A stretch of 64,000 nucleotides of DNA from Promethearchaeia archaeon (GTDB taxonomy: Archaea; Asgardarchaeota; Lokiarchaeia; Sigyniarchaeales; SOKP01). The position numbers and the translations under genes were made by a program. The notes under the pieces were generated by a model. That model was not told the DNA's origin. It made no database searches and saw only the letters and a list, made by a program, of their open reading frames with translations. The stretch is taken from NCBI GenBank assembly GCA_029856155.1, contig JAHQWL010000052.1, forward strand, positions 1-64,000, given 5' to 3'. Numbering within the stretch: position 1 is the stretch's first letter; each line of letters begins with the position of its first letter. This document shows, piece after piece, positions 1 to 64,000 of this stretch.

Positions 1-2
1 CA

Positions 3-1262
3 TTAAATTGTAAAATAAATCAAGAGTTTTGGTTCTTTAGAAAACAATATTTCTATGTAGACTTAGCTAAAGGTTTTCAAATTAGCCAGTATAATAAAGC
101 GGGAGGGAAAGCTTTTGCAGATAAAGGGAACCTTGCAATTAAATTAAATTCGCATAAAAAGGAAATAATGCTGAATCGAATTCATTTAGAAGAAGATCCC
201 GCAAGACTTGTTCATAAAGGAAGTATCGCAACGTCTCCATATACATTGGTAGATTATAATCGATCAGGGGTTTCATTAATTGAGATTGTTACTGAGCCAG
301 TATTAAGTTCACCAGAAGAAGCACGTGAATTTTTAAAAAAGCTTAAATCGATTGTTCAGTATTCGGGAATATCAAATCTCGATCTTGAAGGTTCAGTTAG
401 AGTTGACGCAAATATATCACTGAAAGGATATGAACGGAGTGAAGTAAAGAACATTAATAGTTTTAAAGAAGTAGAAAGAGCGTTAAGGCATGAAATTATC
501 AGACAGAAAAATCTTATAAAAAGAGGAAAAACCTTAATACAAGAAACAAGGCATTGGGATGATAAAAGAAGAATCACAATTTCACTAAGAACAAAAGAAT
601 TTGAGGCCGATTATAGGTATTTTCCAGAGCAGGATTTAGTTCCAATAGAAATTGATGATATTTTCATTCAAAAAGTTAAGGATGAATTGCCAGAAATGCC
701 TAGTGAGAGATCAAGAAGACTTCAGAGGGATTATAATTTATCAGAATTTGATTCAGATAATTTAGTTCTAGATAAAGATATTGCTGATTTTTATGAAGAC
801 GGAGTAAATTCAGACGCTTCATTTGGACCTAATGAATACAAGCAGTACTGCAATTGGTTGATGAATGATATATTAAGATGGTTAAATGAACAAAATAAAA
901 TAATAAAAGATTCAAAACTTCACCCTCACCAAATTGTCGATTTAATCAGGTATGTAAATGATGGTAAAATCACATCCAAAATTGCTAAAACATTTATAGA
1001 TGATATGATGGAGGGTTTTTCAATCTCTGAGATACTTGAAAAGAAAGGGAAAAAAAGAATTTCTGATGTAAAATTCCTTGAGAAGTGTAGTATGGAAGTT
1101 ATTGGAGAGAATGACAAGATTGTGAATGATTGTCGTGGAAATCCTAAAGCAATAGAAGCTTTAATCGGAAGAATTATGGCTAAAACAAGGGGCCAAGCAG
1201 ATCCGCATATAGCCAGGAAAATACTAATTGACATTCTTAAAGAACAAGATATTATTGATTAA
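3..1262 (+). CDS. gatB: Asp-tRNA(Asn)/Glu-tRNA(Gln) amidotransferase subunit B (5' partial)
   Basis: Frame is open from the window edge (FFRKQYFYVDLAKGFQISQY); motifs IHLEED, DYNRSG, EIVTEP, RVDANIS, EVKNINS, DYRYFPE. Confidence 0.97.
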   Translation, partial: LNCKINQEFWFFRKQYFYVDLAKGFQISQYNKAGGKAFADKGNLAIKLNSHKKEIMLNRIHLEEDPARLVHKGSIATSPYTLVDYNRSGVSLIEIVTEPVLSSPEEAREFLKKLKSIVQYSGISNLDLEGSVRVDANISLKGYERSEVKNINSFKEVERALRHEIIRQKNLIKRGKTLIQETRHWDDKRRITISLRTKEFEADYRYFPEQDLVPIEIDDIFIQKVKDELPEMPSERSRRLQRDYNLSEFDSDNLVLDKDIADFYEDGVNSDASFGPNEYKQYCNWLMNDILRWLNEQNKIIKDSKLHPHQIVDLIRYVNDGKITSKIAKTFIDDMMEGFSISEILEKKGKKRISDVKFLEKCSMEVIGENDKIVNDCRGNPKAIEALIGRIMAKTRGQADPHIARKILIDILKEQDIID

Positions 1263-1291
1263 AAAAAAATTATTGATTAATATAAAGCAGT

Positions 1292-2200
1292 CTATACTTT
1301 TATAAATCCACTCCACTTTAAACCGTTTATCATCATAACAATAAGTGCTTCAAATAGCTTCTCATTCCAAATTTTAGAATTAGGTGTGAAGGTTCTAAAA
1401 TATTTTGTTGTTATAGACTCAATTGATGGATCTTCGTTATACCATTCAATTAGTGAATTCTTGACCTTAAAATATAGATCTTCCATCTCATCTAATACTT
1501 GTTTACAATGATTATCTTTCCATAGTCCAAAATGAGTTAAAGAGATAGAGTTTAACTCATCCTTCATATTTCGTAATTTATCAAATGTTTTCAGAAGTTC
1601 TTCTTCATGAAAATCGGGTGGCATAAGAGGCACAAAAAAAGCATCTTGGTCTAATCTCATTAAAACTGCGTCCCCTACAAATATATTTTTATTTACTTTG
1701 TCAATGATCCCAATAGAATCCATGGTGTGCCCGAAAAAATTAACAATTTCTAATTCCAATCCATTTATATCAATAATATCACCTTCTTTTAAAGGAGTAA
1801 TCTCTCCTTCAAAGGCATATGTTGTATCAGCAAATCCTTCAAATCCATTTACCATTTTTTCTGGATGTTTTAAATTTTCTACAGCATTTTTTGCGGCTAA
1901 AACTTCAACTTCACTCTCTTTCATTGAATTAATTAATTTAGATAAACCTTGGGCATGATCCCAATGAGAATGAGTTAAAATGATTTTATCAATAGGATAT
2001 AGCCCTAAATCTTTAATCTTTTTTATGATTTTACGGGATTTTATTGTTTCTCCTACATCAATCATCAAACGCATTCCACCATGTTCAATAATATAAATTG
2101 AAAGAAATTTCTGCATTCCCATAGTCATTCCATCTATAAGATAATAATTGTCATTAATTTTGCCTTCAGAATTTATAATTACTATACTGGTCACCTTCAA
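1292..2200 (-). CDS. Metallo-beta-lactamase-fold hydrolase
   Basis: THSHWDH, GHT, GDA and late His motifs. Confidence 0.9.
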   Translation of the reverse strand: MKVTSIVIINSEGKINDNYYLIDGMTMGMQKFLSIYIIEHGGMRLMIDVGETIKSRKIIKKIKDLGLYPIDKIILTHSHWDHAQGLSKLINSMKESEVEVLAAKNAVENLKHPEKMVNGFEGFADTTYAFEGEITPLKEGDIIDINGLELEIVNFFGHTMDSIGIIDKVNKNIFVGDAVLMRLDQDAFFVPLMPPDFHEEELLKTFDKLRNMKDELNSISLTHFGLWKDNHCKQVLDEMEDLYFKVKNSLIEWYNEDPSIESITTKYFRTFTPNSKIWNEKLFEALIVMMINGLKWSGFIKV

Positions 2201-2308
2201 ATTTTATTATAAAATAATTGTTTTGATTATAATTTAAATCTTAGGGAATGAATTTAGAAATGAAACTAATCCCACTAAAATATAGTTTGTTAAAAAAAGA
2301 ATAAAAAA

Positions 2309-2662
2309 TTATATCAATGCTTCTAGAGCTGAACTCGCAGCATCTAATTTTAAGTTTATTATACCTAATTTTGCTTCACGCGTTGTAATGATAGACAAAA
2401 TATTTCCTTTGATTTCGCTAAAAAGGATTTTTCCTTTTTCAGATTCTATAATAGCACTGAAAAATTGACCTTGCTCCAGTTCTTTAGTTGCTCTCTGGCT
2501 AGCTTTCAAAATTAATGTAACCATAGCGGCAACAGCTTCTGGATCAACCCAACCAGGTAGAGCACTTCCTTTTATTAATCCAAATTTCTCAATTAGGGCT
2601 GCACCGTGAACCCCTTTTATCGCCTTTAAACTATCGAGAATTTCAGTTATTCTTTCACTCAT
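2309..2662 (-). CDS. Roadblock/LC7 (MglB-like) domain protein
   Basis: 117 aa; GVHGAALIEKFGLI..., AAMV, IIESEKGKIL, KLGII pattern. Confidence 0.9.
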   Translation of the reverse strand: MSERITEILDSLKAIKGVHGAALIEKFGLIKGSALPGWVDPEAVAAMVTLILKASQRATKELEQGQFFSAIIESEKGKILFSEIKGNILSIITTREAKLGIINLKLDAASSALEALI

Positions 2663-2812
2663 TTAACTCAATTTAGTTTTGTGTTATTGAGAATATTAAT
2701 TCTTTAATTATTATGTAAGTTTTAATTATATTTAAGTATAGGAATCTTGCTTAAAAAAGCTAATTTTTCCTAATTTATTATCATAAAAATAAAAAACAGC
2801 AAAAGTAATCTA

Positions 2813-3958
2813 ATGAATAATATAATATTCCGACATTATCGGAAAGGTGATGAAAAGCAGTTAGCTAATTTATTTAACTTAGCTTTCCAACAGAATGGTA
2901 GTGGGTTTGTAAGAACTCCAAATAATTGGTACTGGAGATATGTTAAATCTCCAGGATTTGAACCCGAGATGTGTCAAATTGCTGAAGATCTCGATAAAGA
3001 AAAGATTGTAGGTGTTGTAATTGTTAATTTAATAGAGACGGTACCTATTGGTAAGAATATGTATTTAATGGGTGATATTAATGATGTTTCAACTCTTCCA
3101 GATTACACAAATAGAGGAATCGCAACAAAATTAATGGAAATGTCAATTGAATATATGAAACAGAAAAAATGCGATTTTTCAATACTTTCAGCAGGATTGA
3201 GGGGTTTTGCAAGAAAGAAGATTTATCAAAAATTAGGGTATTTTGATGTTGATCTTGGAGCTCTTTTTATACAATTTCCAAATATAATACAGCTTATTAA
3301 GAATGTGTATGCACTTGCTCTCTTTTTTCCGGTTTTTTTTGCTCTTTCATATATACCTCGATTATTAAATAGAATAAAACTAAAATTTTATCCCTTTTTT
3401 AAAGATTTTTCATATGAAATTAACCATAATAAGAAACACCTTGAATACATGAAAGCAATAAATAAGATCAATCCAAAATATTATGAAGGATATCCAGGAT
3501 ATAATAAAAGAAAATTTTTATGGGCAAGAATAAAAATTCCAGCTGCACAGCAAAAACCAACTTACATATTTATTAGAAAAAATGGAAAGATAATAGGAGA
3601 GTCTATATTCACCCAACAGAATATTTATTCTTTTAAATTTGGTATAAAGATAAGAATAGGGCTATTCCATGAAATATTTCTAAAAAAAAGTATGTATGAT
3701 AATTCTAAAAATCTAATCCTTGGATATATTTATCTATTAGACAAAATTATGAAAGCTGCAACGAGGAGATCGTTAGCTGTTTTAATGTATTTATCACCTT
3801 TAAAAGATAAAGATTTAAATAGAGCGTTTAAGGGGATGAATTTCTTAAAAATCAAGGCTAATGTAACAATGATTAAAGAGCTCAAGCTAAATCTTAAATT
3901 TCCTAACTTGAAAAAACCTCTTTTTTGCCCAACTTACGTGTCTTTTGGAGTGCCATGA
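2813..3958 (+). CDS. GNAT family N-acetyltransferase
   Basis: DVSTLPDYTNRGIATKLM (motif A), IYQKLGY (motif B). Confidence 0.88.
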   Translation: MNNIIFRHYRKGDEKQLANLFNLAFQQNGSGFVRTPNNWYWRYVKSPGFEPEMCQIAEDLDKEKIVGVVIVNLIETVPIGKNMYLMGDINDVSTLPDYTNRGIATKLMEMSIEYMKQKKCDFSILSAGLRGFARKKIYQKLGYFDVDLGALFIQFPNIIQLIKNVYALALFFPVFFALSYIPRLLNRIKLKFYPFFKDFSYEINHNKKHLEYMKAINKINPKYYEGYPGYNKRKFLWARIKIPAAQQKPTYIFIRKNGKIIGESIFTQQNIYSFKFGIKIRIGLFHEIFLKKSMYDNSKNLILGYIYLLDKIMKAATRRSLAVLMYLSPLKDKDLNRAFKGMNFLKIKANVTMIKELKLNLKFPNLKKPLFCPTYVSFGVP

Positions 3959-4063
3959 ATTAGGAGCCCTAAGGTATAAAAAGATATAAACATAAATATT
4001 TTAGTTTTAATATTTATTGTAACTAAATTCGTCTAAACTATTATCCATATAGGAGTGGATTTT

Positions 4064-4846
4064 ATGGGAAAAGAAGTAGATAAAGCCAAGAATATATTTA
4101 GAGACGCATTCGATGCGCTTAGTGATTTCTTCGAAGAAAAGCGTTCTGATACTGTTATGGAAGAAGAAGAAAAAGCAAAAAAGGGGAAAGTAGCTTTAGC
4201 CAAATTCTCTAAAGGTTTAATCGGCAAAACTGACAGTATTAATTTTAGAATATTAATTGGACAGAAAAAGGAACTAGGCGATTTTATTTATGAAGCTGTT
4301 TATTTAAGTGATAAAAAAGAACCCAAAATTTATGTTTATGAAGTAAATAAAGGAAAGCCATGTAATACGATTTTAACTAGCTTCAAAGAGGATGATTGGA
4401 ATGGATATAAAAGAGTTCAAAAGTATAAATCATTGACAAAATTCTTAGAATCTGCTTATAAGGACGGTATTTATATAGAAGGAAAGAAAGAAAAGAAAGA
4501 AGACGCATTGAATATATTAATAAAAGGTCTTGAACGATCATTAGAAGCCGTTGAAGATGATGAGAAATTAAAAGGACGAGAAGCTGGTCCAATTGCCAAA
4601 AAAATCGCGAAAGTAATTGCTGTCGCGGCAGTAACTACCATTGTATCAGCTGTCTTAACTCCCGCTGTAGGTATCATAGCCCAAGAAATTGCAGGTGGAG
4701 GTAGTATTACTAGTGATGTATTAGGTTCTGCTGCTCAAGCTGCTGGAGAAGGGCTAAAAAGCTTGGCTGATCCTGTTGATTTAGCAAAAAAAGTTGTAAA
4801 AAAAGCCATTACAAAAGGGAAAAATATACCAGGTGCGAACAAATAA
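4064..4846 (+). CDS. Hypothetical protein with a C-terminal Ala/Gly-rich hydrophobic segment
   Basis: Long ORF; SD-like GGAGTGG before ATG 4064. Confidence 0.75.
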   Translation: MGKEVDKAKNIFRDAFDALSDFFEEKRSDTVMEEEEKAKKGKVALAKFSKGLIGKTDSINFRILIGQKKELGDFIYEAVYLSDKKEPKIYVYEVNKGKPCNTILTSFKEDDWNGYKRVQKYKSLTKFLESAYKDGIYIEGKKEKKEDALNILIKGLERSLEAVEDDEKLKGREAGPIAKKIAKVIAVAAVTTIVSAVLTPAVGIIAQEIAGGGSITSDVLGSAAQAAGEGLKSLADPVDLAKKVVKKAITKGKNIPGANK

Positions 4847-4938
4847 CTAAAATAATAGCAACTTTCTTATATTATTGTTTTTTTAAATTTTTAACTCTTT
4901 AAAAAAAATTTGATCATTTTATTTCCTTAAAACTTAAC

Positions 4939-5454
4939 TTGGTGAATAATATTTCTCTCAATTCTGATTATGCCAAAGAAAATAACTTAAAATTTGGGAT
5001 AGTTGTTTTTGTATCTCTTACTTTTTTTATATATAGTACAATCCGTTTAATTTATTATTTTTTTGGCATTCTTGGATTTTTACTTGGGCTCTATGCTTTT
5101 GTTGATTATCAATTTTTAATTGGAGCAATAGGTGGTGTAATTTATACCACAAAATATCGAAAAGAAGAACAATCGATTACAAAAATTAATGTTATCACGG
5201 TAGTTATTGGTGGATTGATTTCAGCACTTTCTACTACTCTTGTCGATGCAATTCTATACATAAAAACAATTACTGTTGAATTCTTCTTCTATTATTTCTT
5301 GGAGAGATCTATATATGGATTAGTTATTGGACTTGTTGTTGCGATGATAATTGGTGCTCGTTTTATGCATAAAGAATTGAAAGAAGAAGAGAAAAAAGAG
5401 AAGAAAGAAGAACCTTATGGCGATGAATTTTTTGAAGATTTAATTGACAAATAA
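4939..5454 (+). CDS. Hypothetical membrane protein (~4 TM, charged tail)
   Basis: Hydrophobic helices; acidic/basic C-terminus. Confidence 0.75.
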   Translation: MVNNISLNSDYAKENNLKFGIVVFVSLTFFIYSTIRLIYYFFGILGFLLGLYAFVDYQFLIGAIGGVIYTTKYRKEEQSITKINVITVVIGGLISALSTTLVDAILYIKTITVEFFFYYFLERSIYGLVIGLVVAMIIGARFMHKELKEEEKKEKKEEPYGDEFFEDLIDK

Positions 5455-5622
5455 ATTATTAAAATTACTGTTATAATAATTATTTTATTTCTTATATGAT
5501 TTAGAGTCAGTTACACTTTTTTTTGAATAAAACAATAGAACTCAATAATTGGACTCTAAAAGAAATTAATTCAGTGCTATTCTCTTAATAACTAAGAATA
5601 AAATTAATTCTGAGGTTAAAAA

Positions 5623-5901
5623 ATGAGCAAAACAATCTTATTTCCATATAATGTGTTTGTTGAATCAAGAAAAGAAAAATTAGTTAATATGCTTATAAGT
5701 GAGATAATATTTTTAAAAACACGAGTTAAAAGAGCAAATAATAAAGATGATATCTCATATCTTAATGCTGCTCTAAATAAATTAGATTATCTTTTAAATA
5801 AGTTAAAGACTAATAGTGCTGATATGTCTGAAGAAGTTTTTGATAAAATAATCATAATAATTTATCATATTTTCAAAGAAATTGCAGATAAGTTAGAGTA
5901 A
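5623..5901 (+). CDS. Small helical hypothetical protein
   Basis: 92-aa ORF with GAGG SD-like motif. Confidence 0.65.
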   Translation: MSKTILFPYNVFVESRKEKLVNMLISEIIFLKTRVKRANNKDDISYLNAALNKLDYLLNKLKTNSADMSEEVFDKIIIIIYHIFKEIADKLE

Positions 5902-5962
5902 CTCTCTTAACATTATATTATGATTAAAAAAAAATAAAGAAAAAAATAGGATTAAAATTAAA

Positions 5963-6904
5963 TTACATCTTAACCAAATCGCCAAGAAGAGCATATAAAT
6001 TTTCTTTTTTTGGTGCGCCCTTCATTAATTCTCTTATCTTTTCGGCAATTAATTGGGGCGTAAAGGGTTTATGATCATTTTTAATTTGGTTAACAGTATG
6101 CCATCCTTGGAATAGCATAACACGATCAGCTACGACTCTAAATACCTCTCCATTAATCTTTTTAGCCTTGTCTGATGCTAAAAATACAACCATTGGTGCT
6201 ACATTAGTCGGATTGAAGACATCAAGTCCAGTTTCATCGAGTTTATTCATTATTTCAACCATTTGCGGAGTAGCATCTGTAGTTAAACGAGTTCGTGCTA
6301 ATGGAACAATACAATTGACTGTAGCATATTTTTTTAATTCTGCTGAAGCGTTCATAGTGAAAGCAGCGATACCTGCTTTTGCAGCTCCATAATTAGTTTG
6401 TCCAACGTTCCCCGTTAAACCTGCATCAGATGCAGTATTAATTACTCTTCCAAAGTTTCCCAAAGCTTCATTAGCTTTTCCTTTTTCTCTAAAGTAGGCA
6501 GCAGCATGGCGAGTCATGTTAAATGTACCTTTTAAATGCACTGCTATTACATCATCAAATTCTTGCTCTGACATATTGAAGAGCATTCTATCGCGTAAAA
6601 TACCCGCATTATTAACAAGAATATCTAATTTTCCAAATTCTGAAATGGCTTGATCAACCATAGCTTTAGCTTTATTGAAATCAGTTACAGAATCATAATT
6701 TGCAACCGCTTTAACTCCTAATTTTTTACATTCGTCTGCTACTTGATCGGCAATTTTAGTCTCAGCGCCAGAACCATCAAAAGCAGCACCTAAATCGTTA
6801 ACAACTATATTACAACCTTCTCTAGCCATAGCCAAAGCTTCTTCAAGACCCAAGCCTCGACCAGCACCAGTGATTATAGCTACTTTACCATCTAACATTC
6901 CCAT
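5963..6904 (-). CDS. Short-chain dehydrogenase/reductase (3-hydroxyacyl-CoA dehydrogenase/MFE-2-like)
   Basis: TGAGRGLG, VVNDLG, NNAGILRD, YGAAK. Confidence 0.93.
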   Translation of the reverse strand: MGMLDGKVAIITGAGRGLGLEEALAMAREGCNIVVNDLGAAFDGSGAETKIADQVADECKKLGVKAVANYDSVTDFNKAKAMVDQAISEFGKLDILVNNAGILRDRMLFNMSEQEFDDVIAVHLKGTFNMTRHAAAYFREKGKANEALGNFGRVINTASDAGLTGNVGQTNYGAAKAGIAAFTMNASAELKKYATVNCIVPLARTRLTTDATPQMVEIMNKLDETGLDVFNPTNVAPMVVFLASDKAKKINGEVFRVVADRVMLFQGWHTVNQIKNDHKPFTPQLIAEKIRELMKGAPKKENLYALLGDLVKM

Positions 6905-6950
6905 AATTTTTTTCACTCTTTTAAATTATTTGTTTATTTTTAGTTCAAAA

Positions 6951-7030
6951 TTTTATGTGCTAAATAATATGTACTAATAAAAAATTATTTCTAAACTTAA
7001 GGATTTTTACAATTATTATTTTTATAAAGT
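6951..7030 (+). repeat. ~80-bp direct repeat, copy 1 (upstream region of 7058 gene)
   Basis: ttttatgtgctaaataatatgtac...tttttataaagt is near-identical to 7536-7615. Confidence 0.9.
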
Positions 7031-7057
7031 CTTATAAGTGTTTTAACTAATAAGATA

Positions 7058-7552
7058 ATGAATTTAGAGACGCATGTTTTAACGGGTATAATTATTCAGA
7101 TTTATTGCTTTATGATTTTTATTTTTCCATTTAACATTATTTTTACAATTTTATTTGCATTTTTATCGCATTTTATTATTGATGCCTTTGTTCTTATTAC
7201 ATATCATCCACCTGATCCTCAAAAAGGAGATACATTCTGGCTTTCATGGCAAATAATTACGTATGGTTCTGGAGGTATTTTAATACTCCTTTTTTACCCA
7301 TTTGTTTTGGGAATACTTTTTGCAAATTTAGTTGATCTTATCGATTGGGTTATTCTAAGGATACTTTATACAAGAATGATTAAAAAAGTGAAAATTGATT
7401 GGAAGTATAATCACATTTTTCATAGTATTATAGCCAAAATTAGAAAAAAAACCCTTTTTTGGCTTCCTAATTGGTATTATGAAAAAAAAGCAGTAATATC
7501 AGAAATAATAATTGATATTGCTCTATTTTTTGGAATTTTATGCGCTAAATAA
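7058..7552 (+). CDS. Membrane protein, putative metal-dependent hydrolase (paralog 1)
   Basis: THV, SHFIID, YH, DxxDW, FH conserved with the 7643 paralog. Confidence 0.75.
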   Translation: MNLETHVLTGIIIQIYCFMIFIFPFNIIFTILFAFLSHFIIDAFVLITYHPPDPQKGDTFWLSWQIITYGSGGILILLFYPFVLGILFANLVDLIDWVILRILYTRMIKKVKIDWKYNHIFHSIIAKIRKKTLFWLPNWYYEKKAVISEIIIDIALFFGILCAK

Positions 7553-7615
7553 TATGTACCAATAAAAAATTTTTTCTAAACTTAAGGATTTTTATAAATA
7601 TTATTTTTATAAAGT
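7536..7615 (+). repeat. ~80-bp direct repeat, copy 2 (upstream region of 7643 gene)
   Basis: Near-identical to 6951-7030. Confidence 0.9.
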
Positions 7616-7642
7616 ATCATAAGGTTTTTGACTGAAAAGATT

Positions 7643-8140
7643 ATGAATTTAATTACTCATGTTTTATTCGGTGTTTTCATTCAAATTTTATGTTTTATAT
7701 TTTTTACTTTTCCTTTTAACTTTTTACTTACCATAATCATTGCCTTTTTATCACATTTTATAGTCGATGCATTTTCAAAAATTACCTATCATACTCCTGA
7801 ACCACATTGGGATGATAAGTTCTGGGTTTTTTGGAATATTAGTGTACGCGTTGTTGGTTACATAGCAATAATTCCTTTTTTTCGTTACTATTTAGGAATT
7901 ATATTTGTTAATTTACCAGATATTTGGGATTGGACAATAGTAAGACGAGTTCAAAGGAGAAGAAATTTAAATGGAAAAATAGATTACCATCATAACAACT
8001 TTTTCCATAGGATTGTAGATAAAATCAGAGAGAAAACACTCTATTGGCTCCCAAATTGGATTTATGTAAAAAAAGCTGTTTTAGTGGAAATTATGATAGA
8101 TATTGTCTTATTTATTGGAGTAATCGTTTTAATGGTTTAA
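7643..8140 (+). CDS. Membrane protein, putative metal-dependent hydrolase (paralog 2)
   Basis: Aligns end to end with the 7058 gene from ATG 7643 (MNLITHVL). Confidence 0.75.
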   Translation: MNLITHVLFGVFIQILCFIFFTFPFNFLLTIIIAFLSHFIVDAFSKITYHTPEPHWDDKFWVFWNISVRVVGYIAIIPFFRYYLGIIFVNLPDIWDWTIVRRVQRRRNLNGKIDYHHNNFFHRIVDKIREKTLYWLPNWIYVKKAVLVEIMIDIVLFIGVIVLMV

Positions 8141-8516
8141 ACTCTTTAAAATAAAGCAAATGGGATTTACAAAGACAATCTGATGATCCAAATTTATTAA
8201 TGTAGCCATCTGATATGTTTAATAATTCATTCGCTATTAAGCACTCTAGATTCTGAAAAGAAGGAATTAAATATAAACAGTAAACAAAAGTATATTTGCT
8301 TTTAAGCAAATAATCGATGTGCCAATGTATTTTTTTACTCTCTGAGGGAGATATGTGTCTTCTGACTCTATTGATAAGGGTTGTTGACCCAGAATTCGCC
8401 ATGGCTGAACCGATATAAAAGTAAAAGCCTTTCTTAAATTTAATACTCCCAAGAGCACCGATATTCAGTTCAATATTTTTTTGTATAAAAACAACTAAGA
8501 TGTAAGTACCTTTCAT
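8112..8516 (-). CDS. GIY-YIG (Uri superfamily, DUF123) nuclease
   Basis: KGTYIL, YFYIGSA, RVRRH, HWHIDYLL, FGSSDCxCxSHL. Confidence 0.9.
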   Translation of the reverse strand: MKGTYILVVFIQKNIELNIGALGSIKFKKGFYFYIGSAMANSGSTTLINRVRRHISPSESKKIHWHIDYLLKSKYTFVYCLYLIPSFQNLECLIANELLNISDGYINKFGSSDCLCKSHLLYFKEFKPLKRLLQ

Positions 8517-8686
8517 TTCTTACAATTCTTCTTATGATCGTGATAACACCCATCACATAGATATTCTCCGCATTTTTTGCATATGTTCCCACACTCTTCG
8601 CATATTTGGGTAAAACAATCTGCACATTCGTATAATTCTGATGAAGTATTTTCGCCACAATTTTCACAAATAACTACTTTACTCAT
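8513..8686 (-). CDS. 57-aa Cys-rich zinc-finger protein (not in the ORF track)
   Basis: MSKVVICENCGENTSSELYECADCFTQICEECGNICKKCGEYLCDGCYHDHKKNCKK; AGGAG SD; stop overlaps the next start (ATGA). Confidence 0.85.
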   Translation of the reverse strand: MSKVVICENCGENTSSELYECADCFTQICEECGNICKKCGEYLCDGCYHDHKKNCKK

Positions 8687-8874
8687 TTTGACTCTCCTAC
8701 TTTTTTTTCTAAATAATTATGTTAAGAAATTGATTATTTTTAAAAACCTGTTTTATTATATGATAAATAAATTCAAATACCTCCTTCCTTTTAGACTAAT
8801 TTTTTTAAAGCTAAAAGTTTTTTATAATCCTTTAATTCAAGATCTATAATTTAAATAGAGAAAGCTCGTTAATT

Positions 8875-10623
8875 ATGGGTAAATCAAAAGATAAAGAAAG
8901 ATCTCAATTTGAATTTAAAAGAGATCGGAAATTTTTTGAAAAAGAAGGGAGTTCGCGTGCAATTACTTCAGGCTCTCTCTATATGTTTTTTTCATTAATT
9001 AATTCGGGTTGTATCTGGATTTTTATTATTTTAGGAACGAATTGGCCGGGATTAACTTATTTTGGTTTAACAACTGCGATTAATGGGATTTTTAGCTTAA
9101 TTGGAATTGGAATTACCCGATATTTTATAGCAGAAATTAAAGCAGCCTTTGTTATAAATGAAGAACTTGGTCGGATTAAAGCTACAACATATTCAAAGTT
9201 ATTATTCATAATTGGTTTAGGTTTAGGATTAGTAATGATAGCGATTCCCTTTATTTTTGGGTTTTTCTTAACAAATAATTTGTTAAGAGAATGTATCTTC
9301 GCTTCTGGTTTTTCAACATTTTTAATATATGGTACTTATGTTTTTCAAATAGGATTAGAGATTAAAAACAGATATGATATAATTGCGTTTGCATCAATTT
9401 TTAATGGAATTTTTATTTTGCCATTAGGTATTATTTTTATTTCTTATGGTTTAGATCCTTTTTGGTTTGCATTTTATCCATATTTTAATCTAATTACATT
9501 AATTCTACTAATTTATTTCTTTAAGCGATTAACTCCGTATTCAGTTATCGAGATTTTTAGAGCAAGTCTAAGATCTCGAAACATGAGGAAAAGAGTTTCA
9601 CCTGAAGTTAGAGAACTTATTGAAAATTATCAAATTCTGATTTATATGAAAAATTCTATATATTCTATGATAACCAATATTCAGAATTCTAAATTTTTTG
9701 AATATATCTTATTCTTTATTGCTGCTGTATATTTGACAATTTTCACAGACACTTCATATCAAAATTTCGGTTTGAGTTTATTAACTGTTCTAATGGCTTA
9801 TGGAGCAGTAAAATCAGTGATTCTGTATTATTCTGCTCCTTTAAATATTGAAATTGCTGAAGCAACGGTTAAAAAAAGTCATGATACTATCGAGGAGTCA
9901 ATAAATGCATCTACACGAATTTCAAGTATTTTGGCTTTAGGGTTCTTAACAGCAATGGTCGCTCTATCTGAAGAAATATTACTTTACTTACATCATGATT
10001 TTTTTTACGAAGAGGGCGTTTTTAATAGTGATCTGTTTGTTATGGCACAAGTATTATTTATCTTGATTATTATTGGACAATTTCTTTATGGGTACTCGAC
10101 ATTATTTGGGAATGCTTTAATAGGTTCAGGCAACGCTGGTTTAGCCGCAATAGGTTTCTCTATAACGCTTCTAATAATACTTGTAACTTCTCCAATTTTT
10201 ATTTTCTTTTTTGGAATTTTAGGTATTGGTATTGTTATGCTAATTTCAGCACTATTTCTTTTGCCCTTTATTTTAATTCAACTTAAACGTAAACTCAATA
10301 TTAAATATAATTTCCGAATCTATAGATTAATCCCTAACTTAGTAATACTGCTTTTAATCTTGTTGCTATTTCCATTTAATAGCATTTTCAGCCTTATTGT
10401 TGGAATAATTATTAGTGCGGCTTTATATTTATTTCTAAATCCATTTTTTGGAGTATCTATTCCAGAAGATCTCCAGATGATAAATGATCTGTTTAATACA
10501 TTGAAATTAAAGTTTCTAGGGACTCTCATAGTAAACGGCATGAAAATTACTTACAATTTTAGCCCTTTAAACAAAGATAAAATTGTTCTTGAAGAAGATA
10601 GATTAATTTTAGTAAAAAAATAA
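8875..10623 (+). CDS. MOP/MATE-superfamily flippase-like membrane protein
   Basis: ~14 TM; GITRYFIA motif; polysaccharide-exporter-like C-terminal half. Confidence 0.7.
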   Translation: MGKSKDKERSQFEFKRDRKFFEKEGSSRAITSGSLYMFFSLINSGCIWIFIILGTNWPGLTYFGLTTAINGIFSLIGIGITRYFIAEIKAAFVINEELGRIKATTYSKLLFIIGLGLGLVMIAIPFIFGFFLTNNLLRECIFASGFSTFLIYGTYVFQIGLEIKNRYDIIAFASIFNGIFILPLGIIFISYGLDPFWFAFYPYFNLITLILLIYFFKRLTPYSVIEIFRASLRSRNMRKRVSPEVRELIENYQILIYMKNSIYSMITNIQNSKFFEYILFFIAAVYLTIFTDTSYQNFGLSLLTVLMAYGAVKSVILYYSAPLNIEIAEATVKKSHDTIEESINASTRISSILALGFLTAMVALSEEILLYLHHDFFYEEGVFNSDLFVMAQVLFILIIIGQFLYGYSTLFGNALIGSGNAGLAAIGFSITLLIILVTSPIFIFFFGILGIGIVMLISALFLLPFILIQLKRKLNIKYNFRIYRLIPNLVILLLILLLFPFNSIFSLIVGIIISAALYLFLNPFFGVSIPEDLQMINDLFNTLKLKFLGTLIVNGMKITYNFSPLNKDKIVLEEDRLILVKK

Positions 10624-10629
10624 GAAAAA

Positions 10630-11418
10630 TTATTTTCTAAATTGATTAAAATCTGCTTTGCGCTTTTCTACAAAAGCATTTTTTCCTTCCATGGCTTCAT
10701 CAGTGTCATAATACATGGATAAGCCACCAACACCTAATTGAGTTATTCCTGTTACTCCATCAATTTCTGCTAAGAAAGCATACTTCAGCATTTTAAGAGC
10801 AGTAGGGCTCTTCTCTAATAATTCCTGGCACCATTGATCTATCTCTTCATCTAATTTCCCATACGGAACAACTGCGTTTACAAGTCCCATCTCTAATGCT
10901 TGTTGTGCTGTATATCGACGACATAAATACCATATTTCTTTAGCGCGTTTCACACCTACAGCACGCATTAAATCTCCTGTTCCATAGCCGGGATCAAATG
11001 AACCAACACGAGGACCTGCTTGTCCAAATTGTGCGTGTTCTGCGGCAATACTAAGATCACAATTAACATGCCATACATGCCCTCCTCCAATTGCATAACC
11101 ATTCACACGAGCTATGACAGGTTTAGGTAGCGTGCGGATTAAAAATGTGACCCGTTGCCAACCAACCTCTAGTGGTAATAATAGCTCTCCTTCATAACCC
11201 CCCTTCTCTCGAGTTGTTTGATCACCACCAGTACAAAAGGCTTTCTCACCAATTCCTGTAAAAACAATAACCCCAATTTCATTGTCCCAACATTGATCAA
11301 ATGCATCAATCAATTCATGAACAGCACGTAGATTGCATGCGTTATAACGTTGGGGTCTATTGATGGTTATTCGGGCAATTCTATCCTTTTTCTCAAAAAT
11401 AATTTCTTTATACTCCAT
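10630..11418 (-). CDS. menB: MenB/BadI-family crotonase (DHNA-CoA synthase or 2-ketocyclohexanecarboxyl-CoA hydrolase)
   Basis: AFCTGGDQ, GYAIGGGH, FGQAGPRVGSFDPGYG, KEIWYLCRRY. Confidence 0.75.
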   Translation of the reverse strand: MEYKEIIFEKKDRIARITINRPQRYNACNLRAVHELIDAFDQCWDNEIGVIVFTGIGEKAFCTGGDQTTREKGGYEGELLLPLEVGWQRVTFLIRTLPKPVIARVNGYAIGGGHVWHVNCDLSIAAEHAQFGQAGPRVGSFDPGYGTGDLMRAVGVKRAKEIWYLCRRYTAQQALEMGLVNAVVPYGKLDEEIDQWCQELLEKSPTALKMLKYAFLAEIDGVTGITQLGVGGLSMYYDTDEAMEGKNAFVEKRKADFNQFRK

Positions 11419-11645
11419 TTTTATATCCCTCTTTTTTTTTAATAATTTAATTTCTAATGATTTATCCTTAAATTGAGCTAAATATATTATTTTTGGTTTT
11501 TTAAACTTTTAAAATAGTAAACTGATGAATTTAGTAATTTGATCGTGAAATTCTTGTTTCACGAAATTTAAATCTAAAATTTTGATAATTTTTTAAGTTT
11601 TTCCTCTGCAGAAAAGATAAATAAATTGTTTTTTTTGAAGAAATC

Positions 11646-12173
11646 CTAAAAAATCAATTTTTGTTTAATCTCTTGGACCATTTTCTGTCCTTCATTATTT
11701 ATCTCAGTTATTAATTCTCTTAAAATTTCATTAATAGCAATTCCACTCAATTCACATGAAATATATAATAACGAGAGTATTTGTTTAGCTAAAACACGGA
11801 TATTTTTAATGTCACTAACGGGGATTCTAATACCAAGCGCTTTCAAATCCATATGTGTCTCTTTTTCTTGTTGTCGTATTGTAATTAAGATATCATTTTT
11901 TCTTCCCTTCCATTCTTCGGTAATTGCCCTTAGAGATAATAAATATCTTTTAGTAGGGCTTCCGATTCCCATAACATCCCTTGCAAATTCAAGAGGTTGA
12001 GAGTTTCGCACTGTTTTCAGGCCAAATGTTCTGTTAACCTTATAATTCTTATCTAATGTAGTTTTCATCTTTGAAATTTCGTCTGTTAACTGTTCAATTT
12101 TTAGAGATAATTTCTCAAATTTCTTTAGGAAGGTTTCTTCAGTGCTGGGTTTAAAATTACTCATATCAAACAC
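11646..12173 (-). CDS. Hypothetical protein (N-terminal coiled coil)
   Basis: 175-aa ORF; start may be ATG 12164. Confidence 0.75.
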   Translation of the reverse strand: MFDMSNFKPSTEETFLKKFEKLSLKIEQLTDEISKMKTTLDKNYKVNRTFGLKTVRNSQPLEFARDVMGIGSPTKRYLLSLRAITEEWKGRKNDILITIRQQEKETHMDLKALGIRIPVSDIKNIRVLAKQILSLLYISCELSGIAINEILRELITEINNEGQKMVQEIKQKLIF

Positions 12174-12325
12174 TAATTAGAAATTAAATATTATACTTTT
12201 TGAATTAGTGTTTAATAAAACTAATTATTAAACTATTAATCTATGAGAAATTTGTAATTTTTTTTGAATTAGTATAATATATAAAAAAAAAGCGAGTTTA
12301 ACAAAACTCTTGAGATTTATTTTAT

Positions 12326-13588
12326 TTAATAATTTAAATCTTTTTCTGGTTCATTATTATTTTTTTCCTTAAAACCTTCTTCTTTGGAATTAGCTGGATA
12401 TTTGTCTTCAATTGTTTTGCTTTCTTCAGTAATTGATTCAGGTTCTTCAATAGTAGATTCGGGGAATATTACTTCCTTTAATTTAACCTTACCCTCTTTT
12501 TTTGCTTTTAACTTCCCTTCAGAATATTTCATGATTTCATATAATCCTATTATTATTAGAAGGAGTACGAAAAATCCTAATACCGCAATATTTTTTACTA
12601 GATTAATAAGATCATTATCTATATTGTCAGCAAACCATTGAATCCAAGGAATTTGAATACCACTTAAAAGATCATACGGAAAATAATGTATAAATTCATA
12701 TGTTACCTTAGAGAGAATTAACCAGATAATTACTGTATCTAGCTCGAACCTTTTTAGCCTTTTGCTTAATAATTCTGCTTGTGAACCCATAAGAGTACTT
12801 AGAGTATAAAATATAATAAGCAAGTCTGGAATGATCATAGTAAGATAAGCCCAAATTGGACCAAAACCTTCAGTTTTTGTAGGAGTTAGACCAAGATAGA
12901 TTTTTATAACCAGAAATAGTGTATAGAAAGAAACCAATATTGCGAATATTCCAAACCATCCATTAAAGACTTTATGAAACTTATATGCAACAATTGTAAT
13001 TGCAAGTCCAATAAGAATAGCACCAACAAGGATATATACTCCATTTAAATACCACGGCATTGGTGCGTCACTAATAACTGAAAAATCGAATAATTTAGGT
13101 GCTATAATGAAGAGATATAAGAAAAAGATGGACGCAGCTAAACCTCCAATAAAAATAAGGGTTCTTATAAAAGGCTTTGCTTTTACTGTTTTTAAAGCTT
13201 GTTTATCTACTCTTCTCCCTATTAAAAAGCACCCATATAAAATAAACCAAGATGTAAAGAGGAAATAGGTAATAACTGAAATGATAAATAAAAGTATTAG
13301 AACAATTGAAATTAATGCCATAATTGGTAAGGAGACAAGTAAAAATAAAATAATCTTCCATGGAGGGTACTCAAAAATGCTTCTCTTAGAAATAAGAGAG
13401 AGCAAAAATAAGAACATTAAAAATACTAAAAACGGAAAAAAGATAATGATACCAATTAAAGAAACAACGGGATTGGGATAAGGAACTAAAGCCACTCCTA
13501 TTAATAGCCAAATTCCGACAGCTAATAACCGCCAATTCTTAGCTAATTTTTTTATATTCTCAATAAAATCCATAAAAAAATAGTCCAA
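12326..13588 (-). CDS. Polytopic membrane protein with acidic C-terminal tail
   Basis: ~10 hydrophobic helices. Confidence 0.8.
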   Translation of the reverse strand: MDYFFMDFIENIKKLAKNWRLLAVGIWLLIGVALVPYPNPVVSLIGIIIFFPFLVFLMFLFLLSLISKRSIFEYPPWKIILFLLVSLPIMALISIVLILLFIISVITYFLFTSWFILYGCFLIGRRVDKQALKTVKAKPFIRTLIFIGGLAASIFFLYLFIIAPKLFDFSVISDAPMPWYLNGVYILVGAILIGLAITIVAYKFHKVFNGWFGIFAILVSFYTLFLVIKIYLGLTPTKTEGFGPIWAYLTMIIPDLLIIFYTLSTLMGSQAELLSKRLKRFELDTVIIWLILSKVTYEFIHYFPYDLLSGIQIPWIQWFADNIDNDLINLVKNIAVLGFFVLLLIIIGLYEIMKYSEGKLKAKKEGKVKLKEVIFPESTIEEPESITEESKTIEDKYPANSKEEGFKEKNNNEPEKDLNY

Positions 13589-13636
13589 TTAAATGTATTT
13601 AAAATTTTCTTATTTAATATCAGAATTTTTAATATA

Positions 13637-14440
13637 TTAAAATATAAAGTCAGTTAGGCTTTTTTGTTTATTAAAACTACGATAGGATAACCCAAATTTC
13701 TTTTTTATATTATTCGCACTTTCTGGGGCAAAACCTTGAAAGTGATTATTTACAATAATAAAAATTTCATAGATATTTGAGATTTTCACTAAGTTTTGAA
13801 TCTTCTTATAAAGGTTATTTATTGCTTCTTTTTGATCTCTTCGAATTCGGTTAAAAACCGTGAGTTCTCTATCTCCAATTAACCTTATATAATAAAAAAT
13901 TTGATTTTGCATATAATATGGGGTAATATCTGGCATATAAGTGGTTCCGAATATTACATTTTTTCCATCGATAAAATTTGAAAGAATATCAGGTTTAAAC
14001 CAAGAATTATCTCTTAGTTCAACTATGTATTTATTCTCAGATGGAAGTTTCTTGAATAAATAATTGAATTGTTCTAAATGTTTCTCTGAAAATTTAAACC
14101 ATGGTGGAAATTGAAGAAGAAATCCAAAAATTTTTCCTTGTAATGATTTAATCCTACTAAAAAAGTCAAGAATCCTTTGGTTTATTTCAGAATTATTAAA
14201 GTCATGTGTTATTTTTTGCCATAGTTTAACAACAAAACGAAAATGTTCTGGGACGCGGTTATACCAGTTAATTACCATATTTTCAGACGGTAAGTTATAG
14301 AATGTTGAATTGATTTCCACAATATTGAAATAATTGGAAAAAAATTCTAATTGATGGGATTTTTCCAACTTTTTTGGGTAGAATGGACCAGACCAATCTT
14401 TGTAATCCCATCCAGCTGTTCCAATTGTAATTTTAACCAT
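13637..14440 (-). CDS. DUF72 (YecE-like) protein
   Basis: IGTAGWDYKDWSGPFYP, VEINSTFY, LQFPP, ELRD, YIRLIG, NNH. Confidence 0.93.
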   Translation of the reverse strand: MVKITIGTAGWDYKDWSGPFYPKKLEKSHQLEFFSNYFNIVEINSTFYNLPSENMVINWYNRVPEHFRFVVKLWQKITHDFNNSEINQRILDFFSRIKSLQGKIFGFLLQFPPWFKFSEKHLEQFNYLFKKLPSENKYIVELRDNSWFKPDILSNFIDGKNVIFGTTYMPDITPYYMQNQIFYYIRLIGDRELTVFNRIRRDQKEAINNLYKKIQNLVKISNIYEIFIIVNNHFQGFAPESANNIKKKFGLSYRSFNKQKSLTDFIF

Positions 14441-14568
14441 TTAATAAAAATTAAACATTATGTTATTTTAATGATTCAATATTTTCTTAAACTGAAATAA
14501 TTAATTTTTATACATTATAATTTTTACTTTAAATTATAACAAAAATTCAATAAGAAGGTGATGGAAAA

Positions 14569-15276
14569 ATTTCAATCGACTGGATTAAAGCTGAGGAAAG
14601 ACCAGATAAGAAATTATCCATAGAAGGAAAATTTTTATTAGAACTTAGATCTAAAATTAAAGAATTAGAACTAGAATTGGAGAAAAATCAACAGAAATTA
14701 AATAAAACTGTACGTGTATTAAATGAAACTAAAGACAAGTTAGCTGGTCGTGAAAGAAGTTTAACAGAGCTCACAGAAAGAAAATCTACGGCTAGAAAAT
14801 CTTTAGATGAAATTAAACAAGAAAAATTACAGATAGATATTGAACTTGCTAAAGTGGCATCTGATAAATCAAATATAAATGAGAAACTCACTGAAGCAAT
14901 AGAAAAAATTACGCATCTGGAAAGTCAATTAAATCTCAACGTTGAAAAATCATCTCGGTTTGAACAAAAAATTTTAGAAAAGGATAAAGAATTTCAAAAA
15001 AAAGAAGAAGAGATGTTGAATAGAGCTAATGAACTTTTAAAAAAAGATGAAGAAATCCAACACCTTCATATTCAAATTGAGGATCTAAAGAAGAAATTAA
15101 ATGATGAAATAAAATTGAATGATAAGCAAATTAAAAAATTTAAAGCGTTTGAAGCTCAAATGTCTGAAGCCATAAACGCTAAAAAAACAATTGAAAAAAT
15201 TAAGCAATTAATAGAGGTTAAGGGGTTTTTATCTGATAAAGAACTTGAACCGCTACTTAATGAAAAAAAAGATTAA
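14569..15276 (+). CDS. Long coiled-coil protein, paralog of 15402 (probable ATT start)
   Basis: In-frame extension ISIDWIKAEERPDKKLSIEGK matches the N-terminus of the 15402 gene; C-terminal KGFLSDKE. Confidence 0.8.
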   Translation: MSIDWIKAEERPDKKLSIEGKFLLELRSKIKELELELEKNQQKLNKTVRVLNETKDKLAGRERSLTELTERKSTARKSLDEIKQEKLQIDIELAKVASDKSNINEKLTEAIEKITHLESQLNLNVEKSSRFEQKILEKDKEFQKKEEEMLNRANELLKKDEEIQHLHIQIEDLKKKLNDEIKLNDKQIKKFKAFEAQMSEAINAKKTIEKIKQLIEVKGFLSDKELEPLLNEKKD

Positions 15277-15401
15277 TACTCATGTGTTCTATTTAAATTC
15301 AATTATTTTAATGTAAAATTTATAAATAATCAATTTTAAAAACATAAATATATAGCAATATAAAAATATAAATATCAAATATAAAATAGTGGTGAAAGAA
15401 T

Positions 15402-16133
15402 TTGGCAATAGATTGGGCAAAAGCAGAGGAAAAACCCGATAAAAAATTATCTATTGAGGGTAAAGTGTTATTAGATCTCAGATCTAAAATAAATAATTTA
15501 GAAAAACAATTAAGTCAAAAAACAAAAGATTTGGAAAGAACTACAGAAGATTTAAAAACAACTAAGGAAAAATTCACCGAAACTGAGAAAAAATTAACTG
15601 CTTTAAATGAGAATTTTTCTACATCACATAAAGATTTTGAGAGAATAAAAGAAGAGAAGCTGTATGCAGATGCCGAACTTAACAAACTAAGATCAGTAAA
15701 ATCAAATTTAGATACTAAACTAGCTGAATCTAATTCCAAGATTACAGAATTAGAAAATAAATTAAAGGAGTCCACTATAAAAATCGAGAGCTTAGAAGAG
15801 GAGAAAAATGATTTTAAGGCCAATTTAGAAAAAGAGAGAGAAAAACTCAAAGATAATCTTCAACAAAGAGAAAATGAAATTGAGAGCCTTAAAAAAGATT
15901 TACAAAAATCAAGATCAGATAAGTATGTAGAATCCGAAAGTCTAAAAGAAGAAATAACGGTAAAAGAAGATGAAATTAAAACGTTAAATCAAAAAGTTAC
16001 TTCACTTGAGGAGACAATTTCAGAAGCTAAATTAGCACCCCAACTCATCGAAAGTATCAAGGATATTATGATTAATAAAGGATTCCTCTCAGATAGAGAG
16101 TTTGACGCTTTATTAGAAAATAAAGAAATTTAG
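15402..16133 (+). CDS. Long coiled-coil protein
   Basis: Heptad-rich; GGTGA SD plus TTG start; C-terminal KGFLSDRE. Confidence 0.85.
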   Translation: MAIDWAKAEEKPDKKLSIEGKVLLDLRSKINNLEKQLSQKTKDLERTTEDLKTTKEKFTETEKKLTALNENFSTSHKDFERIKEEKLYADAELNKLRSVKSNLDTKLAESNSKITELENKLKESTIKIESLEEEKNDFKANLEKEREKLKDNLQQRENEIESLKKDLQKSRSDKYVESESLKEEITVKEDEIKTLNQKVTSLEETISEAKLAPQLIESIKDIMINKGFLSDREFDALLENKEI

Positions 16134-16158
16134 AATAACATTTCTTTCTATTATTAGA

Positions 16159-17253
16159 ATGGTTAAATTAATTTGGCAAAACAAAAAAGAGAATACTTTT
16201 AAATCAGAAGATCTAAAAAAATATATTCCTACTTTTTTTAAAACTTTCGAATATCATTCATTTAGTGATAAGGAAAAACTAGAAGGATTTAGAAATCCTC
16301 AATTCCGGTCGAACAAATTATTTTGGGGAAACAATTTAGAAGTATTATATTATTTATTAAACAATTTTGAAGATAAAATTGATTTAATATATATTGACCC
16401 TCCATTCTTTTCTGGAACTAATTATCAGATAAAAATTAAGGAAAATGACAAATTCTATGATTCTATCGCATATTATGATCATTGGGGTAATGATTTAGAC
16501 TCATACTTGCAAATGTTGTATGAAAGAATATTATTATTTAAGCAAATTATGTCAAAAACGGGTTTACTTTTTATCCACTCCGATTGGCATGCTAATCATT
16601 ACATACGACTGATTTTAGATGAAGTTTTTGGAGAAAATAAGTTTGTTAATAATATTGTTTGGTATTATTACAATAAGTATTCAGCTGGAAAGAAAAATCT
16701 TCCAAGAGCCCATGATACGATTTTGGTATATTCTAATTCTAGTAAGTACACTTTTAATGAATTAAGAATTCCTCGTAAAAGACCTAGAAAACAGTTGATG
16801 AGAGTAAATGTAGAGGGCGTATTAAAGAACGTGAAAGATAAGAATGGACATGTTAGATATCGGACAGTAAAAGATAAAAAACTTGATGATGTATGGAAAA
16901 TACCTTGTTTACAACCAGCCTCAAAGGAATGGACAGGGTTTCCTAATCAAAAACATCATAGTTTACTCGAGAGAATTATTAAATTGGGTTCCAATGAAGG
17001 AGATTTAATTGCTGATTTTTTTTGTGGCTCTGGAACAACTTTAGCTGTAGCTGAAAAATTGAAGAGGAGATGGATTGGATGTGATAATTCAGAGTATTCA
17101 ATATATTTGACCAGAAATAGGATTTTAGATTACCAAAATACGGCACAAAAATTTTATCCATTTGAAATTCTTACAACTATAGATACAAATAAAAATGCTA
17201 TAATCAAATCTGGATTTTTTCAAAAAGAGATTTCAATAAAAAGAAAGAAATAA
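16159..17253 (+). CDS. Amino-type DNA methyltransferase (N6/N4, beta class, Mod-like)
   Basis: LIYIDPPF precedes DFFCGSGTT. Confidence 0.92.
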   Translation: MVKLIWQNKKENTFKSEDLKKYIPTFFKTFEYHSFSDKEKLEGFRNPQFRSNKLFWGNNLEVLYYLLNNFEDKIDLIYIDPPFFSGTNYQIKIKENDKFYDSIAYYDHWGNDLDSYLQMLYERILLFKQIMSKTGLLFIHSDWHANHYIRLILDEVFGENKFVNNIVWYYYNKYSAGKKNLPRAHDTILVYSNSSKYTFNELRIPRKRPRKQLMRVNVEGVLKNVKDKNGHVRYRTVKDKKLDDVWKIPCLQPASKEWTGFPNQKHHSLLERIIKLGSNEGDLIADFFCGSGTTLAVAEKLKRRWIGCDNSEYSIYLTRNRILDYQNTAQKFYPFEILTTIDTNKNAIIKSGFFQKEISIKRKK

Positions 17254-17350
17254 ATTTTTAGATTTGTATTTATTCTTATTTTACAAGAGAGTGAAGAATA
17301 GTTCTCTTTTTCATTATTATTATTAAAATATAGCATAACGTGATGATAAA

Positions 17351-18898
17351 TTGACGATTTTAAAAGCAATTAAAGATGAAAAAATCAGAGATTGGAAAAA
17401 ATCATCAATTGAACGTCATGATCTATATAACTTTGAATCAAAAATAGATTATACTTTGGAAATAACCGAAAAAAAAAAAACCTCATACCTACTTGCTACA
17501 TATTTCTTTATTCCGAGTTCTCTACAGATAAATAGGGATTCATATAGTAAAGAGCAATTTTTTTCAGATATAAACAATCGAATAAGGTTTAAAACCCCTA
17601 AAATGTCAATAGAGGGAATATTAGATGAGTTAAATGAGCTTTCCCCCATGACCACTATCCTAAAATCAATGAAAGTTATTGAATATGGGAAATTTAGTAG
17701 TGATATAATAACAAAAATTCAAAGAGAATTATGCTTACTTGCAGATATAATAAAAGTCTCTTTAAGAGATCAATTTAATTATATTCAGAATAATTATAAC
17801 GAGTTAAAAAAACCATATCATATACCCGATCTGATAAATAATAACATCGAATCGATAAAAAAATTACAAAGGAAACTGGAATTGATGGGAAATAGATTTT
17901 TAATGGCCCAAATTCCTATAAAGCTACGTGAGTCATTTCAATTTGCTGGTGAATATATTAGTTTACAGATTGAAAAGTGGCTTACAAGACTTTTAAAAGC
18001 TTTTGAAGATAAAGTTAATCAAGAGATCAAAATAAGTATAATCGAACTAATTGAAAAAGAACAAGAGCATCGTGAACATTTAAAGAGCGCATTAATCATT
18101 CTTGAAAATAATAATAATGAAACTTTTTCTTACCAGGAAGGGATTATGAAAAAATACGTTCAAAGTGTTTTATATTTAGAAAAAAAGAAAAAAGATCCAA
18201 AATCACAGTCATTAGAAATATTTTATTCTATAGCTGCTGGAGTTGCAATGTTTTTTTCATTATTTTTTGGCTTCTTAATCCTTTCATTCTTGCCCAAGTA
18301 TTCTATTCCCTTTATTATTGCTACAGTTGTAATTTATATGCTGAAAGATCGAATTAAAGATAATATTCGGGGAGTTTCACAGAAAGCAGTAGGATCAATG
18401 TTTCCCGATCAGCGTATTGATTTTGTAGATGGGTTTAATAAAGAAAAGATTGGAAAAAGTAAAGAAATTGTGAATTTTAAAAATAAAGATAAGATTCCTC
18501 CGGAAATTTTAAGAATTAGGAGATCGAGCAATATTAGTTCGATAGAAGAAAGAGGTAAACCAGAGGAAGTTATTCTTTATGAGAAAAAAATAACGCTATT
18601 TAACAATAAAATAAAGCAATTCCATACTAGAAGAAAAAATATATCTGATGTTATTCGTTTTAATGTTAGAGGTTTTTTAAGATATGCTGACGACCCAATT
18701 CAATTTTTATCAAAATGGAATAGTGATAAAAAGAAAATTGAAAATATCCCCGTTTCAAAAGTATATCATCTAAATCTTATTTTAAAGTTAACATCATTTA
18801 AAGGAAAGAAAGTAAATAAAATCTATTATAAAAAGTTTAGAGTTATACTTGATCAACAAGGGATTAAAAGAGTTTTGGAGCCTGAATTTCATTTATAA
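17351..18898 (+). CDS. Conserved hypothetical protein with a central 2-TM hairpin
   Basis: SIAAGVAM...YMLKDRIK; KVYHLN. Confidence 0.8.
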   Translation: MTILKAIKDEKIRDWKKSSIERHDLYNFESKIDYTLEITEKKKTSYLLATYFFIPSSLQINRDSYSKEQFFSDINNRIRFKTPKMSIEGILDELNELSPMTTILKSMKVIEYGKFSSDIITKIQRELCLLADIIKVSLRDQFNYIQNNYNELKKPYHIPDLINNNIESIKKLQRKLELMGNRFLMAQIPIKLRESFQFAGEYISLQIEKWLTRLLKAFEDKVNQEIKISIIELIEKEQEHREHLKSALIILENNNNETFSYQEGIMKKYVQSVLYLEKKKKDPKSQSLEIFYSIAAGVAMFFSLFFGFLILSFLPKYSIPFIIATVVIYMLKDRIKDNIRGVSQKAVGSMFPDQRIDFVDGFNKEKIGKSKEIVNFKNKDKIPPEILRIRRSSNISSIEERGKPEEVILYEKKITLFNNKIKQFHTRRKNISDVIRFNVRGFLRYADDPIQFLSKWNSDKKKIENIPVSKVYHLNLILKLTSFKGKKVNKIYYKKFRVILDQQGIKRVLEPEFHL

Positions 18899-20320
18899 TG
18901 GAGTGTGAACATTCCATCCTAAATAATTAGAAAGAGCTTCAGTTACTACGTCTCCAATTCGATTCAATGATGCCGCAACATGATGCGCAAATCCCTCTTT
19001 ACATACTATCTTTAAAATATCTTGCAAGTTAGGGATTTCTATTACTCCATAGCCTCCAAATGTATCTAAAGGATCATCTGTATAGTTACCCTCTACGACT
19101 AACGCTTTAATTTCTCCAAAAAGATCATCGGTTTCTACTCGTAAAAGTGTACACGGTTTAGGTTTAATACGCCCCTGAATTGCTCCAAAACTTACTTCTC
19201 CACCTTTTTGATCAGCAATTATGGGATGAATAGTCATTTTTGTATCTTTAAAGAAGGATTTCGGAAGGTTACTACAGTGAAATAAAACCATTTTATTTGG
19301 ATCATCACCATAATTATTGTTCCAATCCAGTATAGCTGACGGACTTTCAGAGGCAAGTTGTAATATTAACATTCCTATTAAGCCTGAAATATCAACTTCA
19401 CAAGCAGCGGGAACAAGTCCTTCACTAAACATACTCATTACTGCACATGGTACAATTCCAAAGTTGTCTTGTATACTAGGCCAACATTGAAATGCAAATC
19501 CGTCTAATTCATTTCCTATAACCCAATTTTCAATTACAACCGCCAATTTTGCTAGTTTATTAAGGCTATCTTCAGGAATTACTTTGGTAGCGGTATAATT
19601 CTTTATAAAATTAGCTTTTTCTTTTACTTTTGTATCACTATCGTTTAATTGATTAATATATCCAAAAATTTCAGATAGATCAATTGGCTCTATGCTAATA
19701 CCATTATTTTCCAATATTTTTTCACTATATCTGACAGTTTCAAATGCATTTGGTCTTGTGCCAATTTGCCCTAATCTCGTGTTTCTTAATTTTTTCACAA
19801 TTCTGCAGATTTTTTCAAATCTATTCAAATCTTCTTTAAAAAGATCTGATTTAATAGGGCAAGTATGATATTTAGTTAGTGTAAAGGGAATACCATACTG
19901 ATATAATACACTTGTAACTGATATTTTTCCACAAAATGCATCTCTTCGATGTAACCTATCCATCTTATCAAGTTCATCTGAGGAAGCGTGAATTAAAATA
20001 GGAACATTGAGATTTGATAATTTTATTGTATTCGCTATGGCTTTCTCGTCACCAAAATTGCAAAGACATATGATTATCCCCAGAAGTTTATCAGAATTCT
20101 TTTTAAAAAGTTCTGCACATTTTTTAGCATCTGAGTACGTCTCAACTGCGCCTAGTGGTGTATCTTCCTCTTCTAAAATAATATATTCATATCCTAATTT
20201 ATTCATTACGTCTATAATATCTTTTCTACCCTCTTTGACTAAATGGTTTGGAAATACATCTCTATTTCCAAGAATAATCCCAAAAAGTGATTTCAATTCC
20301 TTTTGCAATATAAATGACAT
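18893..20320 (-). CDS. L-fucose/L-arabinose isomerase family protein
   Basis: NFGDE, RRDAFCG, QCWP, ACEVD, FHCSN, GFAHH. Confidence 0.9.
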   Translation of the reverse strand: MSFILQKELKSLFGIILGNRDVFPNHLVKEGRKDIIDVMNKLGYEYIILEEEDTPLGAVETYSDAKKCAELFKKNSDKLLGIIICLCNFGDEKAIANTIKLSNLNVPILIHASSDELDKMDRLHRRDAFCGKISVTSVLYQYGIPFTLTKYHTCPIKSDLFKEDLNRFEKICRIVKKLRNTRLGQIGTRPNAFETVRYSEKILENNGISIEPIDLSEIFGYINQLNDSDTKVKEKANFIKNYTATKVIPEDSLNKLAKLAVVIENWVIGNELDGFAFQCWPSIQDNFGIVPCAVMSMFSEGLVPAACEVDISGLIGMLILQLASESPSAILDWNNNYGDDPNKMVLFHCSNLPKSFFKDTKMTIHPIIADQKGGEVSFGAIQGRIKPKPCTLLRVETDDLFGEIKALVVEGNYTDDPLDTFGGYGVIEIPNLQDILKIVCKEGFAHHVAASLNRIGDVVTEALSNYLGWNVHTPL

Positions 20321-20557
20321 TATTTAAAACTTTTTAAGGTAATATTTGACTAAATAAGTAAATTTTCTTCTTGATTTAATTTTTTCCTAAAAAATAAAAA
20401 AGATTATGATTTATTATAAGAATGATTGGAAATCCTCTTCATACGGTCTGTATCTTGCTTAATATTACCTATTTTTTTTTTGTAAAATTGAAATTTTTTT
20501 AGAAGTTTAAAAGGTATAGTTTTTTGAATTAGAAAAAAAATAAAAAAACTTTTACTT

Positions 20558-22363
20558 TTATTTAGATATAATTTTCAATTTTCTTCCAATCAATATCAAA
20601 CTTATAGAAAAAGTTCCCAAGAACAGAAACAAGTTATATCCGGGAATTACTTCTGAAGGTATTACTTTTTTAAGTGTTATTTGTTGATATCCAATGTTTC
20701 CTGCTATATCTCTTGCGTAAAAAATAATGCCCACATCCCCTGTTGTTACCAAAACCCATTGATCTTGATCGATTGTACCAGTTAATCCCGTAAAAGTCAT
20801 TTTTGTTGTTCCACCATCTAAAATGTACCAAGTATCATTGAGATATTCCTCTATAATGGATACAGTGAAATTTGGAGCAACCTTTCCAAAAGTATCCCCG
20901 GTAAAATTTACTGTTATAACAGGATCATCCACATCCTTTATGATGTATAAACTTTTAGATATCATTTCTCCCGCAGAATTATTTGCATAGAATGTTAAGG
21001 AGTAGTTTCCAGTAGATAAAACACTCCATTGAGTTTGATTAATTGTACCACTAAATCCTGTAAATGATGTATTAATTCCGCTATTTAGCAAATACCATGT
21101 TGCATTTCGATACGGTTTTTCTGGATAAATTTGAAAATCTGGGGCAGTGGCACCATATCCTGCATTATTTACTGGTTTTGCTATTGTTAGATTTTCTGCC
21201 AAGGCTGCTGGAATGATATAATTTTCTATTAAATAATTAGGTGTATCTGACGCTAAGTTCAATAGTTCTGAAGTAAGAACTACTACGATATCGAGTTCTG
21301 GGATAATCGCTATTAGCTGTCCTAAAGCTCCTACTGCTGAATAATAATCTTCATGCAGCCAGAACAAGTATCCATATTCAGAACCCTCTCCTACACCTAT
21401 AGGAATAGAATGTGTCGTAGTTGCATTTTGGATCCATTCTGCTGAAACTACCTGCGTGCCATTCCAATTTCCATTATTTAAACACAACTCTCCAATGCGA
21501 GCCAACGCTCTCGGAGTCGCAAAAATTCCAAAACCTCCATGGGAAATAGTTGTCAAGGATCCCGAACCCCACTCCCAGGTATCCTCTATCCATTCCATAT
21601 CATTTTCATCTATTCCAATCGGTTCAAATAAATATTGCTGAGCATAATCTGCTAATTTTACACCTGTCTTGTTTTGTAATATTGCCGCCAGAAGTTCCGT
21701 GTTTCCCGTCGAATATTCGAATGTCGTGCTAGGTTCATGTACTAATGATTTATTAAGAATATAATCGAGACTATACCCTGTTTCAGGCCATATTTCAAAA
21801 GCATCAACAACTTCACTCCAATTAAGCCCTGATCTCATTGTGAGTAGATCCTCAATAGATATATTCTTCTTCGTTTCGTTGAGATAACTTGGTTTCCACT
21901 TATCTGGGAAGATGTCAAAGAATTTTTGTGAAACATTATTCAAATCTCCTCTCTCAATGGCAATGCCAACTAGCAAAGATGTGACCGATTTAGTCATACT
22001 CCAAATGTGATGTCTACTTTCATGAATTTGGTCCAAGATGAAATCGTCAGCCGGATTATAATAAAAATTATCTCCCGTACGCTGACATAAATATAAATAT
22101 TCATCGTGTATTATGTATCCATCTCGGGAAATCAATATGCTTTGAATATATTGCCCGTCGCCAAAAATGTAATTATACATTTCCTCTATGGTACCTGAGT
22201 CCAAACCTCTTGCTTCGAGAGTTTCAACTATCCAAGAATTGTCATCTTCTGCAAAATAATATTCTTCGTCAGCCAACACTATTTTTTGAGGTAGAAAACT
22301 AATGGTTATGATTGCAATAATAACTAAGTTTCCAATTTTAATTAAATTCCGTTTTTTTGTCAA
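20558..22363 (-). CDS. Secreted beta-lactamase/PBP-family serine hydrolase with Ig-like repeats and IPGY (Loki-CTERM-type) anchor
   Basis: Signal peptide, SMTK (SxxK), LLTMRSGL, YST, YGYLFW, two Ig-like repeats, IPGY + TM + basic tail. Confidence 0.9.
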   Translation of the reverse strand: MTKKRNLIKIGNLVIIAIITISFLPQKIVLADEEYYFAEDDNSWIVETLEARGLDSGTIEEMYNYIFGDGQYIQSILISRDGYIIHDEYLYLCQRTGDNFYYNPADDFILDQIHESRHHIWSMTKSVTSLLVGIAIERGDLNNVSQKFFDIFPDKWKPSYLNETKKNISIEDLLTMRSGLNWSEVVDAFEIWPETGYSLDYILNKSLVHEPSTTFEYSTGNTELLAAILQNKTGVKLADYAQQYLFEPIGIDENDMEWIEDTWEWGSGSLTTISHGGFGIFATPRALARIGELCLNNGNWNGTQVVSAEWIQNATTTHSIPIGVGEGSEYGYLFWLHEDYYSAVGALGQLIAIIPELDIVVVLTSELLNLASDTPNYLIENYIIPAALAENLTIAKPVNNAGYGATAPDFQIYPEKPYRNATWYLLNSGINTSFTGFSGTINQTQWSVLSTGNYSLTFYANNSAGEMISKSLYIIKDVDDPVITVNFTGDTFGKVAPNFTVSIIEEYLNDTWYILDGGTTKMTFTGLTGTIDQDQWVLVTTGDVGIIFYARDIAGNIGYQQITLKKVIPSEVIPGYNLFLFLGTFSISLILIGRKLKIISK

Positions 22364-22583
22364 TTAAATTCACTCAAATTTGCTGTTTTTGATAATAACA
22401 TTTTTCAAGAAAAAATTAGTTTTCAATATTGAGTTACTATTCTTTGCTTTTTAAAATTTATCAATTAAAATGAATTAAATTAAAGTTTCAAAAAGTTTTC
22501 TTTTTGAAATAAATTTATAGCATTCTAATTTTTGTTACTTAATTCAAGAATTTAAAATAAAATTAAAATTTGATAAATACTCA

Positions 22584-23867
22584 ATGAATCTAAAATATAG
22601 ATTTATCGGCAGAATTAAAGAATTATTAGAGCAAAAAATAGTTAGATATGCCCTAATTCTCCATAGTTTTTATTTCATACTTTCGATTATTTTATTTTTC
22701 ATGGTATATCAAAAACAAAATGATTTCATTATTTTTTATCGTGTAGGAAAGATATTTCTTAATGATATTGAAAATCTTTACAATCAAACATATTACTTAT
22801 GGGATTTTAGATATTTTCCATTATCTGCTCTATTTTTTATTCCATTTTCCTTCTTCAATTTTCAATTTGCATTTGTAATTTTTAATATTTTTAATTTATT
22901 TCTTAACTTTTTAATATGTATTCTTCTCTATAAAATAATTTTTTTAGTCAAGAATGAAGATCATGAAAGAAATGATAGAAGAGTTATTTTATATATATGT
23001 ATTTATTTAATGGGTTTACCTCATGTGCTGAATTATATTTATGGGCAAATTAATTTATATATTACTTTTTTTATCTTACTGTCTCTTTACATTTTTCTTA
23101 AATTCTCAGATTTTAAGTGGCAATTATTAGGTGGTATTATTCTAGGATTAAGCATCATCATAAAACCCACTGCATTTTTCTTAATACCATTTTTAATCAT
23201 GATGAATTTTGATTTAGAGGTTAAAAAGATAAAATTTGATTTTTTGAGGAGTTTAATTCGGTTAATAGGTGTTTTTACTCCTATTTTGTTGAATATCATA
23301 CTCTTTTTATTATATCCATCTCTATGGGCAGGTTTTTTGGATACGAACTTTACAGGAAGCAATCCAATAGCGCTAAATTTTTCTTTCAGTATCACTAAGC
23401 TTATTACTAATTTCTGCTATTTTTATAATATTCCTTTTAATCAACTTTTCATTTTAATTGGAGTTATGGTGATTTTGGGAGGTTCAGGTTTTATGATATT
23501 CATACTACGAAGATTTGAAGAAAATTCTATTATATATGGTTATTTTTTTGGGATTATCATAATGTTACTCACATATTTTGACTCTTGGGACCATCATCTG
23601 CTCAATTTGACACCGATTTTAATTATCATTATTTTTAATCTACCTCGACACTCTAAAACTACAGAACCTATTAAATTGAGTTTATTTTTCTTTATTTTCT
23701 TTGATCTCGCTTTTGTGGGTATTTGGTATCTTACTTATCCATTATTTCCTTATAATTTTGAATCTACTTTCTTTCTTATTTTATCTTTCTATACGATTGG
23801 TAAATATTGTATAACAAAACAAGGAAAGAAAGAATATGAGGTCAAAAAAATTGAGATAGATTCTTAA
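22584..23867 (+). CDS. GT-C fold glycosyltransferase, GT87-like (paralog 1)
   Basis: QNDF..FY, FRYFP, GQINL, IKP, DSWDHH; multi-TM. Confidence 0.82.
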   Translation: MNLKYRFIGRIKELLEQKIVRYALILHSFYFILSIILFFMVYQKQNDFIIFYRVGKIFLNDIENLYNQTYYLWDFRYFPLSALFFIPFSFFNFQFAFVIFNIFNLFLNFLICILLYKIIFLVKNEDHERNDRRVILYICIYLMGLPHVLNYIYGQINLYITFFILLSLYIFLKFSDFKWQLLGGIILGLSIIIKPTAFFLIPFLIMMNFDLEVKKIKFDFLRSLIRLIGVFTPILLNIILFLLYPSLWAGFLDTNFTGSNPIALNFSFSITKLITNFCYFYNIPFNQLFILIGVMVILGGSGFMIFILRRFEENSIIYGYFFGIIIMLLTYFDSWDHHLLNLTPILIIIIFNLPRHSKTTEPIKLSLFFFIFFDLAFVGIWYLTYPLFPYNFESTFFLILSFYTIGKYCITKQGKKEYEVKKIEIDS

Positions 23868-23888
23868 TTACACTGTAGTTAGTAGACA

Positions 23889-25157
23889 ATGAATTTAAAC
23901 ATGTATTGTGCAAGAATAAATAATAGGTTTAGAGAATTATGGGAATACAAAATATTTCGAATTGCCATAATATGGCATTTAATTTACTTCTTACTATCGA
24001 TAGTTTTAACACTGAATTTCTTCAGATATCAAACTGATTTTCGAGTTTATTTTATGGCAGGCGAAGTTTTTCTTCATAATATCAACGATCTTTACACATT
24101 TGACTTTACTTGCCCATTTAGATATTTACCAATTTCAGCAGCTTTATTCGTACCTTTTTTTTTGATGGGTTTTGATTTGGGATTTATAATTTTTAATATA
24201 TTTAATCTGATATTGAATATTTTCATCTGCTTAGTTCTTTATAAAATCATTATTCTTATTAGAAAAGAAGATCATGAGAAAGATAATAAAAAAGTTATAT
24301 TCTACATATGTATTTTCTTAATGGGATTGCCTCAACTTTATAATTATATTTTAGGGCAAATTAATTTATATGTTACTTTTTTACTTTTAGTCTCTCTTTA
24401 TATATTTTTAATACATAAATCCCTCAAATGGGATTTATTTTCTAGTTTTATTTTAGGAATAAGCATAATTATAAAACCTTCATTATTTTTATTAATTCCA
24501 TTCTTACTTGTTTTTCAAATCGATTTTAAAAAAAGTAAGATTAATTTTGATTTTTTCAGAAGTTTAATAAGGATAACCGGAGTCTTAGCTCCTACTTTTT
24601 TTAATATTATCTTCTTTTTCTTGTATCCGCCTTTATTGGAAGGTTTTTTAGATACCAATCTTACAGGAGATAATCCTATTGCTCAAAGTTTTTCTTTTAG
24701 TATATCTCAATTAATTATAAATTTCTATTATTTTTACAACATACCATTTAATCAAATTTTTATTTTAGTAGGAGTTATAGGTATCATAGGAGGTTTTGGA
24801 TTTTTAATTTTCATATTCAGGAGATTTGAAGATAATTCTATAATATTTAGCTACGTAATAGGAATTCTTATCATGCTACTCGCATATTTTGATTCTTGGG
24901 ATCACCATTTACTCAACCTTATACCCATTTTGATTATAATTATATTTAATTTGCCAAAACACTCAAAAAATAAGAGTAGCATAATTTACAGTTTATTTTT
25001 CTTTAGTTTTTTTAGTCTTATGTTTTCAGGTATTTGGATGATTACCTTTCAAGTATTTCCATATAATTTTATACCTACACTCTTTTTGTTTATTGTGTTC
25101 TATGGAATAAGTAAATATTGGTTGCTTAAAGAAAAACAAATAGACATGGAGAGTTAA
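23889..25157 (+). CDS. GT-C fold glycosyltransferase, GT87-like (paralog 2)
   Basis: QTDFRVY, FRYLP, GQINL, IKP, DSWDHH. Confidence 0.82.
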   Translation: MNLNMYCARINNRFRELWEYKIFRIAIIWHLIYFLLSIVLTLNFFRYQTDFRVYFMAGEVFLHNINDLYTFDFTCPFRYLPISAALFVPFFLMGFDLGFIIFNIFNLILNIFICLVLYKIIILIRKEDHEKDNKKVIFYICIFLMGLPQLYNYILGQINLYVTFLLLVSLYIFLIHKSLKWDLFSSFILGISIIIKPSLFLLIPFLLVFQIDFKKSKINFDFFRSLIRITGVLAPTFFNIIFFFLYPPLLEGFLDTNLTGDNPIAQSFSFSISQLIINFYYFYNIPFNQIFILVGVIGIIGGFGFLIFIFRRFEDNSIIFSYVIGILIMLLAYFDSWDHHLLNLIPILIIIIFNLPKHSKNKSSIIYSLFFFSFFSLMFSGIWMITFQVFPYNFIPTLFLFIVFYGISKYWLLKEKQIDMES

Positions 25158-25161
25158 AAAA

Positions 25162-25908
25162 TTGAGGTTTAAATTTATTTTGTTAAATTTCATGTTTCTT
25201 TTCTTATTTTTAAGCAGTTTTGCATCAAATGTGAATGCTTCAGAATATCAAACTGGAGTAAAGAGTGGTCAGGAGTTAGTATGGAAATGTAATGCATGCA
25301 ATAAAATAGAGATGGCTAATATTTTTGGCCCAGAATGGGATGATTCAGGTATTTTTAAAAATTTAAGCAAAGGAACAAGGATGAAATGGAATATAAGTGC
25401 TGTAGAATTTAATGAAACACATATAATAATCAATTTTGATACTTGGGAGTGGACAAGTGAAAATAAATGGGATATAAAAGATAATGATTTTCAAATGACT
25501 TACTTATCCAATCCAAATGACTCTCAAGAAGTAAATTTTTCAAATGATTTACCTTTCGTACCATTTTGGTTTCCTATTCCTGTGGGAGATTATATGGGAG
25601 AATTAAGTCTAAATGAATGGTATGATGTTGACAATAGAGTTTTGCCTACTTTAAATGTAGATATTAAAGAAAATGAAATTTCACCCGGAGTTCCTTCAAA
25701 GGATATTAAAATCATCGTAATCTATAATGATCAAGGAATTCTAAATTCTTATAAATTCTATATTAAGGGAAATATAGTTATTTTAGATATTGCTTTTGAT
25801 TTTTTACCTGTTTACGTAATACCTACATTAATTGGATTATTATGCGTTTTCACTCTCAGTATACTATTATTTGTGTTTAAAAAAAGAAAACCTGTTAACA
25901 GAATATGA
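25162..25908 (+). CDS. Secreted, C-terminally anchored cell-surface protein
   Basis: Signal peptide, many N-x-S/T sequons, C-terminal TM + KKRK. Confidence 0.8.
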   Translation: MRFKFILLNFMFLFLFLSSFASNVNASEYQTGVKSGQELVWKCNACNKIEMANIFGPEWDDSGIFKNLSKGTRMKWNISAVEFNETHIIINFDTWEWTSENKWDIKDNDFQMTYLSNPNDSQEVNFSNDLPFVPFWFPIPVGDYMGELSLNEWYDVDNRVLPTLNVDIKENEISPGVPSKDIKIIVIYNDQGILNSYKFYIKGNIVILDIAFDFLPVYVIPTLIGLLCVFTLSILLFVFKKRKPVNRI

Positions 25909-25915
25909 TTTAAAT

Positions 25916-27205
25916 ATGGAAATCGAGAAATTTTTTAATAATATAAAAGAGCAGTTCAAGAAGCTCTGGAAGTTTAAAATATTTAGATATGCAGTTATTC
26001 TGCACGGCATATATTTCATAGTTTCTCTAATTCTAACTTTAACTGTTTTTAGAAACCAAAATGATTTCTTAGTGTATTACAAAGTTGGAGATGTGTTTAT
26101 CAATGATATTAATAACCTTTACACTGCAGATTATAATTGGCCTTTCAGATATTTTCCAATTTCCGCACTCTTCTTTGTTCCTTATTATCTATTAGGTTTC
26201 AATTTAGGATTTATTGTTTTTAATATCATTAATCTAATTCTCAACATCTTAATTTGTATACTTCTATATAAAATAATTCTTATAGTAAAAGGAGTAAATC
26301 ACGAATCAGAAGATAATCGAGTTATATTTTATCTTTGTTTGTATCTTATGAGCTTACCACAAGTTTTTAATTACATTTTAGGCCAAATTAACTTATACAT
26401 TACCTTATTATTATTAATTTCACTTTATTTTTTTCTTAAACATACTACTTTAAAATGGAATTTTTTTGCTAGCCTTATTTTAGGAATCAGTGTTATTATT
26501 AAACCAATAACTTTATTCTTAATCCCATTTATTATAGTTATTAATTTTAATTTGGGTAAAAAAAAATTTGAAATTCAATATCTCAAATCAATAATTCGTT
26601 TAGTTGGCTTCTTGATACCAGTATCGTTAAATATTTTCATTTTTTTAATAAATCCCGAATTATTAAACGGATTTTTGAATGTAAATCTTACTGGGGAAGA
26701 TACTATTCTTATAAATCATTCATTTAGTATAACCAAACTTGTCCAAAACTTCCTTATAGCTATAGGTTTTTCACAATCACAATTATTAACCTTGCAATTA
26801 CCTATATTTATAACTACACTTATCATTTTCGGGGGATTAGGATTTATTTTCTATTTAATTAGAAGATTTGATAATTATTCTTTAATATATGGATATACAT
26901 TTGGTATTCTAATTATGCTTCTCGGATATTTCGATTCTTGGGACCACCATCTGTTAATTTTAACACCACTTTTGATAATTATTATATTTAATGTACCCCG
27001 AAACTCGAGTTTAACAAAAAAATTTGTGAAACCTACTTTTTTCTTTTTGAGTTTTTTTGATTTAGTATTTATGGGAATATGGTTCCTTTCACAGGAATTC
27101 TTTCCCTTTAATTTTGCAAGTACTATCTTTCTATTACTATTATTTTATGCCATGAGTAAATATTGTCTAATAAAAGATCTACAATTCAATAACAATAAAT
27201 TCTAA
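25916..27205 (+). CDS. GT-C fold glycosyltransferase, GT87-like (paralog 3)
   Basis: QNDFLVYY, FRYFP, GQINL, IKP, DSWDHH; ATG 25916 matches paralog length. Confidence 0.82.
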   Translation: MEIEKFFNNIKEQFKKLWKFKIFRYAVILHGIYFIVSLILTLTVFRNQNDFLVYYKVGDVFINDINNLYTADYNWPFRYFPISALFFVPYYLLGFNLGFIVFNIINLILNILICILLYKIILIVKGVNHESEDNRVIFYLCLYLMSLPQVFNYILGQINLYITLLLLISLYFFLKHTTLKWNFFASLILGISVIIKPITLFLIPFIIVINFNLGKKKFEIQYLKSIIRLVGFLIPVSLNIFIFLINPELLNGFLNVNLTGEDTILINHSFSITKLVQNFLIAIGFSQSQLLTLQLPIFITTLIIFGGLGFIFYLIRRFDNYSLIYGYTFGILIMLLGYFDSWDHHLLILTPLLIIIIFNVPRNSSLTKKFVKPTFFFLSFFDLVFMGIWFLSQEFFPFNFASTIFLLLLFYAMSKYCLIKDLQFNNNKF

Positions 27206-27279
27206 ATATGATCATTAAAAATATATAAACAGATAAGAAAATCCCATTAATAGAGGACACATTAGAATTAAAAGCTATT

Positions 27280-28008
27280 ATGTTAGAATTTTACCCACCT
27301 CCATTATTATTAATATTTGCTCCAGCGTTCCTTTTAGGAATCCTGCACACGCTAATTCCTTGTGAAGACAAAGCAATATTCTTTTTTTGGTCATTTGGAA
27401 TATCTAAAACACCACAAAAGAGTGTGTTTATCTTAATACTTTATGGATTGGGATTGATGTCTTCGAATTTATTAATTGCCACAGGTACAATAATGATTAG
27501 TTTTATTCCCCGGATCTTAATCCCAGGGATTATTCCCGATTCTTTTACCGTTAATTTCTTCGGAGCTGTAAGTTCTATGTTTGCGGGATTTATACTATTG
27601 TTTTTCATAACCAGAAAAGATTATTTCCCCCATTCAAAACACAAGGATGAAATTTTTCAATTTAACTGGGAAAAGAAGAAAACACCATATCTTTTTGGGA
27701 TTGTTGCAGGATTTGCTCCTTGTATCTTTGAAGTTTTCATATATTCTCAATGCTTAACATATTCATTAGGTGGCGGGTTTGGTTTTCTTGATGGTATTTT
27801 TACTGTATTTTATTTTTCATTAGGGACGTTTATCGGTTTATTTCCCCTAGCACTTGCAAAACATGGAACATCTCAAATTATCAAATCTGATAAATCTAAA
27901 AAGAATTTGATATTAATAGTGATGATCCTAATAATAATCGCGTTTAATACCGTAGTAATGATATTGTCTTTTTTAAAAATTCGTGTGTTCCCAGCAGTAT
28001 CTTTTTAA
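27280..28008 (+). CDS. UreH/DsbD_2-like (Ni/Co transporter-related) membrane protein
   Basis: AFLLGILHTLIPCED, GFAPC, FSLGT. Confidence 0.65.
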   Translation: MLEFYPPPLLLIFAPAFLLGILHTLIPCEDKAIFFFWSFGISKTPQKSVFILILYGLGLMSSNLLIATGTIMISFIPRILIPGIIPDSFTVNFFGAVSSMFAGFILLFFITRKDYFPHSKHKDEIFQFNWEKKKTPYLFGIVAGFAPCIFEVFIYSQCLTYSLGGGFGFLDGIFTVFYFSLGTFIGLFPLALAKHGTSQIIKSDKSKKNLILIVMILIIIAFNTVVMILSFLKIRVFPAVSF

Positions 28009-28168
28009 AGAAATTTTAGAATGGTTAAGAGAATGCAATAAAAAATTTAAAAACCTATAGAAAATTCCATTGAAATTAAAACAATAAAATTGGTCCCCCA
28101 ATAAAATATTAAGTTAGTATTTTTTCTAATATAATATAGACTCTAAAATTATAATTGTATTTCATACT

Positions 28169-30541
28169 ATGAAATGTTTATTCTGTGAAAACCAAAAAAT
28201 CGATTTTACATGTGAAAAATGCAAATCAAGTTTCTGTATTAATCATATAGCTACAACTGAAACACATGAGTGTAAAAAACATAATTTATTTTACTCAAAA
28301 GTTAAAGCAGTTGAAAGAAATTTTAAATGTACAGTTGTAGAAAATAGTGAGTGTCCCATATGTAAACACCTGTTAAGATTAGAAAGATTGTCATCTGGAC
28401 AGTATTATTTAGAGTGTACTAATCCCAATTGCCCTGAGTCATGGAATTCATACTTAAAAACACCCGGATTATTTTTTCCTTCAAAAGAAAAGCTTGCTCG
28501 CGAAGCGATAAGATATAACCTTATCAAAGGAAATAGATTAACATTATGTAGTAAAAGATTGCGATCTATAATAGGAAAGGAAGTTTGTCCTAATTGTTTT
28601 TTAAACTTATTAAAACGAGCTCCACTTAGTAATTTTTCCACAATAATGAATTCTTTCAATATTTCTGCTGAGCAAATGATCAAATTTATTAATAAATATA
28701 TGGATGAAGAACGAATTTATGGCATTATTGATCAAAAAAATCAGATGTTTTACTATATATCTTCAGAAATGCGTGAGAAAATACTTGCGAAATTCCATGA
28801 TGAAGGTATAATTAACGTGGCTGATTTAGGAATAATGCTTGATATGAGTTCTGAAATTGCCACAAAGGTGATTTACAAGTTAATTAACCAATTTCAGATA
28901 AAAGGTTCATTCACATTAAATAAAGAGATCTATTACACTCAAAAATACATAATGGACAATCTTATCAAAGAAATTAATAAGAATGGTAGAGTATCCTTAA
29001 AAGACCTTGCTAATAATTTTAATATTCCAAAAGAACTTATTAAATCATTTTGTGTCAATTTAATGAGAGCAAAAGCAGTAAATGGATTTTTCGCAGATCG
29101 AGGATATGAAATTATTACTGCAAATCAAATTTATACTGATATTAAAGATTATTCTAAAGAAACAGGGTTATTTGAACTTTCTAAACTTGCTTCAAAATTA
29201 AAAATAGCTGTAGAGTTAGCAAGAAAAAGTCTTCACGAGTTAATTAAAACTGGTAAAATCAAGGGGATATTTACTCAAAGAAGAGAATTCATGACTAACA
29301 AGCATTTAGAAAAAAAAATAAAGGAAATCGCTAGAGCTTATAGAACTATGCCTTTAAGAGAGCTTTCAAATAGATTAGGAGTTACAGAAGCAAGTATAGA
29401 AGAGAATTTAGCACAGATTATTTCACGCGGTGACATTGATGGTTATATTGACATGGCAAAAAGAACATTTGTAGCTTATTCTGTCCCAATTGAATCAAAA
29501 TCTCAAGATATACCAAAAACACCTAAAGTACCTACTGATGGAGGAAATGTTGAAGTAGTTCGTGAATATGATTTTATCGGAGGGCAATTACATATGAAAG
29601 TAGTTGTACGGAATAAAAGTACTATGGCGATCAATTCAGTAAAAGTCATTTTAGATGTTCCTTCTAGCTATAAAACTAAAGATCCTCTCATTAATATCCC
29701 ATTTATTGAAGCAAAGAATTCTAGAGGTGTTGATTTCTATTTAGAACCAAAAGAATGTGGAATCTCGAATATTGGTGGTGATGTTATCTACAAAACAGCC
29801 TCAGGGGATAAAAATACTGTACACATTCGAAAAAAAGAGGTCCAAATAAAATGTCCATTAGTTGTGTCGTGTTTAGCAACGATCGAGGATATTCAAATAG
29901 CCATCGCAGATCTTCCGAATGACGCTCGAGCTTTTTTAATTGCTGATATAGATCCACGTTTAGCTTTTCGAGCAGGTGTCAGGACAATAAAACGTTTTGA
30001 AGTAAGTACTGTAACCTCTCATGAAGGTAATGATACTAAAGGAAAATATGAGGCAGAGAGTTGGCATTGTTCCGAAGCGAAGGTAGGGGGGGGTAGAATT
30101 ATTACAAGAGTCTACGTATCTGAGGCTAATCAGTCATTAGAGGTTAGAGTTTGGTGTAACCATCCAGGACAGCTAACAGGCTTTCTTGCAAAGATAATTG
30201 AGTTATTGTTTGAAGAAATCAATATAATAAGGAAGATCAAATCGGATGAAAGAGAAAAAACTATTGATGTAATGGCGATAACTCAAAATTTAGCAGAAAT
30301 CTCTGATTATTGTATGTTAAGATGGAAAGCTCAAAACATTAGAACTAAGCTCCATGATACTTTTGTCCGCGTAAGAAAGATTTTAGGAGAAAATGAAGCT
30401 ATTTTAGGGAGAATGGAATACTGGCTTACGGAATTGAACAAATTTGGTAAAGACGATAAAATAACTGATGAATTAGCAGATAAGTTAGTAAATGATATCG
30501 AAAATTTTAGGAATGTTATCGCAAGATCGATTAAATTGTAA
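28169..30541 (+). CDS. Multidomain protein: Zn fingers + tandem winged-helix/PCI repeats + Ig-like/platform (adaptin-ear-like) domain
   Basis: CxxC clusters; repeated (G)xxxLxxLAxxxxI...G-x-F/I units; PCI-like YRTMPLRELSNRLGV...IDGYID; beta-sandwich VVVRNKS...VDFYLEP. Confidence 0.7.
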   Translation: MKCLFCENQKIDFTCEKCKSSFCINHIATTETHECKKHNLFYSKVKAVERNFKCTVVENSECPICKHLLRLERLSSGQYYLECTNPNCPESWNSYLKTPGLFFPSKEKLAREAIRYNLIKGNRLTLCSKRLRSIIGKEVCPNCFLNLLKRAPLSNFSTIMNSFNISAEQMIKFINKYMDEERIYGIIDQKNQMFYYISSEMREKILAKFHDEGIINVADLGIMLDMSSEIATKVIYKLINQFQIKGSFTLNKEIYYTQKYIMDNLIKEINKNGRVSLKDLANNFNIPKELIKSFCVNLMRAKAVNGFFADRGYEIITANQIYTDIKDYSKETGLFELSKLASKLKIAVELARKSLHELIKTGKIKGIFTQRREFMTNKHLEKKIKEIARAYRTMPLRELSNRLGVTEASIEENLAQIISRGDIDGYIDMAKRTFVAYSVPIESKSQDIPKTPKVPTDGGNVEVVREYDFIGGQLHMKVVVRNKSTMAINSVKVILDVPSSYKTKDPLINIPFIEAKNSRGVDFYLEPKECGISNIGGDVIYKTASGDKNTVHIRKKEVQIKCPLVVSCLATIEDIQIAIADLPNDARAFLIADIDPRLAFRAGVRTIKRFEVSTVTSHEGNDTKGKYEAESWHCSEAKVGGGRIITRVYVSEANQSLEVRVWCNHPGQLTGFLAKIIELLFEEINIIRKIKSDEREKTIDVMAITQNLAEISDYCMLRWKAQNIRTKLHDTFVRVRKILGENEAILGRMEYWLTELNKFGKDDKITDELADKLVNDIENFRNVIARSIKL

Positions 30542-30626
30542 GCCTATTTTTTATCAAAAAAGATTTATTAAGTTATATATCTATATTTTATATTAAAAAA
30601 CTGTATTGAAGAGAAGAGAAAAACTC

Positions 30627-31046
30627 ATGTCCCCAATAATGTCTGTGTCGCTCAATGAGAATCTTAAAAAATTTATTAATAAACTTGTTAATAAAAATCA
30701 ATATGAAAATAAATCTAAATTAATTAGAGATGCTTTATTACGTTTAATGTCATCAGAAGAGATCTCCGCCAGTCTTGATGGATCAAGTGAGCTAATACCG
30801 TTAACAAAAAACATAATTGGAAATATGATTATTGTTGCTCCTAATGATTATTATGTTCAGAAGAAATTGAATAGAATTGAAAGTGAATATAAAGAGCAAA
30901 TTGTAAGTAAAAACCAAAATTTTATCAATCCACATTTTATAACTTTCATGGTGTTTGATGGAAGTCTTCATGATTTCCAAAAACTTGTTGTTGAAATAAA
31001 CAGTATTGAAGAAATAAAGAATTTCAGGTATTTAATTATAAATTAA
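30627..31046 (+). CDS. Ribbon-helix-helix regulator, NikR-like architecture
   Basis: IMSVSL...YENKSKLIRDAL plus ACT-like C-terminal domain. Confidence 0.8.
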   Translation: MSPIMSVSLNENLKKFINKLVNKNQYENKSKLIRDALLRLMSSEEISASLDGSSELIPLTKNIIGNMIIVAPNDYYVQKKLNRIESEYKEQIVSKNQNFINPHFITFMVFDGSLHDFQKLVVEINSIEEIKNFRYLIIN

Positions 31047-31126
31047 GTACTAGTTATCTTTACGAGATAACAAAATTTATTCTATGAAAACATTGTATTA
31101 GATTATTCGACTTTAGTGAAAGTATT

Positions 31127-31486
31127 ATGGGAAAAAATAAATATGGAAAAGGATTCCAGAAGGGAACACAATCAAAGGGAGGCGGTTCAAAACAAGGAGG
31201 GGATCCTGTTCATGGGGGAAAGATTAAAGCAAGCCACATTTTAGTGGAGAAGTTTAGTAAAGCGCAAGAACTTTATGAAGATTTAAAAGCAGGAGAAATA
31301 TTTGAACAATTAGCAAGGAAATATTCCACATGTCCAAGTAAGAAAAAGGGCGGCAATTTAGGTGAATTCGCTAAAGGTGATATGGTAGCTGAATTTTGGA
31401 ATGCGAGTGCTCAACTAAAAATTGGTGAAATTTCGCAACCTGTAAAATCTAAGTTTGGATATCATATTATTAAACGTACAGGATAA
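31127..31486 (+). CDS. Parvulin-type peptidyl-prolyl isomerase
   Basis: ASHILV, FEQLARKYSTCPS, GGNLG, MVAEF, FGYHII. Confidence 0.96.
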   Translation: MGKNKYGKGFQKGTQSKGGGSKQGGDPVHGGKIKASHILVEKFSKAQELYEDLKAGEIFEQLARKYSTCPSKKKGGNLGEFAKGDMVAEFWNASAQLKIGEISQPVKSKFGYHIIKRTG

Positions 31487-31505
31487 GATAATTATAAAAA
31501 GAAAA

Positions 31506-31578
31506 TAGCGGATAGCGGATTCGAACCGCTGTCTCGGGATTCAGAGTCCCAAATGCTTGACCTCTACACTAATCCGCT
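31506..31578 (-). tRNA. tRNA-Gln(CUG)
   Basis: AGCGGAT/ATCCGCT acceptor stem (A1-U72), anticodon loop CTCTGAA, TTCGAAT T-loop. Confidence 0.96.
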
Positions 31579-31778
31579 AAATTTATTATATTCCAAGGGA
31601 TTAGACTTCATTTACTAAAATCTATTGTAATTAATTTTTTAATATTTAAAATTTCTAAAAAACTTTACCTTAGATTTGATATCTGGCTTTATTTTATTAT
31701 AATTCTTAACTAAAAGGGATTTTTAATTAATAAAAAAATTAGGATAAATTTTTATTTACTCAGTACTATATAATAACT

Positions 31779-31918
31779 TGGACCACACCATAACATCTGG
31801 AGGACTTAAAAAGAGATCAGTTTAAAAACCTAATTTTTAATAACCCCGTGTGACTGAAAAAAAAACCCCGTATAAACTGAAAATACTTTTTTACTATATT
31901 CCTCCACGGTGTGATCCA
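31779..31918. ncRNA. Candidate structured ncRNA (strand uncertain)
   Basis: Three nested complementary stems (10-11, 7 and 8 bp) and an internal AACCCCGT..ACTGAAAA repeat in an AT-rich spacer. Confidence 0.5.
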
Positions 31919-31997
31919 CCTTTTTTAAATTAAATATTGATATCATATTGATATAATATATTTATAAAAGTAAATCTATTGCATAGAAAAAAGTAAA

Positions 31998-33215
31998 TTA
32001 TTTATTAGTTTGAAAGAGTTCATATATATCATTGAAATATTTGTCAGACATTCCCGCGATATAATCCCTCGCTATTAGAGTTAACTGTTTACTCTTTTTG
32101 AGAGTTTTAAAATAAGTACTGTAATTATGATTATCTATATATTCAATGTGATCTTTAAAAATAGGAGAACTATAATTATCTGTCTCTAAATCTTTTAAAC
32201 ATTTTTCAAAAATCAGTTCGAATTTTGCTTTTAACTTGTCTAAGAATGTTTTATCTGAAGAATTCTTCTTAAGTAAATCTCTTCTAACATAAATCATTTC
32301 ATAATTAAATGCCTTTAATTCCTTTAAGGCTTCAAAGATTTCACTGCTATAGCCAATCTCATCGGTATCTAAGCTATAATTTAATAAATCAGTAATTAGG
32401 GTGTTAATTATCTTAGGATTTGTATCCCCTAGAACTTTCTTACAATTTTCCGGAATATCTTCTCTCTTAATAAATTTCAATAGTATCGCATCTTCAATAT
32501 CTCTACCAATATAGCTGATAGTATCAGCAAATCTAGTGACAATAGCTTCATACGACATCGGTATTCTCTTAATTTTATTCTCATTAAAACAATCTTCATA
32601 TTCTCTAAAATGATCTTCCCACGTTTTTCCGTTTCTTTTGATTGGTCTCAAATTTTGTTCATTTACTTCTCCATCATGGCAAAGTATTCCATCAAGAACT
32701 TGTAAGCTCAAATTAAGTCCTTTCGCCGGTTTCTCTGGAAATCTTCTTTCAAGGTAAGAAAGCCATCTTATCCCTTGACCATTATGACTAAAACTTCCCA
32801 TATTATAATTACTGCTGATATTATTAAGTATTTCTTCACCTAAATGCCCAAATGGAGAATGACCAATATCGTGCCCTAAAGCAATTGCTTCAATTAGATC
32901 CGTATTAAGTCTTAACACTCGCCCAATTTGGCGAGCCATTCTTGAAACTATATGAACATGAAGCGAACGATGAGTGATATTAGCATTATTTACATTGAAA
33001 AAAACCTGAGATTTATCAATATAGCGGGCATACGCTTTTGAATGAACAATACGATCTACATCTCTAAAAAAGGGAGGTCGTATATCTACACTTGTCTCTT
33101 TATAGAATCTAATTGATTCTGAATCAAATATACCGTGAATTCCGACATTAACATCTCTTTTCATCCGTGTTTGTAACAAATCTATCATTTTATTGTCCAT
33201 TGTTTTAAAACCCAA
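31998..33215 (-). CDS. dgt: dGTP triphosphohydrolase-like HD protein
   Basis: FFRDVDRIVHS, KSQV, THRSLH, HDIGHSPFGHLGE, ADTISY, DYIAGMSD. Confidence 0.9.
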   Translation of the reverse strand: MGFKTMDNKMIDLLQTRMKRDVNVGIHGIFDSESIRFYKETSVDIRPPFFRDVDRIVHSKAYARYIDKSQVFFNVNNANITHRSLHVHIVSRMARQIGRVLRLNTDLIEAIALGHDIGHSPFGHLGEEILNNISSNYNMGSFSHNGQGIRWLSYLERRFPEKPAKGLNLSLQVLDGILCHDGEVNEQNLRPIKRNGKTWEDHFREYEDCFNENKIKRIPMSYEAIVTRFADTISYIGRDIEDAILLKFIKREDIPENCKKVLGDTNPKIINTLITDLLNYSLDTDEIGYSSEIFEALKELKAFNYEMIYVRRDLLKKNSSDKTFLDKLKAKFELIFEKCLKDLETDNYSSPIFKDHIEYIDNHNYSTYFKTLKKSKQLTLIARDYIAGMSDKYFNDIYELFQTNK

Positions 33216-33360
33216 TATTCAATGTTAATATCTTCTATGCTATTGATATAAGATTAGATAGGCTATTATAAAGATTTTGCTTATATTATGAATTAGAAGT
33301 TAAAATTTTAATTTAATTTTAGGAGTTCTACCTTTAGAAATTAGAAATATATATAAAAAT

Positions 33361-34302
33361 TCAACCAAATTTTATATCAATTGCAGAATAGGGGCATTTT
33401 TCTTTACATTTCAGGCAGTAATTGCATTCTCCTTTACCAGTAAAAAATTCAAATGGTTCATCTAATATTCTTATTTGTTTTGGGCATACCTTTTCGCATA
33501 TTCCACATTCAGTTCGTCCAACACATCTTACAGGGCTTCGAGATAACTTTAAAAACGAATATTCACTAATTGCAGAAGAGACTGCGGCAAATGGGCAAAT
33601 ATATCTACAATAAACTCGAGGATACCATATCGATGCAATTATAATGATCAAATAGAAGATTGAGATGAAAAAAACTAAAAGATTGGAAAAAATCGGCCCT
33701 AAACTACTAGTTTGAAAAATTTCACGAATCATATTTGGAAAGAAGACAAAAATATATTCCGCTAAAGAAAAATAAGAGAGGGGTTTATCTCCTAAATCAC
33801 CTAGATTCGCTCTATAATCAATATAAAATGATACACTTGTAGTTGCTGTAATTCCTAGAGGGATAAGTATAATAACTAAAAAAATCACTAATGCATACTT
33901 AATCTTCAATAATGATTTATGTGTGCTTGGTTTTATAGTCTTCTTTTTTGTTGGAATTGCAGCACAGGCATCTTGAATTGTCCCAATAGGGCATATCCAT
34001 CCGCAAAAAAATCTACTTGTCAATATTATTATTACAATTAAAATTCCTATTAGAAAAATTGGAATTATTCCTTCTGTTATAGAAAAGAAAATATATTCTA
34101 ACATTCCTGCACCATTTGAAAGCGGATTTCTGGGAGAATTCAAAATTGGAAGTACCTTTAGTAGCCCCTCTAATCCAATCAAATTAATAGAAAAGATTAA
34201 TTCCAAGATAACATAATTAATAAGGATAAATGCGAAAATCTGAACTATTCTTCTAAATATAGTTATCAAATGATTTCTTAACTTAAAGTTTTTTAAATCC
34301 AA
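33361..34302 (-). CDS. Membrane 4Fe-4S binding protein (NapH/MauN-like)
   Basis: RFFCGWICP, RVYCRYICP, two ferredoxin-type Cys clusters. Confidence 0.88.
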   Translation of the reverse strand: MDLKNFKLRNHLITIFRRIVQIFAFILINYVILELIFSINLIGLEGLLKVLPILNSPRNPLSNGAGMLEYIFFSITEGIIPIFLIGILIVIIILTSRFFCGWICPIGTIQDACAAIPTKKKTIKPSTHKSLLKIKYALVIFLVIILIPLGITATTSVSFYIDYRANLGDLGDKPLSYFSLAEYIFVFFPNMIREIFQTSSLGPIFSNLLVFFISIFYLIIIIASIWYPRVYCRYICPFAAVSSAISEYSFLKLSRSPVRCVGRTECGICEKVCPKQIRILDEPFEFFTGKGECNYCLKCKEKCPYSAIDIKFG

Positions 34303-34528
34303 AAAATACCACTGAGCACTCTTTTTCTTAAAAAGATTAATTAATACTGTTTAAAAAAATTAATTTTTCTCAGAAAAAACAAAAAAAAGAAATTGCAGTT
34401 CAGTGAAATATACTCATTAATTTGGATTTCATATATAATCCAATATTGGATATTATTTCTCGAAGAATAAAAGGGATTTTAGATATTTAAATCATATCTC
34501 CTAGTAAGTTTACTATTTTGTTGAACTA

Positions 34529-36439
34529 TTACTTAAGAAAGAGAGTTTCCAGATTTTTAGGACTTTTTGTTGACTTTCTAAGCTTTTTATGTATCATAGT
34601 TGAAAGACTTATACATTTACTTTCTTCTCCGTGATTCACTATAACTGTTTTTGGGCGTGGTTGGATTCTCCTCAAGAATTGGGAAATTTGGCTTCGGGAC
34701 GAATGACCCGAAAAACCTTCTAATGTGAATACCTTTAAATTCAATTTTACTAGCTGTGTTCTCCCTTTCGCATCTACATATTGGAATTCTCGGAATCCAC
34801 GTTGAACACGGGAACCCAATGTACCATAAACTTGATAAGATACGAAGATCAGCGAATTATTAGCATCATTTGCTAGAGATCGTAAATACTGAACAGAAGG
34901 ACCACCAATGAGCATACCACTAGTAGCTAATATAATGCAAGGTCCTCCTTTAATAATGTCTAATCTTTCTTCTTGAGCAGAAACGGTCTCGAAATAATCA
35001 CTTAAAAATGGATTCTTCCCTTGATGTAAGATCTTTTCTCTTAGATCACTACTCAAGAAATCGGGATTAGCAGTATGGATAGCAGTAGCTTCACTAATCA
35101 GTCCATCAATAAAAATAGGTACTTTATCGATAAAACCTTTTGAAATATATTCTTCTAAGACTATTAATAATTCTTGAGCTCTCCCAACTGCTAAAACGGG
35201 AATTAAAACTTTTCCTCCTCTTTTCAGAGTTGCATTTAAAATCTGTTTAAGTTCTCTTTCAGATTCTTGCCTACTAGGAATACGATCTTGTGGTCCTCCA
35301 TATGTAGATTCAATTAATAGACTTTCTACTCTTGGAAATTTAACAGCAGCTTTTTCTAATAGCCGGGTTTTTTGATATTTAAAATCGCCTGTATACACAA
35401 AATTATAATCTCCCTTTCCAAAGTGAAGGTGAACCATTGATGATCCTAAAATATGACCCGAATTATGAAGTGTTAACTTAATATCTGGTGCAATATCGGT
35501 TACCTTTCCCCAAGAAAGAGGAATTGTATGAAGTACAGTTGATTTGACATCTCTTTTTGAATATGGTGATGGGATTCCTTCTTTTTCGCAAATTTGAATA
35601 AAATCTAATTGTAGCATTGTTGATAGATTACGTGTGGGTAATGTGCAATAAACTGGACCACGGTATCCATATTTATATAGAAATGGTACAAGTCCACAAT
35701 GATCTAAATGTGCATGTGAAATTATTACAGCATCGAGATCTCTTACTGAAAATTCAGGTACGTCGAAGTATGGAAATTTATCATTTGGATTCCCTACATT
35801 TAATCCACAATCTAATAATACATTACTATCCCTAGTTTGTATTAATATACACGATCTTCCTACTTCCCTAAAACCACCTAAGGCATGCATCCTAATATTC
35901 AAATCTCTAAAGAGAGCAGGTCTGTGAATTCTTTTCCCAATTTCTAATAAAATATCTTTTTGAGTTTGGCGTTCTTTTGTAAGCATTCCCCTAATTAATT
36001 GTATAGTTCTTGAAGTTAATGGAGGAGTTCGTATAGTTTTAGGTTGCCAAAAGGTATTGGTTCTTATCTCCTTTAGATTAGCGCCTTTTTTGCCAATAAC
36101 AAGCCCTGGTTTCCCAGATTCTATTATTACTTCGCCTCTTGTATGATCAAATTCAATAGCGGAAATCTCAGCATCTTCATTAATTAAATTTCTAATGTAA
36201 GCCTCGGTTTCGGCGGGATCCTTACGTTTTTCTACATTCCATCGAAAAACAACACGTTTTCGCATGGTTTTTGCTAAATCTTTTAATACTGTTGAACTTT
36301 CAGTAGCTTCTACATCTGAATTTTCTGAATATACAGCAATTTCAGGACCTTCAAATTCAATCTTTTTGACATTAATATCTGGTGGTAGATTTTGGATAAT
36401 TTCCTCTTTAATTCGCTCCAATTCACTTTCAAAACTCAT
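34529..36439 (-). CDS. fttA: beta-CASP ribonuclease aCPSF1 (FttA)
   Basis: Two KH domains, GGFREVGRS, SHAHLDH, ESTYG, GFSGHS, HGE. Confidence 0.96.
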   Translation of the reverse strand: MSFESELERIKEEIIQNLPPDINVKKIEFEGPEIAVYSENSDVEATESSTVLKDLAKTMRKRVVFRWNVEKRKDPAETEAYIRNLINEDAEISAIEFDHTRGEVIIESGKPGLVIGKKGANLKEIRTNTFWQPKTIRTPPLTSRTIQLIRGMLTKERQTQKDILLEIGKRIHRPALFRDLNIRMHALGGFREVGRSCILIQTRDSNVLLDCGLNVGNPNDKFPYFDVPEFSVRDLDAVIISHAHLDHCGLVPFLYKYGYRGPVYCTLPTRNLSTMLQLDFIQICEKEGIPSPYSKRDVKSTVLHTIPLSWGKVTDIAPDIKLTLHNSGHILGSSMVHLHFGKGDYNFVYTGDFKYQKTRLLEKAAVKFPRVESLLIESTYGGPQDRIPSRQESERELKQILNATLKRGGKVLIPVLAVGRAQELLIVLEEYISKGFIDKVPIFIDGLISEATAIHTANPDFLSSDLREKILHQGKNPFLSDYFETVSAQEERLDIIKGGPCIILATSGMLIGGPSVQYLRSLANDANNSLIFVSYQVYGTLGSRVQRGFREFQYVDAKGRTQLVKLNLKVFTLEGFSGHSSRSQISQFLRRIQPRPKTVIVNHGEESKCISLSTMIHKKLRKSTKSPKNLETLFLK

Positions 36440-36869
36440 AAATCTTCATTATTGTAGTTAATTAATTTTTCTATTTGATAATTTAATTTTACAGTTAAAT
36501 TGTGAAATTTAGATTCTATCTTCTTGGTTTTATAATTTGTCTCTCCTATTAATATGGCTCTATATTCGCGTATTTATTAATAACACTTGAAATTTCATAT
36601 ATACGTAAATACCGTTTTTTAATTTGTAAATGCTAATTTTTAATAAATAGTATTACATTCTCTTACAATATAGTTTACTTACAGAAGAGAATAATTTTTA
36701 GAATGAAATATTACTAAATTTCTAAGATAAATATGAATTAATAAAATAAAAACATTTTCATTATAGTTTATCTAAAAAATTATTATATTTTCTTTTTCTA
36801 ACTCTTTCCCCTTTGATAATTCTTCATTAATAAGTTATATTTTTTTGATAGAAAATTATAGATTATATT

Positions 36870-37502
36870 ATGGGAAAACTAAAAATAGGAGCAATTGCAT
36901 CTGGTTCGGGCTCGAATTTTGAAGCAATAGTTAACGCATGTGAAACGGGGATTTTAAAAGATAAAGCAACTGTAAAAGTATTAATTTGTAATAAAGTTGG
37001 AGCTTATTGTATGGAAAGAGCTAAAAATCATAATATACCTTATGTTTTAATTGAATCAGACAAGCATAGAGGAACAAGAGAGGAATTTGACCAGAAAATG
37101 ATAGAGGTGCTAAAAAAATACGGAGGTGAACTTATTGTGCTTGTTGGTTACATGCGTTATATCAGTGAAATGTTCTTAGACCATTTTAAAGGGAATATTA
37201 TGAATATTCACCCGGCTCTTCTTCCGAGTTTTAAAGGTATGCATGCCCATGAAGACACATTAGCCTATGGCGTTAAGGTCTCGGGAGTAACTGTTCATTT
37301 TGTGGATATTCATGAAGATCATGGACCCATAATCATCCAAAAATGTGTGCCTGTTTATGATACAGATACTAAAGAGACTTTAGGCCCTCGAGTTTTAAAA
37401 TGGGAACATAAGGTTTTTCCAAAAGCCATAGAACTTTTCTGTGATGGGAGATTGCATATTGATGGAAGAATAGTACGTATTGATGGTGAAGTTAAATTAT
37501 AA
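36870..37502 (+). CDS. purN: Phosphoribosylglycinamide formyltransferase
   Basis: SGSGSNFEA, NIHPALLPSF, SGVTVHFV, DHGPII. Confidence 0.96.
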   Translation: MGKLKIGAIASGSGSNFEAIVNACETGILKDKATVKVLICNKVGAYCMERAKNHNIPYVLIESDKHRGTREEFDQKMIEVLKKYGGELIVLVGYMRYISEMFLDHFKGNIMNIHPALLPSFKGMHAHEDTLAYGVKVSGVTVHFVDIHEDHGPIIIQKCVPVYDTDTKETLGPRVLKWEHKVFPKAIELFCDGRLHIDGRIVRIDGEVKL

Positions 37503-37521
37503 ATTCCTCTTACTAATAATA

Positions 37522-37622
37522 GGGAAATGATTTTTTAATGTGCTATCTGACCCAACTGAAATTGATAATATTATTATCAATTAAATGAAGAAGATCTTGA
37601 GTAGCGAGAAAAATCATTTCCC
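37522..37622 (+). ncRNA. Candidate box C/D guide sRNA (predicted target tRNA-Leu(CAA) C34)
   Basis: 14-bp terminal stem, D' CTGA, C' ATGAAGA, covarying C/D boxes, guide GATCTTGAGT. Confidence 0.7.
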
Positions 37623-37710
37623 GCTTATTTTCATTAAACATAAATCCTAAGATTTTAATCAAAGTATTTATAATCTTAAATAATATCGTAGAAATGTTAA
37701 TCATTGAAAA

Positions 37711-39900
37711 ATGCCGCATCGAAAGGAAATATCCGAAATACTGAATTTAATGGAGAAAACTGAGAATATTAGAAATTTTGGCCTTGTAGGTCATATAGAT
37801 CACGGAAAGACTACGCTTTCTGATTCTTTATTAAGTGAAGCGGGATTTTTATCACCGGATTTAGCAGGTGAAGCACGAGCTTTAGACTTTCTTGAAGAGG
37901 AACAAAGAAGAGGCATTACTATGAAATCTGCAAACATTTCTTTATATTATGAGAAATCTCTTGAAGGACATGATCCATTTCTTATTAATTTAGTTGATAC
38001 ACCAGGTCATTTGGATTTTAGCGGAAAAGTAACTCGTGCCTTAAGGCTAGTTGATGGTGTTGTTGTAGTAGTAGATGCCGTTGAGGAAGTAATTACACAA
38101 TCTGAAACGGTAATTAAGCAAGCTCTCCAAGAAGGAGTTAAACCAGTATTATTCATTAATAAAATAGATCGTTTAATAAGAGAATTGAAGCTTTCTGATG
38201 AAGAGATTAAAAAGAAATATATAAGGATAATTAAATCATTTAACATCCTAATAGAAAGATATGCCGAACATCCATTCAATAAACGATGGAAGGTATCTCC
38301 ACTAGCGGGAAATGTGGCATTTGGTTCAGCACTTCATAAATGGGGGTTTAATTTAAATATTTTAGAAAAAAGTGCTATAAAATTTAAAGATATTAGGGAA
38401 AGATATAATAAAGACACGTATACAAAAGAAACTTATGCTGACTTACCTATGTATCTTCCAATTCATAGAGCAATATTGGAAATGGTTGTCGATCATTTAC
38501 CAAATCCAAAAGAAGCGCAAAAATATAGAATTGAAAAGATATGGGATGGGGATATTAATTCTGAATTGGGAAAAGCTATGGTTAACTGTGATCCTAATGG
38601 TCCTTTTATAGTATGTTTAAGTAAAGTACAAGTAGATAAACATGGTTTAATCTCAACAGGAAGGATCTTTTCGGGGAGCTGTACAAATAAAAAGGAGATC
38701 TTTCTTTTAAATGAAAATAGTTATGATAGAATTCAAAGAATTGCTATCTTTATGGGACAGAGAAGGGAACAAGTTGAAAAAATACCTGTTGGGAATATAG
38801 TAGCGATAGAAGGGCTCAAAAGGATAAAAAGTGGGGAGACAATAATAGATAGTAATAGTATTGATGGAATGGTACCATTCGAAAGTGTGAAATATATCAC
38901 AACGCCCGTTGTGACTGTCTCCATTGAACCAGAATATCTAAGAGACCTTGAGAAAATGAAAGAATTAATTGAGAAGGTATTAATTGAAGATCCAAATTTA
39001 AGATTCGAAATTAATGAAGAAAATGGAGAATTCTTATTATCTGGGATGGGTCCATTACATCTTGAAGTTACAGCTAATGAAATTGGGAAAAGAGGAGTAA
39101 ATATATCCACTTCAGAACCTAGAGCCGTTTTTAAAGAATCTTGTCGTAAACATTCTTCTTTAATTTCAGTAAACTCTCCCAATGGTCAAGGATCTCTTAA
39201 ATTGAAAATTGAAAGATTAGATGATAAAACTATACGATTTTTTCGAAATATTGATTACAAAACAATAAAACCTTTTAGCAAATTAATAGAAATCTTGAAT
39301 GAAAAAACCTCTCTAGGTAAAGAAGAAGTCGAAAATTTCTTGATGTGTGATTATGATCAAAACATATTAATTTACAAGGGAGATTTTGAACTAACTGACT
39401 TTTATAAAGATATAATTTTTGAAATTGTTGAAAAAATTCATCTAAACGGTCCACTAAGTTCTGAAAAACTTACAGAAATTAAGATAGTTGTTGAGTCTTT
39501 AGATATTGAAAAGATCTCTCAAGAAAATATATTTAATGAATTATCAGTAATGTTCTATGAAGCAATAAAAGCAGGATTAATTGAAGCAGAATTAATTCTA
39601 TTGGAACCAATTTATCATACAATCATCCAACTCCCTCCGGATTACATTAAAAATACGATTACTTTACTTTCAAAATATTCTGCAAAGATTAAAAGTATAG
39701 ACCAAGATAAAGAATACCAAGCAGTTATTGAGATCTTAATGCCGGTAAGGCATTCAATCAAATTTGCTGAAGAAGTTCGATCAACTACATCTGGTAGAGC
39801 TTTTTGGCAGAATGAATTTTTTGCATTTATGGAGGTTCCAAAACACGAATATCAAAGACTTATTAAAGACATTAATTTTTTTAAAGGAATTTCCTGGTAA
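37711..39900 (+). CDS. Translation elongation factor 2 paralog (aEF-2p), no diphthamide motif
   Basis: GHIDHGKT, RGIT, DTPGH, NKID, GMGPLHL; the domain IV HRG motif is absent. Confidence 0.9.
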   Translation: MPHRKEISEILNLMEKTENIRNFGLVGHIDHGKTTLSDSLLSEAGFLSPDLAGEARALDFLEEEQRRGITMKSANISLYYEKSLEGHDPFLINLVDTPGHLDFSGKVTRALRLVDGVVVVVDAVEEVITQSETVIKQALQEGVKPVLFINKIDRLIRELKLSDEEIKKKYIRIIKSFNILIERYAEHPFNKRWKVSPLAGNVAFGSALHKWGFNLNILEKSAIKFKDIRERYNKDTYTKETYADLPMYLPIHRAILEMVVDHLPNPKEAQKYRIEKIWDGDINSELGKAMVNCDPNGPFIVCLSKVQVDKHGLISTGRIFSGSCTNKKEIFLLNENSYDRIQRIAIFMGQRREQVEKIPVGNIVAIEGLKRIKSGETIIDSNSIDGMVPFESVKYITTPVVTVSIEPEYLRDLEKMKELIEKVLIEDPNLRFEINEENGEFLLSGMGPLHLEVTANEIGKRGVNISTSEPRAVFKESCRKHSSLISVNSPNGQGSLKLKIERLDDKTIRFFRNIDYKTIKPFSKLIEILNEKTSLGKEEVENFLMCDYDQNILIYKGDFELTDFYKDIIFEIVEKIHLNGPLSSEKLTEIKIVVESLDIEKISQENIFNELSVMFYEAIKAGLIEAELILLEPIYHTIIQLPPDYIKNTITLLSKYSAKIKSIDQDKEYQAVIEILMPVRHSIKFAEEVRSTTSGRAFWQNEFFAFMEVPKHEYQRLIKDINFFKGISW

Positions 39901-39960
39901 AAATTTGATCTTTTCCTTCATATTCTTGCTTCTGAGACATTTTTTACGTACCTCTCTTTT

Positions 39961-40773
39961 TTAAATTATAAAATATTGGTTAATGTTATTTTCAAATTCG
40001 TTAAATGGAGTAACATCTCCATTAAACTCTTTTATATAATCTCGGAACTGATAAAGAAATTCATCTGCAATGAGACACATATACCTTTGAAGTAGAGAAT
40101 TCATGTTTTCTACTAAAAAGGCAAAAATAACCTTACTTTTTGATATAACGTGGAACTGCTGATTCCCAAAATTTATTTCTTTTAATTTCGCACCTGTTTC
40201 TTTTCCAATTATAGTATTTGAAAACGATAGCAGAGCTGAAATAAATCCCCCAATATGGACTTCGTGATCTGCTATATTTGAACGATTTTTATTAATTTTT
40301 GAAATAAAGGGACTTCCTGTGGAACCTAAGATAAAAATCGCAATAATCCCATCAGTTTTTGGGATTTCAATTTCGGATTCGAAGATCTTAGTTATTTCTA
40401 AGATTGATGCATTTGCAAGAATTTTCTTATTAATTTTTTTTGATAAAAAATACAGCTCTGGGAATTTAACTGAACGTTCTTTTTCTTCCATATATATTAT
40501 TACAGAAATATTATTTTCCTTTTTCTTAAAATACTGAATAAAAATTGTAAAATTATCTAAAGAGATAATTGAATTTCCTTGTTTTTTAGTAATAATTTCA
40601 TTTTTATATAATTCAAGAATGTTTTGTATTAGGGGCATTCCTATTCCTTTTTGAAAGATTATATTAAATTTTCCTCCAGCATCAATTTCTGAGATTGTTA
40701 ATAAACCATAACCCAGCATTTGCAGTTTTTCTGAATTATTATTACTGTTTTGAGCCTTATTCATAGGTATCAT
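39961..40773 (-). CDS. Longin-like domain protein (likely two longin-like units)
   Basis: IFILGSTGSP...GGFISALLSFS...LKEINFG...FLYQF...F.GDV..F. Confidence 0.65.
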   Translation of the reverse strand: MIPMNKAQNSNNNSEKLQMLGYGLLTISEIDAGGKFNIIFQKGIGMPLIQNILELYKNEIITKKQGNSIISLDNFTIFIQYFKKKENNISVIIYMEEKERSVKFPELYFLSKKINKKILANASILEITKIFESEIEIPKTDGIIAIFILGSTGSPFISKINKNRSNIADHEVHIGGFISALLSFSNTIIGKETGAKLKEINFGNQQFHVISKSKVIFAFLVENMNSLLQRYMCLIADEFLYQFRDYIKEFNGDVTPFNEFENNINQYFII

Positions 40774-41265
40774 ATTTTCTTCATACGGGTTTTTTATAGA
40801 TTCTGTGTTTATGAATAATGACCATGATTTTTCGATAATATTACAATTCTCTAATATAAAATAGTTAACACCAAACCAAATTTTTGTTGTAAAATATTAG
40901 TCGTTCTTTTAGTTTTTTAGTATTTTTCTTAATTATGAACTAAAAGATTTATATCGGAAAATATATATAAAGTTATTGTTATAAAAAAATGTTATCCAAA
41001 TGTAAAACACATTTTTTTTTTACATTTAATAAAATCAAATTGAGATTTGTCATCAGGGATATATACGCCTTTTTTTTAAATATAACCCTGTATTTTGAAT
41101 AAGTATATAGATGTTGACTATGACAATGATTTAAATATCTCAAAAAAAATTACATAATTAATAGATCTTTGAATGTCAAATTTCATTTAAAAATATATGA
41201 TTACATACAAATAATAGATTTGAACACAAAAACATTATTACAAATACTGAAGATAAGACATTATC

Positions 41266-41908
41266 ATGACTATTCAAGATAGAATAAAACCAGGAGGCGA
41301 TGAGTTTTTAGAAGAAATTCTAATTAGGTGTCCAAAATATTCGAACAATAAAAAGATAAAGATTCTCATAAAAGTAATTAACAGAGTAAACAATTGACTA
41401 CAATCTCAATTCCCTCAAATTAATGTTGCGACCATAGTTTTCAAGCTTTCGTTGACAAAAACTTCATTGTTAGAGGTTATCAGACTGTTGATTTTGAATT
41501 CACTCACATGGAGTTTTATGAAAGTAGTGATAACAAAGATGATACAAAAGACTTTACACTTTTACCAATCTTCCAAAAAATAATCCAATGTTAAGAGATT
41601 GTATAGAAGATAAAGAAGTAATCGGTTCAGCTATTTTCACCCTAATATGGAAAGTTATATATTCCTCATTACTTCAAACAACATTATTTAATATAATTCG
41701 AGAATTTGAAGTTAGAAATGAAAAAAATTTAATTGTTTTGAAGAAGATGTACCTTGAGCTTGAAAATAGTGAAAAATTTATTTCCAAATTCATGGAAATT
41801 AATGGAATGAAATTTAACCTAGTTTTGATGTTTTCTTTTCGCGTCAAATTTGGTATGGGTAATCTTTATCTGCGCGATGTATTAAGAAAAATAGAGAGAT
41901 TAATTTAA
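41266..41908 (+). pseudogene. Disrupted Zn-ribbon + roadblock-like gene
   Basis: Reconstructs to ...IRCPK..LTTISIPSN*CCDHSFQAFVDKNFIVRGYQTVDFE... joined to the 41588 ORF; two frameshifts plus TAA at 41421. Confidence 0.75.
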
Positions 41909-42291
41909 TTTATATGTTAATCAATCTTTTATTTATCATTTTTAGTTAAACTGATTAAAGAAATTAACAAAAATGTGGTAATTCTTCAATAAATTAAGAA
42001 ACATCCATTATTTAAACAATATTTATTTTTTTTACCCACAAAACCAAATATAAATGATTTATTGATAAAAATTAGAGTATAAATGGAACAACTTTTTATT
42101 TAAAACTCTAAAATTTAATATCAAAAAACAACTATCATTTACAATTTTGCCACAAAAATTATTTTAAATTATTTACCAACCTATTTTTGTATGTAAATAT
42201 CAATTTTTAAATATAAAACCGAAAGCATTTATAAATTAAAATATACTTTTAATTTAAATAAATAAATTTTAATTTAATTGAGAGATCAGAT

Positions 42292-42546
42292 ATGTTTACA
42301 AAAGAAGATGATATTGATAAAAAAATGGTACTATGTAAAAATATTTTAGATGATACGTATGAGATCTTGGAGTTATTGAAACCATTGATTCCACTCTTAC
42401 TGAAAATGGAAGAAGCTAAAAAATATAGAGAGAACGGGACTTTTGAAAGAGTTGCATCTTTATTTGGTGAAATCTCTGATTTATGTAAAGAAATTGAATG
42501 TAGTTCTTCAGCTTCAAGTATAAATTTTGAAAATTTAGGGAATTAA
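42292..42546 (+). CDS. Small helical hypothetical protein
   Basis: 84-aa ORF in an otherwise non-coding region. Confidence 0.6.
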   Translation: MFTKEDDIDKKMVLCKNILDDTYEILELLKPLIPLLLKMEEAKKYRENGTFERVASLFGEISDLCKEIECSSSASSINFENLGN

Positions 42547-42647
42547 ATTATCAATTGAGTCAATTTATCATTTTTCAAAAATTAATTTACTGTAAAGAGA
42601 GATTTAAAGCGATTTAACTTTTTATTGATTTAATAAGTCTATTAAAG

Positions 42648-42731
42648 TGCGCCCGCCGGGAATTGAACCCGGGACACTGACTTGGGAAGCCAGTATATTG
42701 CGTCTGCACATTACGCCTATACGACGAGCGC
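42648..42731 (-). tRNA. tRNA-Gly(CCC) with a 13-nt D-arm intron (42698-42710)
   Basis: GCGCTCG/CGGGCGC acceptor, CTGGC-TTCCCAA-GTCAG anticodon arm, CCGGG-TTCAATT-CCCGG T-arm; BHB in the D region. Confidence 0.9.
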
Positions 42732-43047
42732 AAAATTTTATAAACGTTCTACTAATTAAGTTTTACCACAGAAATATATATAAAAATAATTTGGGTTAAT
42801 AATTAAAACTTTATGTTACACAAGCTATAACTTTATTTCGTACCAGTATATAGTACAAATAGACAATATACTTAGAAATATAACTGCATATTTTTGTTTC
42901 TATTATATAGTTTGTATTTAAAGATGGCAAATTTTTAGAGATCTATAATAATTTTAGCTTAAAGGAAAATTGATCGACAGGGCTTGAAAAGTATACAAAT
43001 TTATGAAAAATCAATAACCTAATAATGAAAATATTGAGGAACTTAGT

Positions 43048-44565
43048 GTGCCGGAGGAATCTAAACGTAATGAGAAACAATTGAGTAAATCTGAAGAAAC
43101 TTATAAATTAATTTTGGATAATGCCAATGATTTAATTACAATTATTAATGAAAATTTAATATATGAATACATCAATGAGAAAGCTTATTTTGATTTATTA
43201 GGGTATAATAAAGAAGATATAATTGGAAAAACTCCACTCACTCCATTACATCCAGATGATGTGAAGAAAGCGACTAAAGTACTGAGAGATGGATTTAAAT
43301 ATGGTGAAGGAAGGGATGAAATGAGGTTAAGACATAAAGATGGTCATTACGTCTGGTTTGAACATAAAGGGAAATCGTTTATTGATACTAATGGAAAGAG
43401 GAAATCAATAATAATTTCAAGAGATATTACAGAACGAAAGAAAGCAGAACAAAAATCTAGGGAATCAGAAGAAAAATATCGCTTAATTTCTGAAAATGCT
43501 AATGATTTAATTTTTATTCTCGATCAAAATTTAAAAATTAAATATGTGAACGAAAAACCATTATTAAATCTGACAGGTTATTCAGTTGATGAAATTATTG
43601 GAAAAAGGGCATTGAATTATATACATTTAGATGATGTTGAAATGGCTTTAAAAATATTTACGGAAGCATTTAATAAAGAGGGTCATGGAACCATAGATGC
43701 AAGGGTAAAGCATAAAAAGGGACACTTTATACATGTAGAAATAAATGGAAGTTTATTTCATAACGAAAAGGGTCAGCCACGAGCTCTTTTAATTACTAGA
43801 GATATTACAGAACGTAAAAAAGCTGAAAATGTTAAAAACGAAGAATATAAGAAATTAGAAGAATTAAGCGAAATAAAAAGTGAATCATTATTGAGAGCCT
43901 CTCATGAACTCAAAACTCCTTTAAGCTCTGTTTATGCCGCATCCCAACTTCTCTTGAAGAATTTCAATCAACAATTAGGAGAGGACGGACTAAAACTCAT
44001 TGAAATCATATATAGAGGTAGTCAAAAATTAAGACATTTAATTGCAAATATGCTGGATGTATCAAGGCTAAAATCAAACGAATTGAATTTGAATTTGAAT
44101 GAAGAAAATCTTGTTGAAATCATAAATAACTGTATTAACGATTTAAAACTCTGGGCTGATAAGAGAAATCTTATTTTAAAAGCTGATTTACCTGAAAAGT
44201 CTATTTTAAGGGTTGATAAAATTAAAGTCGAACAGGTACTAATTAATCTATTATCTAATGCAATAAAATATACACCCCCAAATGGAAAAATTCTAATAAA
44301 TTTAAATGTTAGTGAAAATTACATAGAAATTTCGATTAAAGATACTGGTATTGGTTTAACTAAGAAAGAAAAGGAATTATTATTTCAAAAATTTGGGAAG
44401 AGTATAAGAGTATATAACGGTTCAGATATTGAAACTGGAGGTTCAGGTTTAGGTTTATATATATCAAAAGAAATCGTAGAACTTCACAATGGGAAGATTT
44501 TAGTGGAATCTAAAGGAAGAAATATGGGCTCAACTTTTATAGTAAAATTACCTAGATCTATATAA
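43048..44565 (+). CDS. PAS-PAS sensor histidine kinase (soluble)
   Basis: Two PAS/PAC domains (RDITERK), SHELKTPL, NLLSNAIKY, DTGIG, GSGLGL. Confidence 0.95.
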   Translation: MPEESKRNEKQLSKSEETYKLILDNANDLITIINENLIYEYINEKAYFDLLGYNKEDIIGKTPLTPLHPDDVKKATKVLRDGFKYGEGRDEMRLRHKDGHYVWFEHKGKSFIDTNGKRKSIIISRDITERKKAEQKSRESEEKYRLISENANDLIFILDQNLKIKYVNEKPLLNLTGYSVDEIIGKRALNYIHLDDVEMALKIFTEAFNKEGHGTIDARVKHKKGHFIHVEINGSLFHNEKGQPRALLITRDITERKKAENVKNEEYKKLEELSEIKSESLLRASHELKTPLSSVYAASQLLLKNFNQQLGEDGLKLIEIIYRGSQKLRHLIANMLDVSRLKSNELNLNLNEENLVEIINNCINDLKLWADKRNLILKADLPEKSILRVDKIKVEQVLINLLSNAIKYTPPNGKILINLNVSENYIEISIKDTGIGLTKKEKELLFQKFGKSIRVYNGSDIETGGSGLGLYISKEIVELHNGKILVESKGRNMGSTFIVKLPRSI

Positions 44566-45011
44566 TTCCTTTATTTTTCGAAATCCTTATTATTTTTTTC
44601 ATTTTATTTTTAATATTAAAGATTGCTTCAGCAATTATGTAGCATAAATCCCTTAATTTGAATTATTGATTTCGTTAAAATGGCGAAAGAATGGGAGATA
44701 AAGGAGGATTTAATATGATAATAACATCACTAACCAAGAAATAAAATAAAATAGCTTTATAGATTTAATGAGTTCTGAGTTAAACTCAAAACTTAAATCA
44801 TATATAATTTTTTTTAGTTAACCAATTTCATTTTATGTTCAAAATTTCTTAATATTTGCGAACTCTTAAAGTCTTTCCATCAAAAACAACAAATTTCAAG
44901 ACTTTTTTTATTGTTTATTTTTGGACAGAATTATTAAATATAAAAATATCATATTTAATCATAGTCTATAAAATTCTTACAAGATAATTAAAATTTTAAT
45001 TTTTGATTTAT

Positions 45012-45500
45012 ATGAAGTTAAAATATCTATTATTCTCAAGTCTGACATTTTTAATTTTAATTACAATTTCATTCCAAAATTCAGTGGCAATTTTTAAAAA
45101 TGATGGACCTTTACATATTAACGGAGAACCTGATACTACCTATTTAAAGCCTGGAGAAACAATCACAATTAGTTGGTCAATAACAGTTGATGAGTCTCAT
45201 TCTGCATCTGAGATTTCATGGTCAGTATCGGGACCAGGTGTGAATCAACAAGGAACAGGTCATTCCTTCTCATGTACGGCAAGTGCTCCTAATCAAGAAG
45301 GAGAGACTAATCATTATTTAGGTACCGCAAGTTATAAAGATTATGATGTGGGAGATTTATGTGGAGTAACCGCTACAAATGATGAGTCCCTCTTAGATAA
45401 CATTGAAGTTCCGGGTTTTGAAATATACACGTTTCTAAGCATATTCATGTTTTTAGCAGGAATTGTAATTGTAGTTTATAAGCGCAAATTTACTCAATAA
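45012..45500 (+). CDS. Small secreted Ig-like protein with VPGF (PGF/Loki-CTERM-type) anchor
   Basis: Signal peptide, beta-rich domain, VPGF + TM + KRK. Confidence 0.8.
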   Translation: MKLKYLLFSSLTFLILITISFQNSVAIFKNDGPLHINGEPDTTYLKPGETITISWSITVDESHSASEISWSVSGPGVNQQGTGHSFSCTASAPNQEGETNHYLGTASYKDYDVGDLCGVTATNDESLLDNIEVPGFEIYTFLSIFMFLAGIVIVVYKRKFTQ

Positions 45501-45751
45501 AATATCATATGTTTTGGATATCTTTCTTTTCCAATTAAATATTTAAAGTATTCTTTTTTATTTCTTTTTTGTTTTATTATCAATTTAATATCTACTGAAT
45601 GAGTTAAATTCAAATTTTATAAATTACCCATCCCGAATTTGACGCGAAATGAATTTGTAAATCATAAAGAAAATTTTAATTAAGTAAAACATGTAGGAAA
45701 AATAATATGAATTTAGTTTAAATTCATAATAAAATATAAAATATCATTCTA

Positions 45752-46402
45752 ATGACGAAAGTTGATTCAGTTATCGAAAAGTTGAACAATATTATTCCAG
45801 GAAGCTTATTTGGGTTGTTTTCAATTATTTCGGGAATATTAGGGGATATTATTTCACGTATAATGTATCCCGGATATAATTTCATGAGGATGGCTGTAAG
45901 CGATTTATGTTTAGGACCAGGGGGATTGTTTTTTAAACTTGGAAACATATTTTCAGGTATTTTCGCTTTAGTTTTTGTCAATTATCTTGGAAGAACTTTC
46001 ACTGAGGGCAACATTAATCCGAAACTAAGAAAAACTGCGATAATTTGCGCAGATATTTCATGTATAGGTTTTATTTTTTTAGGAATTTTTTGTGGTTCGA
46101 ATTTGATAATAGCCTATATTCATGGTATTTCTGCTATAACCAGTATGGGATTTGGATTTTGCTACATTACTTTTTATAACATATTCATGATAAAAGACTC
46201 TAAATATTCAAATTCGCTAGGTTATTTTGGGTTTAGCGTTTCTTTTATTTTTGGTTTATTAATTACCCTCTTTCTCCTACACATTCTGCCAGTTTTAAGG
46301 TTTATAATGGTTGTATTACCCTTGATTGAGTGGGTGAATACCATTGCTTTGATTATCTGGTATCTAATCATCCCATTTTACATGATTCATAAGAAGATTT
46401 AA
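45752..46402 (+). CDS. DUF998-like membrane protein (paralog 1)
   Basis: YPGYNF...VSDL, IHG, PLIEW. Confidence 0.75.
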   Translation: MTKVDSVIEKLNNIIPGSLFGLFSIISGILGDIISRIMYPGYNFMRMAVSDLCLGPGGLFFKLGNIFSGIFALVFVNYLGRTFTEGNINPKLRKTAIICADISCIGFIFLGIFCGSNLIIAYIHGISAITSMGFGFCYITFYNIFMIKDSKYSNSLGYFGFSVSFIFGLLITLFLLHILPVLRFIMVVLPLIEWVNTIALIIWYLIIPFYMIHKKI

Positions 46403-46488
46403 TCTTGAAAAAGACACGCTCCTTTATAATATAATATTTTAAGTTAAAAAGAAAATTTTTATAAAGTAAAACATGTAGGGAAAATAAT

Positions 46489-47166
46489 ATGGAGAAAGTA
46501 AATGAATTCTTTGACAAACTTTTCAATTTTATACCTGGGTATATTTTTGGATTGATTGGATTTACCGCGGGGTTTCTAGGTAATACTTTAGCATTAATTT
46601 TTACCCCAGAATATAAAATGTGGAAATATTCTATAAGCGTTTTAGGGGATTTAACGGGTGGAATATATTTAAGAACAGGATTAATAATCTCCGGGTTATT
46701 GGCTATCCCATTTTACATTTACTTAGGAAAAACTTTAAAGGATGATAATGTTAATGAAATTCTAAGAAAGGGTGCTATCATCGCTGGGATTTTCTCCTCT
46801 ATTTGTGTCGCACTTACTGGTACTTTTTCTGGTGTTAATGATTTTATTAAGTTTTTACATGGGAACTTTGCAACATTTAGTTGGTTTGGACATACAGCAG
46901 TATTTATACTTTTTAGTTTGGCTATGGTAAAAAATCCTAAGTTCTCTAAAGCTCCTGTATATGTTAGTTATATAATTGCGGGAATTTTAATTGTATATCT
47001 GATTCCATTTTTTATAACAAATTTCTGCAATTATTTCAGAGAGATCTGTTATTCATTTGGGCAAATAATATTTACGATTATGCCTGTATTTGAGTGGGTT
47101 GTGTACTTTTCTATCTTATCTTGGATTCTTTTTATCTCCAGTTATATTTTATACAATAAGATTTAA
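46489..47166 (+). CDS. DUF998-like membrane protein (paralog 2)
   Basis: PEY...ISVLG, LHG, PVFEW. Confidence 0.75.
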   Translation: MEKVNEFFDKLFNFIPGYIFGLIGFTAGFLGNTLALIFTPEYKMWKYSISVLGDLTGGIYLRTGLIISGLLAIPFYIYLGKTLKDDNVNEILRKGAIIAGIFSSICVALTGTFSGVNDFIKFLHGNFATFSWFGHTAVFILFSLAMVKNPKFSKAPVYVSYIIAGILIVYLIPFFITNFCNYFREICYSFGQIIFTIMPVFEWVVYFSILSWILFISSYILYNKI

Positions 47167-47216
47167 TTAGTACTATTGTGTATTGTATTCAATGAAATTG
47201 TACTTGTGAATATATT

Positions 47217-47891
47217 ATGGAACAGGTTGAGTTTGAAAAAAATATTAAAATTGATAAGAAAGATGCCTTAATTATTGTAGATATGCAATACGATTTCATC
47301 CCCGGAGGATCATTACCAGTAAAGGAAGGAGATCTTATTATAGAGGGGATTAATGAAATTACTAAATTATTTAAAAAAAAGACAGCACAGGTGGTGTTAA
47401 CTCAAGACTGGCATCCACATAATCATTTATCTTTTGCTAGTAGGCATCCTGGGAAATCTCCAGGGGATGAATATAAGTCTAAGGATGGATCTATAGGCCC
47501 AGTATTATGGCCGGATCATTGTGTACAAGGCACTAAAGGAGCAAAATTTCATAAAGATTTAAAGGTTGATTTGGCTGATAAAATATTTAAAAAAGGGATG
47601 AATCCAAGTGTTGATAGTTATTCTGGATTCCAAGATAATGACAAGAAATCTGAAACAGGTCTAAGAGAATATTTAAATTCAAAAAAAATCAAACAAATTT
47701 TTGTATGTGGTTTAGCTTTAGATTATTGTTGCTATTATACAGCTTTGGATGGTTTTAACTTTGGTTATAAAGTTTATTTTTTAGTAGATCTGACTAGAGG
47801 AGTTGATTTACCAGAAGGAAATATAAAAACAGCTCTAGAAACTATGAAAAAGACGGGAATTAAATTCGTAAACAATGAGAGTTTTAAGTAA
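47217..47891 (+). CDS. pncA: Nicotinamidase/pyrazinamidase
   Basis: VDMQYDF, QDWHP, WPDHCV, KG...DSYSGF, GLALDYC. Confidence 0.95.
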   Translation: MEQVEFEKNIKIDKKDALIIVDMQYDFIPGGSLPVKEGDLIIEGINEITKLFKKKTAQVVLTQDWHPHNHLSFASRHPGKSPGDEYKSKDGSIGPVLWPDHCVQGTKGAKFHKDLKVDLADKIFKKGMNPSVDSYSGFQDNDKKSETGLREYLNSKKIKQIFVCGLALDYCCYYTALDGFNFGYKVYFLVDLTRGVDLPEGNIKTALETMKKTGIKFVNNESFK

Positions 47892-47930
47892 TAAAAATAG
47901 TTATTTTACATCTATCTTTTCATCCATGTA

Positions 47931-48410
47931 ATGAAAAATAAATTTCATTATAAATCAATATTAATAGTTTGTAGTGTAAACACGGCTAGAAGTTGTATGG
48001 CTGAGGGATTTTTAAAAGATTTTTTCTTAAAATGTAACTTAAATATTAAAGTAAAGTCATGTGGTATATCATCTCATGCTAGAGATGGTATGTTGATATC
48101 AATGGATGCAAGAATGGCAATGGAAGAGGTAGGAATTAAATTATCAGAAAATTCTTTCTCAATCGATTTGAAGAAGCATCCTGAAATTCTTGAAGATGTT
48201 GATTTGATTCTGACATTGACGGGTAAACATAAAGAAGAAATCATTGAATTTTTTAATATAGATAGCAAAGGAATATTAACAATCAAGGAATTTGCGGGAG
48301 AAAATGGTGATATTGAAGATCCGTCAATGAAAGAACTTGAGGGATTTCGAGAAGCTCGTAATGAGATTATTGAATATTTAATGAAAGGATTAAATAGATT
48401 TAAGTTTTGA
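47931..48410 (+). CDS. Low-molecular-weight phosphatase (LMW-PTP/ArsC fold)
   Basis: VCSVNTARS P-loop, DIEDP. Confidence 0.88.
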   Translation: MKNKFHYKSILIVCSVNTARSCMAEGFLKDFFLKCNLNIKVKSCGISSHARDGMLISMDARMAMEEVGIKLSENSFSIDLKKHPEILEDVDLILTLTGKHKEEIIEFFNIDSKGILTIKEFAGENGDIEDPSMKELEGFREARNEIIEYLMKGLNRFKF

Positions 48411-48413
48411 AAA

Positions 48414-49259
48414 ATGATTGAATATATAATTATTGCACTATTACAAGGCATTTTTGAATGGCTCCCTATATCATCAAGTGGTCAAACATTTGTTATAGCC
48501 ATGAATTTATTTGGTATTTCTGCCGAAGAGGCATACAGCCTTGCAATTTGGTTACATTTAGGCACAACTTTAGCTGTACTCTTAAAATTTAGAACTGATT
48601 TTATTAAAATTTTTAAAAGTTTTTTACCAAAAACATATACCGTGGAAGAAATCGACATTAAAAAAAGAAATTGGTTAGTTTATGCTACGATAGGAACAGC
48701 AATTACAGCTTTACCACTCTATTTTATATTCAGAATAATTATTTCAGGAGCATTTAGCGCTTTCCAAGGAGATTTAATAACACTAGTTATTTCAGGTTTA
48801 TTAATTATTACTGGTATTATTTTACTTAAAACACGAAAAATCTATGGAAAAAGTACTCTTGAAGATGCTCCCCAAAATGAGATCACTAAAGATAGTTTTT
48901 TAGCAGGCCTAGTTCAGGGAGTCTCAATTTTACCGGGAATTTCCCGCTCAGGAGTTACTGTATCATCAATCTTATTAGAAAATTACAATCAAGGCAATGC
49001 ATTAAGTTTAAGCTTCTTAATGTCCGTACCAGTTGCTATTGCATCAATAATAGTTGATATTATTTTTGGAGAAGGTTTAGTTTTCGGATTAATAGATCCA
49101 TTTTTAATCATTTTACTGACTATTATAAGTTTTTTGATAGGTTATTTAACTATTGAAATTTTACTCCGTGTAGCTCAGAAAATTAGTTTTGGGTATTTTT
49201 GTATTGCTTATGGAGTTATCGCGTATTTAATAATAATTCCCTTTTTAGTAAATCCTTAA
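48414..49259 (+). CDS. uppP: Undecaprenyl(polyprenyl)-diphosphate phosphatase
   Basis: QGIFEWLPISSSG, LHLGT, PGISRSG, SFLMSVP. Confidence 0.93.
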   Translation: MIEYIIIALLQGIFEWLPISSSGQTFVIAMNLFGISAEEAYSLAIWLHLGTTLAVLLKFRTDFIKIFKSFLPKTYTVEEIDIKKRNWLVYATIGTAITALPLYFIFRIIISGAFSAFQGDLITLVISGLLIITGIILLKTRKIYGKSTLEDAPQNEITKDSFLAGLVQGVSILPGISRSGVTVSSILLENYNQGNALSLSFLMSVPVAIASIIVDIIFGEGLVFGLIDPFLIILLTIISFLIGYLTIEILLRVAQKISFGYFCIAYGVIAYLIIIPFLVNP

Positions 49260-50161
49260 GGATTTAAAGCATAGTTTTTAAGATAATTTATTAACTCGTT
49301 TTCAATATTCGGAATTCCTCTAAAACTTGGGAAGTCATTTAAATCAATAAGGTAAAATTTATCTTTGTCTATAGGTCTTACTAAATCAAAACCAAAAATC
49401 TTAAGATTCAACTCATTAGATAAAATCCTTGATAAATTATAGATTTCTTTTGTAATTTTAAATTCTTCTCGTTCAATCAAGCTGACATCAATATTTTCGG
49501 GTTTTTCTCTTAAATATTTATAAATTGGGTTTTCTCTTTTAATACCAAAAACTTTATCTCCAATTACATATATTTTTCGCTCAATTCCATCACATTCTAT
49601 AAATTCTTGGACATATAAGTCGTAAAATAAAAACTCTTTATACTTTTCACAGAATTTATCAACTTCATTGATTTCTTGAACAAGGAAATTAAATCTATTA
49701 TATTTATCATGTTGATAATGACTTTTGATAACGATTGGTAATTTTTTTAAAGCCCATTCTTTAAACTTATTTACATCAGATAAAGATTGGTTCCATGAAT
49801 TAGGAATTAAAAATTTTTCTAAATTTTCTTCATGATTTTTAAACGCTTTTCTTAAAGCATAATCGAGAGCAATCTTATTCTTGCACGTTAAAATAGCATC
49901 GATATCATGCAATGTCTGGATTTTATAAATTTTGGCGAAGTGTAATAAATCAATAGAACACTCATTTCTTACTTTTACAATTATTTTATCTGCATTCTTA
50001 ATGAATTGAGGCATTTCTGAAAGGCAAAAATAGTCTTTTGTTGGATCATGAAGCTTTAAATTAAACTCCTTCATACTTTTTAGTTTATTAATAACTTTTT
50101 TTATAACATCATGGTTTTTCACTGCTGAAAAGACTACTACTTTTTTGACCATATTAATCAA
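49256..50161 (-). CDS. ATP-grasp protein, ITPK1 (inositol trisphosphate 5/6-kinase)-like #1
   Basis: YVQEFI...RKIYVIG, IFGFDLV, IDLNDFPSF. Confidence 0.8.
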   Translation of the reverse strand: MINMVKKVVVFSAVKNHDVIKKVINKLKSMKEFNLKLHDPTKDYFCLSEMPQFIKNADKIIVKVRNECSIDLLHFAKIYKIQTLHDIDAILTCKNKIALDYALRKAFKNHEENLEKFLIPNSWNQSLSDVNKFKEWALKKLPIVIKSHYQHDKYNRFNFLVQEINEVDKFCEKYKEFLFYDLYVQEFIECDGIERKIYVIGDKVFGIKRENPIYKYLREKPENIDVSLIEREEFKITKEIYNLSRILSNELNLKIFGFDLVRPIDKDKFYLIDLNDFPSFRGIPNIENELINYLKNYALNP

Positions 50162-50251
50162 TAAAAAGGAGATATCTATTCTTAAATTTATTTAGTTTAA
50201 GATCTTCTTCTATAAATAATACTTTATCCAAATTCTCATATACCATTTATA

Positions 50252-52687
50252 TTAATTAGAGATTAAAACTTCTCTTCTACTAACTTTATCAAACTTTAAA
50301 TTTACTTCTATTTTATTAACTTCCTTAATATAATTCCATGAACTTATTAACTTATTATCAACTTGAATTGAAGTTGGTCTTTTTTCTGAATAAATTAATA
50401 ATTTAATGTCTGTATCTTCTATATTCTCTGCTATAAAATTTAAAGAATTCTTAGTGCCATCAACATGTATTATTAATTTTCCTGAGCAAGTTATAAATTT
50501 ATCAGGACACCCAATTAAAGCCATTTTATTTACTGTAATAGGGCAAATTACATAATATTTGTAATCATATCTTCTTAGTCGCCCTATTTCGATACAATCG
50601 TCAAATTTAATTCGATTTAAATTACCAGAATGATAATCGTATATAATATAATCATTTTTCTCATATCCAAGGTCTTCCAATGTAAAAAAAGTTTCTTTAA
50701 CTCTTCTTGGCCAGATATTGGAAACTAATATATATCTCCATGTTAAATTATTTATTTTAGTGTAACTATCACAAATATAGTACTTTTTATGTTTCTTAAA
50801 CATTAAATCATTTGCAGTTAAGGGTTTTTCAGGTTTCAGTAATAACCCATCATCCCTGCATGTTTTGTTTAGAAGCGGCCAATTGACATTTTCTTTTTTA
50901 TCTCCCGGAGCAACAATTCCTGCATTTAAGATTTGATAAAGACATTTAAAATTAGGATATCTTTCTCCAAATGGTCTTATTTTTACATTTTCCATTGATC
51001 TTGAACGAAATATGTCTGGATGTGAGTTAATACCTATAGCATTAAAAAGTATATTTGTTTGAGTAGAGTGAATATATCTATAAGTTAAAGGCCATCTTTG
51101 ATTATAATCTCCTGAACACCGAGAGATATTAATGTTTGAATGTTTTATACTATATAATAAGATTCCAGGAGTCTGCATACAATAGAAAATATCAACTCCA
51201 TTTTCCTTGGCAGCAGTAGCCATATTGTTTAACCAATCTTCCTGACTATTAAATTCTTCAGTTAAAATAGGCATACTAGCAATTTGATTTTTCATCCAAT
51301 CTTGTTCATAAACTAAAATCCCGCTTTCTTTAGCATGTTTCATCAACCATTGCCAGAATTCTTTTTTAAGGGGAATTGCGTGATTTTTATACGTTTCAAA
51401 CTCAAATTCTTCAATATATGGGGATCTTGCATCCCAACGACGACTATGAGCAGTAATAGGTTTTTGAAATTTATCACGATAAAATGTTTTTAAGCTTGTA
51501 GTAAAATTTTTAGGATCAACCTCCCACCGAAACGTATTACCATATAACCCACCTCCCATTAGTCGAACTAATGGTCTAAATATTGTTGTAAAAGTTTTGT
51601 TTGTATGTTTTAGGTACCACCAACTATCAAAATTATAATATCTTATTGGAATGTTATACTTATCAAAATATTCCTTGATTTCCACCATTGTATCCTCATA
51701 ATTCATTCCCTTTTCTGTTCTATAATAGTAATAACCACCATTATTTGTCCAGAAACCCAAATAGGATGTTACAATATTCGCATAAAGACTTTTACGCTTA
51801 GAATCGTGATATTTTAATAATATATCACCTAAACGTTCTATAGATTGGTTAATCCCTACTCCAAAAAGTAGAATAAATTTCTGTGAAAAATTTTTTGGTA
51901 TTTCTTTAATTTTCCCTTGAATACCACAGCTTATTCTATTATTTTTATCCTTTGAGATTACTGTATTTAAAAAACCATCTAATGGCGATAATACAAAACA
52001 GTTCAAATCATCATCATAAAAAACTACAGGTGCAGAGGTTGTGCTAATCTTTTTTGAGGGAGGACAAAATATTTTATTTCTATAGGTAAATATTTTAGTA
52101 TTAGGGCTCATATTCATCAATGAAGGAAAGGAAGTAATAATTTTCGAATACTCATCTGAAAATGTGTTATTTAATCCATCTGGGATTGAAAGCTCAAAAA
52201 TAATAAAACCTTTTGTGTTATAGTGTTTAATTAAGGCATCTACGATTCTACCTTCATTTTCTAATTGATATTCAATGTCAATAGATATATACTTCCCTAA
52301 TTTATCAGATCCATCATTTTTATCGACAGAAATTAACTTAAGTGTTTTTGATTGACTTTTGGAAGAAATATAATTGGAGTATTCGTTAAAGTTGTGTCTA
52401 ATTTTTATAATTCCATTTACTAGTTGTCTATTATCACCAAATGAAATTGAATAAGTGCCTCGATTCTTATCAAAATCCAATTGACCTATGTTATTTTGAA
52501 TTGGAAGTTGTATTGGCTTGGTTTTTTTCTTGAAATCTTTCGGATTATATATATATGTAGCGTTAAATTTTGGAGAAACAAAGAGATTAAAAAACCAAGG
52601 TAAGAGTAAATATACTAATGTGAAAAATAATATTAAGGTAAAAAGAATAAGAAGAATTAAGTTCAAGAGATACATATTAATTTCCAA
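50252..52687 (-). CDS. Membrane-anchored glycoside hydrolase-like protein (GH-D clan-like TIM barrel)
   Basis: N-terminal TM; FDSWWY, YEQDW, YCM, RCSGDY, CRDDGLLLKP. Confidence 0.65.
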   Translation of the reverse strand: MEINMYLLNLILLILFTLILFFTLVYLLLPWFFNLFVSPKFNATYIYNPKDFKKKTKPIQLPIQNNIGQLDFDKNRGTYSISFGDNRQLVNGIIKIRHNFNEYSNYISSKSQSKTLKLISVDKNDGSDKLGKYISIDIEYQLENEGRIVDALIKHYNTKGFIIFELSIPDGLNNTFSDEYSKIITSFPSLMNMSPNTKIFTYRNKIFCPPSKKISTTSAPVVFYDDDLNCFVLSPLDGFLNTVISKDKNNRISCGIQGKIKEIPKNFSQKFILLFGVGINQSIERLGDILLKYHDSKRKSLYANIVTSYLGFWTNNGGYYYYRTEKGMNYEDTMVEIKEYFDKYNIPIRYYNFDSWWYLKHTNKTFTTIFRPLVRLMGGGLYGNTFRWEVDPKNFTTSLKTFYRDKFQKPITAHSRRWDARSPYIEEFEFETYKNHAIPLKKEFWQWLMKHAKESGILVYEQDWMKNQIASMPILTEEFNSQEDWLNNMATAAKENGVDIFYCMQTPGILLYSIKHSNINISRCSGDYNQRWPLTYRYIHSTQTNILFNAIGINSHPDIFRSRSMENVKIRPFGERYPNFKCLYQILNAGIVAPGDKKENVNWPLLNKTCRDDGLLLKPEKPLTANDLMFKKHKKYYICDSYTKINNLTWRYILVSNIWPRRVKETFFTLEDLGYEKNDYIIYDYHSGNLNRIKFDDCIEIGRLRRYDYKYYVICPITVNKMALIGCPDKFITCSGKLIIHVDGTKNSLNFIAENIEDTDIKLLIYSEKRPTSIQVDNKLISSWNYIKEVNKIEVNLKFDKVSRREVLISN

Positions 52688-52826
52688 ACAACACTTTATT
52701 ATTTATAATTTTTCGCCTCCTCATAGCCATTAAAGTAAGAAATTTCTAATTTCACATAAATAGCTATCAAATCTTAATGGTTTTTTAAAATCATTTAAAT
52801 ATAATCATTTTATTATACAAAATATC

Positions 52827-53921
52827 ATGGCGAAAAATTTTATTAATGTTGCTATAGTTGGAGTCGGTGACGTGGCATCCGCTCTTGTACAGGGTGTTGA
52901 AAACTACAAGAAAAATCCAGAAAGAACAATAGGGATACTTCCAGAAATTACTCAATATAGTATAAATGATATTAATTTCATTTTAGGAATTGATGTTAAT
53001 TCAAATAAAGTCGGAAAAGATTTGAGTGAAGCGATTTTTGCAGAACCAAATTGTAATATGAGACTTTTTGAGCCTAGTTATTTAAATGCTCCTGTAATAA
53101 AAGGTCCAATAATGGATGGATTAGACAGCAATATTAAAAACATAATACCCGTAGATCTTAATCAAAACCCTGTTGATGTTACTAATGAAATAAAAAATAG
53201 AAATACAGATGTTACTATAATCCTGCTTCCAACAGGATCGCATGAAGCTGTAAAATTTTATGCTATGAGTGCGCTTGAAGCAGGATCATGTGTTATAAAT
53301 GGAATGCCTTCACACGTGGTTAAAGATTCCGAAATTGTTAAAAAAGCTGAAGAAAAAGGTCTCTCATTAATGGGAGACGATGTAAAATCCCAGATTGGAG
53401 CTACAATCATCCATAGAGCCTTAGCTAATCTCTTTCCAATGCGAGGTGCTATATTAGATAAAACAATTCAACTAGATTGGGGGGGTTCCAGCGATTTTTG
53501 TAATTTATTAACATCTATGCAAGACGGAAGATTAAGATATGAGCAAGGAAAACGACAATCAAAAACTGAGTCTGTAATTGCCAATCTCCAAAATAGAGAT
53601 ACAGTTAATTGCCAAATTTCTGCTGTAGATTATATCCCCTTCCTAAGAAATCAAAAAGAAGCGTATATGAGATTGGAAGGAAGAGTCTTTGGAGGTGCAC
53701 CCGTTAGAGTCGATATTACTATGTTTGTAGAAGATGGCAATAATTCAGCGGGTGTTATAGTAGATTGCATTAGAATTAGTAAAATTGCGAAGGATAGAAA
53801 AATTAAAGGTATTCTGCAATCGGCGTGTTCTTTTTTTGCGAAACATCCTCCAGAACAATTAGATGATTATATTGCCAAAAAGAGACTTATAGAGTTTATA
53901 GAAAATAAACGAGAGCGATAA
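52827..53921 (+). CDS. ino1: myo-inositol-1-phosphate synthase
   Basis: AIVGVGDVASALVQG, GDDVKSQIGAT..H, SKT, NSAGV. Confidence 0.94.
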   Translation: MAKNFINVAIVGVGDVASALVQGVENYKKNPERTIGILPEITQYSINDINFILGIDVNSNKVGKDLSEAIFAEPNCNMRLFEPSYLNAPVIKGPIMDGLDSNIKNIIPVDLNQNPVDVTNEIKNRNTDVTIILLPTGSHEAVKFYAMSALEAGSCVINGMPSHVVKDSEIVKKAEEKGLSLMGDDVKSQIGATIIHRALANLFPMRGAILDKTIQLDWGGSSDFCNLLTSMQDGRLRYEQGKRQSKTESVIANLQNRDTVNCQISAVDYIPFLRNQKEAYMRLEGRVFGGAPVRVDITMFVEDGNNSAGVIVDCIRISKIAKDRKIKGILQSACSFFAKHPPEQLDDYIAKKRLIEFIENKRER

Positions 53922-53949
53922 GTAGTTTATATGCTATGAATAAACTACT
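53921..53949. terminator. Hairpin between convergent genes
   Basis: AGTAGTTTAT-N9-ATAAACTACT. Confidence 0.5.
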
Positions 53950-53959
53950 ATCTCAAGTT

Positions 53960-54874
53960 TTAACCTCTAACTGAAGCACGTGTTTTATAGATTTGTTGTC
54001 GTAATAGTAAAGTATTGTATATATAATCTGATATTAGACTCACTGCTTCAGGAATGCTTTTAAAACTTGGAAAATCATTAATATCTATAATATATGGATT
54101 TCCTTCATTTGTTAATATGTAATCAATACCAAAAATTGAGAGTCCCATTTTTCTACCCAATCGTAATATTCGTCTCTTTAATTGTTTGTCAATTGGTACA
54201 CGAATATGAATTAGTTCTAAGGGAGATAGATTTTCTTTTTGTCGCAATCGATTATGGGAAGTTATTGAAACTGTCCATCGACCAATAATGTATATTTTGT
54301 AGATAATATCGAATTTGCCTAAATATTCTTGAAAAAATAACTCATTTTCCTTAAATCCTTTCGTTAATTCTTTAAAATCATATGAATTTTTAGCTATACC
54401 GATAATTCTATCATCTCTTGGCAAGTTTGGAATATTATGCCTATCCAATTTAATCACTATTTTAGTACCATTAGAACAAGCTTCAAAGGCTTCATTAAAA
54501 GAGTAAAAATTACGAGGAAAATATATTTTCTTACATTTTTGTTCAACATTTCTAAAGGTATCTCTTCTACTTTCACATGTCTGAACTGCATCTAAACTAT
54601 TTAAAAGAGGGATATGAGGCGTTATTTCTCTAACTGTTTTGTAAATTTCTTGATTATCTTTTTCAGATAACAATTTGACAATTATAAATGAAATAGGGTA
54701 TTTTTTAATTTGTTTCTTAAAATGTTTAACACTAAATATATTAGAATCTTTTTTTAAAAGATTAATTATCGAGATATTATAGTTCTTATTAAAGAACTTT
54801 TTGATCTCTTCAAAAATTTCGAGATCGCGATTACAAATAGAGCCTATATAGATTCTACTAAACTTATTTGACAC
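53960..54874 (-). CDS. ATP-grasp protein, ITPK1-like #2
   Basis: FFQEYL...YKIYIIG, IFGIDYI, IDINDFPSF. Confidence 0.8.
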   Translation of the reverse strand: MSNKFSRIYIGSICNRDLEIFEEIKKFFNKNYNISIINLLKKDSNIFSVKHFKKQIKKYPISFIIVKLLSEKDNQEIYKTVREITPHIPLLNSLDAVQTCESRRDTFRNVEQKCKKIYFPRNFYSFNEAFEACSNGTKIVIKLDRHNIPNLPRDDRIIGIAKNSYDFKELTKGFKENELFFQEYLGKFDIIYKIYIIGRWTVSITSHNRLRQKENLSPLELIHIRVPIDKQLKRRILRLGRKMGLSIFGIDYILTNEGNPYIIDINDFPSFKSIPEAVSLISDYIYNTLLLRQQIYKTRASVRG

Positions 54875-55113
54875 GTATAAAACCCTATTAATTTGATAAA
54901 TTATGAGTTAATTATGGTATATAAATATATTTATTATTTAGTATTTTAAGGGGTGACTATAGAAAAAAGTCTCGAAGTTTTAAAGATCCCATTTTCTGGA
55001 CTCTATGCTAAAAGGTTTAAAATTTAATTTTAATTGTATTTATATTATATATTTTTTTTATTTAATATTAAAGAGAAAAACCATTTTCTTTAAAAAAGGC
55101 TCTTAAGGTAAAT

Positions 55114-55932
55114 TTGTTGAAAAAAATAGGAATAATTATTGATAAATATCATTTAAAGTATAAAGTGACAGATTTCCTAAAATATCTAAAGTCTAAAGCA
55201 GATGTAATAATATATATTGAAGAAAATTTTCTTTTAAATAGTGAGAATATAAACTTCGATGAAGATTTATTCTTTCTTAAGGCGAAAGGAGATTTAGTAT
55301 TAACTTTTGCTAAATCTCTTGAAGATTGTACTTCGATTCCAGTAATAAACTCTTATAAAGGCACTTGGTTAGCAATTAATAGGTTTTTAAATAGCGTTTA
55401 TTTAAAAAAGGCAGGTATCCCTATTCCTGATTTTTCTTTAAATCCTAAAGGAATTATTCCACCTTTCAGGGATTATATTATAAAAAATATTATAGATCAA
55501 AAAAATTATAAATTTAAACCAGTAGTTCATAAAGAAAATGGACAATTAAGAGTAGCTGATGAGAGAGCCTTAAATGAAGTTGATAAGACTGATCCAAAAT
55601 ATAATTATCTATATTATCAGAAATTTATCAAAAGTAAATGGGAATATAAGATCTACGGGATTGGGGATGAAATATACTTTTTTAAACAATTACCTATACT
55701 TGTTAATCCCAATAAGATGGAATCGAGAAGAGAAATTGATGAAATTTCTGAATTAAAAGAATATTGTTATAAAGCAATGGAAGTAATGGATTTAAAATTA
55801 ACTTCATTAGATTTTTTAAAATCAAAAGAGCAATTCTTTCTAACTGATATAAATTGTACTCCAAATTTTAATTACATTAAAGATGGTCATAAAATTGTGG
55901 CTGATTTTTTATTAAAACAAGCAAAAAAATGA
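55114..55932 (+). CDS. ATP-grasp protein, ITPK1-like #3
   Basis: YYQKFI...YKIYGIG, SLDFL, TDINCTPNF. Confidence 0.75.
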   Translation: MLKKIGIIIDKYHLKYKVTDFLKYLKSKADVIIYIEENFLLNSENINFDEDLFFLKAKGDLVLTFAKSLEDCTSIPVINSYKGTWLAINRFLNSVYLKKAGIPIPDFSLNPKGIIPPFRDYIIKNIIDQKNYKFKPVVHKENGQLRVADERALNEVDKTDPKYNYLYYQKFIKSKWEYKIYGIGDEIYFFKQLPILVNPNKMESRREIDEISELKEYCYKAMEVMDLKLTSLDFLKSKEQFFLTDINCTPNFNYIKDGHKIVADFLLKQAKK

Positions 55933-55946
55933 TGGATTAAAGGAAA

Positions 55947-56750
55947 ATGAATATTGGAATTTTATCAAAAAGGAAAACTATGATGGCAAAAAAGTTAAAA
56001 GATTGCTTACAAAATAAAGGATATACGGTTTCTATTTACACATTAGAGAATTTGATTATTAATGAAACTCTTCTAAATAATGATTTATTCATATTAAAAT
56101 CAAAAAGTCTTATTTTTTTATATGCAGGTTTTTTTTTGGAAGCAAATAACATTCCAGTAATACCAAAACCTCAATTATCATTTTTACAGAAAAATCGAAT
56201 ACAATCACATTTCTTAATGAAAAGGATAGGTTTAATAACTCCAGACATATTTTTAGGTACTGCTGATACATTTAAGAATCAATTAGATTTAAAGGATTTT
56301 CCGTTTATTTTAAAGCCAATCATGGGTTCAGGCAGTAAAGGAATCAGAATTATTAGATCATACAAAGATTTAACATCAGAAAATAATTCAATATTATACT
56401 TAGAAAGGTATATTGAAGGTATTCATTATAATGTATATTTTATTGATAATGAAATCTGTACTTTAATTAAACCTCCATTATCAGATGAACATGTTGATAT
56501 GAAAAAAATTGAAACTCCAGATGATATAAGAGATGTAATTAAAAAATGGAAGGATTATTTTAACGGAGATCTATTATTCGGACATTTAGATATTGTTCGA
56601 GAAGAAGCTAGCAATAAATTATATGTTGTAGATCCAGGAAGTTTTCCTGAGTTCACCAATTGGAAGTGTAAAATTTCACCCGTCGAAAGTATATGCAATC
56701 TAATAATAAATAAGTATGAGAAATTACACAAAAATCAAAATAATATTTAA
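55947..56750 (+). CDS. ATP-grasp protein #4 (divergent; RimK/ITPK1-related)
   Basis: PFILKPIMGSGSKGI, LERYIEG, GHLDIV, VDPGSFPEF. Confidence 0.75.
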   Translation: MNIGILSKRKTMMAKKLKDCLQNKGYTVSIYTLENLIINETLLNNDLFILKSKSLIFLYAGFFLEANNIPVIPKPQLSFLQKNRIQSHFLMKRIGLITPDIFLGTADTFKNQLDLKDFPFILKPIMGSGSKGIRIIRSYKDLTSENNSILYLERYIEGIHYNVYFIDNEICTLIKPPLSDEHVDMKKIETPDDIRDVIKKWKDYFNGDLLFGHLDIVREEASNKLYVVDPGSFPEFTNWKCKISPVESICNLIINKYEKLHKNQNNI

Positions 56751-56776
56751 TTTTTTTACATTATTATACATTTAAA

Positions 56777-57745
56777 ATGAGTACGCAAGAACAATTAGAA
56801 AAATCCAAGATTTATGGAAAAAAACAAAAAGTACGATTATACAAGATAAAACACTTCATTTTTGATTTTGGGGGCGTTTTGATTGAAAAGACCTTTGTTT
56901 TAAAGAATTTACTTGATATGATCGAATCAGATTTAAAGATTTCAATTCCCCGTGACGAAAACTCATATAGTAGAAAAATTAAAAGACATCTAAGCTCTGG
57001 AATAATTTCTACTCAGGAATTTTTACAGAAAATTTTTGAAAAATACTATTATCCTTTTCAAAAAAGTGATGGAGCATCATCCCCCAACAAAGTGGATGTA
57101 GAATATTATACTGAGCTTTGGTTAGATTTATATTCCCAAGTAACAAATATATCATCAGAAATGGCAGAAATAATAGAACGCTTACATCAAGCAGATTACA
57201 CGGTAAGTTTAATGTCAAATACCCATGATGTCCATGCAAAATCGAACTATTTAAAAGGATTCTATGATATTTTCGATAATATTTTCCTATCAAATGAAAT
57301 CGGTTATATTAAACCCGATATGGACAAATATAAATATGTTTTATCAAAATTAGATACAAGTCCAAAAAAATGTGTCTTTATCGATGATAAAATTCAGAAT
57401 TTAGTTCCAGCTCGAGATCTAGGAATTATAGTAATTAGATTTGAGTCATTTGAGAAATTTAAAAAGCAATTGCGCGAATTAGGAGTAGGTAATATTAGTA
57501 AGAATCTTCGCCATAAAATAAAAAAGAAATATACGCAATATAAAAAGACTAAAAAGGAGTATAAAAAAGCTAAAATGGAATACAAAAAAGCAAAAAATGA
57601 GTATCTTAAAAAGAAAGGGAAATCCTTAAAACGGAAAATGGAATACCAACAAAAACATGCTAAATATCATAAGAAAAAAGCTGAATATAAGAAAGAGAAG
57701 GAGAAAAAAAAACAAGACCTAATAACTAAAATCCGAGTTACATAA
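56777..57745 (+). CDS. HAD-superfamily phosphatase with Lys-rich C-terminal tail
   Basis: FDFGGVL, MSNT, KPD, FIDD; ~80-aa K/Y-rich tail. Confidence 0.9.
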   Translation: MSTQEQLEKSKIYGKKQKVRLYKIKHFIFDFGGVLIEKTFVLKNLLDMIESDLKISIPRDENSYSRKIKRHLSSGIISTQEFLQKIFEKYYYPFQKSDGASSPNKVDVEYYTELWLDLYSQVTNISSEMAEIIERLHQADYTVSLMSNTHDVHAKSNYLKGFYDIFDNIFLSNEIGYIKPDMDKYKYVLSKLDTSPKKCVFIDDKIQNLVPARDLGIIVIRFESFEKFKKQLRELGVGNISKNLRHKIKKKYTQYKKTKKEYKKAKMEYKKAKNEYLKKKGKSLKRKMEYQQKHAKYHKKKAEYKKEKEKKKQDLITKIRVT

Positions 57746-57765
57746 AAATTTCTAATAGAATAAAT

Positions 57766-58872
57766 CTATTCTATACTTTCTTCTTTATTTTCTTGTTCTT
57801 TATTAAATTCTTCAACCTTTTTCATAACAGACTCTGATGGTGTTGTTGGTATGGGTATTTTTTCATAGATTTCTATGAATTTTATATCATCAATTTCTTC
57901 CCCCATATGAGTCTGAAGATCCATTGCAAGACCAAACTTAACATACGTTAAATTCTGAAAAATAAACATTTTAGGAATAGTTATCTCAAGAGTCTTACTC
58001 TTAGGAATATAACTTACATGAAAATCTGAAATATTATCTTTTGGAATTCCTTTGTTTATCATAAAATATTCTATCTTTTCATTAAAATCTTCAATTTTAT
58101 CTATAATTTCTAAATTATAATCTATATTTTGTCCCGCTAAAGGGTGATTATAATCAATAATAACTCTTCCTTGTACAACATTGGTTACTGTGCCCCTCTG
58201 TGTTTGCCCTTGAGTTTGCTTAATAAATTCTTTACCAATTTCAGGATTTTTTCCTTCGTTTAATTTTCTGAATTTTGCTATGCCTATTCTTTCAATCTTT
58301 TGGGGATCCCGTTTTCCAAAAGCTTTGGTAGGGGGGATCCTAACAGATTTTTTCTCAAAAAAGTTCATATCTTTAATAACTTCAGTAAGACCTTCATTCA
58401 CGAATCCTGATTTTTTTACGATCACGAATTCTGGAGTATAATATCCCTGTTTAGCCTTATTCTCATCATATATACCTGCTTTTTTTGCATCCTCTTCAGT
58501 TGAGACTCTAAAGATTTGACCTTTTTGGGTTCGTGCGGTTATTTTTACAAGAACAAAATCTCCCTCTTGTACTTTTTTCCCATGTAATTTTGCTTTTTTT
58601 TCTTCTAATTTTTTAGTTTCTTCTAAGATTTTCTCCTCATCTTCATCTTTTCCGCTTTCAATAGGTTCTTTTCCTTCCTCTTTAGTTTCTTGTTGGATTA
58701 ATTCTTTTGCATTATCAATCATTTTTTCAGCTGTAGCCTTCCCAATCCCTTTCAATTCAGTTAAATCTTCTAATTTAGAGTTTGCTAATTTTTCAACAGT
58801 ATCTATTCCCGCTTCTTTTAATGTGTCAGCTTTTTTGCCAAGTCCTTTAATATCTTCTAATTTAAGAGACAT
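57766..58872 (-). CDS. Long-type FKBP peptidyl-prolyl isomerase with N-terminal HhH domain
   Basis: GDFVLV, IPPTKAFGKRD, IDYNHPLAG; N-terminal IKGLG...LKGIGKATAEK. Confidence 0.9.
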   Translation of the reverse strand: MSLKLEDIKGLGKKADTLKEAGIDTVEKLANSKLEDLTELKGIGKATAEKMIDNAKELIQQETKEEGKEPIESGKDEDEEKILEETKKLEEKKAKLHGKKVQEGDFVLVKITARTQKGQIFRVSTEEDAKKAGIYDENKAKQGYYTPEFVIVKKSGFVNEGLTEVIKDMNFFEKKSVRIPPTKAFGKRDPQKIERIGIAKFRKLNEGKNPEIGKEFIKQTQGQTQRGTVTNVVQGRVIIDYNHPLAGQNIDYNLEIIDKIEDFNEKIEYFMINKGIPKDNISDFHVSYIPKSKTLEITIPKMFIFQNLTYVKFGLAMDLQTHMGEEIDDIKFIEIYEKIPIPTTPSESVMKKVEEFNKEQENKEESIE

Positions 58873-58969
58873 TTCAACTCATTTATATTTATTTTTAAAA
58901 GTAGAGTCGTAAAAAGTTAAATCTTACAATATTTGATTATTTATAGATTTTTCTAAAATGTAGAATTCC

Positions 58970-60082
58970 TTATGATACGGGCTCAAATATTATTCCTAAC
59001 TTTTGAGCATACATTTTTACTTCACGCATTTCATCAGACGTAGGTCTTCTATTTATTTCTTCATAATTAAACGCCTTATATTGAGGTCTATATTGCCCCA
59101 TGATGTTCATTACAGCCTTGGGGAGTTCTTTAGCAACATAATCTAAAATTGGTTTAGTACAGCATTCAATATGGTTTGGCATGACTAAATGTCTAATACA
59201 GATTTCTCCACTGCCCTCATCATGGATTCTTTTATGATTTCTGGTGATTATATCGAAGTAATTATCAATACCAGAATATTTTTTACCACATTCATTATTG
59301 CCATATTTAAAGTCAGGTAGCCAGAAATCCATAAAATCTATTATTAATGAAAGAGATTTATCAGTTAAGAAGAAATTTGAATTCCATAGCTGACATATAT
59401 TAGATTTTTGAAATTTTAAGCTCCCCACAATAGTGTGAATGTTTGGAATGGGATCGCCTCCTACATAATTTATGTTTATTGCACCTTTATCAACAAGTTT
59501 TTCAGCAATAGCTGCTAATTGGATAGTATCAACTTTCTGAGAAATATCTTCAATGTTTTTTTTCCCTTTCCATGCTTGAGAAATGTCATAATTTTGACAA
59601 AAAACACATCCAAAATTACACCCTTGAAAAAAAATAGTACCACTTGGGATTAATACGGGTTCTTCACCCATATGAAGGAAAGCAGAAGATACATAAGAAT
59701 CCTTAGAAATCAAACAAAAGCCTTTTTCACCACCTATACGATTTGCTTCACATTGTCTCTCACAGAAAATACACTTGACTAAATATTTAATTGCTATCGT
59801 TTCGGCGAGTGTTATGTAGTTAATTTCTTGAACAACATGATTTTTCAAATTATTTGAATCTTTATTAAGGAGTTCATTAAACTCTAGAGATTTTTCTTTC
59901 AATAAGCCCTCAAGCTTTTCTACGGGATCGCTTAGATCAAAATCGCAATTTACACTCTTAGCAACCAAATATCTTGCTAACCGTTTCCCATCAATTATCC
60001 CTCTATATTTTGAAAAGCGTTTAAGTATTTCTTCATTTTGCCATACAGATACAGAATCCGGCCGAAGAACTCTAAAAACCAT
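58970..60082 (-). CDS. Radical SAM protein, PflX-like
   Basis: HMGEEP...SGTIFF, CNFGCVFCQN, GGDP, PDFKYG, RHLVMP, MGQYRP. Confidence 0.92.
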   Translation of the reverse strand: MVFRVLRPDSVSVWQNEEILKRFSKYRGIIDGKRLARYLVAKSVNCDFDLSDPVEKLEGLLKEKSLEFNELLNKDSNNLKNHVVQEINYITLAETIAIKYLVKCIFCERQCEANRIGGEKGFCLISKDSYVSSAFLHMGEEPVLIPSGTIFFQGCNFGCVFCQNYDISQAWKGKKNIEDISQKVDTIQLAAIAEKLVDKGAININYVGGDPIPNIHTIVGSLKFQKSNICQLWNSNFFLTDKSLSLIIDFMDFWLPDFKYGNNECGKKYSGIDNYFDIITRNHKRIHDEGSGEICIRHLVMPNHIECCTKPILDYVAKELPKAVMNIMGQYRPQYKAFNYEEINRRPTSDEMREVKMYAQKLGIIFEPVS

Positions 60083-60106
60083 AATAAAATGATTAAGGTT
60101 AATTAA

Positions 60107-60835
60107 CTAAATCTCAAAAGAGAGCCATTCGATAATATTCGACAGAAATTTAAGATTATCTCCCGCATCTAATCCAAAATCATCTTCTAAAAGCCAATCT
60201 GATGAACCAATGGTAACACACCTCCCATTATAGAATTCCGAGACAACACATATGGGTACAGGTCCAAGCGCACCAATATCATCATCAGCATAATATTTAA
60301 ATTCGGCTTTTTCAGATGTTATAATTAAATCTTCAACCTCCTCTTCTGTAAGGGTAAAAAAGGTGCAATTGGGTAAAACTAATTCAGTAATCCCTTCAGT
60401 AATAGGATGATTAAATAAATCTGTGATTAAAACATTCTTTTTTTTAATAAGATAATTTGAGGGTGCTTCTTGAATAACTCCATTCCAAAATCTTCGAACC
60501 CCCGTCATTTTATATAAGACTCTAATAGACCCTTGTTTCATTGGAATATCTTGATCCCCCCCCTCTCCACTAGTTAATAGGAGTCCTCCACCTTCCCCGA
60601 TATATTTTTTAATTGCTTTTAATTCGTCTTGTGTAAATTTATCTTTTTTCCCATCTTTCGTGTGTTGAATATTTCCTATGAATAGTATATCAAAATCTTC
60701 AAGCATATCAAATTCAATTGGTCCTTCAGTTTTATCAATATAACTAATTTCAAAATCATCTTCACCAAGAGCGAACTCTGGAAACTCTTCTAATTTTTCT
60801 TTATGAGACAAGTCTACGATAATTTCATAAGGTAT
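60107..60835 (-). CDS. GIFT/IFT52-N-like (DUF4350, class I GATase-like fold) protein; probable ATA start
   Basis: EIIVDLSHKE, KFTQDELKAIKKYIGEGGGLLL, HPITEGI, GRCVTIGS, NLKFLSNIIEWL. Confidence 0.75.
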   Translation of the reverse strand: MPYEIIVDLSHKEKLEEFPEFALGEDDFEISYIDKTEGPIEFDMLEDFDILFIGNIQHTKDGKKDKFTQDELKAIKKYIGEGGGLLLTSGEGGDQDIPMKQGSIRVLYKMTGVRRFWNGVIQEAPSNYLIKKKNVLITDLFNHPITEGITELVLPNCTFFTLTEEEVEDLIITSEKAEFKYYADDDIGALGPVPICVVSEFYNGRCVTIGSSDWLLEDDFGLDAGDNLKFLSNIIEWLSFEI

Positions 60836-61072
60836 TTTAATACACCACTATTTTTTTGTTTTCTATTGACTAGTACCAGTTTTATTTAATAATTCCAAGT
60901 TCTATTAAGAGACAATCCTTCTAGCTTAAGAATATATAATATATTTTTATAAAGTTATGCTATCACTATTATTAAATATTTTCTTTTAAATTTTTTTAAA
61001 TCAAAATTATAATAAGTAAAACTTAAATAATAAGAGAAAAAATTAGATAGTTCCAACTTTTTAAATGTAGTT

Positions 61073-61765
61073 TCATATAGGTATAAATTCTCGCTCGGCA
61101 GGTTCAGAAGCTTTAATAACGGCAATGTCTATACCATTACCAGATGCCATATCTCGAATAATTGAAGCTGTAATCGCTTTTTTTATAATTTTCTTACCCT
61201 CTTCAACAGTTAAATTATCTTTATACCTGGCTTCTAACACACCATAAGAGAAATTTTGGCCACTACCTATTGCACAGTATTTTTCTGGTAAGATGGATCC
61301 ATACGCACCTATATCTAAAATAGTTGGTCCTTCCTCTTCTGTAACTCCACCTAATATTAGACCTACTTCATAGGGAAACATTTTATTTTGGTATAAAATA
61401 TTTGATAACATTTTTCCAGCAGATTTTATTAACATAGGTTTGCCATCATGTCCTAATTGATAAATTGTAGTTTCAGCTCTTAAAATATCTACTAAGTACT
61501 GGCAGTCTGCCACAGCCCCAGCAGTGCAAAGCCAAGTGTGCTCCTGTATCCTATAGAGTTTTTCAGCAGTTTTACTAGCAATAAAGTACCCCATCGTCGC
61601 TCTTTTATCTGTTCCCATTATAACAGCATCTTTAACTGTTATACCTACGGTGGTTGTGCCAGTCTTAAAGTTTTGAGCTTTCTTTATTTCAGAATTTAGT
61701 ACATTGACTCCTGCACTTCGTAAGAGTTCTGATTTGGTCGGTTTCAATATTTCTTCTTTTCTCAT
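61073..61765 (-). CDS. psmB: Proteasome beta subunit
   Basis: Propeptide, KTG|TTTVG, DKRAT, AGAVAD, GSG, RDMASG. Confidence 0.96.
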   Translation of the reverse strand: MRKEEILKPTKSELLRSAGVNVLNSEIKKAQNFKTGTTTVGITVKDAVIMGTDKRATMGYFIASKTAEKLYRIQEHTWLCTAGAVADCQYLVDILRAETTIYQLGHDGKPMLIKSAGKMLSNILYQNKMFPYEVGLILGGVTEEEGPTILDIGAYGSILPEKYCAIGSGQNFSYGVLEARYKDNLTVEEGKKIIKKAITASIIRDMASGNGIDIAVIKASEPAEREFIPI

Positions 61766-61896
61766 AATTTCATTAAAGAACTCTCGTTTTTATAATTTTT
61801 TTTAATTTTTTATTAATTTTTAATCATTTTAGCATTAAGTTTTTTATTATCAAATCAATTAATTAGTATACAAAATCTATATTTTAAAGATTTAAG

Positions 61897-63075
61897 ATGT
61901 ATGATGTAATAATTTCTGGAGCAGGGCCAGCTGGTTCAAAATGTGCTGAAGTTTTAGCAAAAAGTGGATTTAAAGTCGCTTTAATTGAAAAAGATACCAC
62001 TTGGCGTAAGCCATGCGGAGGAGGAGTAAGTTCAAGAGTTTTTAAGTATTACCCTCAATTACGAAAATTAGATTTGATGCCTATTACCGGAATAACAATT
62101 TATTCTGGAGATTATCATAAGTTAGAGTATTCCTGGAAGGATATAACAGAGCCTTCATTGACTGTAGATAGATTAGAATTCGATAATTTCATAAGAAATA
62201 TAGCTATAGACGCTGGGGCTGAACTCTTTGATAAAAATCTCTCTATTGATTTTGTATATAAAAACCATCATAAAATTGGAGTAAAAACTAAAAGTCCGAA
62301 TGGAACTAAAGAATATTTAGGAAAAATTACAGTTATTGCTGATGGGATGAGTTCAAAATTAGCACCTTTGACTGGATTGAGAAACAAGTGGAAAATTGAT
62401 GAAATAGGTTTATGTAAGTGCGCAATAATGGAAGGAAAAAATTTACTTGATAAATCAGCAATTTCATTATTTTTTAGAAGATATAAAGGATATGGTTGGA
62501 TATTTCCGTTAGATGAAAGACGTTTTAATATTGGGTGTGGTACTTGGCTAGAAGCAAATATTAGTTATAATCTAAATCAACTTTATCAAGAATTTATTAA
62601 TGATCCCAATTTAAAAAAATTCTTTCCAGATAAAAAGTATAAAAAGATTTGGGCAGGAGCTTATCCAATACCCGCTTTAGGAGTCAAGGAAAAAAGTTTA
62701 TTCAATGATAATATCATGATCATCGGGGATGCTGCTGGTTTTGTATCTCCTATTAGTGGTGAAGGATTACATGCTTGTATAGTCTCTGGACAGGCTGCTG
62801 GGGATACAGCAATCAATGCATTAGAAAAGAATGATATTTCTAATCAAACTCTACGAGGTTATAAATCCAATCCAAATATTAAGAAAATAATTAGAAATTA
62901 TAAAATGAAAGTCTCTATAGTTGATTTCTTTTATGAAAACAATGGAGTAAATCTGAATAATATGTTTCGTCTGGCTGAAACAGACGATCAAATCAGAGAT
63001 GTTGTAGTTAACATGTTCCTATTTAATCAAGCCCCCACAAGAGATTTTTTATCCAAATTGAAATCAATGAAATAA
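61897..63075 (+). CDS. Geranylgeranyl reductase family FAD oxidoreductase
   Basis: GAGPAG, KPCGGG, ADG, GYGWIFP, GDAAG..SPISGEG. Confidence 0.9.
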   Translation: MYDVIISGAGPAGSKCAEVLAKSGFKVALIEKDTTWRKPCGGGVSSRVFKYYPQLRKLDLMPITGITIYSGDYHKLEYSWKDITEPSLTVDRLEFDNFIRNIAIDAGAELFDKNLSIDFVYKNHHKIGVKTKSPNGTKEYLGKITVIADGMSSKLAPLTGLRNKWKIDEIGLCKCAIMEGKNLLDKSAISLFFRRYKGYGWIFPLDERRFNIGCGTWLEANISYNLNQLYQEFINDPNLKKFFPDKKYKKIWAGAYPIPALGVKEKSLFNDNIMIIGDAAGFVSPISGEGLHACIVSGQAAGDTAINALEKNDISNQTLRGYKSNPNIKKIIRNYKMKVSIVDFFYENNGVNLNNMFRLAETDDQIRDVVVNMFLFNQAPTRDFLSKLKSMK

Positions 63076-63115
63076 AAACAATAATTTTAAAATTACTTTT
63101 AATAATATTTTTTAA

Positions 63116-64000
63116 ATGGTTGAATTAATAGGGTATATTTTCACCCTTGATGCGATAATTACATGGGCTTTAGCTTCACTCGTCTATAAAAAAGGTTTGG
63201 AAAAAACGCAGCCAAAGGCTAATTTATTTTTTAGATTATGTTGTACTACCCTTGGAACCTTTATATTCTCTTTGATATTTGGCAATTATATTATTCTAAG
63301 AAATCTAAATAATACAGAATTAATTTCTTATTTAATTGCATGTTTGATTTCAGGAATTAGTGTGACAATTGGAGATTTAATGTATTACATGTCATTAAAA
63401 AAAATAGATGCTTCACGTACTTATCCACTCGTGCAAATCTCACTAATATTTGTAATATTCTTTTCTTTTTCCCTTTTTGGTGAAGAAATCACATTTTCAA
63501 TTATACTGGGTGGTGCTTTAATACTCTCAAGTGTTTTTATTCTAAGTACAAAAGATAAGTCTGAAAAAACGGATTTAAAGAAGAGTATGAGAGAAAGAAT
63601 TTCGGAAGATTTAATTATAGGCGTTTTGTTAGCAATTGGTACCGCATTTTTCTGGGCGCTTGCTTATGTGTCATTTAACCAAGCTAGAATTTTAACGGGA
63701 GATGTTTTCATTTCTAATTTTTTGAGAGTAGGTTTTGGAATGATCATGATAGCGATATTAGGTCTATTTCAACGCGAATACTATGCTGGATTTAAAAAAG
63801 AAAACAGGAATAATTTGAAATATTTTATATACATCGGAATAGCTGGGATACTATCTTTAGGTTTCGCAGATGCAATATATATTAAAGCAGCAGAGATTAA
63901 TGGATTAATATTAACATCCACATTTACAGTAAATACACCTATGGTCCAACAAATTTTTTCAATTTTAATTTTGAAAGAAAAGTTTCGTAAAAGGTTTATA
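63116..64000 (+). CDS. DMT/EamA family transporter (3' partial, not in the ORF track)
   Basis: MVELIGYIFTL...GDLMYYMSLKKIDASRTYPL...FGEEI; runs off the window. Confidence 0.85.
   Translation, partial: MVELIGYIFTLDAIITWALASLVYKKGLEKTQPKANLFFRLCCTTLGTFIFSLIFGNYIILRNLNNTELISYLIACLISGISVTIGDLMYYMSLKKIDASRTYPLVQISLIFVIFFSFSLFGEEITFSIILGGALILSSVFILSTKDKSEKTDLKKSMRERISEDLIIGVLLAIGTAFFWALAYVSFNQARILTGDVFISNFLRVGFGMIMIAILGLFQREYYAGFKKENRNNLKYFIYIGIAGILSLGFADAIYIKAAEINGLILTSTFTVNTPMVQQIFSILILKEKFRKRFI

Follow-up and report, generated by a model that had tools for sequence, protein, structure and literature searches.

A conserved, predicted box C/D guide RNA of Loki-type Asgard archaea with complementarity to the tRNA-Leu(CAA) anticodon loop and to a pre-tRNA(CAU) intron

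A structured element between a purN-like gene and an EF-2-family gene

The window (the whole 64,000-nucleotide stretch of Promethearchaeia archaeon DNA that was analysed) contains a 101-nt element at positions 37522-37622 on the + strand. It lies between a purN-like formyltransferase gene (36870-37502) and a gene for an EF-2-family GTPase (37711-39900). A genome-wide search found a single copy in this 4.1-Mb, 30% G+C genome, the remaining matches being AT-rich noise. The element is therefore neither a repeat nor a MITE, and both identities were ruled out.

The + strand of the element folds with z = -4.9, and none of 200 shuffled sequences folds equally well. The minus strand likewise folds well, because any palindromic stem would do so. 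Only the + strand, however, has the G-U pairs, box motifs and guides.

A preliminary description, made from the sequence alone, had interpreted the element as a box C/D guide RNA. All of the parts it listed are present at the positions it gave: the 14-bp terminal stem, ATGTGCT, CTGA, a hairpin, ATGAAGA and GCGA. The parts are arranged as in a double-guide box C/D sRNA, with the following features.

37492..37504, + strand: TATA-like A/T-rich element at about -30 to -19 of G37522, overlapping the purN stop codon (37500-02); probable sRNA promoter
37522..37536, + strand: 5′ strand of the terminal stem (kink-turn C stem), with 14 perfect base pairs (37522-35 / 37609-22) plus a U37536-G37608 wobble
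Next to the terminal stem, + strand: 3-nt bulge, AAU in the window copy
37538..37544, + strand: putative box C variant AUGUGCU, in columns shared with the UGA-type C boxes of 57/90 orthologues; G37540 is position 1b, U37541 stands where an A at 2b is expected, and G37542, C37543 and U37544 pair with the box D side
37545..37555, + strand: predicted D′ guide, 11-nt spacer, of which 37546-37554 pair with a 9-nt motif in the pre-tRNA(CAU) intron
37556..37559, + strand: predicted box D′, CUGA; xxGA in 90/90 orthologues
37560..37582, + strand: hairpin closing the internal C′/D′ kink-turn, 10 bp (37560-69 / 37573-82) with a 3-nt loop
37585..37591, + strand: predicted box C′, AUGAAGA; GA at positions 3-4 in 84/90 orthologues
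37592..37603, + strand: predicted D guide, 12-nt spacer, of which 37593-37602 pair with A31-C40 of tRNA-Leu(CAA)
37604..37607, + strand: putative box D variant GCGA; GA at positions 3-4 in 77/90 orthologues
37608..37622, + strand: 3′ strand of the terminal stem
37626..37632, + strand: T-rich run directly 3′ of the stem, with a T-rich stretch kept there in 20 aligned relatives; probable archaeal terminator

The guide spacers of 11 and 12 nt fit the ~12-nt spacing of archaeal box C/D sRNAs, and the spacing is the same in orthologues. Relatives that have another gene upstream keep the A/T-rich block at the same distance from the element. Judging from these flanking sequences, the element probably has its own promoter and terminator.

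Further downstream, a highly conserved block (37640-37685) precedes the EF-2 paralogue. Within it, two AATCYTAAA-like words flank a TATA-like TTTATAA, and the block is possibly a promoter with a regulator site.

The preliminary description anticipated that consensus-based finders would miss the element, and this is what we observed. A scan against Rfam assigned the element to no family at gathering thresholds. In a permissive scan, the best C/D-type matches overlapping or adjacent to it (DdR2, snoR12, snoZ30) had E-values of 5.8-9.3, i.e., at chance level. A match to U54 (E = 1.2) occurs at 37698-37774, downstream of the element and outside it. A strict consensus pattern for C/D sRNAs had 0 matches genome-wide.

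Outer boxes and kink-turns

By homology, the outer boxes ATGTGCT and GCGA are true C and D boxes, since orthologues carry UGA-type C boxes and xxGA D boxes in the same columns. The base pairs behind these boxes also covary, and both the box C/D interpretation and the earlier box assignments hold on these grounds. One orthologue genome (G124) has the consensus boxes ATGATGA and CTGA. In one same-genus orthologue, the terminal motif is a textbook kink-turn, consisting of a 13-bp stem, a 3-nt bulge, G-A, A-G and three Watson-Crick pairs.

In the window copy, the stem, the AAU bulge and the G37540-A37607 pair are present, and U37541-G37606 replaces the A-G pair. The A at position 2b is nearly universal in kink-turns. 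The preliminary description had attributed the non-consensus character of the outer boxes to a compensatory replacement of UG/CU by GC/GC. Covariation supports this replacement, in that box D positions 1-2 covary with box C positions 5-6, but the more serious departure was overlooked. By comparison with the orthologous boxes, U37541 at 2b is the main defect of box C in this copy, and the GC/GC swap is the lesser departure.

The full GA/GA core occurs in the same columns in 52/90 orthologues. The A at 2b is missing in 33 of the 90 family members (GT in 16, GC in 15, GG in 2), and the G at 2n is missing in 13. Members that lack the A often have a G-C-rich stem II, along with U-G, C-G or G-U at 2b/2n. 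All members retain the G1b-A1n pair and hold the D guide in the same register to box D. Should L7Ae not bind the U-G motif at 2b/2n in the window copy, the D guide might not direct methylation here, because this guide measures from box D.

By its sequence, the internal C′/D′ kink-turn (AUGAAGA/CUGA) is ordinary. We also considered an alternative arrangement, in which box C would lie inside the terminal stem and D′ at 37547-50. It was rejected, since the guide that it implies varies freely, whereas the boxes of the ATGTGCT/GCGA set covary.

As to the proteins that such an RNA would need, genes for fibrillarin (264 bits) and Nop5 (210 bits) are adjacent to each other on contig C83 of this genome.

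Conservation and covariation

Of 24 genomes sampled from the genus, 21 have a conserved version of the spacer that holds the element, and we aligned the 20 best-matching copies. In these 20 genomes the element is conserved far beyond its AT-rich flanks, and it is also conserved across the order. The first 10 pairs of the terminal stem are paired in 99% of cases across the 20 orthologues, and the G-U variants pair on the + strand only.

We tested the proposed structure on the 20-sequence alignment using 500 shuffles and controls in which the pairing partners were slid. In the proposed structure, 87% of cells are standard pairs, compared with 75% in the shuffles, none of which (0/500) reached 87%. 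With slid partners, only 33-55% of cells are paired.

Compensatory changes support both kink-turn stems. In the same alignment, 95% pairing is seen at the three Watson-Crick pairs that follow the terminal G-A position, and each of them has changes on both sides. Position 2 of box D′ and position 5 of box C′ are paired in all 20 sequences (13 U-A, 6 G-C, 1 G-U); this 3b-3n pair of the internal kink-turn shows 7 compensatory changes among the 20. The C′/D′ hairpin is present in all orthologues with differing sequences, and 8 of its 10 pairs are changed on both sides. The covariation among relatives that the preliminary description proposed to look for is thus present in the kink-turn stems, and the element extends across the order.

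A covariance model built from the 20-sequence alignment was run on sampled Asgard genomes. Within the same family (f1; 12 genera), the model found one copy of the element in 108 of the 131 genomes sampled, and it found the element in 8 of 14 from a sister family (f2). Elsewhere in the phylum the matches are weaker; one of the other families has them in 6 of 7 genomes. One sister-genus genome (G087) has two copies of the sRNA (G087:C51:388-487 and G087:C168:4766-4872), and in one of these copies the terminal stem and box C are separated by an insertion.

We parsed the boxes and guides of 90 members from the order. The 10-nt core of the D guide and the 7-nt core of the D′ guide are each identical in all 90. 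No other part of the RNA is conserved to this degree: the hairpin differs freely between members, as do the stem extension and the sequences flanking the boxes. Invariant guide cores in an otherwise variable RNA are the pattern expected of antisense elements that are held constant by conserved targets. Given this sequence conservation and covariation, the element is real and widely conserved in Loki-type Asgard archaea, and it most probably encodes a small guide RNA.

The D guide and tRNA-Leu(CAA)

The preliminary description predicted that the D guide targets tRNA-Leu(CAA), with G37599 opposite C34, and suggested looking for the complementary sequence in this genome. ARAGORN reported no tRNA-Leu(CAA) there. 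We found the exact complement of the D guide as one contiguous stretch in G000:C34:35577-35739 (minus strand), which is outside of the window. ARAGORN labels this gene as a tRNA-Lys(UUU) with a 79-nt intron. This label is wrong, and its loop puts a U at position 37. A long variable arm, together with the GCAGGGA acceptor stem and the A discriminator, identifies the product of this gene as a class II leucine tRNA.

Two introns interrupt the tRNA-Leu(CAA) gene, one after C32 and one near 37/38. In 30 orthologues from the genus, the sequence is invariant up to C32, followed by a variable intron 1, an invariant micro-exon, a variable intron 2 and an invariant 3′ half. The micro-exon is 6-7 nt long, extends from U33 to A38 and consists of anticodon-loop bases only. 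The mature anticodon arm (CCGGA-CUCAAGA-UCCGG) is invariant in the 30 genus genomes despite the variable introns. With two introns in this tRNA, the D-guide pairing spans the 6-7-nt micro-exon.

The D guide and the mature tRNA form a perfect duplex of 10 bp (A31-C40, -15.2 kcal/mol). With the unspliced tRNA of this genome, A37592 adds a pair, resulting in 11 bp and -16.5 kcal/mol. G37599 is the fifth base upstream of box D and pairs with C34, in agreement with the N+5 rule. We estimate the chance of such a match at ~4 in 100,000, from ~46 wobble positions against 4^10 sequences. The prediction of the preliminary description is therefore well supported by the genome's own tRNA, which contains the exact complement, and by the invariance of the guide core. 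Most likely, the element directs 2′-O-methylation of the first anticodon base of tRNA-Leu(CAA), as far as complementarity and register can indicate.

To look for targets, we scanned 30 tRNA genes along with the LSU of this genome and three SSUs from the same genus. Neither guide has an rRNA target of at least 9 nt in this LSU or in the three SSUs. SSU rRNA was not found in this assembly or in most relatives. The LSU rRNA match (G000:C34:3761-7141) is 3381 nt long, compared with a model of 2987 positions, which suggests insertions.

Two observations concern other leucine tRNA sequences. A possible anticodon piece of tRNA-Leu(UAA) occurs at G000:C34:45251 (minus strand, outside of the window). 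This piece may be another D-guide target, in a pairing that would include G-U at position 34 and at one further position. In five species of the same genus (L054, L057, L060, L062 and L063), the alignment of tRNA-Leu(CAA) breaks in the T-loop, suggesting a further intron or a split gene.

The D′ guide and the intron of pre-tRNA(CAU)

The preliminary description could identify no target for the D′ guide, and it proposed a search of rRNAs and tRNAs. Our target scan gave one clean match: positions 37546-37554 form a perfect 9-bp duplex (-16.2 kcal/mol) with a motif in the 33-nt intron of a tRNA gene outside of the window (G000:C5:6736-6843). ARAGORN labels this gene as tRNA-Thr(CGU), which is a misreading. 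The gene is a tRNA(CAU), because its loop reads CUCAUAA in this genome and also in relatives whose intron is located elsewhere. The initiator tRNA is a separate gene. Based on the type of acceptor stem, we take this gene to be the elongator tRNA-Met, though it could instead be tRNA-Ile2. Its T-loop begins with a C where U54 is usual.

The 10-nt intron tag is invariant in 30 genus genomes, and the tRNA-Leu introns of the same genomes drift. In two species of the genus (L091, L096), the intron lies 5′ of the anticodon instead of 3′, and the tag core is kept. The tag is also found in the tRNA(CAU) intron of sister-family genomes. A genome-wide look found no other tRNAs bearing the tag; two pattern scans were too noisy.

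In four distant lineages the D′ guide and the intron tag change together.

G079: guide CCU, tag AGG
G235: guide GACCCCU, tag AGGGGUC
G211: guide UGACCCU, tag AGGGUCA
G238: guide UAGCCCU, tag AGGGCUA

We estimate the chance of each of these 7-10-bp matches between guide and tag, in an intron of 27-60 nt, at below ~1 in 200.

By the N+5 rule, the D′ guide would point to an intronic G that is discarded at splicing, so that methylation of this nucleotide has no obvious use. The D guide also has partial complementarity to the anticodon arm of tRNA(CAU): 8 of 10 core positions match, with central mismatches at 36 and 37, and the duplex alone has -8.6 kcal/mol. In the pre-tRNA, 10-28 nt separate the anticodon site from the tag, and the order of the two is collinear with the D and D′ guides. 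The order is reversed in the two species with a relocated intron, which the two-fold symmetry of the C/D particle would presumably also allow. A simple pattern search for a dedicated guide to C34 of tRNA-Met in this genome gave nothing convincing.

No clean bulge-helix-bulge for either pre-tRNA was derived by hand or from minimum-energy folds, so that the exact splice sites given here are those suggested by exon conservation. In many species of the genus (L073, L074, L078, L080-L084 and others), tRNA(CAU) has an extra D-arm intron of ~30 nt that is absent here; this is a case of presence/absence variation of tRNA introns within one genus.

Proposed function and alternatives

The interpretation that we favor, with a probability of roughly 0.75, is that the element is a box C/D guide sRNA gene of ~101 nt that directs Cm34 on tRNA-Leu(CAA), with a D′ guide that docks on the intron of pre-tRNA(CAU). 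Our analysis shows a structure that is conserved and covaries, guides that are complementary to the two tRNA sequences, and a genome that encodes the enzymes. We infer transcription, protein binding, methylation and a purpose of the intron pairing.

In the proposed mechanism, L7Ae, Nop5 and fibrillarin would assemble on two kink-turns of the sRNA, namely the terminal C/D motif closed by the 15-bp stem and the internal C′/D′ motif closed by the hairpin. The D guide would pair with the anticodon loop of tRNA-Leu(CAA), allowing fibrillarin to 2′-O-methylate the wobble cytidine. The D′ guide would pair with the conserved 8-9-nt intron tag of the unspliced elongator-type tRNA(CAU), and the particle would thereby dock on the precursor. 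Such docking could let the D guide act on C34 of tRNA-Met despite the two mismatches, or it could hold the pre-tRNA(CAU) in a particular fold before splicing.

Of these two roles for the tag, we prefer the first, in which docking on pre-tRNA-Met would enable the imperfect D duplex to direct Cm34 all the same, and we treat a chaperone or splicing timer as the alternative. One guide RNA would then serve two tRNAs, modifying C34 of tRNA-Leu(CAA) through a perfect duplex and C34 of elongator tRNA-Met through a tag-dependent, imperfect 8/10 duplex. Judged by these complementarities, this is a tentative proposal, to which we assign less than even odds. If it is true, a tRNA intron gains a sequence-specific job, and splicing waits for modification. 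Such an arrangement would then exist in those archaea that are nearest to eukaryotes, and would resemble the accessory pairing of eukaryotic snoRNAs.

Among competing explanations of the element as a whole, the one that survives best is that it derives from a C/D RNA but no longer methylates via the D guide here, its terminal kink-turn having decayed, and that it serves as an antisense chaperone or splicing timer for the precursors of tRNA-Leu(CAA) and tRNA(CAU). The 33 members with a base other than A at 2b are consistent with this, as their U-G, C-G and G-U pairs at 2b/2n resemble ordinary helix pairs. So are two properties of the targets: the D-guide pairing covers both splice junctions of the pre-tRNA-Leu micro-exon, and the tag overlaps a 4-bp inner helix of the tRNA(CAU) intron in its minimum-energy fold. 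However, the full GA/GA core persists in 52 of the 90 members, the constancy of G1b-A1n and of the distance to box D is universal among them, and a pure chaperone would not need a perfect N+5 register on C34. We consequently regard this explanation as unlikely, though as the most serious competitor.

It is considerably less probable that the element acts in cis, e.g., as an L7Ae-binding kink-turn switch in a leader or 3′ element controlling the downstream EF-2 paralogue or the upstream purN, with the tRNA complementarity being incidental. The gene order could suggest such a role, since the element is directly upstream of an EF-2-family gene here and in two sister-family genomes, and the gap to the nearest start codon is 88 nt here and 14 and 37 nt in those two. 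However, upstream genes in the two sister-family genomes are unrelated, several genomes have a gene other than purN upstream, and G030 has purN before the element and no EF-2 gene after it. In addition, the element is set apart from the EF-2 gene by the T-run and by a further conserved block that is TATA-like. Moreover, cis regulation leaves unexplained why two invariant single-stranded cores of 7-10 nt match tRNAs and covary with an intron. Our reading is that the element is an independent or leader-processed sRNA gene with old synteny, rather than a cis-regulator.

Least credible of all is that the D′ guide targets LSU rRNA (a G near position 2520 of this genome's 23S) instead of the tRNA intron: the 7-bp match in the genome's own LSU (-14.3 kcal/mol) is shorter than the intron match, and we reject it as a family-wide target because a central mismatch breaks it in g13, g18 and all sampled sister-family genomes, where the D′ guide is unchanged.

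The favored interpretation, a guide RNA that acts on tRNA-Leu(CAA) and docks on pre-tRNA(CAU), would tie the modification of RNA by guides to tRNA genes that are exceptionally rich in introns in this Asgard group. It offers a testable reason for one intron sequence being frozen across the order while neighbouring introns drift. The members that replace the supposedly essential kink-turn A are natural test cases for the tolerance of L7Ae.

Relationship to known guide RNAs

A C/D guide for wobble methylation of tRNA-Leu(CAA) is a kind of element that is already known. Passages on Pyrococcus in two papers describe C/D sRNAs aimed at nucleotide 34 of tRNA-Leu(CAA), Leu(UAA), Met and Trp, and the guide for tRNA-Leu(CAA) is presented there as predicted (PMC7994747, PMC7668247). 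Like this Pyrococcus guide, the element would be a trans-acting C/D RNA whose antisense sequence lies over the anticodon loop, with N+5 on wobble C34 of tRNA-Leu(CAA). No sequence homology between the two was found, in that the element has no Rfam match. The element is also longer (~100 nt versus ~55-60 nt) and has a long terminal stem and a D′-C′ hairpin, in contrast to the short loop of the Pyrococcus guide. Unlike in Pyrococcus, the terminal boxes are degenerate in many members. Finally, the second guide of the element pairs with the intron of another pre-tRNA, whereas that of the Pyrococcus guide is an orphan.

The Haloferax volcanii sR-tMet and the C/D RNP of the pre-tRNA-Trp intron, according to passages in PMC7994747 and PMC4033218, likewise use a C/D RNP to make Cm34 on a CAU or CCA tRNA. 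The pre-tRNA-Trp RNP is described there as acting on the intron-containing precursor. Its guide is encoded by the intron, whereas the intron considered here only carries a short tag that the guide would recognise.

Pairing between a guide RNA and a pre-tRNA intron is known for an H/ACA guide (PMC2651775). The H/ACA sRNAs of Sulfolobales and Aeropyrum that act on position 35 of pre-tRNA-Tyr (PMC2651775) similarly pair with both the anticodon stem-loop and the intron. They differ from the element in being H/ACA RNAs that direct pseudouridylation through a single contiguous pocket; the element has C/D boxes and two separate guides.

The departures from published archaeal examples are the ~100-nt helix-closed architecture, the frequent loss of A at 2b and the co-evolving intron tag. 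Our literature search found no paper on any of these three properties and no published catalogue of guide RNAs in Asgard archaea. A preprint from 2026 deals with the tRNA introns of Asgard archaea and says nothing of guides.

A further parallel lies outside of the archaea. Eukaryotic box C/D snoRNAs with a closed internal C′/D′ stem and accessory base-pairing were reportedly described by van Nues et al. in 2011. The element resembles such snoRNAs in having a helix-closed internal kink-turn, and in that a second antisense contact could strengthen a weak primary duplex. The eukaryotic snoRNAs have rRNA targets, whereas the element is archaeal and has predicted tRNA targets, and its accessory pairing is the one proposed above. 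Its length, its helix-closed internal kink-turn and its second antisense contact are unusual in archaea, and are more typical of eukaryotic snoRNAs.

Follow-up and report, generated by a model that had tools for sequence, protein, structure and literature searches.

A probable copy of the Lokiarchaeal IPS–ITPK gene cluster with an additional pair of ATP-grasp genes in an Asgard archaeon

Homologues of the inositol phosphate kinase ITPK1 have been described in Asgard archaea (Desfougeres et al. 2019, PNAS, PMC6900528). In Lokiarchaeum, four of them, LcIKA–LcIKD, flank IPS genes, and the accessible text of that article counts them as two pairs that surround two IPS genes. According to the same text, LcIKC partly restored InsP6 in yeast plc1-delta; the rescue was weak and concerns this one homologue. 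Three groups of ATP-grasp enzymes serve for comparison: eukaryotic ITPK1 (PF05770 and PF17927; PDB 2Q7D/2QB5, 1Z2N, 7TN5, 8OXE), the RimK/LysX/ArgX alpha-L-glutamate and carrier-protein ligases (PF08443; PDB 3VPB, 5K2M, 4IWX), and the kinase domain of the inositol pyrophosphate kinases PPIP5K/Vip1/Asp1 (PDB 3T9B, 9GR8, 8E1I).

The window analysed here is a stretch of 64,000 nucleotides from a Loki-type Asgard archaeon. Seven ORFs were confirmed in the segment 49256–57745: A, X, ino1, B, C, D, and HAD; thus, ino1 indeed lies among ATP-grasp genes, as the initial annotation had it. Judging from sequence comparison, it is fairly probable that this segment is the archaeon's copy of the Lokiarchaeal (Promethearchaeial) IPS–ITPK gene cluster published in 2019 and that, X excluded, it encodes the whole pathway proposed below. 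The statement that ITPK1 homologues have been reported in Asgard archaea was correct, and the suggestion that the whole unit may be undescribed cannot be kept, since the A–IPS–B core is already present in the accessible text of PMC6900528. Only two PF05770 matches exist in the 4.1-Mb genome, both at the cluster (A and B), and its single true RimK gene is located on another contig; given also the conserved arrangement, the clustering is not a matter of chance.

As in the Lokiarchaeum loci described in the accessible text, an ITPK1 homologue is located on either side of the IPS gene. Two contigs of the Loki's Castle metagenome each carry the order BacA–A–ino1–B–C–D; HAD was called on one of them; the other contig ends within the gene that follows D. 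A shares 68–74% identity with the two A-type proteins of this metagenome. Because each of these contigs has one A/B pair, the published "two pairs", as far as the accessible text describes them, are most simply two A/B pairs. Unlike the published description, both the window and each Loki's Castle contig combine one A/B pair with C and D, and the window has HAD as well; C, D, and HAD are unmentioned in the accessible text of the article. A further difference is the insertion of X between A and ino1 in the window's genus.

A (49256..50161, minus strand, 301 aa) and B (53960..54874, minus strand, 304 aa, convergent with ino1) are ITPK1-family proteins by sequence comparison. Their PF05770 scores are 49.3 and 35.7 bits, respectively, against a cut-off of 23, although these matches span only the last 60–65 model positions. 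The HMMER matches to eukaryotic ITPK1 are likewise confined to the C-terminal third, and the full-length relation is seen only in profile–profile alignment. In hhalign comparisons, A matches eukaryotic ITPK1 at 2.4e-28 over 272 columns and RimK at 3e-17, and B matches them at 1.7e-19 and 1.4e-9; both profiles are therefore about ten orders of magnitude nearer to eukaryotic ITPK1 than to RimK. Against the PDB, the A family profile finds RimK at 0.026, compared with 8e-11 to 2e-9 for ITPK1 structures, and the best matches of B are human ITPK1 structures (7e-6). The phylogenetic tree separates eukaryotic ITPK1, A, B, and A-like proteins from RimK, C, and D (UFBoot 97, SH-aLRT 94). PF05770 was also found in 49 of 50 and 42 of 43 of the nearest non-orthologous relatives of A, with the ITPK1 N-domain in 22; among 400 Asgard genomes, the family occurs only in the window's order.

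A and B share with eukaryotic ITPK1 the ATP-grasp fold, the D-x-N-x-F-P metal motif, and the Q-E-F hinge, and no glycine-rich loop is seen in either. All equivalents of ITPK1 K59, K157, H167, Q188, K199, R212, D281, D295, and N297 are present in A (K63, K146, H151, Q185, K196, R209, D259, D273, and N275, in the same order). B conserves K67, K142, H146, Q182, K193, D251, D264, and N266; unlike in the eukaryotic enzyme, its R212 equivalent is shifted to H207/R209. Other differences are the length of A and B, about 300 aa, and the Pfam N-domain PF17927, which was undetected in A, B, C, and D. A always adjoins BacA and remains present in genera devoid of the ino1 block.

C (55114..55932, plus strand, 272 aa) and D (55947..56750, plus strand, 267 aa) appear to be on the RimK side, the placement of C not being firm. 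In hhalign, C matches RimK at 4.5e-15, A at 9e-15, and eukaryotic ITPK1 at 6e-9, whereas D matches RimK at 6e-17 and ITPK1 at 5e-11. No Pfam match was obtained for the window's copy of C; among its 20 orthologues, RimK was matched in 16 (best 4e-6), Ddl_C in 16, and PF05770 in 7 (best 1e-3). The fold of C does not discriminate either: Z is 20.6 for LysX, 20.0 for RimK, 19.4 for PPIP5K2, and 18.5 for ZmITPK1. PPIP5K-type kinases, which D also matches structurally, are thus ATP-grasp inositol phosphate kinases among the top structural matches of C, but such scores do not separate these kinases from ligases; the sequences show no match to PPIP5K beyond the generic fold, and no histidine-phosphatase domain is present here. 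A tree constrained to place C with ITPK1 is not rejected by the AU test (p 0.80); its log-likelihood is lower than that of the careful tree by about 1.7 units.

The initial annotation relied on the rule that RimK-type ligases have E-x-N where ITPK1 has D-x-N, and this holds in the gathered data. In 30 RimK proteins of the order, the motif pattern caught 23, all with Glu, and the other seven comprise six EVN and one EVT; in 25 eukaryotic ITPK1 proteins it caught 24, all with Asp. The quoted C-terminal motifs were found in the translations (A, DLNDFPSF; B, DINDFPSF; C, DINCTPNF; D, DPGSFPEF), and the Q-x-F/Y...KIY.IG stretch ascribed to the three D-x-N genes is present in A, B, and C, with ERYIEGIHYNVYFID at the same place in D. 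The rule alone is insufficient for classifying C.

The main alternative is that C and D are true RimK/LysX-type ligases, which create an amide or ester bond via an acyl-phosphate. In that case, the product of the block would be a conjugate or solute in which an amino acid is linked to inositol or a sugar, or else a modified carrier protein; HAD would dephosphorylate Ins(3)P, and kinase activity would be confined to B (and A). We consider this rather unlikely. It agrees with the profiles and the tree, and RimK/LysX/ArgX proteins are the best profile and fold matches of both proteins. For C, the best NCBIfam and PDB sequence matches are MptN, RimK, and ArgX. D has a Pfam ATP-grasp_3 match, as do 15 of its 16 orthologues, its model (pLDDT 92.6) is most similar to ArgX/LysX (TM 0.80, E 4e-17), and it carries a loop of the RimK KP...GSxGxG type, KPIMGSGSKG. 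On the other hand, every NCBIfam score falls well short of its family cut-off, and neither C (D-x-N) nor D (D-x-G) has the E-x-N found in 29 of the 30 RimK proteins of the order, the ordinary RimK of this genome being a separate gene. C lacks the full glycine loop and retains K179, the equivalent of ITPK1 K199; its invariant residues are D233, D245, N247, Q169, and K179. Furthermore, the conserved genes of the block include neither a carrier-protein gene nor one of an amino-acid substrate pathway.

Less probable still is the model of the initial annotation, in which four ITPK1-like kinases of different regiospecificity convert Ins(3)P to InsP6, the HAD protein reverses this, and a glycosidase belongs to the unit. 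All four ATP-grasp paralogues are mutually related (A–B 3e-20, A–C 9e-15, A–D 1e-8), three keep D-x-N, the genome yielded no IPK family gene that might phosphorylate other positions, and the tree tolerates C on the ITPK1 side. However, the designation "ITPK1-like" stands for A and B by Pfam cut-off, profiles, and tree, and fails for C and D, whose profiles are nearer to RimK. In D, the metal-binding Asn is replaced by Gly in all 16 aligned orthologues, as had been stated for the fourth paralogue; D229-P-G231 is invariant, and N162 takes the place of the K199 equivalent.

The inclusion of the glycosidase is also contradicted. X (50252..52687, minus strand, 811 aa) has an N-terminal hydrophobic, membrane-anchor segment. 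It occupies the slot between A and ino1 in 12 of the 20 species that were sampled from the genus; it is missing there from the eight others (one of which, L018, retains a partial MFS gene in the slot) and from every other genus sampled. Distant homologues are located elsewhere, away from ino1. X is thus a variable passenger outside the unit. No Pfam, NCBIfam, or PDB sequence match was obtained for it, for 30 homologues, or for their profile. Its Atlas feature similarity to the Raffinose_syn, Melibiase, and GH31 clusters (0.95–0.97) is a lead only. The invariant motifs D354-S-W-W, Y-E-Q-D463-W, and R523...D527-Y presumably resemble those of GH-D, and X may have a glycosidase fold of this alpha-galactosidase/raffinose-synthase clan.

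That the genes are neighbours without shared function, their ATP-grasp proteins acting on unrelated substrates, is very improbable. In favour of this reading, synteny within the genus extends over the entire neighbourhood (BacA, FKBP, and radical-SAM genes included), so adjacency there carries little weight, and A remains in place where the block is absent. Against it, ino1–B–C–D stays together, and is acquired or lost as one block, in genera with protein identities of only 55–80%; ino1 is a dedicated second paralogue; and C, D, and HAD share one direction and are separated by 14 and 26 bp.

The clustering of ino1 with ATP-grasp genes is conserved in all 20 species sampled from the genus and extends to several further genera. 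The unit ino1–B–C–D, usually with HAD, occurs in about six genera of one family, and these four genes are adjacent in all 26 inspected loci that have them. Of the 135 genomes of the family, 102 contain C and 103 the ino1 paralogue, with a nearly identical pattern across genera; 98 have both and 28 have neither, the remaining 9 being discordant. This co-occurrence rests on few independent gains or losses because the genomes of one family are close kin. Within one family, the unit is either carried or missing as a whole, in the manner of an accessory module.

According to the preferred reading, the copy of the IPS–ITPK cluster, the cluster ino1 (52827..53921, plus strand, 364 aa) would make Ins(3)P from glucose-6-phosphate, as expected from its family. 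Its PF01658 score is 71.7 bits (cut-off 27), and TIGR03450 gives 302 bits, below the equivalog cut-off of 638. It is a divergent, apparently dedicated second paralogue of myo-inositol-3-phosphate synthase and shares 37% identity with the housekeeping ino1 on contig C71. The latter adjoins nucleotidyltransferase and CDP-alcohol phosphatidyltransferase genes and would separately serve inositol lipids and solutes. The housekeeping motif QLNTGGNTDF is replaced by QLDWGGSSDF in the cluster protein; this change of the conserved GGN to GGS makes its product uncertain.

B, inside the block, and A, the fixed neighbour of BacA, would then phosphorylate the soluble inositol phosphate further, an activity suggested by the partial rescue of yeast that was published for a single homologue from Lokiarchaeum. 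C and D, which are probably not ITPK1 orthologues, probably work as a pseudo-symmetric heterodimer, C having the complete D-x-N site and D being the degenerate D-x-G partner. The predicted C–D complex has ipSAE 0.89 versus 0.00 for the best of three controls, with at least 87% of contacts common between runs and partner pLDDT of at least 87; 58 of 80 solved complexes attain the pairing mark, compared with 2 of 110 mismatched pairs. The predicted interface is formed by equivalent surfaces of both chains, as in solved RimK/LysX homodimers. The pairing result is consequently weak, as it may reflect this likeness only, and the prediction does not distinguish the heterodimer from homodimers. We tentatively suppose, with only a slight preference over a ligase role, that inositol phosphate is a substrate of the pair as well. 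An IPK1 family gene was likewise not matched in the genome; the control genomes had no match either, so this negative carries no weight. No description of a conserved C/D pair was found, and this pair, the dedicated synthase, and the HAD protein with its polybasic tail may be new.

Two divergent intergenic regions can be distinguished. In the one between X and ino1 (52688..52826), an A/T-rich block with a TATA-like ATTTAAA is conserved upstream of ino1 in 28 loci, among which no specific operator was found. In the region between B and the C–D–HAD genes (54875..55113), no motif specifically shared with the ino1 promoter was found in 26 loci, and TATA-like blocks near both ends (TATATAAAT and ATTTAAAT) are conserved in them.

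The last gene of the segment encodes a HAD-IA phosphatase (56777..57745, plus strand, 322 aa; PF00702 52 bits, PF13419 40 bits), which would remove phosphate again. In NCBIfam, it comes closest to TIGR02247 (81 bits, below the cut-off) and to the glucose-1-phosphatase PRK09456. The gene is missing from two block-carrying loci, L033 and L145. Motif I is an invariant FDFGGV, i.e., D-x-G, and the 85-aa C-terminal tail, which would suit polyanions, consists of Lys and Arg by 40–50% and is conserved in four genera.

The ino1 gene (52827-53921, forward strand, 364 aa) is located among four ATP-grasp genes, designated here A (49256-50161, reverse strand, 301 aa), B (53960-54874, reverse strand, 304 aa), C (55114-55932, forward strand, 272 aa), and D (55947-56750, forward strand, 267 aa). 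The presence of this cluster was confirmed, and all motifs quoted in the initial annotation were found in the translations; its interpretation as an inositol polyphosphate module was only partly supported. The Pfam search assigned Inos-1-P_synth to ino1, ATP-grasp_3 to D, and HAD families to the last gene of the cluster (HAD; 56777-57745, forward strand, 322 aa), and gave no assignment for this copy of C or for X, the 811-aa protein encoded between A and ino1. Genome-wide (4.1 Mb at 97% completeness), PF05770 (Ins134_P3_kin, the ATP-grasp domain of ITPK1) matches A and B alone, and a six-frame search revealed one ordinary RimK gene, located on another contig (C26). Given so few relatives elsewhere, the concentration of four ATP-grasp paralogues at ino1 is not a matter of chance. 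A search for an operator common to both divergent intergenic regions revealed none, only generic TATA-like boxes. Apparent internal stop codons in B of locus L012 and in D of loci L031 and L040 are the genes' own terminal stops, included by over-long alignments.

All four ATP-grasp genes had been described as ITPK1-like. This holds for A and B according to PF05770, profiles, and the tree, but not for C and D, which are closer to RimK both by profile and in the tree. The scores of A (49.3 bits) and B (35.7 bits) are above the gathering threshold of PF05770 (23 bits). Against the PDB, the profile of A gave 8e-11 to 2e-9 for ITPK1 structures, compared with 0.026 for RimK. In profile-profile alignments, where 25 eukaryotic ITPK1 sequences and 30 RimK proteins from the same archaeal order served as references, the values were 2.4e-28 against ITPK1 and 3e-17 against RimK for A, and 1.7e-19 and 1.4e-9, respectively, for B. 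The alignment of A to eukaryotic ITPK1 reaches the N-terminal part (query columns 10-299); PF17927, the pre-ATP-grasp N-domain of ITPK1, was not found by Pfam search in A, B, C, or D. PF05770 was detected in 49 of 50 and 42 of 43 relatives retrieved by searching exhaustively with the profile of A, and PF17927 is also present in 22 of the 43 longer relatives. Apart from its orthologues, A is most closely related (hhalign 4e-36) to a set of proteins of 303-333 aa whose N-terminus resembles FITxxPxHxTD (P0226, P0230, P0237, P0240, P0247, P0253, P0263, and P0268); this set joins A in the tree.

The counterparts of the human metal ligands D281, D295, and N297 are D259, D273, and N275 in A and D251, D264, and N266 in B, and they are invariant in both. 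The main text of Desfougeres et al. 2019 (PMC6900528) names H167, K199, and R212 as inositol-phosphate contact residues. Mapped by profile alignment rather than by structure, their putative equivalents are H151, K196, and R209 in A, and H146 and K193 in B, where the Arg is displaced to H207/R209. All ITPK1 residues examined by this mapping have equivalents in A and most of them in B. Unlike RimK, neither protein possesses the glycine loop.

For C and D, the copies studied here have no match to PF05770; among orthologues, 7 of 20 C proteins (best 1e-3) and 3 of 16 D proteins (best 1e-4) match it. Profile-profile alignment of C gave 6e-9 against eukaryotic ITPK1 and 4.5e-15 against RimK; the corresponding values for D are 5e-11 and 6e-17. 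The careful maximum-likelihood tree separates eukaryotic ITPK1, A, B, and the A-like group from RimK, C, and D (support 97/94). A quick tree had overlooked a better topology, and the careful tree is relied on here together with an AU test: constraining C to the ITPK1 side was not rejected (AU p 0.80), so the placement of C with RimK is only a lean. None of A-D reaches the Pfam or NCBIfam cut-offs of the RimK family (13 bits for C on PF08443 with a cut-off of 21; 17-36 bits on TIGR00768 with a cut-off of 143). A single-sequence search of the PDB with C found no match, and its profile matched ArgX at 2e-4 and ITPK1 at 0.096. The model of D (pLDDT 92.6) is closest to ArgX/LysX (TM 0.80). The model of C (pLDDT 83.5) matched LysX, RimK, PPIP5K2, and ITPK1 about equally; in Foldseek and VIA-align comparisons all four are within 2 Z units, and its fold is therefore equally compatible with a kinase and a ligase.

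The metal motif is D-x-N in A, B, and C and D-x-G in D; the E-x-N of RimK occurs in none of them. The metal triad of C (D233, D245, and N247) is intact and invariant. In D, D215 and D229 are kept, but Gly replaces the Asn whose loss had been noticed in the fourth paralogue, and this G231 is invariant in 16 D orthologues. Profile-alignment mapping, not based on structure, revealed among the contact residues of C only the K199-like K179, with K191/Q192 nearby, and, in D, N162 instead of the Lys, as well as K175 at the position of the Arg. The full RimK-type glycine loop is present in D alone (KPIMGSGSKG), and it is reduced in C (KFKPVVHKENG). The rule that RimK uses E-x-N and ITPK1 uses D-x-N fits the reference sets: among the 30 RimK proteins of the order, Glu is found in all 23 caught by the motif pattern, and the other seven comprise six EVN and one EVT. 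However, the case of C indicates that the rule is insufficient alone. Motif-based naming is unreliable, and reading D-x-N as evidence of four ITPK1-like kinases overcalls the family.

The C and D genes are adjacent and co-directional, separated by a 14 bp gap, and co-present in every place examined. Complex prediction for the C-D pair gave an ipSAE of 0.89 (0.88-0.90 between runs) versus 0.00 for the best control, with at least 87% of contacts common between runs and a partner pLDDT of at least 87. Of solved complexes, 58 of 80 attained this mark, compared with 2 of 110 mismatched pairs. The predicted interface is formed by equivalent segments of both chains, as in solved ATP-grasp ligase dimers. 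This result may therefore reflect likeness to ligase dimers, and it is also compatible with homodimers. The gene surroundings of two small prokaryotic relatives of C and D were uninformative.

The cluster ino1 scores 71.7 bits on PF01658, above the cut-off of 27, and 302 bits on the equivalog model TIGR03450, below the cut-off of 638. The genome has a second, housekeeping ino1 on contig C71 (locus L051:4919-9009; a 348-aa ORF with about 122-124 bits on PF01658), and the two paralogues share 37% identity. The SKTE, D-Y-x-P, VED-x-NSAG, and KHPP stretches are conserved between them, and QLNTGGNTDF of the housekeeping protein is replaced by QLDWGGSSDF in the cluster protein (GGN to GGS). The housekeeping gene adjoins an NTP-transferase gene, and a CDP-alcohol phosphatidyltransferase gene is located about 1.4 kb off, past a TBP gene. 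The surroundings resemble those of a classical archaeal locus for inositol lipids or solutes, separate from the cluster. A PAP2 phosphatase gene is located about 3 kb from the housekeeping ino1. An IMPase gene is present elsewhere in the genome, and no IPK gene was found in it. The search for IPK1 gave no match in this genome and none in the control genomes either, and is thus uninformative.

The HAD protein, a candidate HAD-IA phosphatase, exceeds the cut-offs of both PF00702 (52 bits) and PF13419 (40 bits). Its motif I reads D30-F-G32, that is, D-x-G rather than D-x-D, and does not vary among 14 orthologues. The glucose-1-phosphatase YihX of E. coli also has D-x-G, and a glucose-1-phosphatase model is the second-best NCBIfam match of HAD. 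The C-terminal 85 aa (57488-57745) contain 40-50% Lys/Arg in repeated EYKKAKK-like units, and the length and composition of this tail are kept across four genera. The HAD gene is absent at two loci that carry the other genes of the block ino1-B-C-D.

These features allow one speculative proposal, to which we assign a low probability: C/D may represent a new heterodimeric ATP-grasp inositol phosphate kinase with a catalytic D-x-N subunit and a degenerate D-x-G subunit, which would have arisen on the RimK side independently of ITPK1 and would supply ring positions or pyrophosphates beyond those made by ITPK1-type enzymes. Together with the dedicated synthase and the polybasic-tailed phosphatase, it would allow an archaeon to make highly phosphorylated inositols by a self-contained pathway that needs no IPK, IPK1, or PPIP5K. 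Activity of C/D on inositol phosphates, if true, would define a new enzyme class for such chemistry.

The suggestion that the whole unit may be undescribed is not supported, since its core is covered in the main text of Desfougeres et al. 2019 (PMC6900528). Four ITPK1 homologues of Lokiarchaeum, LcIKA-LcIKD, are reported there with modelled active sites, and one of them, LcIKC, brought about a partial recovery of InsP6 in plc1-delta yeast. The LcIK finding is restated in a 2021 review and a 2026 preprint. Two metagenome contigs from Loki's Castle encode A-type proteins with 74% and 68% identity to A. Both have the order BacA-A-ino1-B-C-D; HAD was called on one contig; the other ends within the gene past D. 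Considering this layout, the "two pairs" described in the main text of the paper are most simply explained as one A/B pair from each of two strains. C and D are present on these contigs, yet they go unmentioned in that main text. Beyond the published core, three components are of modest interest: the paired C and D genes, the dedicated second synthase, and the phosphatase with its polybasic tail. Soluble inositol polyphosphates are regarded as a hallmark of eukaryotes, and the case for a pre-eukaryotic pathway rests mainly on the Lokiarchaeal ITPK1 homologues. The locus sharpens this argument and brings no new principle: the kinases are part of a larger unit, which also comprises a divergent synthase of its own, a further pair of ATP-grasp proteins, and, at most loci, the polybasic-tailed phosphatase.

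The putative glycosidase proposed as a member of the unit does not belong to it. X (50252-52687, reverse strand) is missing from the slot between A and ino1 (50162-52826) in 8 of 20 species sampled from the genus, and none of the other sampled genera has it there. Searches of Pfam and NCBIfam, a profile search of the PDB, and a Pfam search with 30 homologues gave no match; all of the approximately 90 homologues are annotated as "hypothetical", none with a Pfam family. The language-model features of X show 0.95-0.97 similarity to raffinose-synthase, melibiase, and GH31 clusters. The protein has a long hydrophobic segment at its start and three invariant motifs, which we take to resemble the catalytic motifs of clan GH-D (GH27/31/36 and raffinose synthase). 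Distant homologues occur in unrelated contexts, three of them without an ino1 or ATP-grasp neighbour. X is a passenger of a variable slot.

In other genera (L028-L036, L040, and L041; e.g., L032:4015-9162), the slot is occupied by an MFS_2 sugar-type transporter gene adjoining A, often accompanied by a zinc alcohol/glucose-dehydrogenase-like gene and a gene encoding a 936-aa protein that is conserved but matches nothing in Pfam or the PDB. In one genus, two loci combine the transporter gene with genes for a GH2 glycosidase and a URO-D-like protein. The transporter remains beside A even where the ino1 block is missing. Judging by these occupants, the slot gathers carbohydrate-related genes. Additional insertions of 5-6.7 kb are found in the A-X-ino1 stretch of two species of the genus (L006:5342-12035 and L019:2554-7641), confirming it as an insertion hot spot; the L006 insertion includes genes for a 795-aa protein and an LRR protein. 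The 936-aa and 795-aa proteins were considered as equivalents of X and rejected, being unrelated to it and without a family match.

PF05770 was found in 122 of 400 sampled genomes of the phylum, all within the order of this archaeon, including 118 of 134 genomes of its family and 3 of 14 of a second family. Within the genus the entire neighbourhood is syntenic, so synteny there says little. Across genera, the comparison proposed by the initial annotation was informative: A is constantly located beside BacA, and ino1-B-C-D, usually with HAD, is present or missing as a block. In the genera without the block, A adjoins FKBP. In the family, 102 of 135 genomes yielded C and 103 yielded the cluster-type ino1. 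The two occur together in 98 genomes and are jointly missing from 28, and the nine discordant genomes are all draft assemblies from block-carrying genera. As the genomes are kin, few independent events underlie these counts. The unit is accessory and narrowly distributed: across the 400 sampled Asgard genomes, it occurs in a single family of a single order, which matters when it serves as evidence on the archaeal ancestor of eukaryotes.

Upstream of A (47217-49259) are genes of an isochorismatase-family protein, a low-molecular-weight phosphotyrosine phosphatase, and BacA (undecaprenyl-diphosphatase). Their order is fixed in all sampled genera, and the 3' ends of BacA and A overlap by 4 bp. 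Genomes assigned to one genus in the collection carry submitter labels of five Asgard phyla (Hod-, Hermod-, Thor-, and Odinarchaeota, and Promethearchaeota), which makes the submitter taxon names on these MAGs unfit for inferring distribution. A scan for C in species genomes outside Asgard returned only Promethearchaeial contigs and one mis-binned contig. The latter (L145, DATKTW010000070.1) is a 35-kb contig labelled 'Candidatus Nanopelagicaceae bacterium', with 31% GC over a 12.5-kb stretch, and its gene order matches that of the Loki locus throughout (BacA-A-MFS-ino1-B-C-D-FKBP-rSAM); it is almost certainly of archaeal origin and was placed in a bacterial MAG by a binning error.
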